64,000 nt of DNA from Eledone cirrhosa (taxonomy: Eukaryota), in the NCBI GenBank assembly GCA_964016885.1, contig OZ024745.1, forward strand, positions 43,710,001-43,774,000, written 5' to 3'. Under the pieces are notes generated by a model. That model was not told where the DNA came from, made no database searches, and worked only from the letters and a program-made list of their open reading frames with translations. Positions 1 to 64,000 of this stretch are shown here, piece after piece (positions within the stretch are counted from its first letter, which is position 1; the number at the start of each line of letters is the position of its first letter). Made by a program: the position numbers and the translations under genes.

Positions 1-47
1 GTGACCTGAATCTCTAGCTGTTTCTTCAGACGTTCTAAATCAACAAC
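1..47 (-). CDS. zip: NMHC rod exon (runs off the window): VVDLERLKKQLEIQV
   Basis: aag acceptor at 48-50, in frame with the previous exon, resembles the VHELEKSKRALE region of NMHCs. Confidence 0.85.
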
Positions 48-433
48 CTTCATGTACAAACAAAAGAAAAATCTCACTAACATTGAGCTGAGAAAAAGTA
101 TATATTTAAAAAGTATCGATTTTATTGATTCATATCTAATCAAGATGGTCCAGGTTAGTTTTTCAACCTGTTTATATCGATGTATTACTGTGGCAACACG
201 ACTCTGGTTGCTTCATTCATGGTGTCACTATTCCTTAAGTTTTTGTGTTCACTCTGAGGAGAAATTTATCAATTACTCAGTCATTGAGTGCTTTGTGGCA
301 GCCTCTGATAATTCAATTGTTCATCTGCTATTGTGCAGCTGCAACTTCAGTTATACTCATTATATAAGTATATATTTTAAAAAAAGAACATGTTTAATGA
401 TTTCGAAGTCCAAATAAAAATATTGTTACTTAC

Positions 434-614
434 ATTTCTTTTGTCACAATCAACAGAAGAGACAAGGCCATCGAGCTCATTTTGTGACTTTTTCCATTTC
501 TTTTCAAGCTCTTCATATTTATCACGCTCTTCTTCAAGTTCTTTTGCAAGGTTCATAATCTTAGTGGACTTCTCATTAATTTCTCGCTGTGCCTTCTCAT
601 TTTCATTGCTCAAA
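434..614 (-). CDS. zip: NMHC rod exon: LSNENEKAQREINEK...SSVDCDKRN
   Basis: 181 nt, cag / gtaagt. Confidence 0.93.
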
Positions 615-773
615 CTGTAAAAATAAAGAATCAATAGGTTTATGGTTCAATGAACAAGTTCCTAAAATTTACATCTGTCTAACTAATACATAAAGTTAAA
701 TGCAAAGGAAAAATATTCAAAACTCATCAACACAAAGTAAATTTTTGAAAGAAAATGAACTAGAATAACATAC

Positions 774-886
774 CGTTCTGCAACTGCTTTCTCCTCAGCC
801 ATTTTCTGGTCAAATTTGGCTTGTTTCCTAGTGAGTTCATTAACTTGAGCGATTTGTTGGTCCAACTCAACTCGGAAATCTTCATT
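774..886 (-). CDS. zip: NMHC rod exon: NEDFRVELDQQ...KQAKFDQKMAEEKAVAE
   Basis: 113 nt, cag / gtatgt. Confidence 0.94.
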
Positions 887-1830
887 CTGAAAATTTGAAG
901 AAGATAACATTTTCAATTAAGAGATAGTTTAGACTAACTATATCAGCTGTAAACATATTGCGACTAAAAATCTAATTAGAGCTGGAGATTTTGAAACAGT
1001 AGAGCACCAGGCTAAATGCTTTACAGTTTTGACTTGGGTCTTAATTCAAAACTTGCAACGGTTAACATTGCATTTCTTCCATCCTAGATCAATAAATATA
1101 AGTATCTTTATGCAGGAATGATCATCATGGGTTAGACAGGTTGTCACATACTGAGTCTAGATTTGTCAGGTGATTTCATCTTGTACATACACTCCATTTT
1201 TAGTTTCTATGGCTATATGTCCAACCTAATGCCAACCATTTTACAGAGTGTACTGGGAGCATTTTATTGTTACTCTGGCACTACCACCTTACAGGGTGGA
1301 CTGGGTGCTTTTTATCATAGCACCAGCCTTACAGAGCAAATTGTGTGGTCTTTGTCGTGGCATTAACACTATGGCCTTGATTGATTATAATCTTTAATAC
1401 ATTACTGTATGTATGAACCCATAACTCTTGATAGAGTCGTAGAGTCACTTGTGACATACAGTGTCTTTGGCATTTTAAACCTGGCAGAGCCCATCTCTCT
1501 AGGACTGACCACAGCTGATTTCTTCCAAAGAAGGAGAGAGAATGAGAGAGGAAGTGAGAAAGAGATATAAAGGAAGAATCCACCCCAGTACTGGACTGGA
1601 ACTTTTTTTTTTAATTGACTTGGAAAGGAGGAAATGCAAAGTTGACCTCGACAGGATTTGAACTCAGCACAAAGAGCCAGAACAAATACCATAATGTATT
1701 CTCTCCAACAATCTAGTGATCCTGCCAATCTGCTGCCTTTTCTTTATTGCATTATCTGTATGTTAAATTTGTTTGGAAGATCAAAACTTCTGCATTTGTA
1801 AAATCACAGTAAACAGCAAACTGTACTCAC

Positions 1831-1998
1831 TTCTTCAGATAACTTTTTCTTTGCTTTTTCTAGTCGTGCAATTTGTTCCTGAAGATCAGCAATCTGTTGC
1901 CGCAACTGTTCTATAAGTCTTTGAGCCTTTTTAAGTTCTTCTTCAGCGGAATCTCGATTGCTCTCAGCTTCCTCAGTTTTTTTCTTTAGTTCTACCAT
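1831..1998 (-). CDS. zip: NMHC rod exon: MVELKKKTEE...LEKAKKKLSEE
   Basis: 168 nt, cag / gtgagt. Confidence 0.94.
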
Positions 1999-2239
1999 CT
2001 GGAAAGAAAAATAATTTTAAGCATAACAATTTTGTAGATACCCAATATAGACAATAACATTCGACAGGATTATCAACCCCCCCCCCCCCCCCCCACATAT
2101 ATATAAAACCCCTAACTATATATAAATACAGATTACAAAATAAAAGAAAGATGCTCCAAGCATTAACTATGCAGCATAAATTGCAACATTTTGAACACAT
2201 TTTGTAAAAGGGCAGTTTAAATTGAATATAAAAAATAAT

Positions 2240-2420
2240 TGTTTCTACTTTTGGCACAAGGCCAGCAATTACTCCAGTATGTTACTGGTACTTTATTTTA
2301 TCGACCCCCTAAGGATGAAAGGCAACCTCGGTGGGATTTGAACTCAGTCCCTAAAGGGACGTAACTGTGCTGCAAAGCATGGCGTCCGACCCTCTACCGA
2401 TACTGCCAATCCACCGCCCT
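2240..2420 (-). mobile_element. tRNA-derived SINE with 18-bp TSD
   Basis: A box TGGCAGTATCGG, B box GAGTTCAAATCC; TSD ttgaatataaaaaataat at 2222-2239 and 2421-2438. Confidence 0.88.
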
Positions 2421-2492
2421 TTGAATATAAAAAATAATAAACCCATGCTAGCGTGGAAGATAGACGTTAAACGATGATGATGAACAACATAC

Positions 2493-2645
2493 CTGAACTT
2501 GGTTCTTTTCAAGTTGTTTCTGGAGTAGACTTCTGTTTTCTTCTTCCTCTTCTAATTTATCTTTAATAGAATCCCTCTCATCAGTAGCACTACGCAAGTC
2601 AATTAAAGCTTGCATTTTGAGACGACTCTCTTCTTCAAAACCTTC
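2493..2645 (-). CDS. zip: NMHC rod exon: EGFEEESRLKMQAL...LEKNQVQ
   Basis: 153 nt, cag / gtatgt. Confidence 0.93.
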
Positions 2646-3047
2646 CTGTGAACAAATATGAAATATTCTTTATTATAGAATACAAAACATTTTTACAATG
2701 AAATAACACTTTCATTAATATTGATAAAGACTGTACTAACTTCAGATGAACTGCATCTATTATAAAGGTAATTAAAACCTCCCATCATAATTTTATTTAA
2801 GACATTTTTGTTAAGTAATATTTCCAAACATCAACTTACTAATAAAAAGTTTATTTTATTTGATGCCTCAAAATGTTTGATTATATTCAAAAGACATGTT
2901 GGCAGTGTATCTCATTAGAAATATGGTAATGAAAGGGTTACAAAGTAATATTTATGAAGAAAATTGAAAATTGGAGCATCTAAACTACAAAAGATGCTTA
3001 CCTAAAATATAAAATATTTGAATATTTATGAACAGTAAAATACTTAC

Positions 3048-3152
3048 CTTGGTAGTTGAAAGATCAGCTTGAAGATTGCTGACTTTACGATTCAGTTCCA
3101 ACATTGAAGAATCACATTCTTCGAGTGATGCCAATGCTTGTTCATATTCAGC
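3048..3152 (-). CDS. zip: NMHC rod exon: AEYEQALASLEEC...DLSTTK
   Basis: 105 nt, tag / gtaagt. Confidence 0.92.
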
Positions 3153-3598
3153 CTATAGAAACAAATATAATTGTATTAGCAATTGTTTAAGAGGTTGTCA
3201 CAGACCAAGTCACAAGTTAATTGGAGCTAATGACCCAGATAGGGGAGATTGCCCTGCATCTTGCTTACATATGTTCCTGCACTCTACAGAGAGCACTGGG
3301 TATATCTTATAGTAGCACCAACACTGGAGAGGTTGCCATGTCTTTGACACAACCGAAGGGTCCTCTCGATCATTTTTATTTGGCAAGTTTTCTTCAACTG
3401 GATGTCCTTCCTATCATCAACCTATTTTCGGAGTATATACAAGGTGTGTTTATCATGTAATAAACACTAGGGAGGTCAGCTGAAGAGTCCTCCAAACCTT
3501 TTGTTTGGCAGATTTTCTAAGGTGTGTCTATTGTTACTAACACCAGACAGGCCGTTATGCCCTTGACGTAATTCAAGTGTCTGCTCAGTTATATATAT

Positions 3599-3653
<55 letters not shown>

Positions 3654-4186
3654 ACAAGCGTTTTAGACCTTTTTCCTCCCAAAGCAGGGATTAGCCTTGC
3701 AAGTCCCATGACAAGCTTCTCCATTTTGTCTTATTGCTTGTACTCACCAACACCCTAGCTTTCATTTTCTGCTCCACCAACTTTACTCATGTCTTTTTTG
3801 GTATTCCCTTTCCTCTATCTCCTTCCACATTTCCATCTCTCCTTTCACCCAGTCACTTTCATCCTTCCTCAACTAATGAATAACCATCCATTTCCATTTA
3901 CAACATTATCACTGGCTCTATTCCCATCATCCTCTGCAATTCATTGTCTTCTCTCGGGTCTCTGGTTTAAGGATATCTTCCTCCTTACACCACTTCCAGT
4001 GACCCTGAAAATGGTTATGGCCACTGCCATTCCCTCCCTCACTAAACTGTAGATAAAAAAAAACAAAAATTGTTTTTACACATAGATAACTATTATTGTA
4101 CTAAGGGTGCCTGTATAAAGGAAGAGTAGTAACTCAACAATTGTGTCATGTGTCATATACTTTGCCCTTATGTCTTTCAGATTTAA

Positions 4187-4386
4187 CCCTTTAGCATTTA
4201 CATTATTCTATATTTACTATTGTATTTTGATGGTAAAGGCTTTACCTCACATAGTATCAAATCTATGACATGATATTTATTTGGAGAACAATACCTTAAC
4301 ATCAGTGTGAGTGGCCGGTTACAGCAAGTTTGAACAGAAAAAGGTGAGAGTTCTGGCCAGATATGGCCAGTTTAAATGCTAAAGGG
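4187..4386. mobile_element. TTAA-flanked MITE (piggyBac-like), family A
   Basis: TTAA on both sides; TIR ccctttagcattta / taaatgctaaaggg; second copy at 62855-63057, partial inverted copy ~26170-26330. Confidence 0.85.
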
Positions 4387-4464
4387 TTAAACAAATGGCC
4401 AATTAGTCAATCTTAACCTCAGTTCTGCTCCTTTATACCAAGTGAAGGACAGAACAATATTTAC

Positions 4465-4671
4465 CTGTATTTTTGAGAATTTTTCAGCTAAATCAGTTTT
4501 GGAGCGTTCAACATCAACTAATTTCATGCTTTGTTCTTGCAAGTGAGATTCAATTTGTTTTCGTTTCCTCTCAGACTCTTGTTTTGCTTGTTGCATTTGT
4601 TTTAAGTCATTAGCAAGATCAGCATTTTCAGCTTGCAAAGATTCTTTTATTTTATCCAAACTAGCCTTTGT
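4465..4671 (-). CDS. zip: NMHC rod exon: TKASLDKIKESLQAEN...KFSKIQ
   Basis: 207 nt, cag / gtaaat. Confidence 0.94.
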
Positions 4672-5768
4672 CTGAAACAACAAAATATATTATTAGTAAA
4701 GATATAAGGATAGTCAATAATACTATTTTACTTTTAGATTCTCAATCCTCCATTCTCTTATTAGTTTTAACTGCTGCATAAGTTCCAAGTTCTCTCCCAC
4801 CACCACCACCATTGTATGTACAACCAGTTTCAGTGGTGTCCAGAATATCAAAATGTCATGTGTTAAATCAGGGTATATCCCATGCTTAACAAAATTCTTT
4901 TCCACCAGAAAATGAAGGTTGCAAAAAAAAAGTATGAGTTTCATTACAAATTAAGATTATTAATCATTATTTAGCACCAGGTGGGCTCATATCAGCCATA
5001 TCTTATCGGTAGTGTCAGGAAATTAATGTGTTAATCCTTTTGATACCAAACTCCTTGAAACTGTCCTCAGTTTACGATATAAAACTACTCATTTTAAAAT
5101 GTTTATCCTTATAATAAAAGCTTCCATCACAATGCTGGGGTAGGCTCTTCCTCTGAAAGTAATCAGCAGTGTTCTAACCTGGAGATGGATGGGCTCTACC
5201 AGAAATAAAATACCCAAGACAGACTGTGTCAGAACAGCACCCTACAATTCAAGAGTTGAAGACCAAAGAAGATCTCTTTCTCTATAGTCCACTAATCTTA
5301 CTATTGAGTTAGCAAATCTTCATTTCTGCCTATCATCATCATTTAACGTCCGCTTTTTTCAGCTGGCAAGAGTTGGACATGTCCTCAGACAAGTCAGTAT
5401 GTGATTGGAACCACTGATCTTTCAGACAAGTCGGGGGGTTACATCTCAAATATATTTCCGCCATCTAGAATGCACTGTGCATTTTATCATGGCACCAGCA
5501 CTAGGAGAGGCAGGAGTCATCATGCCTGACACAAGTGAAAAGTTTTATCCACACTTTATTTGGCATTTTCTATAGCTGGTTGACCTTTCTATCAACTATT
5601 TTACAGAGTGTACTGGGTGCATTGTATTGTGGTACCAACACTAAAGAGGTTGTCATGTTTATCTAAACTGAAAAATCCTCATAAACCCTATGTTCTCTCT
5701 CTGACATCAACACACTAGCCTCTGGTGTCTCACCACATTTTTAGTGTTGCAAGTCATTATTAATCTAT

Positions 5769-5942
5769 TGGCACTATCGGTAGAGGGTCAGACACCATGC
5801 TTTCCAGCATAGTTACGTCCCTTTACAGTCCGAGTTCAAATCCCGCCGAGGTTAACTTTGCCTTTCATCCTTACGGGGTCGATAAAATAAAGTACCAGTA
5901 ATGTACTGGGTAATTGCTGGCCTTGTGCCTAAAGTAGAAACA
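5769..5942 (+). mobile_element. Same SINE family, 13-bp TSD
   Basis: A/B boxes; TSD attattaatctat at 5756-5768 and 5943-5955. Confidence 0.88.
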
Positions 5943-6125
5943 ATTATTAATCTATAACAAATATTGCTTTTATCTTCATAACATAATTCTTTCTAGTTAA
6001 TTTTTTATGCTCCCTTCATAAACAGTTCTAATTTTTATGTGAAATTTATTTTGAATAATTACTGCACTTTTAAACTAACTTATTTTAAGGATTCTTTGAA
6101 GAAACTATGAGAAAAATATATTTAC

Positions 6126-6338
6126 TTTCTTCACTGTATCAAGATCTTCATTGACATTCTCTAGCTGCTTAGTGTACTTTTGACGTAATTCATGCATCTG
6201 TTGTTCAGATCCCTTCTGGTTATCTTCTATGGTTTTTTTCATGTTGTCAACTTCCAACTCACGCTTGTTTCGAAGTTCTTGTACGGCAGCTGTGGTATCA
6301 AGAGAATCTTCCAATTCAGACTTCAGAGCCTCTAGTTC
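6126..6338 (-). CDS. zip: NMHC rod exon: [27 protein letters not shown]...DTVKK
   Basis: 213 nt, cag / gtaaat. Confidence 0.95.
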
Positions 6339-6994
6339 CTGAAAAAGTGAGGAAAATATTTAATATCAAGCCGGTTATAATTTAAAACCAAAAGCTTACA
6401 AAAATTAACTCAACGTATAACTTAGCCTACAGTTTATTTTTGATATTTTAAATTCCATGAATCTAAACTATAATATAGTAAGAAGCGCGGGACTGCATAC
6501 GGTTTATAATTTTTTATCCCATTAGTAAAATTAAGTTGGATTACTTTGAATAAATAATGAATGAATATTACGTAATTTATCTACTAAATTTCGTGGCTGT
6601 TCATTAAATATATTTTATTTATTTATTTAAAGATTCACTTCTTTAAAATTTTCAAATGTCAACACTTCCGGTGGCGATCGCTTAAATAAACATTCATTTT
6701 CTGTCACTAATTTTCTCCTAATGCAGTTTATATATAATATCGTCTTTTTTTTTTTATGTATCATGGATTACGTTACTGATTACATAAGAGAGTCTCTCTT
6801 CAATTTCTGTGTATATTGTCAATTACGATTTTATTTGATGTATCATATCTACATGTATATATACTTGCGTATAATATCAATACACACACTACTCATGCTA
6901 GCAGAAAAGCACCAAAAGGGTGGTTTTCTGCTAGTGCATATCATGTAAAACAATATGTTTGACTCTAAAATGAAAACTACACACAATCATAAAG

Positions 6995-7463
<469 letters not shown>

Positions 7464-7615
7464 ATAACAGCATCAAAGTATCAGAATATATCATTTTAAA
7501 GAAGTTTAGCTACAACTAGAGAATTACAGATATTTATGCTAAGCTGTCAAATTATTATACTGAGATTTAACTGAGAAAATATAGAATAAATATGTTAAAA
7601 GGAAAAAGGAGTTAC

Positions 7616-7760
7616 TTCATTGAGGTCTCGTTTTTGTTTTTCGGCTTTCGTCCGAGATTGCTTCTCACTATCCAAGTCCTCCGTCAGTTCTTGAATCTGA
7701 CTTTGTAGATCTCGTTGTTGTTTTATAGTCATAGCTCTTGAAACGCTCTCATCCTCTGAT
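7616..7760 (-). CDS. zip: NMHC rod exon: SEDESVSRA...KAEKQKRDLNE
   Basis: 145 nt, tag / gtaact. Confidence 0.94.
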
Positions 7761-8268
7761 CTATACGAAAAAAAAAAAAGCAAATTTTTTTTTAGTAAAC
7801 AATTGAAAACCTTCAACTGAATTGAATATATGAATACTTATCTCTGCATCTCACAGGCTTGTATACATGCAGACAAGATTACAGGTCCCTACAGTCATCA
7901 CTGATCCAGAGTATGCACCTGGAAAGTTACTCTCCAATATGCAAATCTGAGAAAGGAGTTTTGTGGAAGACCAGTAGTAATCCATACATCCCACAGACAT
8001 GGTCAAAGGGGAAGCTCAACACCAATATAGCTTGGCACCAGTGTCGTTACAACTCATTTCTTCCAACCGAGTGAACTGGAGCAATGTGAAATAAAGTATC
8101 TTGTTCAAAGTCAAAACACACCACCCAGCACATAAAGATCATAAAAAGGAACAAAATATCAGTTACTTTATGAATACAAATTTATATGTGCATGTGTATT
8201 TCTATTTGATTTATACTGATTGAATACATTGTATTACTTTGCAACAGGCATTATGTAGTACATATACC

Positions 8269-8459
8269 TCCCTAGTGCTGGTGCTATGATAAAATGCACC
8301 TGATGCAGGAATGTATGTAAGCCAGATGGATGCACTCAACCCACCTGTGAGATCAGTAACTCCAATTAAGTACTGACATGGTCTGTGACAACTAGTAGGG
8401 AAAAAGTACCAGTAATACACTGGTAAAATTTGCTGGCCTTGTGCCAAAAAGTAGAAACA
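8269..8459 (+). mobile_element. Chimeric retro-insertion: inverted copy of 8851-9002 fused to a SINE 3' end, 19-bp TSD
   Basis: TSD attatgtagtacatatacc at 8250-8268 and 8460-8478. Confidence 0.8.
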
Positions 8460-9235
8460 ATTATGTAGTACATATACCGTATTTTTTATTTCCTATAAAC
8501 GTTCTTGAATTTTTCAGATACAGATTTATGGCTACGTATGTTATACAGGCTCTAGATTTGGAAGTTGAGTTGAAAACACATTCTGGCTAAATTGGGATAT
8601 CAGCTGAATCAGGCTATAATATTTACATGTTTAATCTACAGTTACTAAATTATAGTCCACATGCATTGTCCCCCACTCCACCCTCTTCCGTATGTCACAT
8701 TTTAAAAACTTTTGCACATGGAGACATTTTCATAGTTTCATTTACGCTTAATACTGTAATACTGTTTTACATCTATACTTTCCTTTTTACATGATATTCC
8801 TTTAATTAGACGTTAAAAATCACTGATGATTGTCATCATTTTATGTCAATTTTCCCTACTAGTAAGGATTGGACAGTTTGTCACAGACCATGTCAGTACT
8901 TAATTGGAGTTACTGATCTCACAGGTGGGTTGAGTGCATGCATCTTGCTTACATACATTACCGCATCAGGTGCATTTTATCATAGCACCAGCACTAGGGA
9001 GGTTGTCATATCTTTGACAACTGAAGAGTCCTCCCGATCCATTGTTTGATTTATTTTCTACAGTTGGATGCCCTTGACACATCTTAAAAGCCCTCTTAGC
9101 CATGTTTTGGCATGGTTTCTACAGTTGTTTTCATTTTAAATGCACAGCATTATCTGAAATATACCCTCAGAATAAATTACTAAGTAATATGAAACCATAG
9201 TAGTTGGTGCAGAGACAATCCAACACACACACACG

Positions 9236-9238
<3 letters not shown>

Positions 9239-9271
<33 letters not shown>

Positions 9272-9295
9272 CTGTGTGTGTGTGTGTCTGTGTGT

Positions 9296-9358
<63 letters not shown>

Positions 9359-9370
9359 TGTGTGTGTGTG
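9239..9370. repeat. (TA)n-(TG)n compound microsatellite
   Basis: Read directly. Confidence 0.95.
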
Positions 9371-9904
9371 TATTATGTCTTGTATATTAAAGGATTCTGG
9401 AAACAATGTTGAAAATAAATGCCAAAGGTAACAAATGTAAATAAATTCCTTCAAGATTTATTTTACTTGTATTGTTTAAAACAAAAAAGGAATAAAACTT
9501 AAAAAAGTGTTGGTAACATAAAATGCAATCAACATGTTAAACAAAAGGTTGACAACCTCTCTGGTGCTGGTGGAATAATAAAATGCACCTGGTGCACCCT
9601 GTAGAGTGGTTTGTGATTGGAAAACTATTCAGATGTAGAAAACTTTCCAAACATAGGTTGAATGGACTCTTTTGTTGCATTAAGTGTTGGCGACAATAAA
9701 ACACACCCAATACACTGTAAAGTGGTTGGTAATACAAAAGGTTTCTGTTTTTATATTTGTGCTGGTCTAAAAACTGCTGTTTCTACTGTCTCTTTATGCC
9801 CCATAACATAGTAGTTAGACAAACAGAATTTGATAAAATATCAGTCTGAAATATGCTTTGACTGAAACCAGTAAAAGAATATTGAAAAAGATAATTGATC
9901 CTAC

Positions 9905-10053
9905 TTTTGTAGTGCTGCTTGAAGTTCTTCTTCCCTTCGAGACAGTTGTGACTGAACTTCTTCCACCTGAGTACGCTTTTCATTCAATTGTTCACGGTGA
10001 TCAGCTAAATCAGCTTCTAGCTTGCGTTTCAATTTTTCTAGTTCTTGCCGACA
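9905..10053 (-). CDS. zip: NMHC rod exon: CRQELEKLKRKLEADL...EELQAALQ
   Basis: 149 nt, cag / gtagga. Confidence 0.93.
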
Positions 10054-10340
10054 CTGAAGTTAATGGAGAAACTCATTAGAACAAATATACTTAAGAAGAA
10101 TATGGCTGATACAGGGCTATATTAATCAAGCAGCCATACCTTTGCATAATATATACTCTAGATCAGCTAAGAAAAGATTGTGCTCTAAGATAAAATCAAG
10201 ATTGGTTTGTGTATACTTACATACACATTTTTATGGTTTTCAGAATAGTATCTTGTATAAGAGTCTGTGCAGTATTGCCTTCCACATGCACAAATACATG
10301 TACTAGAGGTGAAGAACAATTATAAGAATGACAAAATTAC

Positions 10341-10496
10341 CTGTACTTCTTTCTGTAACTGGCTCTCCATATCAGTCATTGCAGATTCAGCCCGTATCTT
10401 TTGTTTACCAAGTTGTTTGAATTTATCTTCTTCGCCTACCAATTTTGAAGTCAAGTCATGTAGTCTTTCTTCCAAATATTTCTTCTCTTTGCCTAG
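10341..10496 (-). CDS. zip: NMHC rod exon: LGKEKKYLEERLHDL...LQKEVQ
   Basis: 156 nt, tag / gtaatt. Confidence 0.93.
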
Positions 10497-10883
10497 CTAT
10501 AAATTCAATTAAAAAAAAGCAAAATTTATAAAATAATACAAGAGAGAAATAATACATTACTCTCCCTATATATATTTTTTACTGTATCACAGAAATTTAT
10601 TATTGAACATAAGTATACAAAGATGAAAGTATTTTAAAAAAAGATTAAAATAGTAAACAGAAAGAGAGATGGGAGAAAATTAAATAATGAAAAATTAGAA
10701 AGAGGAATGTAGATGGTCAAATTCTTAAACCTCTGGCTAAGCAAACAAGATGGCAAAAGCTGTGGAAATCAGCCAGCTACACCCACTACATCAGCCAATC
10801 CTCTTTTTAGGTCAGCTCTAGATATCAATCATAATAGTCATTTTGACCCATGTACAACCTTCAATCATATTTTTTTCTTGAAC

Positions 10884-11078
10884 TCATCATCATCATCATC
10901 ATCATCAGGTTTAGCGTCCATGTTCCACGCTTGCATGGGTTTGGACGGGGGTTTTCCCACTTGAGGCAAGAGTGGTTGTCTTGCTCGCATAGGACTGTCT
11001 GGCGGGTTTTCTACAGTTGGATGCCCTTCCTAACACCAACCACATTTACAGTGTGGGTCCTAACACCAACCACATTTA
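10884..11078 (-). mobile_element. Short 3'-end fragment of the same RTE family
   Basis: (atc)n followed by tgttccacgcttgcatgggtttggacgggg...ccaaccacatttacagtgtgg, matching 36890-37047; small internal duplication at the truncation point. Confidence 0.88.
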
Positions 11079-11502
11079 CACAGTCTTCATAATTTTAATT
11101 TATAAAATATTGATGTTTAACAAATCTTTAACATTTACATACAAACTACAAAACTACACCTGATGTACCCCTTCCATACACATGCACACATGTGTGTATC
11201 ATGACTCGTGCACTGTTCATTTTACTGATGTTTGTGCATTGCCCTATGTACTGTACATGCACTTTTTTGATGAGTTGTGGTGCACCTGGGCACTGCGCAC
11301 AATATTTCGTTATTGTTATTATATCATGACTCATACACTGTTTATTTTCCTGACATTTGTACATTATTCTATGTACTATACATGCACCTTTGATGAGTTG
11401 TAGTGCACCTGAGCACTGTACACAATAATTTCATTATTATTATTATTATTATTATATCTGTCACTGCTGAAAGATCTTAATTTAAGAAGGAAACTAGGTT
11501 AA

Positions 11503-11737
11503 CCCTTTTGATACCAAACCACCTAAAACAACCCTTGGTTTTACAATACAGTACAGTTTATTTTAAAACATTCCATCATAATTTAATGTATGAATCTTTG
11601 TAAGTTATGTTCCAAACACCAGCTTAATACTAGGAAGTTATATTAATTATCAAGTCTTGCCAAATTCTTGATTATTTTTCCAAATTACTTGAAAATCATA
11701 AGCAATATTTTTTGTTAGAAATAGCGTAACAAAAGGG
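11503..11737. mobile_element. TTAA-flanked MITE, family B
   Basis: ttaa-cccttttgatacc ... taacaaaaggg-ttaa; related copies near 2760-2940, 5030-5130, 13235-13430, 55150-55365 and 61857-62085. Confidence 0.8.
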
Positions 11738-12069
11738 TTAAATAAATCTGATAATTTTCTCTACTAGGAACATCTTTCTATAGAGTAGCAGCTACAGAAG
11801 GTGGCACTTGTTGAGAAATGTTAAATTTGTCATATGCATGTGTGTAATGTTTTAAATGTAATATTTCACATGGGATGCATGCATTGTGTGAACACATATC
11901 ACAGCAGACTTGAATCACTGAATAAAACTTTTGGAAGTTATAAATAACTAATAGTTATAGACGCTATTACTACAACAATCACATGTTCCTACTGGTAGTC
12001 AAGAATGCATTTGTAAAGACTAGACTAGTAATATAGGAGAAGATATAGTGTTATACGAGTATATCTGCT

Positions 12070-12850
12070 TGGTTTCCACAGCACCAGCTGACAATATATC
12101 TTGTGTAGAAAAGTGAAGCAACATGTATAAATGAACTAAGACACAGTTCTTCCAGCTAATAGCAAATATAAAATAGTGGACAAATTTTAACAAAATATTT
12201 GCAAGCTTAGGATGGTATGGCTAATGGGCAGGAGGTTGACAGAGAATTTTATTTGTAACACATGGTCAAGATGTTTGATGTATTTTTATGCTTCTTAACA
12301 TTCGTGTACAGCAACCATCTAAAGCTTTGGTAATAGGCATTGCCACCATGATTCACAGAAATACAGTAAGATTGATTCCACTGTAGCTTTGAATAATATA
12401 ACTTTTGTTTTTGTGGTTATGCTAGACATCTACACTTTATCTAATAAGTTCATAGTGGACCATACTTGTGCTATCCTGTTTATATCATCCGACAAGTTGG
12501 CATATGTGCCAAAGTATTTGAAATTGTTTACTTTTTCAGGAACAGTATTGCTTGAGTAGATGTTTGTTGCTTGATCTGAGTTGAAGGTCATGTATTGGGT
12601 TTAATTGACATTTAGGAAGAGTTCCACTGCTTAAGTAGAAACTTCTAGCTTGTGTAAGAGATCCTCAGCCTTACTCATTAGATCTGTACATAAGACAATG
12701 TCATCAGTGAATTCCATATCTGCTATGTGTTGTGACAGATGTCTCATGCTTCTATGTTTTTGAAGGGTAAAGCCATCAAAATCATCAATGCATCATCAAG
12801 TATGATGATAAATAAATAGTGTGAAGGGATTACCTTAAAGTACACCTCTG
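12070..12850 (-). mobile_element. Decayed LINE RT fragment (RTE/RTE-X-like)
   Basis: Minus-strand remnants GVL*GNP, IADMEFTDDIVL (YADD equivalent), NVN*TQYM, NFKYFG. Confidence 0.65.
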
Positions 12851-12917
12851 ACTATTCACCAATTCCAAGAAAAACAAACCAATGACTCATTAGTAAAACA
12901 AGTCTATGGATAACTAC

Positions 12918-13032
12918 CTTATTTGTTGAATCTGAGGTCATTGTCATTTCATCTTCAAGTTTTTTCACTTTTTGATCAACTGCCATTTTTTCCATCTGAA
13001 GCTTTTGTCTAGATTGTTCTTCTTCTTCAAGT
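12918..13032 (-). CDS. zip: NMHC rod exon: LEEEEQSRQKLQMEK...DSTNK
   Basis: 115 nt, tag / gtagtt. Confidence 0.94.
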
Positions 13033-14181
13033 CTAAAAGATGGAAAGTAATAAATAAAAAGATGAAGTAAACATTGAAATTGTAAATCACAAAACAAATT
13101 GTCATTTACCATGTCCATTAGCAAGAGGAAAATGCACCAAAGATCAAGTTCAGAATAATGGTACAGAAATTCACAAATAATGCTGTATCAAAAAGCATTA
13201 TCTTATAGTTTCAAATTAATCAGACTCTTATTCAACCCATTTGATACCAAACCACTTGAAACCACCCCCGTTTCTGTGAAAAAAAAACAAAAACTTGCCT
13301 GTTTTAAAATTGTAATACTCATTAAAACCTTCCATCATAATATTATCTAATAACTTTTTGTTATTCTTCCAATGTTTGATTATTTTCAAAATTAATTGAA
13401 ACACAGGCACTATTTTTCATTAGAAACACATTTTAAACTAAAACCACTGGTTTCTCATGTAATCTACTTTAAATATACAATTGAGTAGAAATTAATCTAA
13501 ATTAGCAAATTATGAAGATGATATTGTTACTAATAGTAATAATTTGTTACATAAGCATGTAACAGCCATGTATTTCCCAAAAGTATTAGGAATGAATGCA
13601 AAACCGTTTCAACTAAGTCAAGAACTAAATTCAGCAAGAAGTTACCAGCAGCTACAAATATATAATAATGTATTTGAGTATGTCCAAAGAAAATTTATGA
13701 TTCTGAGAAAAAAATATTTTCCAACAATCTTTTAAATTAAAAAATGAAATTAAAGAGTTAGACAATAGATCAAAATCCTCAACTAAAATTGATTTAACTG
13801 GTTAAGGGTAAAGGTGAAGAAACACTACTTTTCACCTTCAAAAGATTTTGGCTAGGTGCTGACATTTTGGTAAATAACAATGTACAGCACTGCAGTAAAA
13901 AACTGAGAAATTGATAACTAACTGTGTCTCATTTTGGCATAAATGGGAGATTTCTGAAAGTCAATTGTTTAAAAATCTAAAACTGACTGCAGAGATAAAT
14001 CTGTCTGATATTAAAACTAAGAAATGGTTGAGTAGCAAGAACCATAATCTGCCAAGAACAAGCAGTACCACCAGTTACAGCACTAATATTGATTTTATTA
14101 AAGCAAGTGCCTGGTAAAAAGAAGTGACTGCAAGCTGGTTGAATATGGCTAGAGTATGCTTCTGTGATTATGTGTAGAAGA

Positions 14182-14830
<649 letters not shown>

Positions 14831-14934
14831 TAGAGAAACTAAGAGTGAATAAAAACAACTGTATGTGAAAAAGAAAAATGAAAGTTAAGGAGAAACATCT
14901 AGAGAGATAAGAGCGAGCAAAAGAAATGAGAATA

Positions 14935-15690
14935 AAGGAAAGTGTGTTGAGAGTATGGAAGGAAAGTGTGTTGAGAGTATGGAAGGAAAGCGTGTTGAGA
15001 GTATGGAAGGAAAGCGTGTTGAGAGTATGGAAGGAAAGCGTGTTGAGAGTATGGAAGGAAAGCGTGTTGAGAGTATGGAAGGAAAGCGTGTTGAGAGTAT
15101 GGAAGGAAAGCGTGTTGAGAGTATGGAAGGAAAGCGTGTTGAGAGTATGGAAGGAAAGCGTGGTGAGAGTATGGAAGGAAAGCGTGTTGAGAGTATGGAA
15201 GGAAAGCGTGTTGAGAGTATGGAAGGAAAGCGTGTTGAGAGTATGGAAGGAAAGCGTGTTGAGAGTATGGAAGGAAAGCGTGGTGAGAGTATGGAAGGAA
15301 AGCGTGGTGAGAGTATGGAAGGAAAGCGTGGTGAGAGTATGGAAGGAAAGCGTGGTGAGAGTATGGAAGGAAAGCGTGGTGAGAGTATGGAAGGAAAGCG
15401 TGGTGAGAGTATGGAAGGAAAGTGTGTTGAGAGTATGGAAGGAAAGTGTGTTGAGAGTATGGAAGGAAAGTGTGTTGAGAGTATGGAAGGAAAGTGTGTT
15501 GAGAGTATGGAAGGAAAGTGTGTTGAGAGTATGGAAGGAAAGTGTGTTGAGAGTATGGAAGGAAAGTGTGTTGAGAGTATGGAAGGAAAGTGTGTTGAGA
15601 GTATGGAAGGAAAGTGTGTTGAGAGTATGGAAGGAAAGTGTGGTGAGAGTATGGAAGGAAAGTGTGGTGAGAGTATGGAAGGAAAGTGTG
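14935..15690. repeat. 24-bp minisatellite, ~31 copies (gagagtatggaaggaaagYgtgKt)
   Basis: Read directly; explains the repetitive ORFs at 14899-15786. Confidence 0.97.
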
Positions 15691-16708
15691 TAGTGAAAGC
15701 AGAAAGAAAATTAGAAGAAAGGGCTCAAAGTTGAAAAGAAGGTTTATAGATTGGAAGAAAGTTTTGTTTTTGATAAGTAATAACAAATTTCAAAAGTATA
15801 TTTTCTCTTCAGAAAGAAAATACTGGAAGAGAGGTCAAACAAGGAAGGAATATACAAATATAATTTTATATTTCAAATTAAATAAAAGAGAAAAACTGCA
15901 TGTAAAATAAACATTAGTGAATTGCTACCTTTAGCAAAATTGATTTTTTTTTTTTTTTTTTTTTTTTTACATTGGCAAGTAAAGTGGGGATTGGATTAAT
16001 GTAAGAATATTATAAATATTTCTTATATCGACCCTAAAGTAAAATCTAAGCTATGTAGGATTTGAATTTGGAGCATAAAAGAGTGAATCTAAGTACTCCA
16101 GTTGTTTACTTTTCAAAAGTATAGAATTTATTAACACTCATACAGAATTTCTATTACTGAAGATAAGGTATTATATGTGGCAATATAGAAAATTGTTACT
16201 AATCTACCAAAGTAATTAATATCTATAGGTATAAAATAAGAATAGTCCTGTTATAGGAATATATTAGAAAAAAAAAACAAGCATGCTCTTTCTAGAAATT
16301 TCTATTGCTAAAGTATGCTATGTTCTCAAAATTCTTGTAAAGAATAACAAGACTGATTTACAATTTACTTCTATTGAATCATATATATGAACTCTTAACA
16401 TGAAGCACCACATGAAACCACATTAGTACTATGGTACTATGAATTCAAAATTAAAGTCTTTACTCTAATACTGAAAAATTTCCAACAATCTGTCCACTTG
16501 TAAAGATACTATAAACATTTGAATTAACAAATCATAAAACCACATAAGATATTTTTAAAACATTAAACAATCCTGACTGTATCACATCAAAATTTGAAGT
16601 CATCACTCAAATAGGGAACATTTTTACAACAAGTTCTCTATTAGCAAAGATACTAGAAGCATTTAAGAGTTAAAGACAATTTAGAAAAGAGAAATTCAAA
16701 GAACTTAC

Positions 16709-16857
16709 TGTTCTTCTAGATCTTCTATTAACAATCTCAGTTTGCTTTTCTCTTCCAGTAAGGACTCCGAGTTCTTCATTTCTTCTTCAAGACGGGTTTC
16801 TGTGTCATTTAGAATGTCTTCTAGTTCCATCTTTCTATTTGTGAGCATCAAGCGTGT
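16709..16857 (-). CDS. zip: NMHC rod exon: TRLMLTNRKMELEDIL...IEDLEE
   Basis: 149 nt, tag / gtaagt. Confidence 0.94.
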
Positions 16858-17535
16858 CTAGAAGATAAAATATTCAAGGCAAAAATCATAAGTAAAAAGA
16901 AAGAATAAATGAAAAAAAAATATATATATATATATATAGATTAGCTGGTTGTAGTAGAGTAGATTCCTGCTATGTAATGAAGTAAATTCTTAAGACTATA
17001 TTGTTTTGTTTTTATTTTAGTAGAAAGCTATATAAAAACAGATGTCACAAGCGTTGGCTAGAATCCTAAAGCAATAGAAATTTATTTCATGCCTGACTTG
17101 GAGATACATAAGATGATATCAGAGGTACAGTGAAGAACACCCTACCACACACACAAGTGGATATAATCATAAAGACAAAATACCAGACATGGAAGTAAAA
17201 ACTACAAAAGGCCACAAAATAAACTTAAAGACTAAAGTTTTAGAAAGTAGGATAAAGGATAGAACCTTGCTACCATCAGGTAAATGGTACATGTTCATAA
17301 TATAGAAAAGGAGTGAGTAGAAACTCCATAATATGTATCCAGTATAAACTAGAGATGCACAAACCATGGCACTATCATTCTCTGCCATGGCTCTTGAATA
17401 ACATCTTCCACTCGCTGTCATCCATTCCTATGTCTATCCTTTATGCTCCTTTTGCAGGTATGATCACATACACACAATCTATAGAATAGAAGCGAGTACA
17501 TTTTTATGGGACATCGCGCGCGTGCGTGTGTTATT

Positions 17536-17620
17536 ACAGGGTGTCCCAAAAATGTATACATACTGTACAGGCAATATTCATTAGAATGCTGTTGGAGTGT
17601 CTATACATTTTTTTGGGGGG
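17536..17620. mobile_element. Tiny Tc1-type MITE / solo TIR pair
   Basis: tacagggtgtcccaaaaatgtataca ... tgtctatacatttttttggg inverted ends. Confidence 0.55.
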
Positions 17621-17661
17621 GGGGGGGCATATATTTATATATGTATCATCATCATCATCAC

Positions 17662-17715
<54 letters not shown>

Positions 17716-17872
17716 TGTGAGAAAAACCACAAACCCTCCATCTCAACTCTACTTTTGAAAAGCAGAACTGCGAAACCGGTAAAGGAAACAAATAAATATA
17801 TATATTTTTTTTAAAATAAGACTCCAGTTGCATTTTCGATTTCATCTTTTTTTCTTTATATATGTATATATA

Positions 17873-18406
17873 TCATCATCATTGTTTAACGTCCATCTTC
17901 CATGCTTACATGGGTTTGGACAGGAGTTTTCCAACTTGAGGCAAGATTGGTTGTCTGGCTCGTATAGGACTGTCTGGCGGGTTTTCTACAGCTGGATGCC
18001 CTTCCTAACACCAACCACGTTTACAGTGTGGACTGGGAGGTTTTGACCGTGTTACCTACACGGCCACATTACAGCGTGGAGTGTGTTTTTTTTGTCGTGA
18101 CACCTACACGACCTCATTTGTTTCGGACTGGATGTTGTGGTACCAACATAACTTCACATTGAAGGGGGTGGTGTGGATGGGGTGAGGGTAGTGGGACAGG
18201 GGTGTATTTTTGTTAGAGGTGCCTACTGGCTGTAGGTTTCGCTTTGTACTTAGGTAAGGCAGGTCTTCTGTATTACTGTGTAACGCCAAAGATCTCGGTC
18301 CAGTGACATTGTCTTGGAGAGGTTTAAGTGTGTGAGGTCAGAATTTATCAAGTCGTTCCAGGTTTTTCTGGGTCTGCCTACTCCGTGGCTACCGTCTATT
18401 TTTATA
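17873..18406 (-). mobile_element. 5'-truncated copy of the same RTE family
   Basis: IKIDGSHGVGRPRKTWNDLINSDL..., 3' UTR and (GAT)n tail next to a (TA)n run. Confidence 0.9.
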
Positions 18407-18963
18407 GAATGCACCCAGTACACACTGGTTGGTGTTACAGGACTAGTCACATCAAGGACATGACAACTTCACTAGTGTTGATGCTAGTACACCCTGTAAA
18501 GTGGTTGGCATGCAGTTGTAAAACCCATGTGAAAACGGGAACAGATGTCAGGTATGGTCCCTCAGCTGGTCAAAGATGACAGTAGCTCTTATTAAGTACT
18601 GACTTGGTCTGTAATGACCCATCCAACCCATGCCAACATGGAAAAACAGATGTAAAACAATGATGATTATATACATACATAGATTAATGCTTGTGTTACC
18701 TTTTGATTATACTATGTATGGGTAATGTTAAACATTTCTAAGCCGATACTCAGATCAATTTCTTGATGGTAGAAGAAGCCACAACTTTATAGCAACTTTC
18801 CCAGATAGACTGATAACTTTTTTTAGAAACAAATATATAGAATTGATAACTAAATATGCCAAACATTGCTAATATAAATGAATGTACTATTAGCAACTTG
18901 TTCATTGTACTACATATATTTTTTTTAATGTTTGATATTGGAATGTAAACAATGATTACATGT

Positions 18964-18994
<31 letters not shown>

Positions 18995-19049
18995 GCATGT
19001 ATGATACTGTAACAAAAACTATTTTTCACAAAACTGATAAATAACTCAC

Positions 19050-19253
19050 CTCTTCTGCTTCTGTACACAATTCAGTCTCGGCTTGAAGTTGTTCAGTAAG
19101 AATGCTTTTTTCTTCAATCAAACCGCTAAACTTGCGTTCTAAATCTTCATAATCAAATTTTGTTCTTTCATAGTTCTCTTTGATTTTTTTCAGTTCCTCC
19201 TCTTTGGCATTTAATTTTTCTTCTTGGTTTGTGACTGAAAGCAATGGCTTTAC
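19050..19253 (-). CDS. zip: NMHC exon: [14 protein letters not shown]...ELCTEAEE (start of coiled coil)
   Basis: 204 nt, tag / gtgagt. Confidence 0.95.
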
Positions 19254-19595
19254 CTAAAAATAAAATAAAATATTTTGTTTACTATACACAAAATTTTAAC
19301 CTGTCTATTAAAGTATTCAAATTTAAATTCAAATCTTGAAGTGGAATCTCACTATTACATACATGACAAATAATATTTTATTTCACTATTTAAATATTTG
19401 TCTCTCATTGAAAGTTAGTTATTTCATGAAACATCTCATAATTCTTTATGACTTCTGAAAATTAAAACACAAAGACAATCTATTAAATAAGACATGGCCT
19501 GGCCCAATGCTAGCCAAAACTTCTCAAAGTTATTCTCTTTAGAAAGATGTTTACAAAAGCGTTAAATATTTACAAATAAAAAAAGAATCACTTAC

Positions 19596-19704
19596 TTTAG
19601 TGAAAAGGCGCCACCATTGCCAATTTCTGAGTTTTAAGTAGGCTGAGCAGTTTCTTTGAATAACACGGATAGCACTGAGCTGCTGTAAGCGTTTGTGGTA
19701 GTTT
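19596..19704 (-). CDS. zip: NMHC exon: IQ2 ...[22 protein letters not shown]
   Basis: 109 nt, cag / gtaagt. Confidence 0.96.
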
Positions 19705-19814
19705 CTGGCAATAAAAGATAAGATTTTTCATTATAAATCTTTTATTCTGCACCTCAAGTAATTTTTACATTTATTGCATAAATTAATTACTTGTGAAAGT
19801 GTTACTAAACTCAC

Positions 19815-19975
19815 CTTCGGGCGAGCATCCCTCTTACACTGGCTTGAAATTGAACTATAATATCAGTTAGTTTAAGGTCTCGCTCCTCTTCCAAATGTGC
19901 CAATACACCAGCACGGAAAAAAATCTTGCTTTGTCCAATACGATATAAATTGGGATCGAGTTCCAGGGACTCAAT
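19815..19975 (-). CDS. zip: NMHC exon: [33 protein letters not shown]...IQ1
   Basis: 161 nt, tag / gtgagt. Confidence 0.96.
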
Positions 19976-20525
19976 CTAGAAATGGAAGCAAATGGAAATT
20001 TAGAATTCTTGTGAATATCAAAGATATTGTTTTTATTCATTTCAAATATACATAAAATTGTTTTATTTCATAGATAAAAAAAAAATAAATTAAAAAAAAA
20101 CAAAAAACTGGAAGTATAATATTTCTATTCTTAGTGCTGCTTTACTTGTTTATAAATATAAAAAAGCAAATTTTAAAGTAATGTTTTTTAAATTCGTTAA
20201 AACTCAAAAACAAGTAGGCTACAGTTCATATGCAATCTGCTGCAAGCTAACAATGTAGCGAGCCAAATCATTTTTTTTTATTCATCAAAACTACAGTAAT
20301 AATAAGAAAAAAATTAGCGTTAATGACAAGGTAAGGGAGAGAACTCCGAAATTCAAATGGATTAAAATTTAAATGGAGATGCGTCTGGTCTTTTGTAGTG
20401 ACAACTCGGCATGTTTTGATCTTATTAGAGCACCTCAGTGAAAGAATAGTCTAACAAACCTTGAAATATCTTGAGATATAGATTTTGTATGAAAATGTAT
20501 TCACTGATTAGCAATTCAAAATAAT

Positions 20526-20702
20526 TGTTTCTACTTTTGGCACAAGGCCAGTAATTACCCAGTGCATTACTGGTACTTTATTTTATCGACCCCATAAGGA
20601 TGAAAGGCAAAGTTTACCTCGGTGGGATTTGAACTCAGACGATAAAGGACTGTAACTCTATGCTGCAAAGCATGGTGTCCAACTCTCTACCGATACTTCC
20701 AA
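20526..20702 (-). mobile_element. Same SINE family, 13-bp TSD
   Basis: TSD aattcaaaataat at 20513-20525 and 20703-20715. Confidence 0.88.
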
Positions 20703-21627
20703 AATTCAAAATAATGACACTGAAAAATGTAACGGATTTTGTTATCAAATGTGTTCCCTGCTAGCATGAATAATATTTAGTTAAGTACAGGCATGTAGTG
20801 AGCCAAAAATAATTTTCCTCTCAATGGAACTCTGACCGACCAGGTCCACATCACTTCTGTCACTTGTCAAGAACTTACTACCATACAAAACTTGGCTGGA
20901 CAGTGAGAAAACAATAACATGCCTAAACTGCTACACTGCAGCAAATAATAAAACCAATGCACAACAAAGCAGTATGATACTTCACTAAATAGAGCATAGT
21001 ATATCTCAAACAAATTAGCAAATTAGAAAGATCATTAAAACGTCGAATAGAAAGCTTTGTAATATTAGTTCCAGCTCTGAGTTCAAATCCCACTGAGGTT
21101 AACTTTGTTTTCATCCTTGCGAGATCGATAAAAAATATCAGTCCAGTACTGGGGTTGATTTTTTTCTATATCACTTTCTCAATTCTTCCCCCCCCCCCCC
21201 CATCTTCGCTGGAAGAAATCAGCTGTGTTCAAATCTGGAGAGGGATAGGTTTCACCAGGATTAAAGTGCCCAAGACACACACCTACAACTCTATTAGGAA
21301 TTAGCGGTCCATATATACATATCTGGAATACTGGATTTATGGATTGCACCAAGTCATTCAGACTACTTAGCTACTACAAGACTGACCTTGGGCTAAACAA
21401 TAAGAACTTCAAAAAATAATTAAAATAGTTATAATTGCAAATCAAAACTGAAAAATCGTCGCACTTGAAACATGTTAATGTTATTTTAAATGCATACACA
21501 AATTCTGTATGCCTAAAATTATATTCAAATGAATCTAGTTTTTAAAGTGTCCTAAAACATCTCAACAAACAGAATTACTTCTTTGTCAATATGAAGTGCT
21601 TAGGAAAATGTATGAAAAATTACTTAC

Positions 21628-21819
21628 CATCTTGCCAACTGCTTTTTTGCCATCCATGAAACCTTTTGGAATAGCCATTGGTGTGAGAATCTCATATCTC
21701 TGTCGAAATTCTTGAAACAAAATTCTGTTGGGGAAACCTTGTCTGCAGATACGAATTCCTTCAAGGACACCATTGCAACGAAGTTGGTCTAATACCAGAA
21801 GGGCGTCAATTTTTCCAGG
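21628..21819 (-). CDS. zip: NMHC exon: [32 protein letters not shown]...KKAVGKM (SH1/SH2, converter)
   Basis: 192 nt, tag / gtaagt. Confidence 0.96.
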
Positions 21820-21908
21820 CTAAAATATGCAAAGATGTCATTACAATGTTTCTGTTTTAGAACAAATATTTCAAACTTTAAAAAAAAAAAAAAAGAAAGA
21901 CAACCTAC

Positions 21909-22090
21909 TCGTTTGTCATGGTTGGGAATTATACATCGTACAAAGTTGGGATTGGTGTTTCTTAATGTTGCCATCAATTTGGCCAATTGTTCTTTGTAAA
22001 GTTGGCTAACGGTACGGAACATTCCTTTGCGGGTTCGGGAGCCAAATGTAGTTTCTGCAGCAGCAGCAGCTCCCAAGCCAACAATTTCAG
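21909..22090 (-). CDS. zip: NMHC exon: loop 2 ...[43 protein letters not shown]
   Basis: 182 nt, cag / gtaggt. Confidence 0.95.
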
Positions 22091-22180
22091 CTGCAAAAAG
22101 GAAGTAAAAATCGGTTCAGGAAGGCACTGAGAAGTGTCAAGGAAGGATATTCAAAATACAATTCAAAGGATTTAACTCAC

Positions 22181-22295
22181 CATCTTTCCAAATTAACTGA
22201 ATAAAAGGGTCTGATGATCCCTGTAACAAAGCAACTACATTTTCATTTAATGGATCCATATTTTTCATTAGCCACTGCTGTGCTGAATAGTCCAC
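22181..22295 (-). CDS. zip: NMHC exon: VDYSAQQWLMKNMDPLNENVVALLQGSSDPFIQLIWKD
   Basis: 115 nt, cag / gtgagt. Confidence 0.96.
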
Positions 22296-22700
22296 CTGGT
22301 ATGAAAAAACAAATGATAAACTTTAGTACAAAAATATATAAAAATTACATTGATCCTCAAACATTGGGATCTGCAAAAATCAATAAAAACTAACAGGCTT
22401 AATTGAAAACTAGATGATGGCTCGGCAGTACAAAACCAAAATAAAGAATATAATGAACGAGTTATTTGATACTTTACAATGCTAGTGCCAAATCATTAAC
22501 TTTGTTGAACTTTATTCAATATTTATAATATCAGTGGCAATTTAATACCAATTAGTAGATTGGAGATTCTGATACACTTGGTTAATCCCATACTAGGTCT
22601 ATAAACAAATTTAACTGAGTATTCAATACCTTAGCATAAAGTATTTACTAATGAGAAAATATATAAATTCTTATATTGTTGATATATATACATATATATA

Positions 22701-23180
22701 TACCAGGTTGAGTCAAAAGCTTTTTTGTATTTAAAGCTTTATTAGTTCAAAAAGTTACAAAGAAAAAAGTATTTATTCATTAAAATATATCCCATCATAT
22801 TTTGTCTGTGCCAGAAGCTCAATTCCACAATTATACCATTTGCCTGGTTTAGAGACAAGAAAACTCCCTACACCTGTTTTCAACCTCATCCACATTGTTG
22901 ACCCTCTGTCAACACAGGAAATGAGCTATGGCTCAGAAAAGGTGGTAATCTGATGGTGCAAGGTCTTGACTTTAGGCAGGGTCAAGCAACACTTTCAGCC
23001 CCTCAAGTATGCACATTGCCAGTGAATGCTAGGGCGTTTTCGTGCTGTAGGAGTGCACGTTTTCAATTGACCAATATCGGGCAGCAGGCTTTCAAAGAAT
23101 CATATACTCACTGCAATTGTTGAGCATAAAGGTCAACGACCATCTGGGACAAGCCCAAAGTACAACACTCCCTCGAAATC
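22701..23180 (-). mobile_element. Mariner (DD34D) 3' remnant
   Basis: DLAPSDYHLF motif (22938-22967) and LLQHENA (LHDNA-like); TIR-like end after (TA)n. Confidence 0.75.
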
Positions 23181-23218
23181 TATAAACAAACACACAGACA
23201 TAAAAAAAAAACACTTAC

Positions 23219-23383
23219 TTTGCCAGCATAATGCATGAGACTGAAATCAGCGTCAGCGCGGAAGTCTGGTTTCTCAAATTTTGAATGAGTTACATGGTGC
23301 CCAAGAAGTTTGTCAACATAGGTTTTATTGGTAGCTTTAGGGAACCAACATTCTTCATCAAGCAAGGCAAGAATACCCATTGG
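23219..23383 (-). CDS. zip: NMHC exon: [18 protein letters not shown]...FSLMHYAGK
   Basis: 165 nt, tag / gtaagt. Confidence 0.96.
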
Positions 23384-23565
23384 CTAAAAGTATAAAACAA
23401 ACAAGTAGAGCAAATAATAAGGATAACATTTCACTAAACTCTGAAAAAAGAGACTCTGATAAAAAAAAGAATTAAGTATTTGCATTTAATAAACAGAAAT
23501 TTTTACCATTTTTATATCATCTCTCTATATATATACACACACACAAACTAAAGTACATAGCAGTG

Positions 23566-24758
23566 TACAGAGTTTCACAGTTATTTCAGGACATGTCTTT
23601 TATTAGCTCTAATTTTTTTCTAACTTGTTCTGATTATCATTTTTTTTTTCCAGATAAATGAGACATCAAGCTAACTCAACAAATGAAAAGGCATACTGTA
23701 ATCATTGCCTTAAAGGCAGAGCATAGTGATTTAGATATTGCTTGCTTCCTGAAAGTTGCACGGTTTTTTGTTGTCAAAATTCGCAAAGAGCTGAAAGCTG
23801 TTGATGGAGACTCTACAGCAATGGCCAAATGTAAAACACTTAAAGGTCCTAATACCATCAGAACATCCAAATTTGTATGAAAAGTAGAGAATTACTGATA
23901 AGAACCTCTAGTGCCATTTCTAAGGAGCTCAAGGTTTCAAGGCACACAATCAGAAGAATTGTGCATGAAGACCATCAATACAAGTCATATGTGATGTGGA
24001 GAGACCAATTGTCTGCAATGACAAAAGATAACCATCTAATCTATGTAAAGTGCTTGTTAAGTAAGTTGAAAGAACCTAGAATGGTTTCGTTTTTCTGATG
24101 AAAAAAACTTTGATCAGGATCAAATGGTCAACTGAAAAAATGAGAGATGCTTAAAATACATTTCAATGGTTATGTACACAAACTTTCCAGTAACTCTGAT
24201 GGTTCTGGGAGTTGTGAGCAACAAGAGAGATGTCATGCCTCCTCACTTCTTTCCTCAGAGCTTAATGGTCAATGCTGCTGACTATGATGAGGTGTTGAGG
24301 AGGGTTGTGGAGCCTTGGATAGAGAGCAAGAGCAAAGCAAGACCATATACCTACCAACAAGACTGCGTTGTCTCATAAGGCCATAATGACTCAAGAATGG
24401 ATGAGTTACAATCATCACGACCACGTCACCCCAAACATATGCCCTCCTAGCTCTCCACACCTGAATCCATTAGACTACTATGTATGGGGCATAGTTGAGA
24501 GGGAATCAATCAATGCCCTCATAACACTTTCTTAAGTCTGCCATAACTAGCACATTATCCAAAATAGATAATCTGGCATGATCTGGCATGTCAAAGTTTC
24601 AGATTTCGTATTGAAGCAGTCATCGATGCTAACTGCAGATTCAATGAGCAGATGCATCAAGAAGAGTCAAGATTATTTATGCCAATTTTTTTTATTAAAA
24701 AAGAAAAAGTTATTTTTCCATAACTTATGCATCTTTTACTAAATTCTGAGCAACCCAT
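23566..24758 (+). mobile_element. Decayed Tc1/mariner-superfamily (maT/DD37D-like) transposon; pseudogenised transposase
   Basis: Fragmented ORFs 23683-24378; FF*DEKNF, YTYQQD and PPSSPHLNPLDYYVWGIVERE motifs; degenerate TIRs at TA dinucleotides. Confidence 0.85.
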
Positions 24759-25199
24759 ATATACACAAACTAAGGTACGTAGCAAAGTACATACAGAAAT
24801 TAATTAAAGTTCATTGTTTCCACTTCAGTTTTACAATTTACTTTGGAATTGACAGGTTCATAAAATAGAAAAAAAAAAATCTTTCAGTTTTCTAAATAAT
24901 ATTGTAATATCTTTATAAAATATACTATCACTATTTTAAATAAATTCATTATTATTAAATGTTCAGTGAAGCATTAAAAATGCTAGAGTAAAATAGCTGT
25001 CATTTTTGATGGCTCAAGTATCTGTGTGTCATTGTGAGACACCATTTTCAGTGGGTGGTATGCACTACCACTTTTATAAATTAATCTATAATATATTGCT
25101 ATTAAATACAAAATTCGATGTTTAGGTAAGAAATTTTGTCATTTTGAACAGCTGTCCCATTCTCTATAATTAATAACATTGTCATGATTTTTTGACATT

Positions 25200-25830
25200 A
25201 TCATTATTTTACACCTGTTTTTCCATGTTTGCATGTGTTGCTCGAGTCCTTTCCAACAATCTCAAACCACTTGCAATATTTCTTTGACATCACTTCTGAC
25301 CAATTCAGCATTTTGAGATGACCTCTGCTCATGTTTTTTCCAGTCTTCCTCTACTATAGTTCCCTTCCATTAGCATCTTCTGGCACTTCGTCACTCAGTG
25401 TTCATCATCCATATACATCACATGTCCATCCCAGCAAACTACATCTGGTTCCTCTTACACCCTGCTTTTCTTTCAGTTCATCCATGCCCTGTCATTGATG
25501 CACACTAAGATTACACATCCAACAGAGCATGTCCATTTCATTACTCTTCAGCCTCCCTATATCATCTCTATTTTCTACCCATGTCACACTTTCATCCAAC
25601 ATCACACTTCTCATGAAGGCATCCTTCAATCTACTCTTCACACACAGAGAGAAAATCCCCTTTGTTGTCAACAAAGCTAATAGCTCCCTGAACGTTTTCC
25701 AGCCTGTTTTTATTCTTATTACAGTTTCAGAGCAACATACTCCACTGCTAATTAAGTCACTTAAGTAGCAGAAACTATCAACTACTTCTATGGTATCTTC
25801 CTGGAATTGGAAAAGGTCTATTTCACTGCT
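25200..25830 (-). mobile_element. Older decayed RTE 3' fragment
   Basis: ORF remnant TIEVVDSFCYLSDLISSGVCCSE...KTGWKTFRELLALLTTKG is homologous to the C-terminus of the intact element. Confidence 0.85.
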
Positions 25831-26328
25831 GCTTTTACAAATTTTCATCCAAATAAAAAAAAAATCTAGTACCCGCACATTTTATGTAATAAATATTCTA
25901 TAATTAAGAAATTCCTTTAGTCCAGGACATTAAATCTATAAAACTATTTTAAACAATTTATTTTATTTTTTTAATAAGAATATCCATTGTAATAAGCTCT
26001 GAATTGAAATAAAATGTCTCCTGTTATATTTAAAGAAATGTGGAACTGTGGTTTTGGTCAATCTATTACAATATTATAGTGTTTGCAGTAATTAATATAA
26101 ACACCTGATCTGGCATTTCTCACGACAGGACAACTCTCAACCCATGCTAGCATGGAAAATTGACGTGAGCCCTTTAGCTGTATCCGGCCAGAATTCTCTC
26201 ACTTTTCTTTGTTCAAACTGGTCATAATTGGCTGCTCATACTAATGTTAATATATTGTTCTCAAAATAAATATTAAAATCTTGTAGATTCGATATTATTC
26301 GAGATAATTATGTAAGGTAAAGCCTTTA

Positions 26329-26616
<288 letters not shown>

Positions 26617-26724
26617 TTAACACCAAGAACTGAACAGATAATAATTAGTGACATTTGTTTTAATGTTCAATAGTGAAAGTCACAAATGAAACTATGTTTT
26701 TAGTAGTAAAACTGAAGGAAGGTA

Positions 26725-26786
<62 letters not shown>

Positions 26787-29299
26787 CATTAACAGAGAAA
26801 GCTTTAAGCTATACTCTGACTGGCTTCCATCTCACTCAACAAACATTAGGATATACCTTAGTATAATCCCAATTTTACGTTTGGGGTGCTAACTATATGT
26901 ATTTTGCGGAAGGCCAGTTGTATTATTTTATATGAGACATAATTAAAATATATCTCCCTTTCCAAACAATTGTTTCATTATAAGTTTTCTACAAGTTGGG
27001 AGAATGTGTCCGGGTTATGTAGAAGCCTTCACATACACTAGGTTTCAATATTAAAATTTAAAATGCATTTAAACTGAAGAAATAAATACCGACTAAATTT
27101 TCTTAGTAGTTTTCTCTATAATATAATGAAAATTATGAAATTAAAAAACAGATTTTCTAAAACTTACAGAACGAAAAATATTTAAATATATTTCATATAG
27201 TTTGCAATTTCAAACAATGAAAAATATTAACTATCTCGAATTGAGAAGAAAATGTATATTTGCTGCACATTTTTATCATTAGTACAACTTTTATCTGGAG
27301 AGGAACAACAGATTACCAATGATACAGACGTTAATAATGTGTGATGGACAGGGGGAAGATTGTTGTTTTTTAAAATAATATTTGTTTGTATCAATGATAG
27401 TTCAGTGGGAAAGTTATTTCACAAATTAAGAAAACAATTGTAATATAACCTATTACTTAACAGTGAGAAGATATTAACTGCAAAAATAAAATACTGAATT
27501 TTAATTCAAAGAAAATAAGAATTTAGTAATTTATTTTTGCTGTGAATATCTTCTCACTATTAAGTATTAGATTTTCTTTTCCTTTGAATTAAAATTCAAG
27601 ATGTCAATCCAACTGAAATGAATAACATTTATATTAATACAGGACAACAGATGACAAATCTCAATGACAAATTGGTATGTTCTGCAAGCTAGACAATTTC
27701 TGAAGACGTTTCACCTCTTAGTGGATATTTAAGATCAACTTAGGTGAGCAGAAATAAGCAAGTAATTTTTAATATGTTATCAATATATACATTTAACAAT
27801 TTCTTGACCGAGACAATATCTGAACACATTACATAACACCATCAAAGCAACAAGAAATAGGTTTCAATTAACTTTCATTGAAATATTAATTTCAATGTAA
27901 CAATACCACATAAAGCCTAAAAAGAAAACCTAAGCCTTCAAAAAATTGAAATGGTAACAGAAAGAGACTTTTCTACTACCACATCTACACAGTCTAAAGG
28001 TTACAGAAAGAATATGAAACATGAACACTTGATAATGCTTACATAGGGTAAGGCTTTGAATCAAGTTTGCAAAACAATCAATATTCGTTAGTTAAAAATG
28101 TATCTTCATTTAAGATGAGGAAACCCTGATGTGATTGCTTGGCCTGAAAAAAATAAAAGCCAAATCTCTCACAAACTAACCTATCATCTTAAAGTTGTTG
28201 GATAATGCTGCACAGGGCACATTGTTACTGAAATAAGGAATGGGTGGTTAAAGCAAGCCTTTGATCATAGTTCTGCTTGATAGAGTCAATCTGGGGCTAA
28301 ACAATAATAGTTTTCAATGATGATGTAGGATCGAGTTGGCTGGTGATCTGCCATACTACAAAACACCTAATCCCCAGTACTAGCACTGTGACACCAAAAG
28401 TAAATATAGCGAGAGATGGACAACTACATGGAGTGGAGAGATCTCTAGCCTACAATAGATGATACAACCTCTGCCACAATGGAACACACTCACTACTGTT
28501 CCCTGTTTAAAGTGATGAGTTAACATACCAAGACAACATTGGTGCCATGATAGAATGCACCCAGTACTCTCTGGGTGCATTCTATCATTGTAGTTAGTCA
28601 TCAAATTGAGACAATATAGAGTAGAGAGGACTTCAGTCTTGCTGAGCATATAACAACTTCTTTAGGGCTGGTACCACTACAATCTAAGATGGTTGGTGGG
28701 AAGGTCATCCCGCCAAAGAAACCATGTCAACGATGGAGCATAAAGGCAAGATGAGATCTCTCAATCTGTCAAGTCTTGGACCATCATTGAAAACAGACAT
28801 AAAATGATATTTCTACATCCATTTTCCAAGTTCATTTTTTATCAATTTTCCTGGATTACAGGTAAATCATGAATTTCATGGTTTATAAAATAAATGACAG
28901 TGACCAATTTAATTCCAGTTAAGTGGAATTATTTCACATGTCACCATTTTTCATATAACACAGTTAATTCAAATTGATGGCTTTGTGTCAGCTTGAGGTA
29001 TTGTGGAATGTGATGATAAACTTCTCTTTGATCCACACTAAACTCTGGTATGTTGCAAGGTTTGGTTTTGTTCACCACAATCTTCCTTCCATAAATCAAT
29101 GACCTCTAACAACTCACTTCTATGACAGTCATGCCATCATTCATTCTTCTTTAATATTCTGCATGCCAACATCGCTCACAAGCAGCCTAGACATCTCAAG
29201 CCATTAACAGAGACTTAAAAAAAAACATCCTCAAGTGAAGTTATGACAATCTTATGTCCTTCAACAGCAAAAGACAATATTTACACAAATATCAAGAAA

Positions 29300-29800
29300 A
29301 TATTACACACCACCTATAAATATGAACATGGATCACTTTAATGCTAGGCTGCACCACAGCAAAAACTGGTCTTTCTCATCTGCCTACCAACATTCTACAA
29401 AGCTCAGGTGAAACAATGGAGTACTGCTCCCACATATTGATGGTGCAGCTACTACACACAGAGACATCTTAAACTACATCCAAAAAAAAAAAAAAAAAAA
29501 AAAAAACAGTTGACAGAAGTCTCAGACAAACACCAATTACTCAGACATGCTGTTTCTTCTCACATTGCTTTTCAAGTGGAATGGTAACAATATTAACCTC
29601 ATCAATCCTAGGCAGCCTGCAAAAGCTACCTCCTCTACATTAAACCAACAGAACAAGACAAAAGAAAATGCTCATATTTCCATGTGTTTTTTTTTTTAAG
29701 TTGTGTAAAACAAAGGTGAAGCACCTCTATAATTCAATCAACCTCTTACACAATTTATAAATCTTAAAACATGGTCATTACTAGAACTTGCATTAAATTT
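29300..29800 (+). mobile_element. Decayed CR1-like LINE 3' fragment
   Basis: FYKAQV...MEYCSHI remnant typical of the post-RT region of CR1-group ORF2. Confidence 0.5.
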
Positions 29801-31071
29801 GGACAAATTCTGATCGCTTCCAAAACATGTATTTAAGATTGAAGGAAAGGGCAAGACCAAAAACAAGAGAATAGATATTCTTGAGAGTATCACACAACAT
29901 GCAGTCTTAATCAAACCAAAATATTTTCATAAGACCAGGAAAAGGAAGAAACGAAAATTAAATATTTACACAGTTCTATTTATGTATATAAATATATGTA
30001 TAGAGAGATAGAGAGACAGGGAAGATAGAGAGATAGGGAAGATAGAGAGATAGGGAAGATAGAGAGATAGGGAAGATAGAGAAGATAGAGAAATGAGATG
30101 TTACTAGTTATTGCTGGTACGACCATTATTCAACTTAGTGCTAAATGCTGAATACTCAAGGAAAATAAAGTGGATTTTATAGGTTAGAATGCCCGATGGT
30201 CAAGTTTAAACAATTTCAATGGTAAAATGAGACTTTATTTACATTAACAGTACCACAAACTCATAAAATACAATTCTGATTAGTGAGCAGCCAAATAAAC
30301 ACTAGCTGACCCTTAGCATCCACTTCCATAAAAATAACCCTAACTACACCAACTATATGACTGCTTTATTCAATTCCATTTTATTTGCCTAATTTTTAGG
30401 TTTACTTGTCACTTTGCCCTTCACTTCTCCAATGTATCTCCTTCCCCACTTATCAATCAATGTACTACTCCACCTCCAATGAAATGGACTTGGCTGATTC
30501 ATTGCCCATTTTGCCATCAAAATGGTTTAAACTTGACCGGTAAGCATTTTATTCTATAATATATATTTAGATGTTCAAAATTTTCTTCAAAAACTGTATG
30601 GAATTGTTGAGAGCCCTATGATGGTACCCAGCTTATAAACTTACAATATACAGTGAGTGAAACCAAGACTTATACACCACAAGGGGAATCTCTATGAATG
30701 AATATACATGCATCAACATTGTGTGTGCATGCCAACAGCTCTTTATAGTGAGTGGTCTATGGTGCAAGCCTGGGCACATTTGTATAGAAATATTGGGTTC
30801 TAAAGTCTTAAAGCATTTCTCATTGTATATGATAAAAAAAAAAATAATTATAAAGCACTTACTGTTGGGAAGAACATTTTTTTAAACACCACAATAAAGA
30901 TACCACAATACTTTCTATAAGATAAGCATAGGATCTGGTATTTCACACACTCAGGTATTACTGTTCATTTACAATGTGGAAAGGAATTAACATTTAAGTT
31001 TCTATCTCCCTTCCTTTAAATTTACAGAGCATCATATAAAACTAACATTATTACTACCACTACTACTGCCG

Positions 31072-31107
<36 letters not shown>

Positions 31108-31530
31108 GGTGCGGGCATGGCTGTGCAGTTAAGTTCACTTTGCAACCATATGGTTTAAGGTTTAATCCCACAACGTGGCACCTTGGGCAAGCTACTTCTA
31201 CTATAGCCTTGGAATGACCAATGTCATGTGATAGAACTTGGTAGGTGGAAACTGTAAGAAAGCCTGTTATGTGTGAGGGTGAGAGTGTGTGGTGCGATAT
31301 TGTTTAAAGCAAACAGTGACATTTGTTTATGCCATACATTTAAGAAACAAATGTCCTACAGCTTAGGGTTCAATGAAGATCATCAGTACATAACATACTG
31401 GAAATTAAAGTATGGGTTGATATCAGGAAGCACATCTGACTGTAGATAAACTGCCTCAAAAACATCTCATTCTACCCATGCCAGAATGGAAAAGAAATAC
31501 GTAAAAATGATAATGATGATAATGATGTTG
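31108..31530 (+). mobile_element. tRNA-headed SINE with an RTE-like 3' tail
   Basis: Head ggtgcgggcatggctgtgcagttaag...ggtttaatccc...caccttgggcaag; tail ctacccatgccagaatggaaa...acgtaaaaatgataatgatg resembles the RTE 3' end. Confidence 0.7.
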
Positions 31531-32344
31531 ATGGTGGTGGTGGTGGTAGATTTGTTGAATGTCTTTCTTAATCATAACATTAGAAAAAGGAAAAGGATAT
31601 AGATTTAGAGACAAAATTGCAAACTAAATTTAAAATTATAAAATATATATAAAAGTCTTTAAAAATATCTATTATACTAAAATAAATGAAAGCATAATTT
31701 TCATATGTTTATTCCAGTAAAAAGGTAATATTTCTCTAAATATTTTCATCATATGCCAGATGTAGTTGAACAAGATTCGTGTGGATCTAAAGATAATGCT
31801 ATGCATTTTTTTCTTTTTGCTTTAAAACAAAGAAAAATGTTTAAAGTTAAATGGGAAATGAGGTAAAATTTGAAAAGAATTAAATCTAAGAAAATGAAAA
31901 ATCTTTATAAGAAATGTCTAATCTTTGCTTAAGAATAAAAAAAATTATGACATCTTGCAAAATGAAAGCATGTCAGTGCCAGAGATAACATAATGCAGCA
32001 TTATCTTTTGGAGAAGGCAGAACTATTTATATTACTGTGACAGCATTGGACAATGATATCATCAGTGCAAGAAGGAAGGATTTTTGGACTATAATAAAAT
32101 TCAAAATAAGCAAATTTCTCTCTGCTCAGGGACCAATATGAATTGTAAGATATAAAGGCCCGCTGAAAACTAGAACATAAACCAAGCAGCTAGGATTGCA
32201 TTGAGTTATTTTACTAAAAATTAAGAAAAAAAAAATGAATCATGCAACAAAAAATTAAAAGAAAAAAAAGAATGAAAAGGTTAAGAAAGCTTGGTGTGTG
32301 GCAGTGGCAGCCACAGGTAACAAGAAAACCAGAGAGTTGGTTAC

Positions 32345-32359
32345 CTTCCCATCAGAGTT
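32345..32359 (-). CDS. zip: Candidate 15-nt microexon (NSDGK) between switch II and the relay helix
   Basis: tttttctttgccttctactctgctgcag acceptor, AAG/gtaacc donor, phase 0/0, ~73-nt AG-free zone, UGC motifs near the 3' splice site, UGCAUG ~100 nt downstream. Confidence 0.6.
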
Positions 32360-32706
32360 CTGCAGCAGAGTAGAAGGCAAAGAAAAATTTAAAGAAAATA
32401 TAAAATAAATTTCAGTAAGAAAAGGGGAATGAAACTTGATATGAAAAGGGCTTGAAGATTAAGTCACAGATTGCTGCGCTTATGGGTTGAAATAGGATTG
32501 TTCTCGGTAGAAGGCTAACCTTTTTCAAACAACATATTTTGAATACCCTAGCCCTCCATAAACATGAAAACTACAAAAAAATATATTTCAGATTAGACAA
32601 AACTTCAGCAACTTCCATTCTCATTTGAAAAAAAAAAATAATAAATAAGTGTTTACTATCTCTATGATAATTAAATTATAAAGCTTCATAGATATTATTG
32701 TAGGCA

Positions 32707-33300
32707 TATGAGGGTTAATCATTAATTAGCCACAATTAGCACCAAAATTGTTTGCATGGGCACACTACAGTGCATGTTTGAAATTGGAACATCAAATTAT
32801 TACATTAAACATGGCTGCACTGTTTTCTCAAATGTAAAGCAACAGGAGTCGATCATCTGTTACCATCACCATCATCACAATACACTTATAATCCACCACC
32901 AATCCAATCGCTAGATAAATTAGTTGCATGTACATCACAGCAAGATATCTCCCTCTCATCTCTACAATGCAGGTTTGAACATGAAATGTAATGGGAAGAT
33001 CTGTTGTGGGAGCCACTACTCACTTGGATATTATTTGCCACTTCATCAACAGTTACATATCTGTTCAATAGAACCAAATCTCAGACTCGTTCAATATTGT
33101 AATCAGTACTGAACATGATTAGGCAACCAGCTCCTTTTTGATATGTGATACTTATGTGACCATGTTTGAATTTTTCAATTGTCTGCAGTCAGTCCATAGT
33201 GGCAAATTATTCCCATATTGTGCTGGAAGACCATTGATGCATTTCAGTCCTGGTATACCTTCAGCCCACAGAAAATGGATTACTTTTACTTGTATAATAC
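32707..33300 (-). mobile_element. Internally deleted mariner remnant
   Basis: tatgagggt TIR-like end; remnants VTVDEVANNIQVSSGS (HTH region) and IVM..VTDD (IVTGDE-like). Confidence 0.6.
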
Positions 33301-33787
33301 TATGTATTATTTAATGCTCTTTGTAATATTTGGGTTCTTACATTCTAGTTTAATAAACAAATTAGTGGGAATGAAATATTTAAAGGATTATATCAACAAT
33401 CTTTAATTCACCCAAATGTGCAGCAACCTGGACATTTGTGTAGTTAATTTCTTCAATAAGTGATTATCACAAACTGATTAATCAATAATTGGGAAACAAA
33501 TAGAAAATAGGTCAAATTTACTTCCACCAGAAACTTAGTTTGTAACTATTTTACTTCATGTGAAAAAGACTTCAAAGTAAGCAAAAGAGAAGGTTATTCA
33601 TCCAATATAATTTTATGAAAGAACATTAAACTGAAAACTCTTTCAGTTGCTTTTAAAGATGCTGAAATGAAAGTTACAGTGAAAAAGGGAGTTGCTAATG
33701 TTACATAGGAAAAGTTCATGTTAAATTGATTAACATTGATGTCTATTACTATTGGAAGGTTTAGATGGGGACTGTAGGGAGTCATGC

Positions 33788-33866
<79 letters not shown>

Positions 33867-36283
33867 GAGAAAGAAAATTTAAGCAAAATTAGTATCCAGC
33901 AGAAACCATGACTGCAATAAAAATCTTTTTTAAAAAGCTTGTTATCTGAATAGTCTTAAGGATTCTACAGAATATAGAATATTGAAAATATGTTTGTTTC
34001 TTGTGAAAACAGCTTTTATACAAGGCTAAGCGACGTATTTCAAACATTAAATATAAAAAATAACAATATTGAAACATTACCATAGAAATATCTAATTAGA
34101 CTTTTTTTTTTTATTCAATGTTTGAGTTGCATTACTTTATAGTCTATTTAAAAAATGTTTTCTAAATATTCCACAATGCTTAAAGCAAATTACAACACTA
34201 TTTCTTTCTGCATAATGAGAAAAAGCAACTGCACAAAAACTCAAATGAACAGATAGTAATTTATCTGATAGCAATAGAAGTAAAAAGTGTAAATACATAT
34301 TTATGCAATGCATATTCTTCAGAAAATGTTAAACTAAAATAATTTACCCTTATAGTTAAATTTCAATAAGAAACAAAATAAGTTAAATCTTTTTTATTTA
34401 TTTCGAGAGTTTTTGCATTTCCCCGAGAAATTTAAGATAAAATGTAAGACTATAGTTGTTTAGTAAAATACTAAATATTTTTAAAATATCGTTATATTAC
34501 CAAATTTAATACACATCAATTTAAAAACAAATCCCAAAAAATGTTGTTTTCTAATCATTCCTAAGAGTGGAAATTATGTTAATGACAACCCATCCCAGCT
34601 AATAAAAACCATTGTATTCCAAATAACCTTTAGAAAATAAAGTTTGAACTGGGAGTAGAGTCAAATATTACCAAGAAATTAGCACACCTTAAAAAACAGG
34701 CTACACTTCAAAACTAGTAAAGCTAATCAGATATATAAACTTTTAACACATTCATAAGTACAAAAGGGAAAAAAAAAAAAAAAAGATAAAAAGATAAAGT
34801 TCTTTCTCGGAACATTTTCTCATTCATTTCCATCTTCAATTTTAAGTATAAATCATATGCTTCAATAATGTATAAATATCAACTATAAGAGAGTAATAGA
34901 TGTCTGAGCTTTTGCGATCAACAAACAGGCTTTTAATTGAATTCCCATAGAAGGATCATCTTATAGCAAATATATTCAATAGAAGATGAAACAATGACAG
35001 TTTACCTAATTATAAACTTGGCACATTAAATGAAATAATACCTACATACTATTGGATGTTATCATAGGGAAATTAGCAAATATGTACAAGAGAATATAAA
35101 TATCACAGAGAATGAAATACACACAAAATTTGAAGTTCTGTTTGGTGTGATTAAAATTATCTTTTAAAATGATTCTTCATGCATTAACATCTTTTTAGTC
35201 TATGCCTGATTTTACAACTATTTTCATTTATTAATGTAAAGTTTATGGTTCAATGTCCTTCCCAATACTAATCAATCAACTATGGTAAATAAGAAAAAAA
35301 AATTATGTAGCTTGTTTTACAGAACATTACAATGCATTTAGCAAAATTATAACCAAGGACATTTGAGTGACAAATTTAAACTTTAATGCATCCTTCGTGC
35401 AGAGATTTGTTTTTTATTAATATACATTTAATTAGACATTTAGTACTGAAATAACTAAGCAAACATTTACAAGTAACCAACCCAAGACTTTAAACTGACA
35501 TGATTTTATATAAAATTTCATTGCAGTAGGTGTTACAACTTTACAGCTATTATGTTTTGTGTTGAAACTTACAAGGCTCATAACTCTCTAGCATTTATAG
35601 TTGATAACAGGTGTCTCCACCATTTCATATTTTAGTGTAATGAAAGCATTCAACTAAAGTATACTTGCACCAACAAAATGTAAATGTACAAATTTTCAAA
35701 TACCACCCACTCATGATATTGTGGAAAATTAGATGTAAAATAGTAATCACACATACACAATATGTTTAAAGACTGAAACAGTACAAGATGAAACCTGCTT
35801 ACATTGTGGAAACAGCTAAATATAAGCCACCCGAAAACATTATCACTGAGCAGCATCTGTATTTGTGTATCACAGTAAACGTCTAGTGTCCTAACTGTGC
35901 AATGTTTTGCAAGTCCAAATTATTCCCACATCACAGACAGCAGTACAGCCACATCTGCCCTAAAAGTAAGGGACTTTCAAAGATTTATCGTTCTTTGTAA
36001 GTCTACTTTAAGTCTATTTTGTAGTTTCTACTGGTGCTGAGTAAATTTCTAGTAGGTTCCTTAGACAATATGTGATTATATTTCATGCAAGAGGAAATCT
36101 TTATCAATATTGAATAAACAAAAGTTTCTGCTCAGTAAATAAATTCTTCAAACATGGTTTTGTTCAGTCAGAATCAATGACACCGATACCATTAGTATTA
36201 CTTGAAAATAAAATTTAACATTAATTTGTAAAATTTAAATAGTAAAGAGAAACCAGAAATCAAATAAAGAAAAAAAATTTCAC

Positions 36284-36436
36284 CTTGAAAATTTCAAATC
36301 CAGCTATATCCAAAATACCAATGAAAGAGGCACCTTGGCGTTTAGTCCGGTCCAATGATTTGTTGATGCGTGTGACTAGCCATTTGAACATGCGTTCATA
36401 GCAGGCTTTAGAGATTGCTTCAACTGAAAATTCAAC
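36284..36436 (-). CDS. zip: NMHC exon: [21 protein letters not shown]...[12 protein letters not shown] (switch II)
   Basis: 153 nt, cag / gtgaaa, ends phase 0. Confidence 0.96.
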
Positions 36437-36676
36437 CTGTCAAAAGAGAAGATATAAACGTTTAATATTAAAAAATACAGTTCTAAATATATTTAATATG
36501 AAACTACTTACATAAGATTACTGTAGTAAGACAGTCGTAATTAAACATTTTAACAAGTGTGTGTGTGTGTGGGGGAGGGGGGGGGGGGGGTTAAAAAAAA
36601 GCTTGCATGAATAAGTCTGTAGAATATGAATTAAAAATAGGGGGCACACAGGACAAAGACTATGTAAAAAACTACG

Positions 36677-36838
36677 GAAAGATGGACAGTGTCATCTCCT
36701 CAGTCAACCTCTGGAAATCACTACAGTACACAGTGGGACATGTGAATTATGTCCCACTGTGAACAGTATCAACTTTCATGTACTGAAACCATAATGATTT
36801 CCAAAGATTGACTGAGGAGATGGGATTGTCTGTCTTTC
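36677..36838. repeat. Foldback element: 46-bp imperfect arms enclosing a perfect 13-bp hairpin
   Basis: gaaagatggacagtgtcatctcctcagtcaacc... pairs with ...ttgactgaggagatgggattgtctgtctttc; inner cacagtgggacat/atgtcccactgtg at 36729-36761. Confidence 0.8.
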
Positions 36839-37229
36839 TGTTGTGTTTGCCATTGTCGTTGTTCTATTTTGAATATATATATATCATCATCATCAACGTT
36901 TAACGTCCGTGTTCCACGCTTGCATGGGTTTGGACGGGGGTAGTCCCACTTGAGGCAAGAGTGATTGTCTTGCTCGCATAGGACTGTCTGGCAGGTTTTC
37001 TACAGTTGGATGCCCTTCCTAACACCAACCACATTTACAGTGTGGGTCTGGGAGGTTTTTACTGTGTTGCCTTCACGGCCACATTACAGCGTGGACTGTG
37101 TGTTTTTTTGTCGTGACACCTACACGATCTCATTTGTTTCGGCCTGGATGGCGCGGCACCAACATAACTTTACATAGAACGGGGTGGTGTGGATGGGGTG
37201 GGGGTGGTGGCGGGACGGGGTGTATTTTG

Positions 37230-40200
37230 TTAGAGATGCCTACTGGCAAGGCGGGTCTTCTCTGTTACTGAGTACCGCCAAAGGTCACGGTCCAGTGACA
37301 TTGTCTTGGAGAGGTGTAAGTGTGTGAGGTCGGAGTTTATCAGCTCATCCCATGTTTTTCTAGGTCTGCCTATTCCGTGGCTACCGTCTATCTTTATTGC
37401 CCTGCACTTTGTAATACAGCTATCGACTTTCATGCGCATCACGTGTCCATACCAACGCAGCCTTCTCTCGAGTAAACAACATCTGATCCCTCTTATCTCT
37501 AATTTTTTCCTTAGTTCGTTTATGCTTTGCCGTTCACGTATATTACTGTTACACATCCAGCGGAGCATGCAAGCTTCGTTCCTCTCTAGTCTGCGTATAT
37601 CCTCTGCACACAATGCCCAGGTCTCACTACCATGCAACATTGCTGTTCGTATGCAGGCATCGTACAACCTGCCTTTCATTTTTAGGGAGAACCCTTTAGC
37701 AGCTAATAGTGGTATAAGCTCTCTGAACTTTTTCCAACCAGTTCTGACTCTAGCTACAGTACTTTCAGAGCACCCTCCCCCACTGCTGATTTTATCGCCC
37801 AGGTAACGGAAGCTGTCCACTATTTCTATAGAACCCTCTGCGCAATTGAAAGAGCTAGTATTTTGTGGGCACTTGCTGCTACTTATTGCACCAGAACACC
37901 GGCCACATGTAAAGTCTATGTTCTTAGTTAGCTTACCTGTGATCCCACTACATCTTTTATGCACCCATACTTTGCATTTAGGACATAAGATGGAGTTTCT
38001 ACCTACGCCTTTCCTACATGCCAAGCACGACCATTTCCCAGAAGGGACCGCCGCCTTGTTTTCTTTCCTACAAACTAGAACTTTGGTCTTAGCCAGGTTA
38101 ATTTTAAGTCCTTTTGACTCTAGGCCGTGCTTCCATGTTTGGAATTTCTTCTCTAGCTCGGCCATTGATTCCGCTATGAGTGTCAGGTCGTCTGCGTATA
38201 GGAGTTCCCATGGGCAGCCTGTCTTGAACTCCTCTGTTATAGCCTGAAGGGCAATAATAAATAGTAGGGGGCTGAGAACAGAGCCCTGATGGACGCCAAC
38301 TTTTACGCTAAACTCTTCACTATATTCGTTGTTAATTCTAACCTTGCTGACTGTTTCTTTATACATGGCTTGTATAGCCCTCACAAGCCATTCGTCAACG
38401 CCTAGTTTTCTAAGAGCCCACCAGATAATGGAGCGGGGGACTCTGTCGAAGGCTTTCTCCAGGTCGACAAAAGCTAAGTAGAGGGGTTTACCTTTAGCTA
38501 GGTACTTCTCCTGTAGTTGTCGTACTATGAAAAGAGCGTCTGTGGTGCTTTTGCCTGACACAAACCCGAACTGCATTTCATCTAGATCAATTCTCTCTCT
38601 GATTAGTTGCGCTATTACTTTTTCCGTGACCTTCATGACCTGGTCGATTAATTTAATGCCTCTATAGTTTCTCCTATCTAGGGCGTCTCCTTTACCCTTA
38701 TAACAGTTAACGATGATGCTGCTATGCCAGTCCTTCGGAACAACCCCATTCTGTACGACTTGGTTAACTATGCGGGTGACCATGGTGTGTCCCACCGTGC
38801 CAGATGCCTTCAGCATCTCAGCAACTATTTCCGAAGGCCCAGCCGCCTTACCAGTCTTCATATCCTTGATTGCCTTACTTATTATACTCCCCTCGACTAA
38901 CACTGCTGGTCCCTCTATCGGGTCGATATGGGGGAGACTGTCTTTCTCCCATTTATTCTCCTCATTTAGTAGCCTTTCATAGTGACACTTCCAAGCTACC
39001 TTTTTATCAGTGTCGGTGATGGCAAGTATGCCATCATCGTTAAGTACACACTTCTCCCCGACAATATCACGGTTTTCCTTGACGCATTGCCTGGCAATCC
39101 TGAACACCTCACGTTTTTGGTCATCGCGTTGTAGAACATGCTTGAACTTTCTTTCCTCAGCTTCCCTTCTTGCTAAGTACACTTCTCTCCTAGCTTCCCT
39201 CCTGGCCACTTGATAGTCTACTCTACTTCCCCCATCCCGCCATACTTTCCAAGCCTGCCTTTTGGCCTTAATTGACCCCTCCACCCTACTGTTCCACCAC
39301 CATGTTACTCTCCTCCTGCCTACAGGCCTGCTCCAGCCACAGACTTCGTCTGTCGCCAACAGCAGGTTTGCTTTCAGAAATTTCCACTGTCCCTCTATAT
39401 TGTCCGATTCTAGATGCTCTTCCTTACTGTCGAAAGCATCAAGTAATATGCTTTGAAATTTATTTCTGGCTGTGGGGTCCTTTAGTTTCCATATTTTCCT
39501 CCTGAGGATAGTCCTCTTCTGCTGTCGGGTACGTCTCGTCCTGACTATGAGGTCGCTAATTATCAGTCTATGTTGGGAGGTGCATTCTTCATGGGGGAGG
39601 GATTTAGTGTTTACAACAGACACTCTGTCACGTCTTCTGGTAAGGATATAATCTACCTGGCTTGTGTGTTCCCCGGATCTATAGGTGATCAGGTGATTGT
39701 CACGTTTTTTGAAGTTAGTGTTACAGATAGTTAGGTTATTTGCATCACAGTATTCCAGGATTCTGGAGCCTTCCTCATTTCTAGTACCAAACCCATAGCC
39801 TCCATGGATTTCGCCGTAGCCGTCACAATGTTGTCCAACGTGACCATTTAGGTCGCCTGCAATAATTATATAGTCACTGTCAGATATTTGGGAGGTAGTT
39901 AGCAACAGTGTCTCATAGAATCTGTCTTTTATAGTGCCGGGCAGTCCGGATTGGGGTGCGTACGCAGATATTACTGTCACCGTAGTTCTATTGAGGACAA
40001 GTCTTATTTTCATTATTCTGTCGTTCACTCTATTTACGTCTATTATCTTATCTGCCCACTTTTCTGCTACCATGATTCCTACTCCACCCAGCCCATCGTC
40101 GTTTCCCACCCAGAAAAGCTTATAACATCGTTTTTTACCCTCAATGAATCTAGCAGACCCACCCCTCCACCTGGTCTCTTGAATACAACAAACATCGACC

Positions 40201-40508
40201 TCCTTACGTTCAAGCATTTCTACAACCTCGTTAGCGCGACCCTTTAGGGTGCCTACATTTATGGTACCAACTCTGAAGTTTTGGGTTGCGTTTGGAGGGT
40301 GGGGGTGGTGGGGGGCGGGAGGAGATAGGGTTATGTTAGCCATCCGCGGACGAAACAAAGAGGAGTGCTTGCATTCTCGTCCACGAGGTGAATTTGACTT
40401 TAACTTTGGCATTTTCGCTCTGAGCGTCCAGATTTTTCTCTCCCTTCCACTCTCCAGGATTCCGCAGTCCGTCCGTCCATCCATCCATCCATCATATATC
40501 GAAGGCAA
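37230..40508 (-). CDS. RTE polyprotein: APE endonuclease + reverse transcriptase + PHD-like Cys/His finger (intact ORF; plausible ATG starts at 40412 or 40343)
   Basis: Endonuclease motifs GTINVGTL, CIQETRW, GDLNGHVG, VDYIL, SQHRL; RT motifs YRGIKL, FVDLEKAFDRV, GVHQGSVLSP, YADD, FRYLG; C-terminal RLRWYGHVMR and GRPRKTW typical of RTE. Confidence 0.96.
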   Translation of the reverse strand: MPSIYDGWMDGRTDCGILESGRERKIWTLRAKMPKLKSNSPRGRECKHSSLFRPRMANITLSPPAPHHPHPPNATQNFRVGTINVGTLKGRANEVVEMLERKEVDVCCIQETRWRGGSARFIEGKKRCYKLFWVGNDDGLGGVGIMVAEKWADKIIDVNRVNDRIMKIRLVLNRTTVTVISAYAPQSGLPGTIKDRFYETLLLTTSQISDSDYIIIAGDLNGHVGQHCDGYGEIHGGYGFGTRNEEGSRILEYCDANNLTICNTNFKKRDNHLITYRSGEHTSQVDYILTRRRDRVSVVNTKSLPHEECTSQHRLIISDLIVRTRRTRQQKRTILRRKIWKLKDPTARNKFQSILLDAFDSKEEHLESDNIEGQWKFLKANLLLATDEVCGWSRPVGRRRVTWWWNSRVEGSIKAKRQAWKVWRDGGSRVDYQVARREARREVYLARREAEERKFKHVLQRDDQKREVFRIARQCVKENRDIVGEKCVLNDDGILAITDTDKKVAWKCHYERLLNEENKWEKDSLPHIDPIEGPAVLVEGSIISKAIKDMKTGKAAGPSEIVAEMLKASGTVGHTMVTRIVNQVVQNGVVPKDWHSSIIVNCYKGKGDALDRRNYRGIKLIDQVMKVTEKVIAQLIRERIDLDEMQFGFVSGKSTTDALFIVRQLQEKYLAKGKPLYLAFVDLEKAFDRVPRSIIWWALRKLGVDEWLVRAIQAMYKETVSKVRINNEYSEEFSVKVGVHQGSVLSPLLFIIALQAITEEFKTGCPWELLYADDLTLIAESMAELEKKFQTWKHGLESKGLKINLAKTKVLVCRKENKAAVPSGKWSCLACRKGVGRNSILCPKCKVWVHKRCSGITGKLTKNIDFTCGRCSGAISSSKCPQNTSSFNCAEGSIEIVDSFRYLGDKISSGGGCSESTVARVRTGWKKFRELIPLLAAKGFSLKMKGRLYDACIRTAMLHGSETWALCAEDIRRLERNEACMLRWMCNSNIRERQSINELRKKLEIRGIRCCLLERRLRWYGHVMRMKVDSCITKCRAIKIDGSHGIGRPRKTWDELINSDLTHLHLSKTMSLDRDLWRYSVTEKTRLASRHL

Positions 40509-40702
40509 CCGGGCAAGCGATAGTATAGGCCTCTGGCTTATGATTTGGTCCGCGTAATAATAATAATGGTGATGCGTGGGGGTGGGGGGCTCTGGCTTAT
40601 AATAATGGTGGTGATGCGTGGGTGGGGGGGCTCTGGCTTATGATTGGTCCACGTATTAAGTATGGTGGCGTGTGGGGGCGGGAGGGAGGGGTGTGGGGTA
40701 GC

Positions 40703-41425
40703 TAGCTGGAAGGTTATGAATGTTTAACAAGCGATTTAACAAAAAGCAAAACTGCAAGATTTGTTCTGTTCAATACGACAAAAACACCGTATTTAAACCT
40801 TAAATAGATAACAAAAAATACAGATTTCGGATTTTGCGAGATTGGATGTTTGTTTGGACTATGTACGAAATTGAGCGTGGAATGGAGAGAAAAATTTGTA
40901 CTTTACGATTTACATGGGTACACCATAGTAGAAATAATTGAAGCAGCAGTGGATTGGCGAAAGTGAATAAACATGAAGGAGAACTTATCTTATATATATA
41001 TATGTGTGTGTGTGTGTGTAGCTAAGAGAGAGATAGAGGGGAAGAAAGAGAGGGGGGAAGGGGGAGAGATATTGTGGCTGACCGCAGCCCCTCGTGGAGT
41101 AGCAGGAGGGTGAAGGGGTGGAGCGGATTTTTGACTTTCAAGTAGCATACTATATATATTCAAAGTAATTTATAAGTAGAATGGGAAGGATTTTGTTTTT
41201 TTGTTTGAGAATACGATAGAATTAAGATAGCTGGAAGGTTATGAATGTTTAACAAGCGATTTAACAAAAAGCAAAACTGCAAGATTTGTTCTGTTCAATA
41301 CGACAAAAACACCGTATTTAAACCTTAAATAGATAACAAAAAATACAGATTTCGGATTTTGCGAGATTGGATGTTTGTTTGGACTATGTACGAAATTGAG
41401 CGTGGAATGGAGAGAAAAATTTGTA
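40703..41425. repeat. Two identical 198-bp direct repeats (40703-40900 and 41228-41425; period 525 bp) in the RTE 5' region
   Basis: Read directly: tagctggaaggttatgaatg...gagagaaaaatttgta occurs twice. Confidence 0.93.
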
Positions 41426-41501
41426 TATATATATATAAACAGAATTATAAATAACCATTAGCAAAGAGCACAGAATTAATAGAAATAAATAAGTAACATA
41501 C

Positions 41502-41620
41502 CTGTTCTTTAGTTTGAGCTTTGTTAACATAATCCCGACCAACCTTCAGTTTGGGCCGAAGGAAAGCCTGGGTCATAGCAGTAACATGTAGTCCCAGCAG
41601 ATGACAGACCTTCTGAGCAA
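41502..41620 (-). CDS. zip: NMHC exon: [10 protein letters not shown]...[18 protein letters not shown]
   Basis: 119 nt, cag / gtatgt. Confidence 0.95.
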
Positions 41621-42697
41621 CTGCAAAATGAATAAAACTAAATTTATTGAAACATTCTTTTGATCTAGATTACAGCTTTATTCAGTGAAAAGGATTCCTA
41701 TTTTATTTGTACATCTGTACAAAGTATATTTTTTAAAATAAGGCCTAATAAAAATAATGTTGGTATTTGGGTGGCTGTGTGTGTATACAAGTGTTTTAAA
41801 GCTAGTTTACTTGCCAAAGCAAGAAGTTAGTCTTGTAGGTCCCATAACTGATTTATACTCATCATGAGATTCCTTTTACAGCTGGATACCCTTCCTAGTG
41901 ACAACCCTATTAGTTGACTAATACAACACAGGTATGCAGTGTACCTATTCTAAACTAGATAGAGTGTTCATTTGAGAGTGAGAAGTATTATTTAAGTTTT
42001 AATTGATAAGTCTTTGAGCTATGAGAGAGAAAAACGTTTCATCCCCCTTAACATGAAATACTCCACTTAGCTATAGATCTAAGCAGTGGTTTATTGAAAA
42101 TATCTATTATTTATATTGACACAGAAGTTCATCTATTCAAAAGTTTCCATGCATGAAATACAGAAAGTTAGTACTACATTAGTGAGATTAAAAAATGAAT
42201 ATAGTTGAACCAAATGGAGACCTACCACTAAAGTTAAGATGTTACAAAACATACTAAAAATGTATGCTTAAAACCTTTTAACTCTTAAGAGATGACAGGG
42301 CTGATTTATTAGCCTGATAATAGAAGTCTTGAGACTAGCTGGCTGGTCTTCATACCAGCCAATCAAATTGCTTCTTGCAATGGCAGTTTCCATGATAGTT
42401 TGCTGTGTTCTGTGATTTATTTATCATACACTTTATTTTTTATGTTTTTTGACAAATAAGTGCATGCCCTCTGTAGGGCTTGTGGAAAGGGCTCCGTCTT
42501 CAAAGGATTAATAAGGCTCTGCAAAGCAAACTATTCTGCACTTACATTCATCTTATAGCTAATATTCAAAGGAGGCCTACAATAGAATGTAATTTACTCA
42601 GACCATCACATTTTATGACATAATCCATGACATAAAAATAATAAAGCCCTCCAAACATTTTCTCAAATGGAGTTTTTTAGTGAAAACTTAACATTAC

Positions 42698-42793
42698 CTG
42701 TGTTGTCTGGTAGTGTGGCTTGGTCTGAATTTCTCTCCTGTTTGAAAACAAGGTTTCCAAACAAAAGGACTGCCGAAATTACTCTGAAGATGC
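42698..42793 (-). CDS. zip: NMHC exon: [31 protein letters not shown]
   Basis: 96 nt, cag / gtaatg. Confidence 0.95.
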
Positions 42794-42893
42794 CTGTAAC
42801 AAAGAGATTGAATAAAGTTAAGTGTTCAGAATTAATTTGATATGAACAAAAATTTATTAAATTAAGGATCTATATGAAATTAACAATAATTAC

Positions 42894-43037
42894 CATTTAC
42901 GTCATCAGGTGAGAGGCCCATAACAAGCATGGATTCTGAGGTTTGGACGAATTCAGCAACATCATCTACTCCATTCACGGGCATCGAACCATGGGAAAGA
43001 TAGTGGTATGCTTTTGCATCTTCCAAGAGAAAGTCAT
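42894..43037 (-). CDS. zip: NMHC exon: DFLLEDAKAYHYLSHG...MGLSPDDVN
   Basis: 144 nt, cag / gtaatt. Confidence 0.95.
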
Positions 43038-43169
43038 CTGAAAAATATAAAATTGAATGTTTAAATGTATTCTGAATAATAGATATTTATTACAAGGCTA
43101 CATTATTACTTTGAATATTTTAACTCTAGATTTGTTGATGCTTAAAGAAGGGTAAGTTAAACCACTTGT

Positions 43170-44085
43170 AGCGGTCCTTTATCTCTTGTGAAATGTATGC
43201 ATCACATATCCATACAAGCAAAGTCTTCTCTCTCTTGCAATCATTTCTCTTCTACCCAGTTTTTTCTCAGCTCATTTATGTTTTGTCATGCAGGTTTACT
43301 TACCACATCCAGTTGAATAATTCTAGCCTCTGTATTCAAAGCCCATGTTTTGCTGTTATACACATCAGACACAAACATACAATCTGTCCTTTACTCAAAA
43401 GAAGAACCCTTTTATTGGCAGCAAAAATAATAGCACCTTGAACTTTTTCCTGTTTGTACTCTGGCCTAGAATATCCACCTCCATTGCTAATTTCAGAACC
43501 ACCACCTCTATTGTTAATTGGATGATCTAGGTAAAAGAAACTATCAATAACTTCTAGAGAATTTTCAAGGTATTTGAAAGAACTTATTTCAAGAGTGAGT
43601 GATCTTACTACTAACAGTCCTGTGCATCTACTACATACACCCTACATGTGCTCTCACTACATTTCTTGTGCACCCATAGTTTACATATGTATAGAATTTC
43701 TACCAACACCTTTTCTGTATACTGAATAGGGCCACTTCCCAGATGGCAGGAGTTCTGTATTGTTTCTTGCTACTAATCACAAACTCTAGTGTTATGCCCT
43801 CTAATTGTTTTCTTGAACATCTTTTCTCTTGTAGCAGTTGACAAAATGTGATACTATATTAGTCATTGAGGATGACAACTCTTGCTATTACTTCAATGAC
43901 TGTGTCTTACTCGATTTTCAGCATCTCAGTGATTATCCTTAACAGTCCAGCTGTTTTCCTTACATTCAAAATCTAAATGGTGCTTTTCACTATATAGCTG
44001 TCTACAATAGCAGGTCCCTCTGATGGGTTTTTTTATGGTGGCTCCTCTCTCTCATGCAGTCCTCACATACAACAATCTCTCAGTT
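43170..44085 (-). mobile_element. Older decayed RTE fragment with internal deletions
   Basis: Remnants GKWPYSVYRKGVGRNS and LEVIDSFFYLDH, and a KVQGAIIFAANKRV segment similar to the intact ORF. Confidence 0.7.
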
Positions 44086-44339
44086 TAATAAAATACACTT
44101 ATCCTTAAAATACAGTATACTAAGACAAATATTTTGCACCTAACCCCACTATAATACTAGTGGGTACATTATCAATAAATGAGTTAAAAGCTATATTATA
44201 GAGCATCATGTATGAATCCTTATCACTACAATTCAAATTCTTTACCAAAAATAATTGAAATTAAATATTACACATAAAATGAGAGTGGTTATTTAAAGAT
44301 TAGGTTAAATAAGAAAGTATAATTCAGAATACAAATCAC

Positions 44340-44438
44340 TTTTTTGAGCAGCTGAGGATCCAGAAAGGAATTGGTAAAAAATGTGGAAACTGCGTTCTCC
44401 TTCTGCTTGACGGACAGATCTTGATTTTTCTAAAAGGT
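44340..44438 (-). CDS. zip: NMHC exon: (Y)[32 protein letters not shown]
   Basis: 99 nt, cag / gtgatt. Confidence 0.95.
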
Positions 44439-45313
44439 CTGTACATATATTAAGGAAATTCAAAGCATAATTGAGAAAGGATTACCTAAATATGGAATGG
44501 ACATCTGACAATTTTGATGAGTGTTCCAGTTATTTGAGCAAGGGAACAGCCTGCTCATGACATTAATGAGCAAGTGACTGGGCATTCCATAGACGTGTGT
44601 ACCTTTAATGTAATTCTCAAGGAGATTCAGCATGACAATGTAACAAGACTGGACCATTGAATTACAGGTACAACTCATTCAACTGGATTCCAAACAATTT
44701 CCGTCTACCCAATTTCACCCACAAGGCATGGGTCGACATGAGGCTATGGTAAATGATATTTGACAAAGATGCCACTCTAGGATCAAACCTGGGGTTTAAT
44801 GATTGTGAAGTGAACTCTTTAACCATTCAGCCATGCTGCGACCACATTTACCAAATATAATTATTGACTGACCACCATGTAAAATTTTCAGAGAAAATTT
44901 GAAGAAATTATAATTATTAGACATTGCCACATTCATTAGCTACCTTGCAGCACCTTTACTGGCAGAATTTAAAACACTAGACAAGTACCGTGATATAATA
45001 AAGGAATTTGTAAATTTAGATAAGTTTTGCTGTGAGGAAGATGAGAATCCTTTTGTTTTAAGCAAACTTCTTTGTAATCACACAACATTCAAACTTATTA
45101 TCCAAGTTTACAACACAGACTGAAATTAGTTTCCTCAGACACTGGAGGGCAACTTTAATTTATCATAAAGTTACAGGATTCACAATTTGCCCAATCCTTT
45201 TGAAATATACAAGTTTCTGATCAGCAACACCTTAAATAAATTTACTGACTTTAAGGAAGAACCCATCTAATAACACAATTTATAACATGAAATTAAACAT
45301 TCACAAAGGATAC
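44439..45313 (-). other. U12-type (minor spliceosome) GT-AG intron
   Basis: 5' splice site GTATCCTTT (45305-45313); branch TTCCTTAAT (44449-44457) ~11 nt before the CAG; no polypyrimidine tract. Confidence 0.92.
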
Positions 45314-45377
45314 AAGTTTCAATGTTGGCACCACAGATATATCCAGACATGTCGAAATTGATTCGAATAAATTTACC
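45314..45377 (-). CDS. zip: NMHC exon: GKFIRINFDMSGYICGANIET
   Basis: 64 nt; donor is GTATCCTTT (U12 type). Confidence 0.96.
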
Positions 45378-46392
45378 CTGAAATTCAAAATTTAACCAGT
45401 TAAAATGATTCATCATTACTAATTAACATTTAGAATTTTTTATAAAGCAATCAGTAGATGTAGAACATTTATATCAACACAACAGCAAATATTTTTTAAA
45501 CATTAAAAATATAACCTTTACAAGTGATGAATATATAAGTGATGAATATATTGGTTGTTCGTTATAACTGCTGTATCAGTCTTGTTATTTATATATTTTT
45601 ACATCATGCATGCTTCTCTTTATGCAACCTCAGAGTTCAAATAGCTGATAAAATGAGATTCCTACCAATTTTCTGATAGTACTTTAAATCCAAGTCAACC
45701 AATTTTAATTGCATGTTCTAATTGTATCGTTAGAAGTACTGATATGAGCACCCAAATGGTTAAGCTTACATTGTAAACAATGTATCATTGTTTAACATCT
45801 GCTTTTCCTGCTGCCAGTAAGGGTTAGACAGGTCATCAGCAGGCCGGGTTGATACTCAAAGCAGAGGTGCTAACCCCATGATGACCTAGGAGTCAGCATC
45901 TCACATACATTTCTGCATCCTACAGAGTTGAAACAAACCAGCAGCCCACAACTAGATTACATACAATCCCATGCACTACTAAGTGAATGTTATTGTGTTA
46001 CCAACACTAAGGTGGTTGTCACGTATTTGGTACAGCTGAAAAGACCTCCCAACCAGTTATTTGACAGATTTTCTATGGTTGGATGCCCTTCCTATCATCA
46101 ACCACTTTACAGAGTGTACTGAGTATGTATATGGAGATTATTTTTTTCTTGCTTGCTTGCTTGATTATCAAGAACTTAAGATACATGAACATGACCTGGG
46201 CCTTATACAGTGTTACTCTAGGTAAGAAAATAAGTTAAAAAAATAACATTTTTGTTTTTACTCATTAGTTATGAAATTCAAATTATAGAAAGGATAAGAT
46301 GGTTTTATTTTAACAAATTACAAGAAAAATATTTTATTTAAAAAAAAAAATCAGTGTGATACAAGTAAAAACTAAAATGTAATAATACTTAC

Positions 46393-46485
46393 AAAACGAG
46401 ATGAGTTGTCATTTTTAATGGTTTTGGCATTTCCAAAAGCTTCAAGGATAGGGTTAGCTTGTAACAATTGGTTTTCTAGTTCACC
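46393..46485 (-). CDS. zip: NMHC exon: [31 protein letters not shown] (switch I)
   Basis: 93 nt, cag / gtaagt. Confidence 0.96.
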
Positions 46486-49400
46486 CTGAAATGTGTGATT
46501 GTATGATTTCAATTAGATTGTGAAGATGTACAGCTTTGATATTCTGTTAAAAGTATAAGACATGTCACTACTCAACATTAAAATACCCCAATGGTATTGA
46601 AATTTATAATTAAAGAGACATCTTAAATGAACAGATGTAATAGAAAAAAAAATACCATTAAACAGACCAAAACCAGTTGTTATAAACTAAAACAGATAAA
46701 AAACCAACTTTTAATTGTTTTAAATGTAGAAAGAATTTTTTATGGACAATACATTTGATGGAGCAATGGAAACTTAATTCATACACCTCCATCTTAACAT
46801 AGCTAGGATGGGCTAGGAAATAGCTAGGAAATTTAAATATTGCATATGAACTGTTGAAAGCAATTATTTTATATTACAACTGGCGAACAACAGTGTCAAT
46901 GCTTTCAGGTTTCAAATGAGTCAATCACTTGTGCAATGTATTTTTGAGGGAGTGTCAGTAACTGCAGAACAAAAAAATATTCGTCAAAAGAGCACCATTT
47001 CTTAAATAATATTTACATCCTTTGCCAATATGAATCTACAGTTTCCATCTACCAAACTCCACCTCTGAGGCATTGGTCAACCTGAGGCCATGCTAGAATG
47101 CATTTGACCAAGGTGACAGTCATGATAAAAACTCCATAATTGCATAGCCATGCCTGCTAACAATATCAACTGGAAGATAGAGGTAATATCTATTTTCAAC
47201 AAAAATAACTGGAGTCAGGCAGCAGAGCTGCTTGCTAATTCTATAATTTTGGCCAATATTTTGTTATAGAATTAAGTTTTGAACTAATAACTATCATTAC
47301 CAACAAAAAATATCCAACAGAAATATTTCAGCTGTGACATTTAAGTACATTTTAAAATCCCAAACTTTGAAGATGACTTCAAATCTTAGGAAAAACAACT
47401 CAAGATATATATTCTTTTAATTCTTCTAATTGAAAACAATGACAGGTCTACAAAACTACGATAGTAATTTCAGGTGTATAAAGAATCAATCACCAGAAAT
47501 TGAGCAAATAACTTAGTGTGTTTATTAAGCTAAAATAGTTGAATTATCATTAACAGTATGATTATAATTTGCTTACATTATTGTGACCAGTTAAAGTAAG
47601 GATTAGCAGTAGAAAGGATATCCACTTGTAGAAATACTTTTTAATAATACACAAATATTGAATTAATTACTACACTTGTGCTACCATCGAAAAATTGTTT
47701 ATTCTTGATATGTTTTGTTGTTGATTTTTAACAAAGATGCCATTTGTAGGAATGCTGAATGATCCTGTAATGATTTAGCAGAAAATGTCTAAAAACATGT
47801 CTGTTATTTCAAATGTTTTATAATATATTTACAAGTGGACATTATAAAAATTTGCAGTAAACCAAAATAACAAAAATTCCATTTTTAATTTGATTTAGTG
47901 CTGTTTTATACTTTTTGAGTATGTCTTGTTTATTTAGTTTCATGTGGTACAAGATGTTAAGCATTAAAGAAATTACTGTAACTTGTTGGAAAATGCCAAG
48001 TTAATTTTTCTAATGCTAACTGTTCGCTTTTTCATCACAGTAGACTGAATTAATTAGAGCAATCTCCTTTGACCAAGTATGCAATACAACACCTAAGATG
48101 TGTAGTTTTTACCCATAAAGTTCATCAATAATACTCAGGTGCTAAAAATTCAACAAATCTTTTCTGGTAACACACATCAGAAATACCTCAGTAAAAACCG
48201 TGGCTGAAGAATCTAAAAGACTAATTCAAATGCCAATTCAGAAACTTACAACTACAATAGCCTAATTAACATGAAAGCTGGATATTTCCACAATGAAGTA
48301 CAATAATTAGAGCATAAGCATTTTTTTCCATTGTGGCTAATAAAAGAAAAATTATATATATTTTAAATGTGAACATAAAATAAATATGAAGAATTACCAT
48401 ATTGAAGTTAACAGGTTTTTTATAGAATAGACACTATCAAGATAGCTTCCACTCCACAAAGAATGTCAATATATTAATCTTGGAAACTCAGAACTGACAA
48501 TAATCCAAAGCAAAATATAGCTACAGAGAATAAATTACAAGAGGTGGAAGTTGATAAAAATATTGCAAATTATTGCAGGAAGTGGACAGAAGAGAAATAG
48601 CCTTGTGAAAGTTTGTAAGTTGTACATCAAAGCTAATCTGTAGATTTTTAATGGTTGATGGTACCACCATCATAACAGTGGATGGTATCATTAGTCTCAT
48701 ATTGAAGATATGACTTGGTACTATGAGAATGTCAGCAAGTATCCTGAAGTGGAATACTCTAGTAATAGTGACCAAGTATTGAGTGTAGGTTAGGATACTG
48801 TGAAGAATAAAGAATAAATAAGAGTTCATAGAACCCAATCCAAAGGGACAGATACAGTAAAAAAAAAAAAAATCTTGTTAAGAATATTAGAATTAGTTTG
48901 AAGAACATTACCATAAAATGTTTCTCAATTGTACTAAAGAACTATATAAGTCCAAAATGTGTTTAAGATGGTAACAGTTATTTATTTTGAACAAGCTTTA
49001 AAATGTCCATAAGAAAACACAAGAAGCATTATTTATTACTGAATGTAATTATATTTTGATAGTCAAATGAAAAATAACAGCAACAAGAGAAAGTATAATA
49101 ATGATCACTATATTAGCATTTCCAACAGATAACTGAAATAATCTTAGTAGAGATTGTTTAAACTTATGGAAGATACACTAAATGTCTTTAATGACAAACA
49201 TGCAGACATTGCTTCATCAAAACAAGAATTTTAGAACAATTACAAGAAAATGTCACTACCAATGCTCTCAATAATGTTTTAATTAACAAGGAACAAAAGT
49301 AATGAAACAGAAGAATAGCATACAATAAAAATAAAGTCTTGGAACATTTTCTAAAAGAGATATATGGATACAATAGCCATGCCATTGTCATGTAGGAAAA

Positions 49401-49572
49401 TAGGCAATTATTCATTTATATGTGGATTGTTTTAAACCCTGCTTCTAACTCATAATATGAAAACTAAGTCTTCAGATTTTTTTTAACATTAGAGATTCAG
49501 AATCTGCAAAACAATTTTTTTAAATCAGAAACAGTTAGGGGATTTAAAGCAACACACACACAATACATATAT

Positions 49573-49703
49573 ATATTTAATATAGAAATGGCTTCAACAG
49601 GACTAGAACTGTTTCATTCGGAGGAAATCATCAGGGCTTTCCTAATGATTTCCTCCGAATGAAACAGTTCTAGTCCTGTAGAAGCCATTTTTATATTAAA
49701 TAT
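49573..49703. repeat. Palindrome with 63-bp arms, 5-nt loop and 3 mismatches; contains a type I hammerhead-like fold (Penelope-like terminal repeat remnant)
   Basis: Arms 49573-49635 and 49641-49703; CT(G/A)ATGA...GAAA-CAG...CTG-TA motif. Confidence 0.85.
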
Positions 49704-52700
49704 TTATACTCTGCTATGTATTGAGTACCTTACTGTGGTTACCCCCAATTAAACCCGGGATACACACACACATTATATATATATATATATATATATTATT
49801 TATTTATATTTACACACACACACACACACGTAGCTCTTAATCTCTTCTAACCCATAATCAGTTTTCGATTAAAAAAAAATAAATAAATAAAAAAAAATAA
49901 TTTATTATTTTAAACTTACAAATTTTTGCAGATTATGAATGTCTGATGTTCAAAGCAAAAATCAAAAGACCATTTTTAAAAAAAGTCAAGGAGGAGAGAA
50001 TGTTTAAATGAATAAATGCCAGAAAATGTATTGATCTAAAACTACAAAGGAAAGATAATTGACAATGGTTTTTAACACACCGGTTTAGTATTATTGTTCT
50101 CTTTTAACAAACCATTATCTTAATTTCTAGCCTGGCCAAAGAACCATGAGCATGACTGCTTTGAATTACTTTTGGATGATTCTTCACCCCCATTCATACT
50201 AGCTACAAGATTAAATCAGTCACCTCGTTATATCTGTAAACATTAACTCAACAAATAAGGTGCTGCTAAACTTGAAACCTCAACTGTATTGAGGTAAGCA
50301 AACATCATTACTAAAATAATTTATTTTTTCAATAACAATATTCAACATCTGGTATATCATATATAAATATGTTATATATATTTAAAAAAAAGAAATTACA
50401 AAAAGACTATCTTACTTTCTGACTTTAAATGTTTAATTACTATAGATTATTATTTCATTTCAGACATTTAACTCAATAATGATGGCTTCACTTTTCGTCA
50501 GGACAATGAGCACTCTGTTGAATGAATTCCTAGTCATGAAATTAACATGTAAGTGGCTGAGTATTCCACGGATACTTGTACTCTTAGCATAATTCTCAGA
50601 CTGAATCAGTATAACAAAATGTAACAAGGCTGTATTTTCAAATTACAGATACAATCCAGAGAAAAATAAAGGGAGACAAATCAACTCCAGTGCTAAACTA
50701 GTACTTTACCGACTCCAAACGTACAAAAATGTAATTTGAACTCAGAGCGCACAGAGCTGGAATGAATACCACAAAATATTCTGTCTAATGATTGAAAAAG
50801 TCAGCCCATTTACCATCTTTAAGCTAATAATAACACCAATAAAATAATGTCAAATAGGAATATTGTGATATTCCACTTTAAATCTTCTAAACCATTAGCA
50901 GATATACTGAAAATTTAACTTATTTAAATGAGAAATTCTGTCACTGAAGCAATTATGTAAAACCAATTCCTGCTGTTGGTAGAAAATTTTCTTCTGAAAA
51001 GCTAAAATATTTCAGTTTATTGAAAGTGCTTGCTTTTATTTCTCTTTTGACTGCAATTTTCACGGCACACTAAAAATGTTTGGTCTGATATACCATTTCA
51101 TTTTGTAATTAGATGTTTTATATTTCTTAGTAAGATATGGATTTTGAAAACATTAAACCCCCTATTCCTCCTCCTCAAGATTTATTATTCTAATCAAATG
51201 TATTAAATATAATTATATGGCTTCACTACTGCTAATTTTTTATGTTGAAAGGTCATAGATGTTTTGTTTTTTAAAGAAACATGCAATACTATACAAAGGC
51301 AATCAATACATGGCATAATTCTAGCAATCATGAATGACAAAGGTTTAGAAACAATATTTAATACAGAGTGTCCCATAACACATGCCAATTTTTAATTGGT
51401 CACATGAACCAATGACAATTTAGCAATGTATAACATATAATTGCATTCCATACAATTAGAATTTGTTTTAAAATTATTACAGCATTAATATTTGCCAACT
51501 TGAATAGATAGGGTTACTGTAGCTAACAGATCTTAACTGCAAGGAAAATAACAATAACAATTTATTTTTGCACACCAATAACTGTTGAAACATTTGAATA
51601 AATATCTAATTTTTATGACAAACCACAGGCAACTCCACAAGTGTTGAAGAAACTGAGGCAATTTGAAAGTTCTCATAACTTTGATTTTGTAATATTTAGA
51701 AGAATCGTGATGTCAGAGACTTCCTTTTTACAAATAACTGCATATTCAATAATGCTGGCCCCATTATAAACATGATTACTGTAGGAGGGTCAATGAACAA
51801 AGTATTTAGATAAATCTCCTCTTAACAACAATAACCACCAATATCATTGCTATATATATACAAAGCCTATATTATTTCTCCCCAAGCTTTATATCAATTA
51901 GTACCACCCCACCCCACAAAAAAAAAAAGGTTTTGATAAACCAGTAAATGGCAAGAACTATTTTATGTTAAGGAATAATTTCATGTATAACATTCTGAAA
52001 TTTCGCATATTTTGCCAGTTTATTAAAATGTCAAATTAAGTTGGAATTCAACTTTATTTTTCTAAAATTCTAATTGTAATGGTCTGCAAATAAACTTATT
52101 CTTCAATTTGTTTTTTAATAGTAATTTAGAAATCTGTATGGCTTATCAGATAGCCTAAATACTAAATGGGACAAACTGTATATACCATGAACATGTCATT
52201 ACTGCATTTCTATAGAAACTAAATATCAACACAAAGCTAGCAATTTCTCAAACTTCTAAAATGAAATTTTATTCAAAGACTTGTTTTGCTGAGTATTCTG
52301 TCCATATTTCATTGGTAGACCATTTATTGGGGTAGATTTGTGATTCATTAAGCAATAAACTACAAAAGTATATAAAAAAACAACTCTTTCCTGACTCATC
52401 TAAAGACTGCCTCTTTACTGGGATTAGATGAAACTTGGAGATTATAGATCTTAATTATACTCTTGGGAAGAAAGATGGCAATATACTAAGTAAAAGTTTT
52501 ATATATTGTATGTCAATGATCTTAGAAGACAAAAGAATGCTTATTTTACTTTTATAATCTTCATTATATGTTCTGTGTTATCAATATGCCATAATTAATC
52601 TACTTAAGTTGTAATGTAAAATATTATTTTGAGAAATTTTTATTTTTCAAGTGTAACTCATACAAACTAAGGCACAGAGTAAATTCAAATGGCAGTGCTT

Positions 52701-53094
52701 TCAAATCATTTAAATATGTTACATACATATATTAACTGGAATTATGAAAAGAGAACACAAACATTTAAGAAGCTTCTACCGTTTCCAATAAAAGAGCCAA
52801 CTCAATCAAAATCTCAAATTAAGTACTTGTTCAACATTTAAATCTCAGAAAATAGCAAATGACAAAAGTAAATATATATAAAAAGATTTCAGAAGATTGA
52901 GAAGGCTTCCAGATAAATTAAAAACAGCTTATTAGATATACAACAAATATATTAAGTCCAGCAAAACATAAAAAGCTCCAAGTGAAAGCAAGTTTGTCAA
53001 AAAGCCAGATTAATAATAACAATAATAATAAAAATATAGAAACATATACAGTAACTGATGATTTGTAATGTCAAAATGAAAAAAATGAGCCAAC

Positions 53095-53142
53095 CTTTTT
53101 CATGTATACCATGCTTGTGACTGACTCCTCGCTGACCACACC
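53095..53142 (-). CDS. zip: Candidate alternative loop-1 exon, 48 nt (GVVSEESVTSMVYMKK)
   Basis: ttattaacttag acceptor, CTAAC branch-like motif ~30 nt upstream, AAG/gttggc donor, phase 0/0, no stop codon. Confidence 0.65.
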
Positions 53143-53276
53143 CTAAGTTAATAAACAGATTACATGCCAAAAGTTAGATTCATGCATGCTGCAGTGTAAG
53201 CGTGTTGCCTTCCACATATGTGCCACAAAATAAAATATTAGATGTGAAAACTACAATTGAATTAAAACATACTTAC

Positions 53277-53294
53277 GAGATTCAGCTCCTTGCT
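53277..53294 (-). CDS. zip: Candidate alternative loop-1 microexon, 18 nt (SKELNL)
   Basis: ctctctttatccccttttag acceptor, gtaagt donor, phase 0/0, ~57-nt AG-free zone, UGCAUG motifs on both sides. Confidence 0.75.
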
Positions 53295-56200
53295 CTAAAA
53301 GGGGATAAAGAGAGGAATTGAGAGTTAAAACATGCAAACGGTCATGCATACAACTGACGCTAACTGGCTGTTAGCACAGGAAATTTATTGTGATCGATAC
53401 ACCCAGTGGTACTGTGCTCGTGAAGATAGTCTATTGAGGTGGTGTACAGACAGTGCATACTAATAATTATGACTGATGTGCAGTGATCAATCAGCATACA
53501 ACTAGCCAAAATATATTCACAGCTTCATCACAAGACAAATACACTTATCCTTCCACCCACAAAGGGAACTCACAGCAAATCATTATTTATATCAAACACT
53601 AATCAGTGAACTTCACAGCTATATATTTTTCTGTGTACAGAGAGAAAAACAAAATCTATACACATTTGTTTTCTTTTTCACAGCAAAGATTGTAATTTAA
53701 AATTAGGTACATTAAATTTAGCTTAGAGCTTTTAATATATACAGTGTTGTGCATAAATATTTATTACCTAATTAATTACACTGCTGACAAAGGCATGTTA
53801 TAAAAATTAGATTGGCCATTTTAGCTAACTGGTGTGTGATATAGAAATTTACTATGAATTATTTTTGTAGGCAGAAGGATAAAGTTACTTTTCTGATGAA
53901 CTGCCAACTAACTGGGAAAAATGTAAAGGTAATTCCCATATTTTTCTGTTTATGAAGGGAATAACAAAATATATACACATTTGTTCATATTTTCACAGCA
54001 AGGTTTATAATTTAAATCTGCAGTTATAACTAAATAAATATCTTAAATTTGCTAATATATGCTGTGTTGTGCATTAATTTAAATAATCAGAATTACTGAG
54101 TGGTATAGAATTTAATACCAAATTCTTCAAAATAGCAACATTCAAGATCCATTCAACTGAATGGATCCTAAATGTAAGACAAAGTTTAAAATTATTTAAA
54201 CTTACTTTGAATTATTTAAACTTACTTTGAAGTGTTCTGGTTGTTCAATCAATAGAACTCCCTACTCATTGAAATTATAGACAAAGCAGCCAAGTATCCC
54301 TAATTTAAAGTAATCTTCAAGCAGAATCAGTGTGATATGAATAGAACCCTAATTTATATGGGTTCAGTCTATGTCATAATCTTCTATAGTAGTCATCTAC
54401 TCAATTTCACTCAAAAGTTTTGGGTCACCCCAAGGCTATCATAAAAGACACTTATTTAAAGTGCTGAATTAGATAGGGTAGTGTGAAATGAAACGGAAAA
54501 CTTATTTGTTATAGGTGTGTATTAGAAGGTAAATAACGATGTACTAAAAATAGGTTAGTGAAATAGACATTTAATGGTCCCAAAGTTAACAGCAGAAATG
54601 TTTTAAAATATCCATATCACAATTAAGCAACCACTTAAGAAACTGCAGATCCAGATAATCAGGTTGGAAGCTGAATCAGATTTTCATTGCAACCTTAAGA
54701 GATGTCTGGAAGACAGACTACTTTCACTGAACTACACTACAACTGGTAGATGACCAACAGTTTTGGCTGTTTGTAAACCTATATTAACCCTTATTGAAGG
54801 AGATGAATATTTTTTTTTACATAATTAAACAAAGAAATAGTTTCATTTTTAAGTTATGAAATATTTCTTAAGCTAGAAATGTCATTCAAATAACTGAAAC
54901 AGAAATAATGTTTTCAGTTGACAAACTCATCACCTTTCATACTAAATATTAACAGAAGAATGTTTCATAAATAAATTATTCAAAATAGAAATGAGAGTGG
55001 AGGAGGTAGAGCAAGATTAATATCAGATTTACAATTTATCAAACTATTTACATTTAAGACATATTTATAATAAATAATCCTCTTGATTGAGAGTGCTTAA
55101 AACTTTATATTGCACATTCTTTCCCTTTTTTACATTTCCAGATCTTGTTTTAACCCTTTTAATACAAAACCAACCAAAATCACCCCTGCTTTTACAATAT
55201 CAAACTGTTTTAATGTGTCCATATTTAAGAAGTTTCGTTAAGTTATGTTTCAAACATCAGCTTGATAATGAGAGAGCCAATTCTTTTTCTAAATCTCTTT
55301 AAATCAATTATTCTCAAAATTATTTGAAACATATGGATTGTGTGTTTCTTTTAATGATAAGGTTAATGTTATTGGAAATATATCTAAATAATTGAGATAT
55401 TTAACATTAACATTTTAATCAGAATAAGTGATAACACGTAAAGTTGAATATCTGAATCTATAGTTTAGCATATATTTGAATCTGAAATAATTTTTCTTCT
55501 AAATTAGATTTTAGGGAAGATCATTGCTATTTAAGAGGATACCCTGTGTGAAACCATGATGTGGACTTCACTTTAAACAAGGTCATACCACAAGATACTA
55601 AACTGCATGTGATTGCATGTGGTTATGAAAAGCAACTGGATCAATCCTATGGTATTCAAGAAAATCTACAATGTATGTTGGCCAAAATGGTACATTTGCA
55701 ATCCAATATGCTGTATTGCTGCTTGCTCGAATAAATAAAGCAATTGTATTGATAACTTTAAACAGAGCAGTGAAAGTATCATAGCACTCTCAAGATAAAA
55801 TATCTTTAATCAATAATACAATCTAGCCTAGTCATGTCTACTAGGCCAGTGGATAACAACTTTTAGTACTGATATAAAATATACTTATTATTATATTACA
55901 ACTTAGTTTAGATATTATAGCTCACACCTATGTAAGTTGAGCAGCTCTCCTATGAGGTTTCTCATGTGTTTTAATGATAGGGGCTGCAATCCTATCATAA
56001 AACAGGCTTCACCCACCCTGAACTGGATGTTAGTTCGTTGCAGGAGTTAACCCTCAGTTGCTACTGGTAGTCATTTCTTTTTCAGCTGACTTAGGCCACA
56101 CCCAATCTAGATGGAACCACATTGATGAAGACAGACTAGTCAATCAAGTTTAAAAATAATAATTGTTGATTAATATCTTTTACATTTCCAGATCTTGTTT

Positions 56201-56387
56201 TAACCCTTTTAATAAAAAACCAACCAATATCAAACTGTTTGTTTTAATGTGTCCATATTTAAGAAGTTTCGTTAAGTTGTTTCAAACATCAGCTTGATAA
56301 TGAGAGCCAATTCTTTTTCTAAATCTCTTTAAATCAATTATTGCTTCAACTTAGCTTTTTAATACTCACCACATTAAATACAATAAC

Positions 56388-57430
56388 TATTCGAGTTTTT
56401 GGTCATGTCTTTGCATTACCATAAATGTAGTTCTAAAGAGTCCCATATTGTCAGTAAAATCAAAGTCTGAGAGTCTTCCTATCCCCATTTGAGGCTATAT
56501 GCTAGATCCCTCATAGTGAACTCCACTATTAATCGGAGCAGCACCTCTGTGATAACATCAAGCCTCTCTGTATTTCCATCTTTGGTTCTGACAACAGGCT
56601 TTCCAGTAAAATGATCACATATTGTTGTTGTTGATAGCCACTCCATACAGTGCAATAATCTTCACTAAAGACTCCCTGTGTACACTGCCAAAGGTCTTTT
56701 GGAAGTCAATGAAGTTGACCACATACAACTTCTAGAATTTGTCACTTGGCTCAATGCTATTGTGTAGTGTGAGGATTTTTTCACTGCACAACCTTCCACA
56801 TCTGAATCTGGCCTTCTACTCTTATAAATGCTCATCAACTGTTCTTCATGCAGGTAAGGACATTACAAAAAGCCTTTCCAGGGATAGACAGCAGGGTTAT
56901 TCCATGCCAGCTGTTGCAGTCATTTAAAGTTATTTTCTTGGATAATGTTACTACCACTCCATCGCCTAATGCCTTGTGGACATACTCTTCATGCCATATT
57001 AAGTTGTAAAGATGTCCCAATTCTTCTGCAGTGACATCTCCATGCTCAAGTGAAGTTGATCTTCAGATCATCTTTGAAAAGACCAAAGTGATGCTTATGG
57101 GGAAAGTATAGCAGCAACCAGTCCAGCTGGAAAGCCAGACTCTGAAGACCATTGACACCTTCTCATACCTGGGCAATTGTTAAAGATGGCAACTCAAGAA
57201 CTGATGTCGGAAAGAGACTTGACAAAGTTGCAGCTGTCTTTCAGCACCTGAAGCCTGTATGGCCCAACTCCTCCTTCTGCTGAGACAAGGCTCTATCTGT
57301 ATCACATCAGTCATTGTGCCAACAAGAACTTATGCTTGGAAGGCATGAAAAAAGACCAAAATAATCTACAAAACTACAGGTGTCTTCCACAGATTTCTTG
57401 GCATGACCACATCACAAATGAAGAAGCTGT
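56388..57430 (+). mobile_element. Decayed RTE/BovB-like copy with an inverted 5' segment (56388-57050 on -, 57051-57430 on +)
   Basis: Minus strand: CNSWHGITLLSIPGKAFCNVL, NFIDFQKTF, LSDFDFTDNMGLF. Plus strand: VDLQIIFEKTKVM, IDTFSYLG, DVGKRLDKVAAVFQHLKPVW. Confidence 0.78.
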
Positions 57431-58257
57431 AGTTGGGGGTCTGTGGAGCAAGACCTGACCAGGGAGGAGGTCCATGACAGAGCTTTCAACTGTGTGGCAT
57501 GGAAATCTCTTCACTGATGAGGTAATAAGACCAAACATATTCAAAGTTGTCTCCCATACTTGTTAAATGAAAAAAAAAATGAAATGATATTAATCATTGA
57601 CTAACAGTTTTTTTTTTCTTTATAGTTAGCCTTTTGACGATCCCTAGATTAAATATATTAACACTAACAAACTACCAGTATACAATAGCTTGTTCAACAC
57701 TTAGCAAAATGGAAAAATGAACATAAAATGGTGTTCATATCCACAGATTTTCCACTGAAGAATAGAAAAATCATAAATAAATTACAATATGTAAATATCA
57801 ATACTAAAAAGAAATACATGTAACTAATTTTAGTAAGTCTCAACTAGATTAGTTTTTGTGTGAATGAGTGTATAATTATGTAGTTATGCTAGTCATACTA
57901 ATTAAAAGTTTTATATATATAAACTACAGGAACACATGTAAGTGCAGTGCACCAAAAGTGAGTGACCAGCTAGTAATAATAGTAGCTTATAGCTTTACAG
58001 TTGACACACAACACATATTACAAGAAGCCACAACTCAAGTAAGTTATCTATTAAACACAGCATGCTTATAAGAAAATATATAAAAACATTACTATACAAC
58101 AAACAAAATATTAAAAAACAGCAAAAAAAAACAATTGTACTTTGTAGCAGCTCTTAAAGATGTATTTCACCAGTATAGAAAATTATATTTCTTGAAAGTT
58201 CCCTAGCATTATAGCTTAGATTAAAGTTAGCAATGATATAAAAATGAAAACACACTA

Positions 58258-58463
58258 ATAATTGTTTCTACTTTTGGCATAAGGCCTGCAATTACCCCAG
58301 TGTATTACTGGTGCTTTATTTTATCGACCCAGTAAGGACCCAGTAAGGACCCAGTAAGGCAAAGTTAACCTTGGCAGAATTTGAACTTAGACCATAAAGG
58401 GCCATAACTATGCTGCAAAGCATGGCGTCCGGTCCTCTACCAACACTGCCAATCCACCGCCTC
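58258..58463 (-). mobile_element. Same SINE family, with an internal 11-bp triplication
   Basis: Matches 2240-2420; cccagtaagga repeated three times. Confidence 0.85.
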
Positions 58464-59260
58464 AGCAGGTAATATTAACTTACAATAACTACTAAATCAC
58501 AGAAACTTATTTTTTTAATTATTCATTTGTAGATAGCATTACAACGATACACACATAAGAGCATATTTTTAATCACAAAGTCAGGAAGGGTCAGCAGTGA
58601 CCATAACCATTTTCAGAGTCTCCAAGACTGGTGGAAAGGAAAGAGAAAGGTATCTTCAAATCAGATCCTTGTCCCAAATGCTTGCAACAGACTACTCCCA
58701 CTAAAGTCAACAAAAGGTCAGGTGGTGTTAATCTAGTAATGGATTTAGTCTGCAATCAAAGTAGGTTACAGCAGGACTTTATTTTGGAACACAAAGAGCA
58801 TCCCCACCAAGGTTTTAACAATTCTGCCAATCCACTATTCTAGATTGGTACTTTGTCAACCCAGAAAGATGGGCAAAGCTGACCATAGCAGGATTTCAAT
58901 TCAGAAAGTAAGGAATACCTATTTAGAAAAAAAAACTTTAAAACTAACTTCTTAAGTCACAAAATCTATAAAAGATTGATCTTTTCAATAAAGACAATAT
59001 TTCATTATTCAATTAGACACTTCTTAGCATATAATTGGGAAGTAAATTTTATAGCTTCATTTTTTATACATGGAAAGAAAAACAAAATTGCTTTGGTTTT
59101 ACTTTCTTTACTTCCATTTCCACAAAGTTCTTTATATTTAAATATAAAGTTTTGGTGAAAACATCTTGAGGCCATAAAATACAATAGAATTAACAGAAAA
59201 AAAATAAAAGAAGCAAAATAAAAAAAAGGGGTTTAGTTGCTACTGTCCAAGAAAACATAC

Positions 59261-59381
59261 CGAACTATGGAAACTGGACGTTGATGATCGATTGTTAGCA
59301 ACTCGGGATGATGCTGCTACGAAGGCCAGATATTGAATGACTTTTTTTGTATTCTCTGTTTTACCTGCTCCAGATTCACCT
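59261..59381 (-). CDS. zip: NMHC exon: P-loop and start of loop 1 ([40 protein letters not shown])
   Basis: ttacag acceptor, gtatgt donor, 121 nt, ends phase 0. Confidence 0.95.
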
Positions 59382-59463
59382 CTGTAATAAAATATGTAAA
59401 TATATGTAGTTAATTATTTAGACCAAAGTACATTAATATAACTAAGAATTTTTTAACTTAACA

Positions 59464-59500
<37 letters not shown>

Positions 59501-59982
59501 TTTGGCGTTTTTTTTATTTTTTTATATAAAGCAGCTTATTTTAAGCTGTTTATACTTATCTAGAAATATGGTAATAGAAAGAAAGTTAAATAACATCAGA
59601 AGTTTCTTGTTCACTATTCATTATATATGGAATTGTAGTTCAATTTACAATAATCCTATATTGGGAGATCACAATTATACTATCTAATAATTGTTGAATT
59701 GTATTATTCAACATATAAAAAATGTGTGCTGTTTATTTCATTTCCTTCAATTTTTTTCATTTGGAATGTTTTTATTTTCTTCATTCTTAGACAATTTAAT
59801 ACAATTTTTAATTGGAGTGTGGGTTGGAAGGTTCTGCAAAATCAGTTTTGTTACAATTTGATGCCTGTATTATCAGTCATGAAATGGGAATGATATTTAT
59901 ACTTCAGCTACTAAGGAAACTGGTGTAATCAAAACAATGTGCCCATGAAAAAGATCATGGTACTTCCATATTAATTCTAGGG

Positions 59983-60031
<49 letters not shown>

Positions 60032-60136
60032 AAGAGTGAAGAATAACATGGTCAACAGTACAAGAAGGGTTTTATTTACAGTATTAACAATTGTTTCATT
60101 GATTAAGTTGTCTTAAAATTGCTAATCACTTGAAGT

Positions 60137-60797
60137 TCATCATCATCATCATCGTTTAACGTCCATGTTCCACGCTTGCATGGGTTTGGACGGGAGTTTT
60201 CCCACTTGAGGCAAGAGTGGTTGTCATTGCTCGCATAGGACTGTCTGGCGGGTTTTCTACAGCTGGATGCCCTTCCTAACACCAACCACATTTACAGTGT
60301 GGGGCTGGGAGGTTTTTACCGTGTTGCCTACACGACCACATTACAGCATGGACTGTGTTTTTTTGTCGTGACACTTACACGATCTCATTTGTTTCGGCCT
60401 GGATGTTGTGGCACCAACATAACTTTACATTGAAAGGGGTGGTGTGGATGGGGTGGGGGTGGTGGGACGGGGTGTATTTTGTTAGAGATGCCTACTGACT
60501 GTAGTAGGTTTTACTTTGTATTTAGGTAAGGCGGGTCTTCTCTATTACTGAGTACCGCCAAAGGTCTCGGTCCAGTGACATTGTCTTGGAGAGGTGTAAG
60601 TGTGTGATGTCGGAATTTATCAGCTCGTCCCAGGTTTTTCTGGGTCTGCCTACTCCGTGGCTACCGTCTATCTTTATTGCCCTGCACTTTGTTATACAGC
60701 TGTCGTCTTTCATGCACATCACGTGACCACACCAACGTAGTCTTCTCTCGAGTAAACAACATCTGATCCCTCTTATTTCTAATTTTTTCCTTAGTTG
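60137..60797 (-). mobile_element. 5'-truncated copy of the same RTE family
   Basis: High identity to 36883-37517; ORF remnant LRKKLEIRGIRCCLLERRLRW...KTRLT*; (GAT)n tail. Confidence 0.92.
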
Positions 60798-61058
60798 TGT
60801 CACTCAATTTTAAGTACGATGTATGCTTAACCAAATCATCAGATAACTGAATACAATTATACATAGCGTTTACAAATTCAAATTACAACGTCAGTAATAA
60901 AGAAAGAAAAAAAAGAAAAAAGAAAAAGAAAAAGAAAAAGAAAAAGAAAAAGAAAAAGAAAAAAAGAAAAAGAAAAAAAAAGAAAAAGAAAAAAAAGAAA
61001 AAAAAGAAAAAAAAGAAAAATGAAAAAAGAGAAATGAAAAAAGAGAAAAGAGAAAAAA

Positions 61059-61095
<37 letters not shown>

Positions 61096-62854
61096 GATAA
61101 TATACGACGATAGCTTACATTTATAATAATTTCAAACCAACTCGCTGTTTCGAAAATATTCTTACTTGAATATATATATAAAACTAAGTTATGAACCAAT
61201 TTAAGAAGGGAGATATGGGAAATAAAACATATATATAAGAACATTATTAAAACTAAAACTATCCAGTGATAACCATCAGGTAAATCTGTATCAATGTATG
61301 ATAATGGTATCCAATAGAGTTTCCACAACAAAACAATAAAACATGAGTACAAAGTAATTAATTTTTCACATATATATATACAGTCCCTCCCTAGCCACAA
61401 CAGTTGAATCAGATGTTTGTTCCTCATACATGCTATCAGAACTCCCTTCTGTGCTGCCAGCCACCACTTCCTCAACTCAAGGTCACATCTAGTCACATCC
61501 TCCACCCAATACTCTCTAAGCAACAAACATCTAGCTACCATTATTCCTTCCACAGTGCTTCTCATATGCTCTCATTCTTTTTTTCCCATTACAGGTTGGT
61601 GTAGTTGGGAGTTTAACTAGAATTAATAATCCCCCTGTTTTCCTTTAGTAACACTGACCCTCCCCTATACTCTTCACACACAGATAAACACTTGTTTACT
61701 TCACAACTCCCTCCTTCGTCAGTCTACACATACACACACAAACTACACAATAGTATATACATGCCTACATACAACAGGCTTGCACTCACTAAACACCTCA
61801 CATTTTGTCTTCTTGACTCAATAAAACACACACTAAATGCTCTTGTACATTATTTCTTAACCTTTTCGTGACCATATTTCTAACAAAATATACTATTTTA
61901 ATTAATGAATAATTTTGAAGGATTTAGTAAAATTATTAATTATTTCAATACTAAGATAACTTAAAATCTTCCAACAATTTTATATAAAAACGATATATTA
62001 ATTTAAATTGGAACCTTTTAAAATGAATGATTTTGGTTTCATAGAACCAGAACAGGTTTTGGGTGTGTTGGTATCAAGAGAATTAACTAAAAACATCATT
62101 CCAGCCTTTTTATCCATTTACCAGGTGCTTCGTCATCATAATACATGACTTCCATGAAATTATTTTCTTCATCATAATACATTATTTCTATTGAACTTTT
62201 CTCTTTTCATTCCAGTCATAATTACATTACACTCCCATTTTGTATAAAAATTGAATTCAATCATTTTTCTTTTTTATTATTAATTGGCATTAACATGAAA
62301 TTTGACTAAACCACTTTCTTTCCATTTGCAGCAAAAATTACAAAAGGAATTGGAAGTTTAGTAAACATATAAAAGTTGGGAAACAGTTTATGAAGAGGAA
62401 GCCAAGAAAGATGAAAAGTTATATATATAAACTTCCTTAAATGTTTGAAACCATGCATCAATACATGTACTTCAGGAAGCAAAGAAAAAAAAACCTACTT
62501 ATGGAGGTTTGAAATTTGAGGGGTTTTTTTTTTTATAAAGATGGCAATTAATTTTCACTCATAGCAACATTTCCATAAATAGAGCTAATGTAGGCTCAAG
62601 CAAAACCACTTCATTAATTGTTTTTCTTTCTGCTATGAATTTATAAGAATTTGACTTCCCAGAGTTAATTGGTTGACAAATTTTGGAAATGGTTAGTCTT
62701 CTTTTTAATTCAAAAAAACATGCTATATAATTAATATTTCTAAAAATAAACATTCTGCATCAAAATCTGGATTACTCCCACATCTATAGTGTTTATTAAC
62801 AGCAACTCATAAGCCGTTGTTCCATCTTCCTTTCCTTCACCAAACATTCTTTAA

Positions 62855-63057
62855 CCCTTTAGCATTTACATTACTCTATATGTACTAATGTATTTTCACA
62901 GTTAAGGCTTTATCTCACATAATATTGAATCTGAGATTTTGATATTTATTTTGAGAACAATACCTTAACATCAGTATGAGCGGCTAGTTATGGCTGGTTT
63001 GAACAGAAAGAGGCGAGAGAATGTTGGCCAGATACAGCTGGTTTAAATGCTAAGGGG
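62855..63057. mobile_element. TTAA-flanked MITE, family A, second copy
   Basis: Same TIRs and internal sequence as 4187-4386; TTAA flanks. Confidence 0.85.
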
Positions 63058-63449
63058 TTAAATCAAGACTGTTTTAGAAAAAAGCCATGAATCAATCTGC
63101 TAAACATCACTTTAGTACATCAATATTTGTAGACTTGGGTGCACTTTTGATTCTACCAACCATTTACTAATATGCAAATCACCATCACAATATAACATCT
63201 ATTTTCTATGCTTGCATGGGTTATACAGGCTGTTGCTTGCTGAAGCCAGACCAGTCAGGTGACCATATTCAGCTCATATACTCCATTTTGGTTTGGTTTC
63301 TATGGCTGGATGCCGTTCCTAACATCAATCACTTTACAGCATGTACTAGAAGCATTTTATCGTGACTCCAGCATTACCACTTTACAGGGTGGACTGTGTG
63401 CTTTTCATCATAACACCAGCACTACCACCTTACAGGGTGGACTATGTGC

Positions 63450-64000
63450 TTTTGTCATGGCAAAATAACTTCCAACTTACATATATTCTGCACCAAAACA
63501 ATTTTCATCCATTATTCCTAACCTACCTTGCATTGAGGCTATCTACCTCAACTATCTCAAATGTCATTACCTTCACCAATTTCAATATGTACAATTCCTT
63601 TTGGCTCTCCTCCTCATATAGAAACCACTGCTGCAGACAAAATTGTTTGCCATTCTGAACTGTCTGCATTCATTTGTCTTCTCATAGACTTACATCCTTG
63701 ACTGACACCACAACACTCCAAACACAACCTTGGACCAGCCATTATCTATTTACCACTCAATCATCTAATCAGTGCCTAATCAAAGCAACACCCTTTACCT
63801 TATTCTTTAATGCACAATCTTTGCCTCACCCCAACCCTCAGGTACTTGAAGTCATCTAATAAGGCAACCACTGCCAATTCTGTACAGATTACACTTCATA
63901 TCAAATGTGCTCCTCCTCTGCTCAAACAATAACTCTTGCTCTTTATGCTCTTCCACATCTTGCTGATGCAATCAGAGCCCAAGAAGTGATAGTGTCCTTT
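63450..64000 (+). mobile_element. Probable decayed CR1-like LINE endonuclease-region fragment
   Basis: NFNMYNSFWLSSS resembles GDFNxHNxxWL; C/A-rich coding-like composition. Confidence 0.4.

What the first reader, a model, noticed from the sequence alone, without database searches (positions are those of the whole stretch)
32241..32436. Candidate neural-type 15-nt microexon inserting NSDGK between switch II and the relay helix of myosin II
Seen: in the 9.7-kb intron after ...DIAGFEIFK the minus strand reads tttttctttgccttctactctgctgcag|AACTCTGATGGGAAG|gtaacc (exon 32345-32359). It is phase 0/0, with a ~73-nt AG-free zone, a branch-like TACTGAA ~50 nt upstream, UGC motifs at about -5, -8 and -20, and a UGCAUG at 32241-32246 downstream. 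Established: UGC next to the 3' splice site plus a long AG-exclusion zone is the signature of SRRM4/eMIC-dependent neural microexons, and the known NMHC inserts are in loops 1 and 2. This junction is tightly length-conserved in class II myosins, while class XVIII myosins carry an insert here. Inference: inclusion gives FEIFK-NSDGK-MNSFEQ and could tune or uncouple ATP hydrolysis and the lever swing in a tissue-specific isoform. Use of the microexon in place of the 171-nt relay exon would also stay in frame. I know of no described microexon at this position but cannot verify novelty.
Basis: partly seen in the sequence, partly recalled or inferred. Interest (0 to 1): 0.85.

Follow-up and report, generated by a model that had tools for sequence, protein, structure and literature searches.

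The report
Mollusc myosin-II switch-to-relay microexon
An octopus non-muscle myosin II gene carries a 15-base optional exon, also present in database gene models of two other octopuses and matched by inserts at the same spot in oysters, mussels and snails, that adds five residues at a point of the motor whose length almost never varies; it is likely nerve-enriched and would likely slow or uncouple the motor.

Summary
Observation confirmed; the exon is almost certainly real. The 15-nt exon (32345-32359, minus strand) lies in an octopod non-muscle myosin II gene. NCBI models of Octopus bimaculoides and O. sinensis already contain FEIFK-NSDGK-MNSFEQ beside skipped forms. Inserts of 4-11 residues at this junction occur in 12 of 42 named mollusc species seen, including oyster SNEGK/SSEGK and mussel RAEGK(+VTNAP, matching the window's read-through VTNSL). 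The octopus exon is therefore likely shared with bivalves. The spacing here is fixed in 142 of 143 diverse myosins; myosin-18, a non-motor, has a 6-residue insert about two residues away. AlphaFold keeps the relay helix intact and builds the insert as a lower-confidence turn. Not shown: neural specificity (no read data obtained; some motifs are common in this gene), eMIC dependence, or any effect on ATPase. Replacing the relay exon has no support (0 of 345 proteins). Best reading: a tissue-regulated third splice site in NMII, besides loops 1 and 2, that likely dampens the motor. It is annotated but not described in ten literature searches: a new variant of a known kind. Interest 0.62.

The parts
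36284..36436 (-). Upstream constitutive exon (153 nt) ending in switch II, …[11 protein letters not shown]
   Evidence: (100% identical to O. bimaculoides P0132)
32411..32417 (-). Branch-point-like TACTGAA, about -53; imperfect match to CURAY
   Evidence: function inferred
32362..32434 (-). 73-nt AG-free, pyrimidine-rich zone with UGC at -20 (32379-32377), -8 (32367-32365) and -5 (32364-32362)
32345..32359 (-). 15-nt cassette microexon encoding NSDGK, phase 0/0; inserts between Dictyostelium-equivalent K462 and V463
   Evidence: identical insert in 6 NCBI Octopus models; numbering; single copy
32330..32344 (-). Donor gtaacc and in-frame read-through VTNSL to a weak GT at 32329; resembles the annotated Mytilus edulis extension VTNAP; no Octopus model seen uses it
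32241..32246 (-). UGCAUG (RBFOX-type motif) 99 nt downstream of the microexon
   Evidence: background about 0.5 per kb on this strand, so weak alone
26419..26589 (-). Downstream constitutive relay exon (171 nt, 57 aa) beginning MNSFEQ
53277..53294 (-). Loop-1 cassette exon (18 nt, SKELNL) of the same gene; UGCAUG at -54, -42 and +91, no UGC near the acceptor
53095..53142 (-). Second loop-1 cassette exon (48 nt, GVVSEESVTSMVYMKK)

Best explanation
A 15-nt optional exon in octopod non-muscle myosin II, present in both included and skipped gene models of two Octopus species and likely inherited from the ancestor of cephalopods and bivalves, is skipped in most transcript assemblies and is likely included mainly in neurons, where it adds a five-residue polar turn between switch II and the relay helix that would likely loosen their coupling and give a slower, tension-holding myosin. 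Shown: sequence, annotation of both forms, inserts at the same junction in other molluscs, length invariance elsewhere. Inferred: (a) homology with the oyster and mussel exon (~0.8); (b) neural enrichment through an eMIC/Srrm234-type acceptor (long AG-free zone, clustered UGC, weak donor), perhaps helped by RBFOX (~0.6); (c) the motor still folds but switch II closure is passed less tightly to the relay and converter, lowering actin-activated ATPase and gliding speed (~0.5), so the isoform could act as a brake or cross-linker in mixed filaments, as vertebrate NM IIA2 does.
For: Included and skipped NCBI models in O. bimaculoides and O. sinensis. Inserts at the same junction in 12 of 42 named mollusc species, with both forms in 11 of those 12. 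Same length and a [DE]GK ending in octopus, Ostrea, Saccostrea and Mytilus; the shared downstream VTN implies the same non-consensus +4A/+5C donor, found in only 1 of 29 other donors of this gene. Only 1 of 26 assembly-derived mollusc proteins carries an insert, so skipping is the usual state. The cis layout matches fly eMIC exons, including a weak 5' site (PMC8797185 section 10). Spacing is fixed in 142 of 143 diverse myosins, and none of the 60 PDB myosins shown has room for an insert. Drosophila myosin-18, with a 6-residue insert at Dd N464/S465, neither binds ATP nor hydrolyses it (PMC3122231). The AlphaFold model (mean pLDDT 88.7) keeps strand 439-445 and relay helix 462-492, with the insert block at pLDDT 70. 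Insert length (4-11 aa) and sequence vary across molluscs, which fits an effect of added length more than a conserved binding motif.
Against: No junction reads or tissue data were obtained, so inclusion in this species and its tissue are untested. Gene models are automated predictions and their numbers do not measure abundance. 30 of 42 named species showed no insert in the models seen, including O. vulgaris, Argonauta and all squid/cuttlefish. Several motifs are common in this gene, and UGCAUG elements also act in muscle (PMC3082911). Many inserts come from bivalves, whose RNA data are (recalled) mostly non-neural. The two residues flanking the insertion point are the most variable columns of this segment, and the inserts are mostly polar: this suggests an exposed, tolerant turn rather than the buried site proposed for myosin-18. 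Myosin-18 also has active-site substitutions that could explain its inactivity without the insert. AlphaFold says nothing about kinetics.
Confidence: 0.45

Rival explanations
1. The exon is real and regulated but only fine-tunes the motor, or adds a small surface patch (binding or phosphorylation site) on an exposed turn; the motor stays fully coupled.
For: The flanking residues are the most variable of the segment; inserts are mostly polar; the model keeps the relay helix unshifted; the [DE]GK ending is shared by octopus, oysters and mussel.
Against: Length is fixed in 142 of 143 myosins although the residues vary, which implies a geometric constraint; insert sequences of gastropods and clams share little with NSDGK.
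Confidence: 0.3
2. The exon is tissue-regulated but in muscle or another non-neural tissue, driven by RBFOX-type factors rather than eMIC.
For: UGCAUG at +99; the element acts in neural and muscle cells (PMC3082911); inserts are annotated in many bivalves; one ark-clam-like assembly has the insert on its main path (P0206).
Against: Three clustered UGCs and a long AG-free zone are the eMIC layout, unlike this gene's loop-1 cassette, which has UGCAUGs but no UGC; 8 of 11 Aplysia models carry the insert (Aplysia RNA data are mostly neural, recalled).
Confidence: 0.2
3. The molluscan inserts are not one ancestral exon but repeated, independent gains in a permissive intron; some are rare, near-neutral splicing noise or donor-side extensions picked up by automated annotation.
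For: Lengths of 4, 5, 8, 10 and 11 aa with little shared sequence; several start with V or A, which could be GT/GC donor read-through; patchy distribution (12 of 42); the final K is partly forced by the AAG|GT consensus; recurrent exon gain is common (10.64898/2026.09.05.749416).
Against: NSDGK is identical in three octopod genomes; same length and [DE]GK in oysters and mussel; shared VTN read-through; single-copy locus with a full set of splice signals.
Confidence: 0.15
4. The microexon replaces the 171-nt relay exon, giving an in-frame relay-less protein.
For: Both exons are phase 0/0, so the frame would hold.
Against: 0 of 345 proteins spanning the region lack the relay exon, and every insert is followed by the relay sequence; losing the relay helix would probably unfold the motor (established knowledge).
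Confidence: 0.02

Closest known systems
Vertebrate NMHC II inserts: loop 1 (B1/N30, C1) and loop 2 (A2, B2, C2)
   Same: Optional in-frame cassette exons in the NMII motor domain, several of them neural; N30 and A2 depend on RBFOX/UGCAUG; NM IIA2 loses motor activity and slows non-inserted myosin in mixtures (PMC10480317).
   Different: Those lie in long, variable surface loops. This one lies between switch II and the relay helix, where length is fixed in 142 of 143 myosins. It is shorter (15 nt) and seen here as a recurring insert only in molluscs.
Myosin-18 switch II insertion (6 aa between Dd N464 and S465)
   Same: Nearly the same place and size (ours is 5 aa at Dd K462/V463); found in a myosin with no ATPase (PMC3122231).
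   Different: In myosin-18 it is a fixed feature among many active-site changes. Here it is optional and the active-site motifs ([23 protein letters not shown]) are intact. No homology is claimed.
Drosophila Mhc exon 9 (mutually exclusive relay exons)
   Same: Splicing that alters switch II-relay-converter communication; exon 9 encodes 57 aa (PMC13068310), the same length as this gene's relay exon.
   Different: Muscle myosin, mutually exclusive exons of equal length that swap residues; here a cassette adds residues in front of an unchanged relay.
eMIC/SRRM3-4 (Srrm234)-dependent neural microexons
   Same: 3-27 nt length, frame-preserving, long AG-free zone, UGC near the acceptor; weak donor as in fly.
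   Different: Flanking introns are long (3.9 and 5.8 kb; fly eMIC exons have short ones); the branch site is imperfect; neural inclusion and eMIC dependence are untested.

Membership tests
Non-muscle myosin II heavy chain (zipper/MYH9-10-14 type) | Closest relatives are NMII; class II motor fold | tested here: met
   Top hits are octopus, argonaut and squid NMII, 87-91% identical on a tail exon; model matches human NM2A/2B/2C and smooth muscle myosin.
Cassette microexon | 3-27 nt exon with AG/GT sites that keeps the frame | tested here: met
Cassette microexon | Both included and skipped transcripts exist | tested here: met
   NCBI models of O. bimaculoides and O. sinensis: automated models in related species, not reads from this species.
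eMIC/SRRM-dependent neural microexon | UGC between polypyrimidine tract and AG | tested here: met
   -20, -8, -5; unique cluster among 30 exons.
eMIC/SRRM-dependent neural microexon | Long AG-exclusion zone and strong distal branch point | tested here: inconclusive
   73 nt, but 5 of 29 other exons have 72 nt or more; branch CTGAA imperfect.
eMIC/SRRM-dependent neural microexon | Neural-specific inclusion | tested here: inconclusive
   No read-level data obtained; skipping in 25 of 26 assembly-derived proteins of unknown tissue shows only that inclusion is not the default.
eMIC/SRRM-dependent neural microexon | Inclusion depends on the eMIC domain | not testable with these tools
   Needs knockdown or a minigene; the genome search for PF15230 was uninformative.
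Known NMII loop-1/loop-2 inserts | Insert lies in loop 1 or loop 2 | tested here: not met
   It maps to Dd K462/V463, after switch II.
Myosin-18 (pseudo-motor) | Altered P-loop, switch I and switch II residues; constitutive inserts | tested here: not met
   Canonical motifs in window exons; the insert is optional.
Myosin-18 (pseudo-motor) | No actin-activated ATPase | not testable with these tools
   Needs an enzyme assay.

The most novel reading that the evidence does not exclude
Molluscs (perhaps other spiralians, given the unnamed distant NMII P0263 with STDKSAIR at the same junction) have kept since the Cambrian a neuron-specific splicing switch that turns ordinary non-muscle myosin II into a myosin-18-like, ATP-uncoupled actin cross-linker by inserting residues between switch II and the relay helix: a regulated on/off switch in the motor core, and a natural isogenic pair for testing whether this insert is what silenced myosin-18.
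Probability: 0.2. Interest if true: 0.85.

Novelty: new variant of a known kind. Interest (0 to 1): 0.62.

Why it matters
Described splice variants of NMII motors change loops 1 and 2. This marks a third site, inside the switch II-relay path that converts ATP hydrolysis into the lever swing, whose length is nearly invariant across myosins. The 2011 myosin-18 paper proposed, without a test in the passages read, that a 6-residue insert there helps inactivate the motor. The octopus pair differs by five residues only and tests this directly. If homology with bivalves holds, it is also a deeply conserved protostome microexon, where most such exons turn over fast (PMC8797185). The sequence itself is already in automated annotations, which limits the novelty to its recognition, conservation and meaning.

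Tried and rejected
Sequencing runs: no RNA holder listed (8 rows, 2 studies); no reads were laid, so junction use and tissue stay open. Genomic DNA of orthologous introns in other molluscs was not obtained, so splice-signal conservation is inferred from proteins only. Genome search for the eMIC-containing family PF15230: no match, and no control genome matched either, so uninformative. RNA folding of the acceptor region: no unusual structure, z = -0.11. First AlphaFold run failed (mean pLDDT 57.2) and was set aside for the deeper alignment. No insert-free model was folded, so there is no paired comparison. Profile search with insert-bearing pieces (best 120 of 8,000 scored) found no new inserts among 72 new proteins. 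A mouse Myh9 6-nt neural microexon (PMC8797185 Table S2) was considered as a vertebrate counterpart and rejected: the A2 locus coordinates with a recalled assembly offset of about 115.8 kb place it in the loop-2 intron. Three single vertebrate models with VSYE, ASKI or VG at this junction look like donor read-through and were left out of the mollusc count; not tested. An indel map of the motor domain was biased by isoform sampling and not used. Earlier scan findings: none. Two papers asked for by recalled id were not held. Relay-exon replacement rejected.

Full report
Observation. The AG-free zone is 73 nt, UGC lies at -20, -8 and -5, and UGCAUG at +99. It is the only strict microexon-like site in the intron, against 0 of 100 local shuffles, though the filter was chosen after seeing the site. 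The locus is single-copy. Taken one by one the motifs are modest: 5 of 29 other exons have an AG-free zone of 72 nt or more, 4 of 29 have UGCAUG within 300 nt downstream, and the -5 UGC is part of the acceptor. Only the UGC cluster is unique. Some of the 29 boundaries were placed automatically and may be a few bases off.

The gene. A tail exon finds octopus, argonaut and squid non-muscle myosin II at 87-91% identity, and the exons align along O. bimaculoides NMII. The genome is thus an octopod distinct from O. bimaculoides. P-loop, switch I and switch II are canonical.

The exon is used. The best hit itself, O. bimaculoides XP_052834540.1, reads FEIFK-NSDGK-MNSFEQ. Of 15 listed members (of 22) of that cluster, 6 carry NSDGK: three of O. 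bimaculoides and three of O. sinensis. The other 9, including all four O. vulgaris models, skip it. These are automated models, which normally rest on RNA evidence (established knowledge); I obtained no reads for this species.

It extends beyond cephalopods. Counting by hand over, 12 of 42 named mollusc species show an insert at exactly this junction: NSDGK (two Octopus), SNEGK (Ostrea edulis), SSEGK (Saccostrea cucullata), RAEGK and RAEGKVTNAP (Mytilus edulis), PSDVGSGEAP (Ylistrum), AHLMGSGEKVR (Dreissena), AWTFPFGSITC (Ruditapes), VWPFHPGTVMR (Mercenaria), SKDK (Aplysia), PRDGSKRWKA (Lymnaea) and RRKDNERA (Littorina). Eleven of the 12 also have skipped models. An unnamed assembly 94% identical to Tegillarca has RDGQQ, and an unnamed NMII only about 52% identical to any stored one has STDKSAIR. 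The other 30 species showed none in the models seen; large clusters were listed only in part (15 rows each). None of 6 squid or cuttlefish-type proteins has it. None of 55 further cluster members has it, 37 of them crustacean, tick or spider. The window's read-through after NSDGK is VTNSL; Mytilus has an annotated extension VTNAP. This implies the same non-consensus donor (+4A, +5C), seen in 1 of 29 other donors of the gene. Same length, [DE]GK and VTN make homology of the octopus, oyster and mussel exon likely (~0.8, inference), which would date it to the Cambrian (date recalled). The longer clam and snail inserts may be the same exon, independent gains or donor extensions; I had no genomic DNA to tell. 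Only 1 of 26 assembly-derived mollusc proteins has an insert, so skipping is the usual state.

Position in the motor. Against Dictyostelium myosin II the insert falls between K462 and V463 (switch II is 454-459, PMC7582316). Among 150 diverse myosin representatives, 143 cover the motif; the spacing is four residues in 142 and five in one. None of the 60 PDB myosins shown (of 150 matched) has room for an insert. Drosophila myosin-18 has a 6-residue insert at N464/S465, proposed to be buried, and shows no ATP binding or ATPase, but it also has active-site substitutions (PMC3122231). Against a severe effect: the two residues flanking the site are the most variable columns of the segment and most inserts are polar. 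An AlphaFold model of the O. bimaculoides motor with the insert (63 sequences, mean pLDDT 88.7, pTM 0.85) keeps the strand before switch II and the relay helix (462-492). It builds the insert as a short turn at pLDDT about 70 and matches smooth muscle myosin at 1.8-1.9 A rmsd. The inserted protein probably folds; its kinetics are unknown.

Mechanism. I commit to a tissue-regulated cassette, most likely neural, that lengthens the link from switch II to the relay helix and so weakens the coupling of hydrolysis and Pi release to the lever swing, giving a slow or tension-holding NMII. Shown: sequence, both forms in models, spread in molluscs, length invariance. Inferred: neural enrichment (~0.6), from a layout that matches fly eMIC exons, weak donor included (PMC8797185 section 10; UGC context in 10.1101/2024.09.17.613571); and reduced motor activity (~0.5), by analogy with myosin-18 and with brain NM IIA2, which lacks motor activity and slows the normal form (PMC10480317). 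Rivals are mild tuning on an exposed turn, non-neural RBFOX control, and repeated near-neutral gains. Replacement of the relay exon has no support (0 of 345).

Comparison and novelty. It works like the vertebrate NMII loop inserts but is not one of them by position. It resembles the myosin-18 insert by place and size but is optional, in an otherwise canonical motor. It has the cis marks of an eMIC microexon, but membership is untested. A mouse Myh9 6-nt neural microexon appears to lie in the loop-2 intron (plus a recalled assembly offset). Ten literature searches listed no paper whose title or abstract start describes a splice insert at this site; most subscription journals are not covered.

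What I saw of each paper. PMC3122231: abstract and passages. PMC8797185: passages, section 10 and a search of its table archive. 10.1101/2024.09.17.613571: abstract, introduction and section 10. PMC10480317: abstract and section 4. PMC3082911, PMC13158602, PMC3912159, PMC13068310, PMC7582316 and 10.64898/2026.09.05.749416: passages. PMC9699675: passages and the supplement list only. PMC12626420 (12 of 13 files), PMC12626424 (12 files) and PMC7935315 (12 of 19 files): supplement searches only. PMC12871342: search listing only. The 2019 eMIC paper: nothing, cited only through PMC8797185. Unseen supplements of the 2026 preprint (O. bimaculoides tissue-specific exons) and the octopus long-read annotation in PMC9699675 may already list this exon and its tissue.

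Verdict. Real, already in automated annotation, apparently undescribed, likely ancient in molluscs and placed at a mechanically sensitive site. New variant of a known kind; interest 0.62. The boldest reading, a neuronal switch to a myosin-18-like cross-linker, has probability about 0.2 and would merit 0.85.

Noticed in passing
window 53277-53294 and 53095-53142 (-): Two tandem loop-1 cassette exons (SKELNL; GVVSEESVTSMVYMKK). The 18-nt one has look-alikes across molluscs (SKDINL, HKDVNL, NKDFNL, NREINL, TKELNL) and three nearby UGCAUG: a conserved counterpart of the vertebrate B1/N30 site. In the Octopus models seen the two never occur together; one cuttlefish model has both.
   Followed up: partly
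window 37233-40637 (-): An open frame of 1,135 codons that looks like an endonuclease/reverse-transcriptase of a non-LTR retrotransposon (label recalled), apparently intact, in the intron upstream of the switch II exon.
   Followed up: no
P0263 (unnamed assembly): A distant NMII (about 52% identical to any stored one) with STDKSAIR at the same junction, similar to Aplysia SKDK; may extend the exon beyond molluscs or be an independent gain.
   Followed up: partly
window 40717-40902 and 41242-41457 (-): Two near-identical intronic stretches about 525 nt apart (same translation): a local duplication or an assembly repeat.
   Followed up: no
window 14000-15730: Long purine-rich simple and tandem repeats (27-nt-like unit) that give a strong GC skew.
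   Followed up: no
P0209, P0238, P0241: Single vertebrate models with 2-4 extra residues at this junction (VSYE, ASKI, VG); probably donor read-through or model errors.
   Followed up: no
PMC8797185 Table S2 (mouse Myh9 MmuEX0030386): A 6-nt neural microexon in mouse Myh9 that appears to share the loop-2 intron with exon A2.
   Followed up: partly

Follow-up and report, generated by a model that had tools for sequence, protein, structure and literature searches.

The minus strand of the window (the whole 64,000-nucleotide stretch of Eledone cirrhosa DNA analyzed here) carried a myosin II heavy-chain gene with two cassette exons at loop 1: an 18-nt microexon encoding SKELNL (exon A) and a 48-nt exon (exon B). 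Exon A was spliced and optional in several species and, from the sequences compared, appears to be ancestral at least to the sampled molluscs, nemertean, and annelids. Read depth strongly indicated that, in a single sample from a close relative, the main form had exon B spliced in full length and no exon A; exon B is very likely real, likely restricted to octopods, and looks recent.

The non-muscle myosin II gene and its loop-1 intron

In a collinear arrangement, 26 exon pieces matched P0003 (residues 183-1541), a non-muscle myosin isoform from Octopus bimaculoides with Myosin_N, Myosin_head, and Myosin_tail_1 domains: 24 pieces with 72-100% identity, and the other two, both of which crossed small introns, with 62-64%. 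The best full-length protein matches were named non-muscle myosins; with a motor, a coiled-coil tail, and a closer similarity to proteins named non-muscle than to those named muscle, the gene was assigned to the non-muscle myosin II heavy chains. The intron between 59261 and 46485 (12.8 kb) was the largest exon-exon gap mapped in the window, the second being 9.7 kb. Four of 24 sequencing runs were chosen for alignment to 46340-59420: X1 (close relative), X22 (own species), and X23 and X24 (DNA). The features of this intron were as follows (in the order of transcription):

59261..59380, minus strand: flanking exon on the 5' side, encoding the P-loop and the first half of loop 1; its phase-0 donor lies at 59260
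53073..53495, minus strand: conserved block enclosing both exons and all clustered motifs; one contig each in X23 and X24
53331..53348 (53348-53343 and 53336-53331), minus strand: two UGCAUG, -54 and -42 from exon A, 5' of its branch candidate
53295..53330, minus strand: acceptor region of exon A, with its polypyrimidine tract and branch-site candidate; 95% pyrimidine over 20 nt
53277..53294, minus strand: exon A, 18-nt microexon SKELNL; phase 0; pyrimidine-rich acceptor and GTAAGT donor
53163..53189, minus strand: inter-exon cluster of three GCAUG, at -47, -43, and -25 relative to exon B, the one at -43 being part of a UGCAUG
53095..53142, minus strand: exon B, 48-nt cassette GVVSEESVTSMVYMKK; phase 0; GTTGGC donor; one exonic GCAUG
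46393..46485, minus strand: downstream flanking exon (GELENQ..., switch-1 region), mapped in the window

The upstream flanking exon was 94% identical to residues 183-213 of P0003. Exons A and B were both in frame at the 25/50-kDa junction and immediately ahead of the GELE helix, which is the position of a loop-1 cassette in class-II myosins. The first-pass annotation had described two phase-0, frame-preserving exons 134 nt apart at loop 1 in the largest intron; their coordinates, splice sites, and phase were confirmed. Its view of both as real loop-1 cassettes also held, by direct observation for exon A and by reconstruction from one run for exon B, and we are highly confident that the two exons are real.

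Several other elements were noted in the window. A stop-free frame of 1135 aa at 37233-40637 (minus strand), with endonuclease, reverse transcriptase, and PHD-like domains, was an apparently intact LINE-type retrotransposon in a myosin intron, in the same orientation as the gene. The stretch just upstream of the conserved block, 53496-54082, measured ~590 nt here vs. ~45 nt in two relatives, a lineage-specific insertion or duplication; it contained a direct repeat of 79 nt whose copies were spaced by 315 nt. Two more intronic pieces aligned in relatives (88-90%): 51262-51587 and 52449-52990, the latter with a weak candidate for an exon of 9 nt at 52735. The 68-nt inverted repeat at 49568-49708 (5-nt loop, 94% complementary) showed high depth in X22, but not in X1; it probably represents a young family of repeats and could be a substrate for editing. 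In an intron of the rod region, extended low-complexity and tandem arrays (14171-15724) gave rise to spurious long open frames.

Occurrence and splicing of exons A and B

The branch-site candidate of exon A was UUUAAC, with the A near 53325. A single substitution (53322) was listed for its acceptor region in relatives and none for the exon itself in three close relatives, and the donor remained consensus. SKELNL was identical at the same place in P0003, and the cuttlefish protein P0121 had TKELNL; the hexamer was missing in P0004 of Doryteuthis and P0006 (isoform X4) of Argonauta. Inclusion and skipping were both found across cephalopod records, and two abalones showed both within a species: isoform X1 with exon A and isoform X2 without it. 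An A-like hexamer was present in 22 of 36 named lophotrochozoan proteins vs. 0 of 8 arthropod, tardigrade, nematode, and acoel rows; the 36 proteins were hand-picked (redundant abalone isoforms and unnamed records left out), one source search was seeded with exon A, and the pattern was widened for SKELSY and GKEFTF after both had been seen. The hexamers included QKELNL in a chiton, NREINL and HRDINL in clams, HKDVNL in a mussel, SKDINL in oysters, NKEFNL in abalone, NKDFNL and TRELNL in snails, YKDINL in a nemertean, and YKDLNL in an annelid. Two non-muscle myosin records of Nucella (P0094 and P0130) carried differing microexons, SKELSY and SKELNL, the former of which resembles the ending of the vertebrate insert.

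A scan of metagenome contigs for an acceptor, the hexamer, and a donor gave 21 matches. Seven of these were located behind a myosin P-loop exon and formed three annelid-like lineages: L003/L012, L005/L016/L018/L020, and L006. Three of the seven also displayed the downstream exon; in L006 and L018, its phase-0 start coincided with that seen here. The other 14 matches, on contigs without a myosin exon, were not counted; L011, L017, and L002 are candidates for true exons. These comparisons indicate that exon A is common to Lophotrochozoa and is not a cephalopod feature, which corrects the earlier reading, and this deep conservation is a more solid result than the vertebrate-like RBFOX reading considered below. 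Exon A was already present in automated database isoforms, and the loop-1 splicing system is not of a new kind. No prior description of either exon was found in listings of the openly accessible literature; the main text of a preprint (bioRxiv 10.64898/2026.09.05.749416) made no mention of myosin, and its supplements on O. bimaculoides may list these exons.

Pieces of exon B near loop 1 were found in no protein from the full-length-myosin or A-seeded searches, and the exon was absent from four cephalopod proteins. A splice-site filter applied to the intron gave seven candidates, which included exon A and missed exon B; the other six were without support. The joint of exon B was not among the 15 joints listed (225 others), and its splicing was reconstructed from depths in X1, presumably an RNA run; since this is one sample and contigs lose rare forms, the result concerns the main form only. 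Record 8 of X1 (depth 100) spanned the upstream exon and 76 letters beyond its end; the next base after the exon was G, compatible with exon B or skipping, but not with exon A. Record 1 began 2 letters ahead of the downstream exon. As 76 equals 48 plus 28, the two records would overlap by 30 letters, as expected for adjoining contigs from 31-letter words. With the listed records subtracted, the cassette bin retained 47.8 letters and the downstream-exon bin 27.2 letters at depth 100. Inclusion of exon B alone predicted depths of 12.8 and 54.6, respectively, identical to those observed, while the following forms did not fit: skipping (1.9 and 65.5), exon A (6.0 and 61.4), short B (9.4 and 58.0), A+B (17.0 and 50.4), and A with short B (13.5 and 53.9). 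The internal donor in exon B proposed in the first-pass annotation does exist in the sequence (ATG/gtatac); the 11-aa form that it would produce found no support and was rejected for X1 on these depths.

The depth of 12.8 in the cassette bin compared with 0 to 1.7 in the non-repeat intronic bins of X1, and this bin is not a repeat because both DNA runs (X23 and X24) gave single-copy depth. In the own-species run X22, the interior of the upstream exon had a depth of 0 and the cassette bin one of 0.38, which was uninformative on splicing. Exon B might be non-functional, that is, merely a stretch of conserved regulatory intron beside exon A with a coincidental match of the X1 depths; its joint outside those listed, the lack of a protein match, and the weak donor would agree with this. 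Since three independent numbers fit inclusion of exon B alone and the intronic bins and DNA runs also argue against it, we regard this explanation as highly improbable.

The proposal of at least four isoforms was borne out for three, namely, the skip, A-only, and B-only forms, each evidenced in different cephalopods, while no A+B form was found. The junctions previously listed for checking did not contain 59261>53142, which is the one supported by RNA. All of the evidence for inclusion and skipping came from species other than that of the window: exon A with and without in abalones and cephalopods, and the reconstructed B-only form of X1 vs. cephalopod proteins without exon B. With a spacing of 134 nt and the branch candidate of exon B ~100 nt from the donor of exon A, joining of both exons does not appear to be sterically barred. 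Isoform numbers in abalone decreased with length, the A-only octopus record was X3, and the skip record of Argonauta was X4. As a weak hint, this numbering leaves room for two longer forms, although other splicing events would explain it equally well. Loop 1, which is expected to be disordered, would comprise 21, 27, or 37 residues or, if both exons were joined, 43.

GCAUG cluster and putative control by RBFOX

The inter-exon sites (GCAUG at 53189-53185, UGCAUG at 53186-53181, and GCAUG at 53167-53163) flanked a CUAAC branch candidate (53177-53173) and were located ~90-110 nt downstream of exon A; a sixth GCAUG was inside exon B. The three UGCAUG and the extra GCAUG were thus positioned as stated in the first-pass annotation. 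The three UGCAUG alone were a modest signal (scan P 0.057 over the whole intron). The six GCAUG in 53095-53394 were the sole such cluster on either strand of the 64 kb (scan P 3.5e-4, with the 300-nt counting interval drawn around the exons), and this number was reached in 0 of 2000 dinucleotide shuffles, corresponding to a non-random enrichment near the exons, a trait of RBFOX-regulated exons. A second UGCAUG triplet (11181-11386) was set aside, being largely derived from a ~125-nt duplicated stretch without extra GCAUG. One GCAUG and one UGCAUG were also noted at 51385 and 51285, 1.7-1.8 kb downstream of exon B, within the piece (51262-51587) aligned in relatives.

The conserved block (53073-53495) had 29 and 30 substitutions in 423 nt (~7%) vs. 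X23 and X24, whereas the other listed intronic pieces had 11.2% and 10.5% (Fisher P 0.011 and 0.041, respectively), X23 and X24 being closely related and thus not independent tests. The coding exon had a similar rate (9 substitutions in 122 nt in X1). The block ended 22 nt beyond the donor of exon B. The third UGCAUG was not conserved: in all three relatives, the site at 53186-53181 was UGCUUG. The GCAUG that overlaps it (53189-53185) was unchanged. GCUUG is a secondary RBFOX motif. Among the five intronic sites, two were readable in the relatives, one kept and one changed; 40 rows of substitutions were listed (492 others), with full resolution at 53179-53326 only, outside of which the other three sites lay. 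Within 150 nt of exon A, one of the three annelid-like lineages had 2 GCAUG (each within a UGCAUG and upstream), another had 1 (also upstream), and the third had 0; ~1.3 were expected in total, and the counts, on the same side as here, were not significant.

RBFOX sites upstream of an exon lead to skipping and those downstream to inclusion, according to two studies (PMC5840707, PMC3082911). As most sites here are upstream, repression of exon B is predicted, opposite to vertebrate N30. RBFOX is probably involved in the choice of the loop-1 exons and, given this involvement, repression would be the likely sign of control of exon B; a vertebrate-like activation probably has the wrong sign for this exon. 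A switch between exons A and B by RBFOX at the GCAUG cluster is slightly favored overall. In such a switch, the three sites around the branch point of exon B and the one inside it would block exon B, the inter-exon sites, ~100 nt downstream of exon A, would favor exon A, and the two sites at the branch point of exon A would damp it. The +16 form would then come from cells poor in RBFOX, and the short forms, with 0 or +6 aa, from cells rich in it (neurons and muscle in other animals), and the change in loop-1 length would tune nucleotide release. This kinetic effect, extrapolated from other class-II myosins, may be small. The change of one of the three UGCAUG in all three relatives speaks against the switch, and the CUAAC/UAAC elements near the exons could equally recruit other factors.

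A different arrangement, toward which the first-pass annotation leaned and in which RBFOX raises inclusion of exon A and/or exon B in neurons as for MYH10 N30, would be consistent with the inter-exon sites, since 90-110 nt downstream of exon A is an activating position, and with the sites at 51385 and 51285, whose distance past exon B resembles that of the N30 enhancer (1.5 kb; PMC3082911). The distal pair, however, was at background density (~1.1 GCAUG per kb), and an N30-type downstream UGCAUG was clear for neither exon: exon A had three sites at approximately +90 to +110 together with two at its branch region, and exon B had four GCAUG upstream of or inside it, with none in the following 320 nt. 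Exon A was also in the representative isoform of most species, unlike a minor neuron-only exon (a weak point, the search having been A-seeded). We consider neuronal activation to be unlikely. There is a similarly low probability that the exons are real and the cluster is incidental or secondary, with the choice made by branch-point or pyrimidine-tract factors (QKI/How or SF1 at CUAAC/UAAC, PTB, or MBNL) or by the weak donor of exon B (GTTGGC). The third UGCAUG changed in relatives, L003/L012, with ACUAAC and no GCAUG within 150 nt of exon A, and the weak donor of exon B together with its failure in the splice-site filter agree with this explanation; the uniqueness of six GCAUG in 300 nt within the 64 kb disagrees with it, and the changed site retains the overlapping GCAUG and, in its new form, contains GCUUG. 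The RBFOX switch between the two exons is our preferred reading.

Loop-1 inserts of other myosins and recurrent stacking

MYH10 N30 belongs to the same gene family, affects the same loop, and also has UGCAUG elements in the intron; it is neuron-specific and activated from an enhancer 1.5 kb downstream, as described in PMC3082911, whereas the sites here were proximal and mostly upstream of the exons. According to PMC10480317, MYH10 (NMHC II-B) B1a/B1b have two insert sizes, 10 and 16 aa, of which the 10-aa B1 insert raises ATPase and motility only slightly, while the 8-aa insert of MYH14 gives a clearer increase and is not neuron-specific. Exon A resembled the inserts of MYH11 SM-B (7 aa) and MYH14 C1 (8 aa) as a short insert directly before the GELE helix, and QGPSFSY of MYH11 SM-B aligned opposite HKDVNL, a homologue of exon A. 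Among 118 parsed vertebrate matches (of 119 new), 111 ended with [LF][AS][YF] before the helix; this search was seeded with such a loop and covered MYH11-type loops only. The MYH11/MYH14 inserts and the homologues of exon A both end hydrophobic-small-hydrophobic (L-N-L here; one paralogue of Nucella has L-S-Y). They differ in having no sequence identity beyond this ending, in length (21 or 24 nt vs. 18 nt), and in having no counterpart of exon B, and six or seven residues cannot prove homology of exon A with the vertebrate inserts. The 21-nt Myh11 and 24-nt Myh14 exons of the mouse are classed as alternative, not neural, in table S2 of PMC8797185.

Loop 1 is also altered by splicing in molluscan muscle myosin (scallop, and the A/B/C isoforms of squid); unlike the gene analyzed here, this one encodes striated-muscle myosin, and in scallop the exons are large and mutually exclusive. 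Molluscan loop-1 splicing is linked to ADP release (PMC3912159, PMC4757648), a longer loop 1 of scallop muscle myosin accompanies faster ADP release (PMC3912159), and cephalopod muscle-myosin isoforms are not tissue-specific (PMC4757648), which cautions against assuming tissue control here. Exons A and B may change ATPase, ADP release, or motility by analogy with these and related myosins (PMC3912159, PMC3535348, and PMC10480317).

Exon A shared its 18-nt length, frame preservation, and UC-rich pyrimidine tract with the neural microexons of the eMIC (SRRM3/4). A UGC "close" to the 3' splice site was taken as within ~20 nt, and no eMIC-type UGC was found near either acceptor, the nearest being at -42 for exon A and -44 for exon B. 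Drosophila zipper carries a loop-1 insert, of which no confirmation was found in the literature searched. The sole zip row in the supplementary tables of PMC8797185 was a 134-nt neural exon, and the same source describes a UGC near the 3' splice site of eMIC-dependent microexons, with no numeric limit in the part available.

Other loop-1 inserts have been placed beside exon A or its position in several lineages, as read from protein records of different species with exon boundaries inferred. A heterobranch insert of 12-14 residues was present with exon A in Biomphalaria and Bulinus and without it in Aplysia and Lymnaea, and Physella and Elysia had exon A alone, without this insert. Littorina had an 8-residue insert after exon A, oysters an insert before it, and scallops, Mya, Dreissena, Babylonia, and Tegillarca other loop-1 inserts. 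By eye, none of these resembled exon B. At L006:3786-3833 (plus strand), in an annelid-like locus, a candidate phase-0 exon of 48 nt with a strong donor was also noted upstream of the exon A homologue; its sequence was unrelated to exon B. In a broader scenario, doubtful at present, the bilaterian ancestor already had a loop-1 microexon from which both exon A and the short inserts of MYH11/MYH14/MYH10 descend; RBFOX would have controlled exon A for >550 million years, with a sign rewired between lineages, and the intron would have been a nursery in which vertebrates, octopods, heterobranch snails, periwinkles, oysters, and scallops each gained a second exon of their own, giving a loop-1 code of two exons.

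Descriptions of non-muscle myosin II commonly present its loop-1 splicing as a vertebrate refinement. What stands out here is an ancient, optional six-residue exon of lophotrochozoans, beside which unrelated, lineage-specific second inserts appear to have been gained repeatedly. Loop 1 may therefore serve as a natural test of whether the tissue-specific microexons of one intron are ancestral or convergent and of whether the RBFOX position rules hold in spiralians, and the natural variants of 0, 6, and 16 residues would allow the effect of loop-1 length on a non-muscle motor to be probed.
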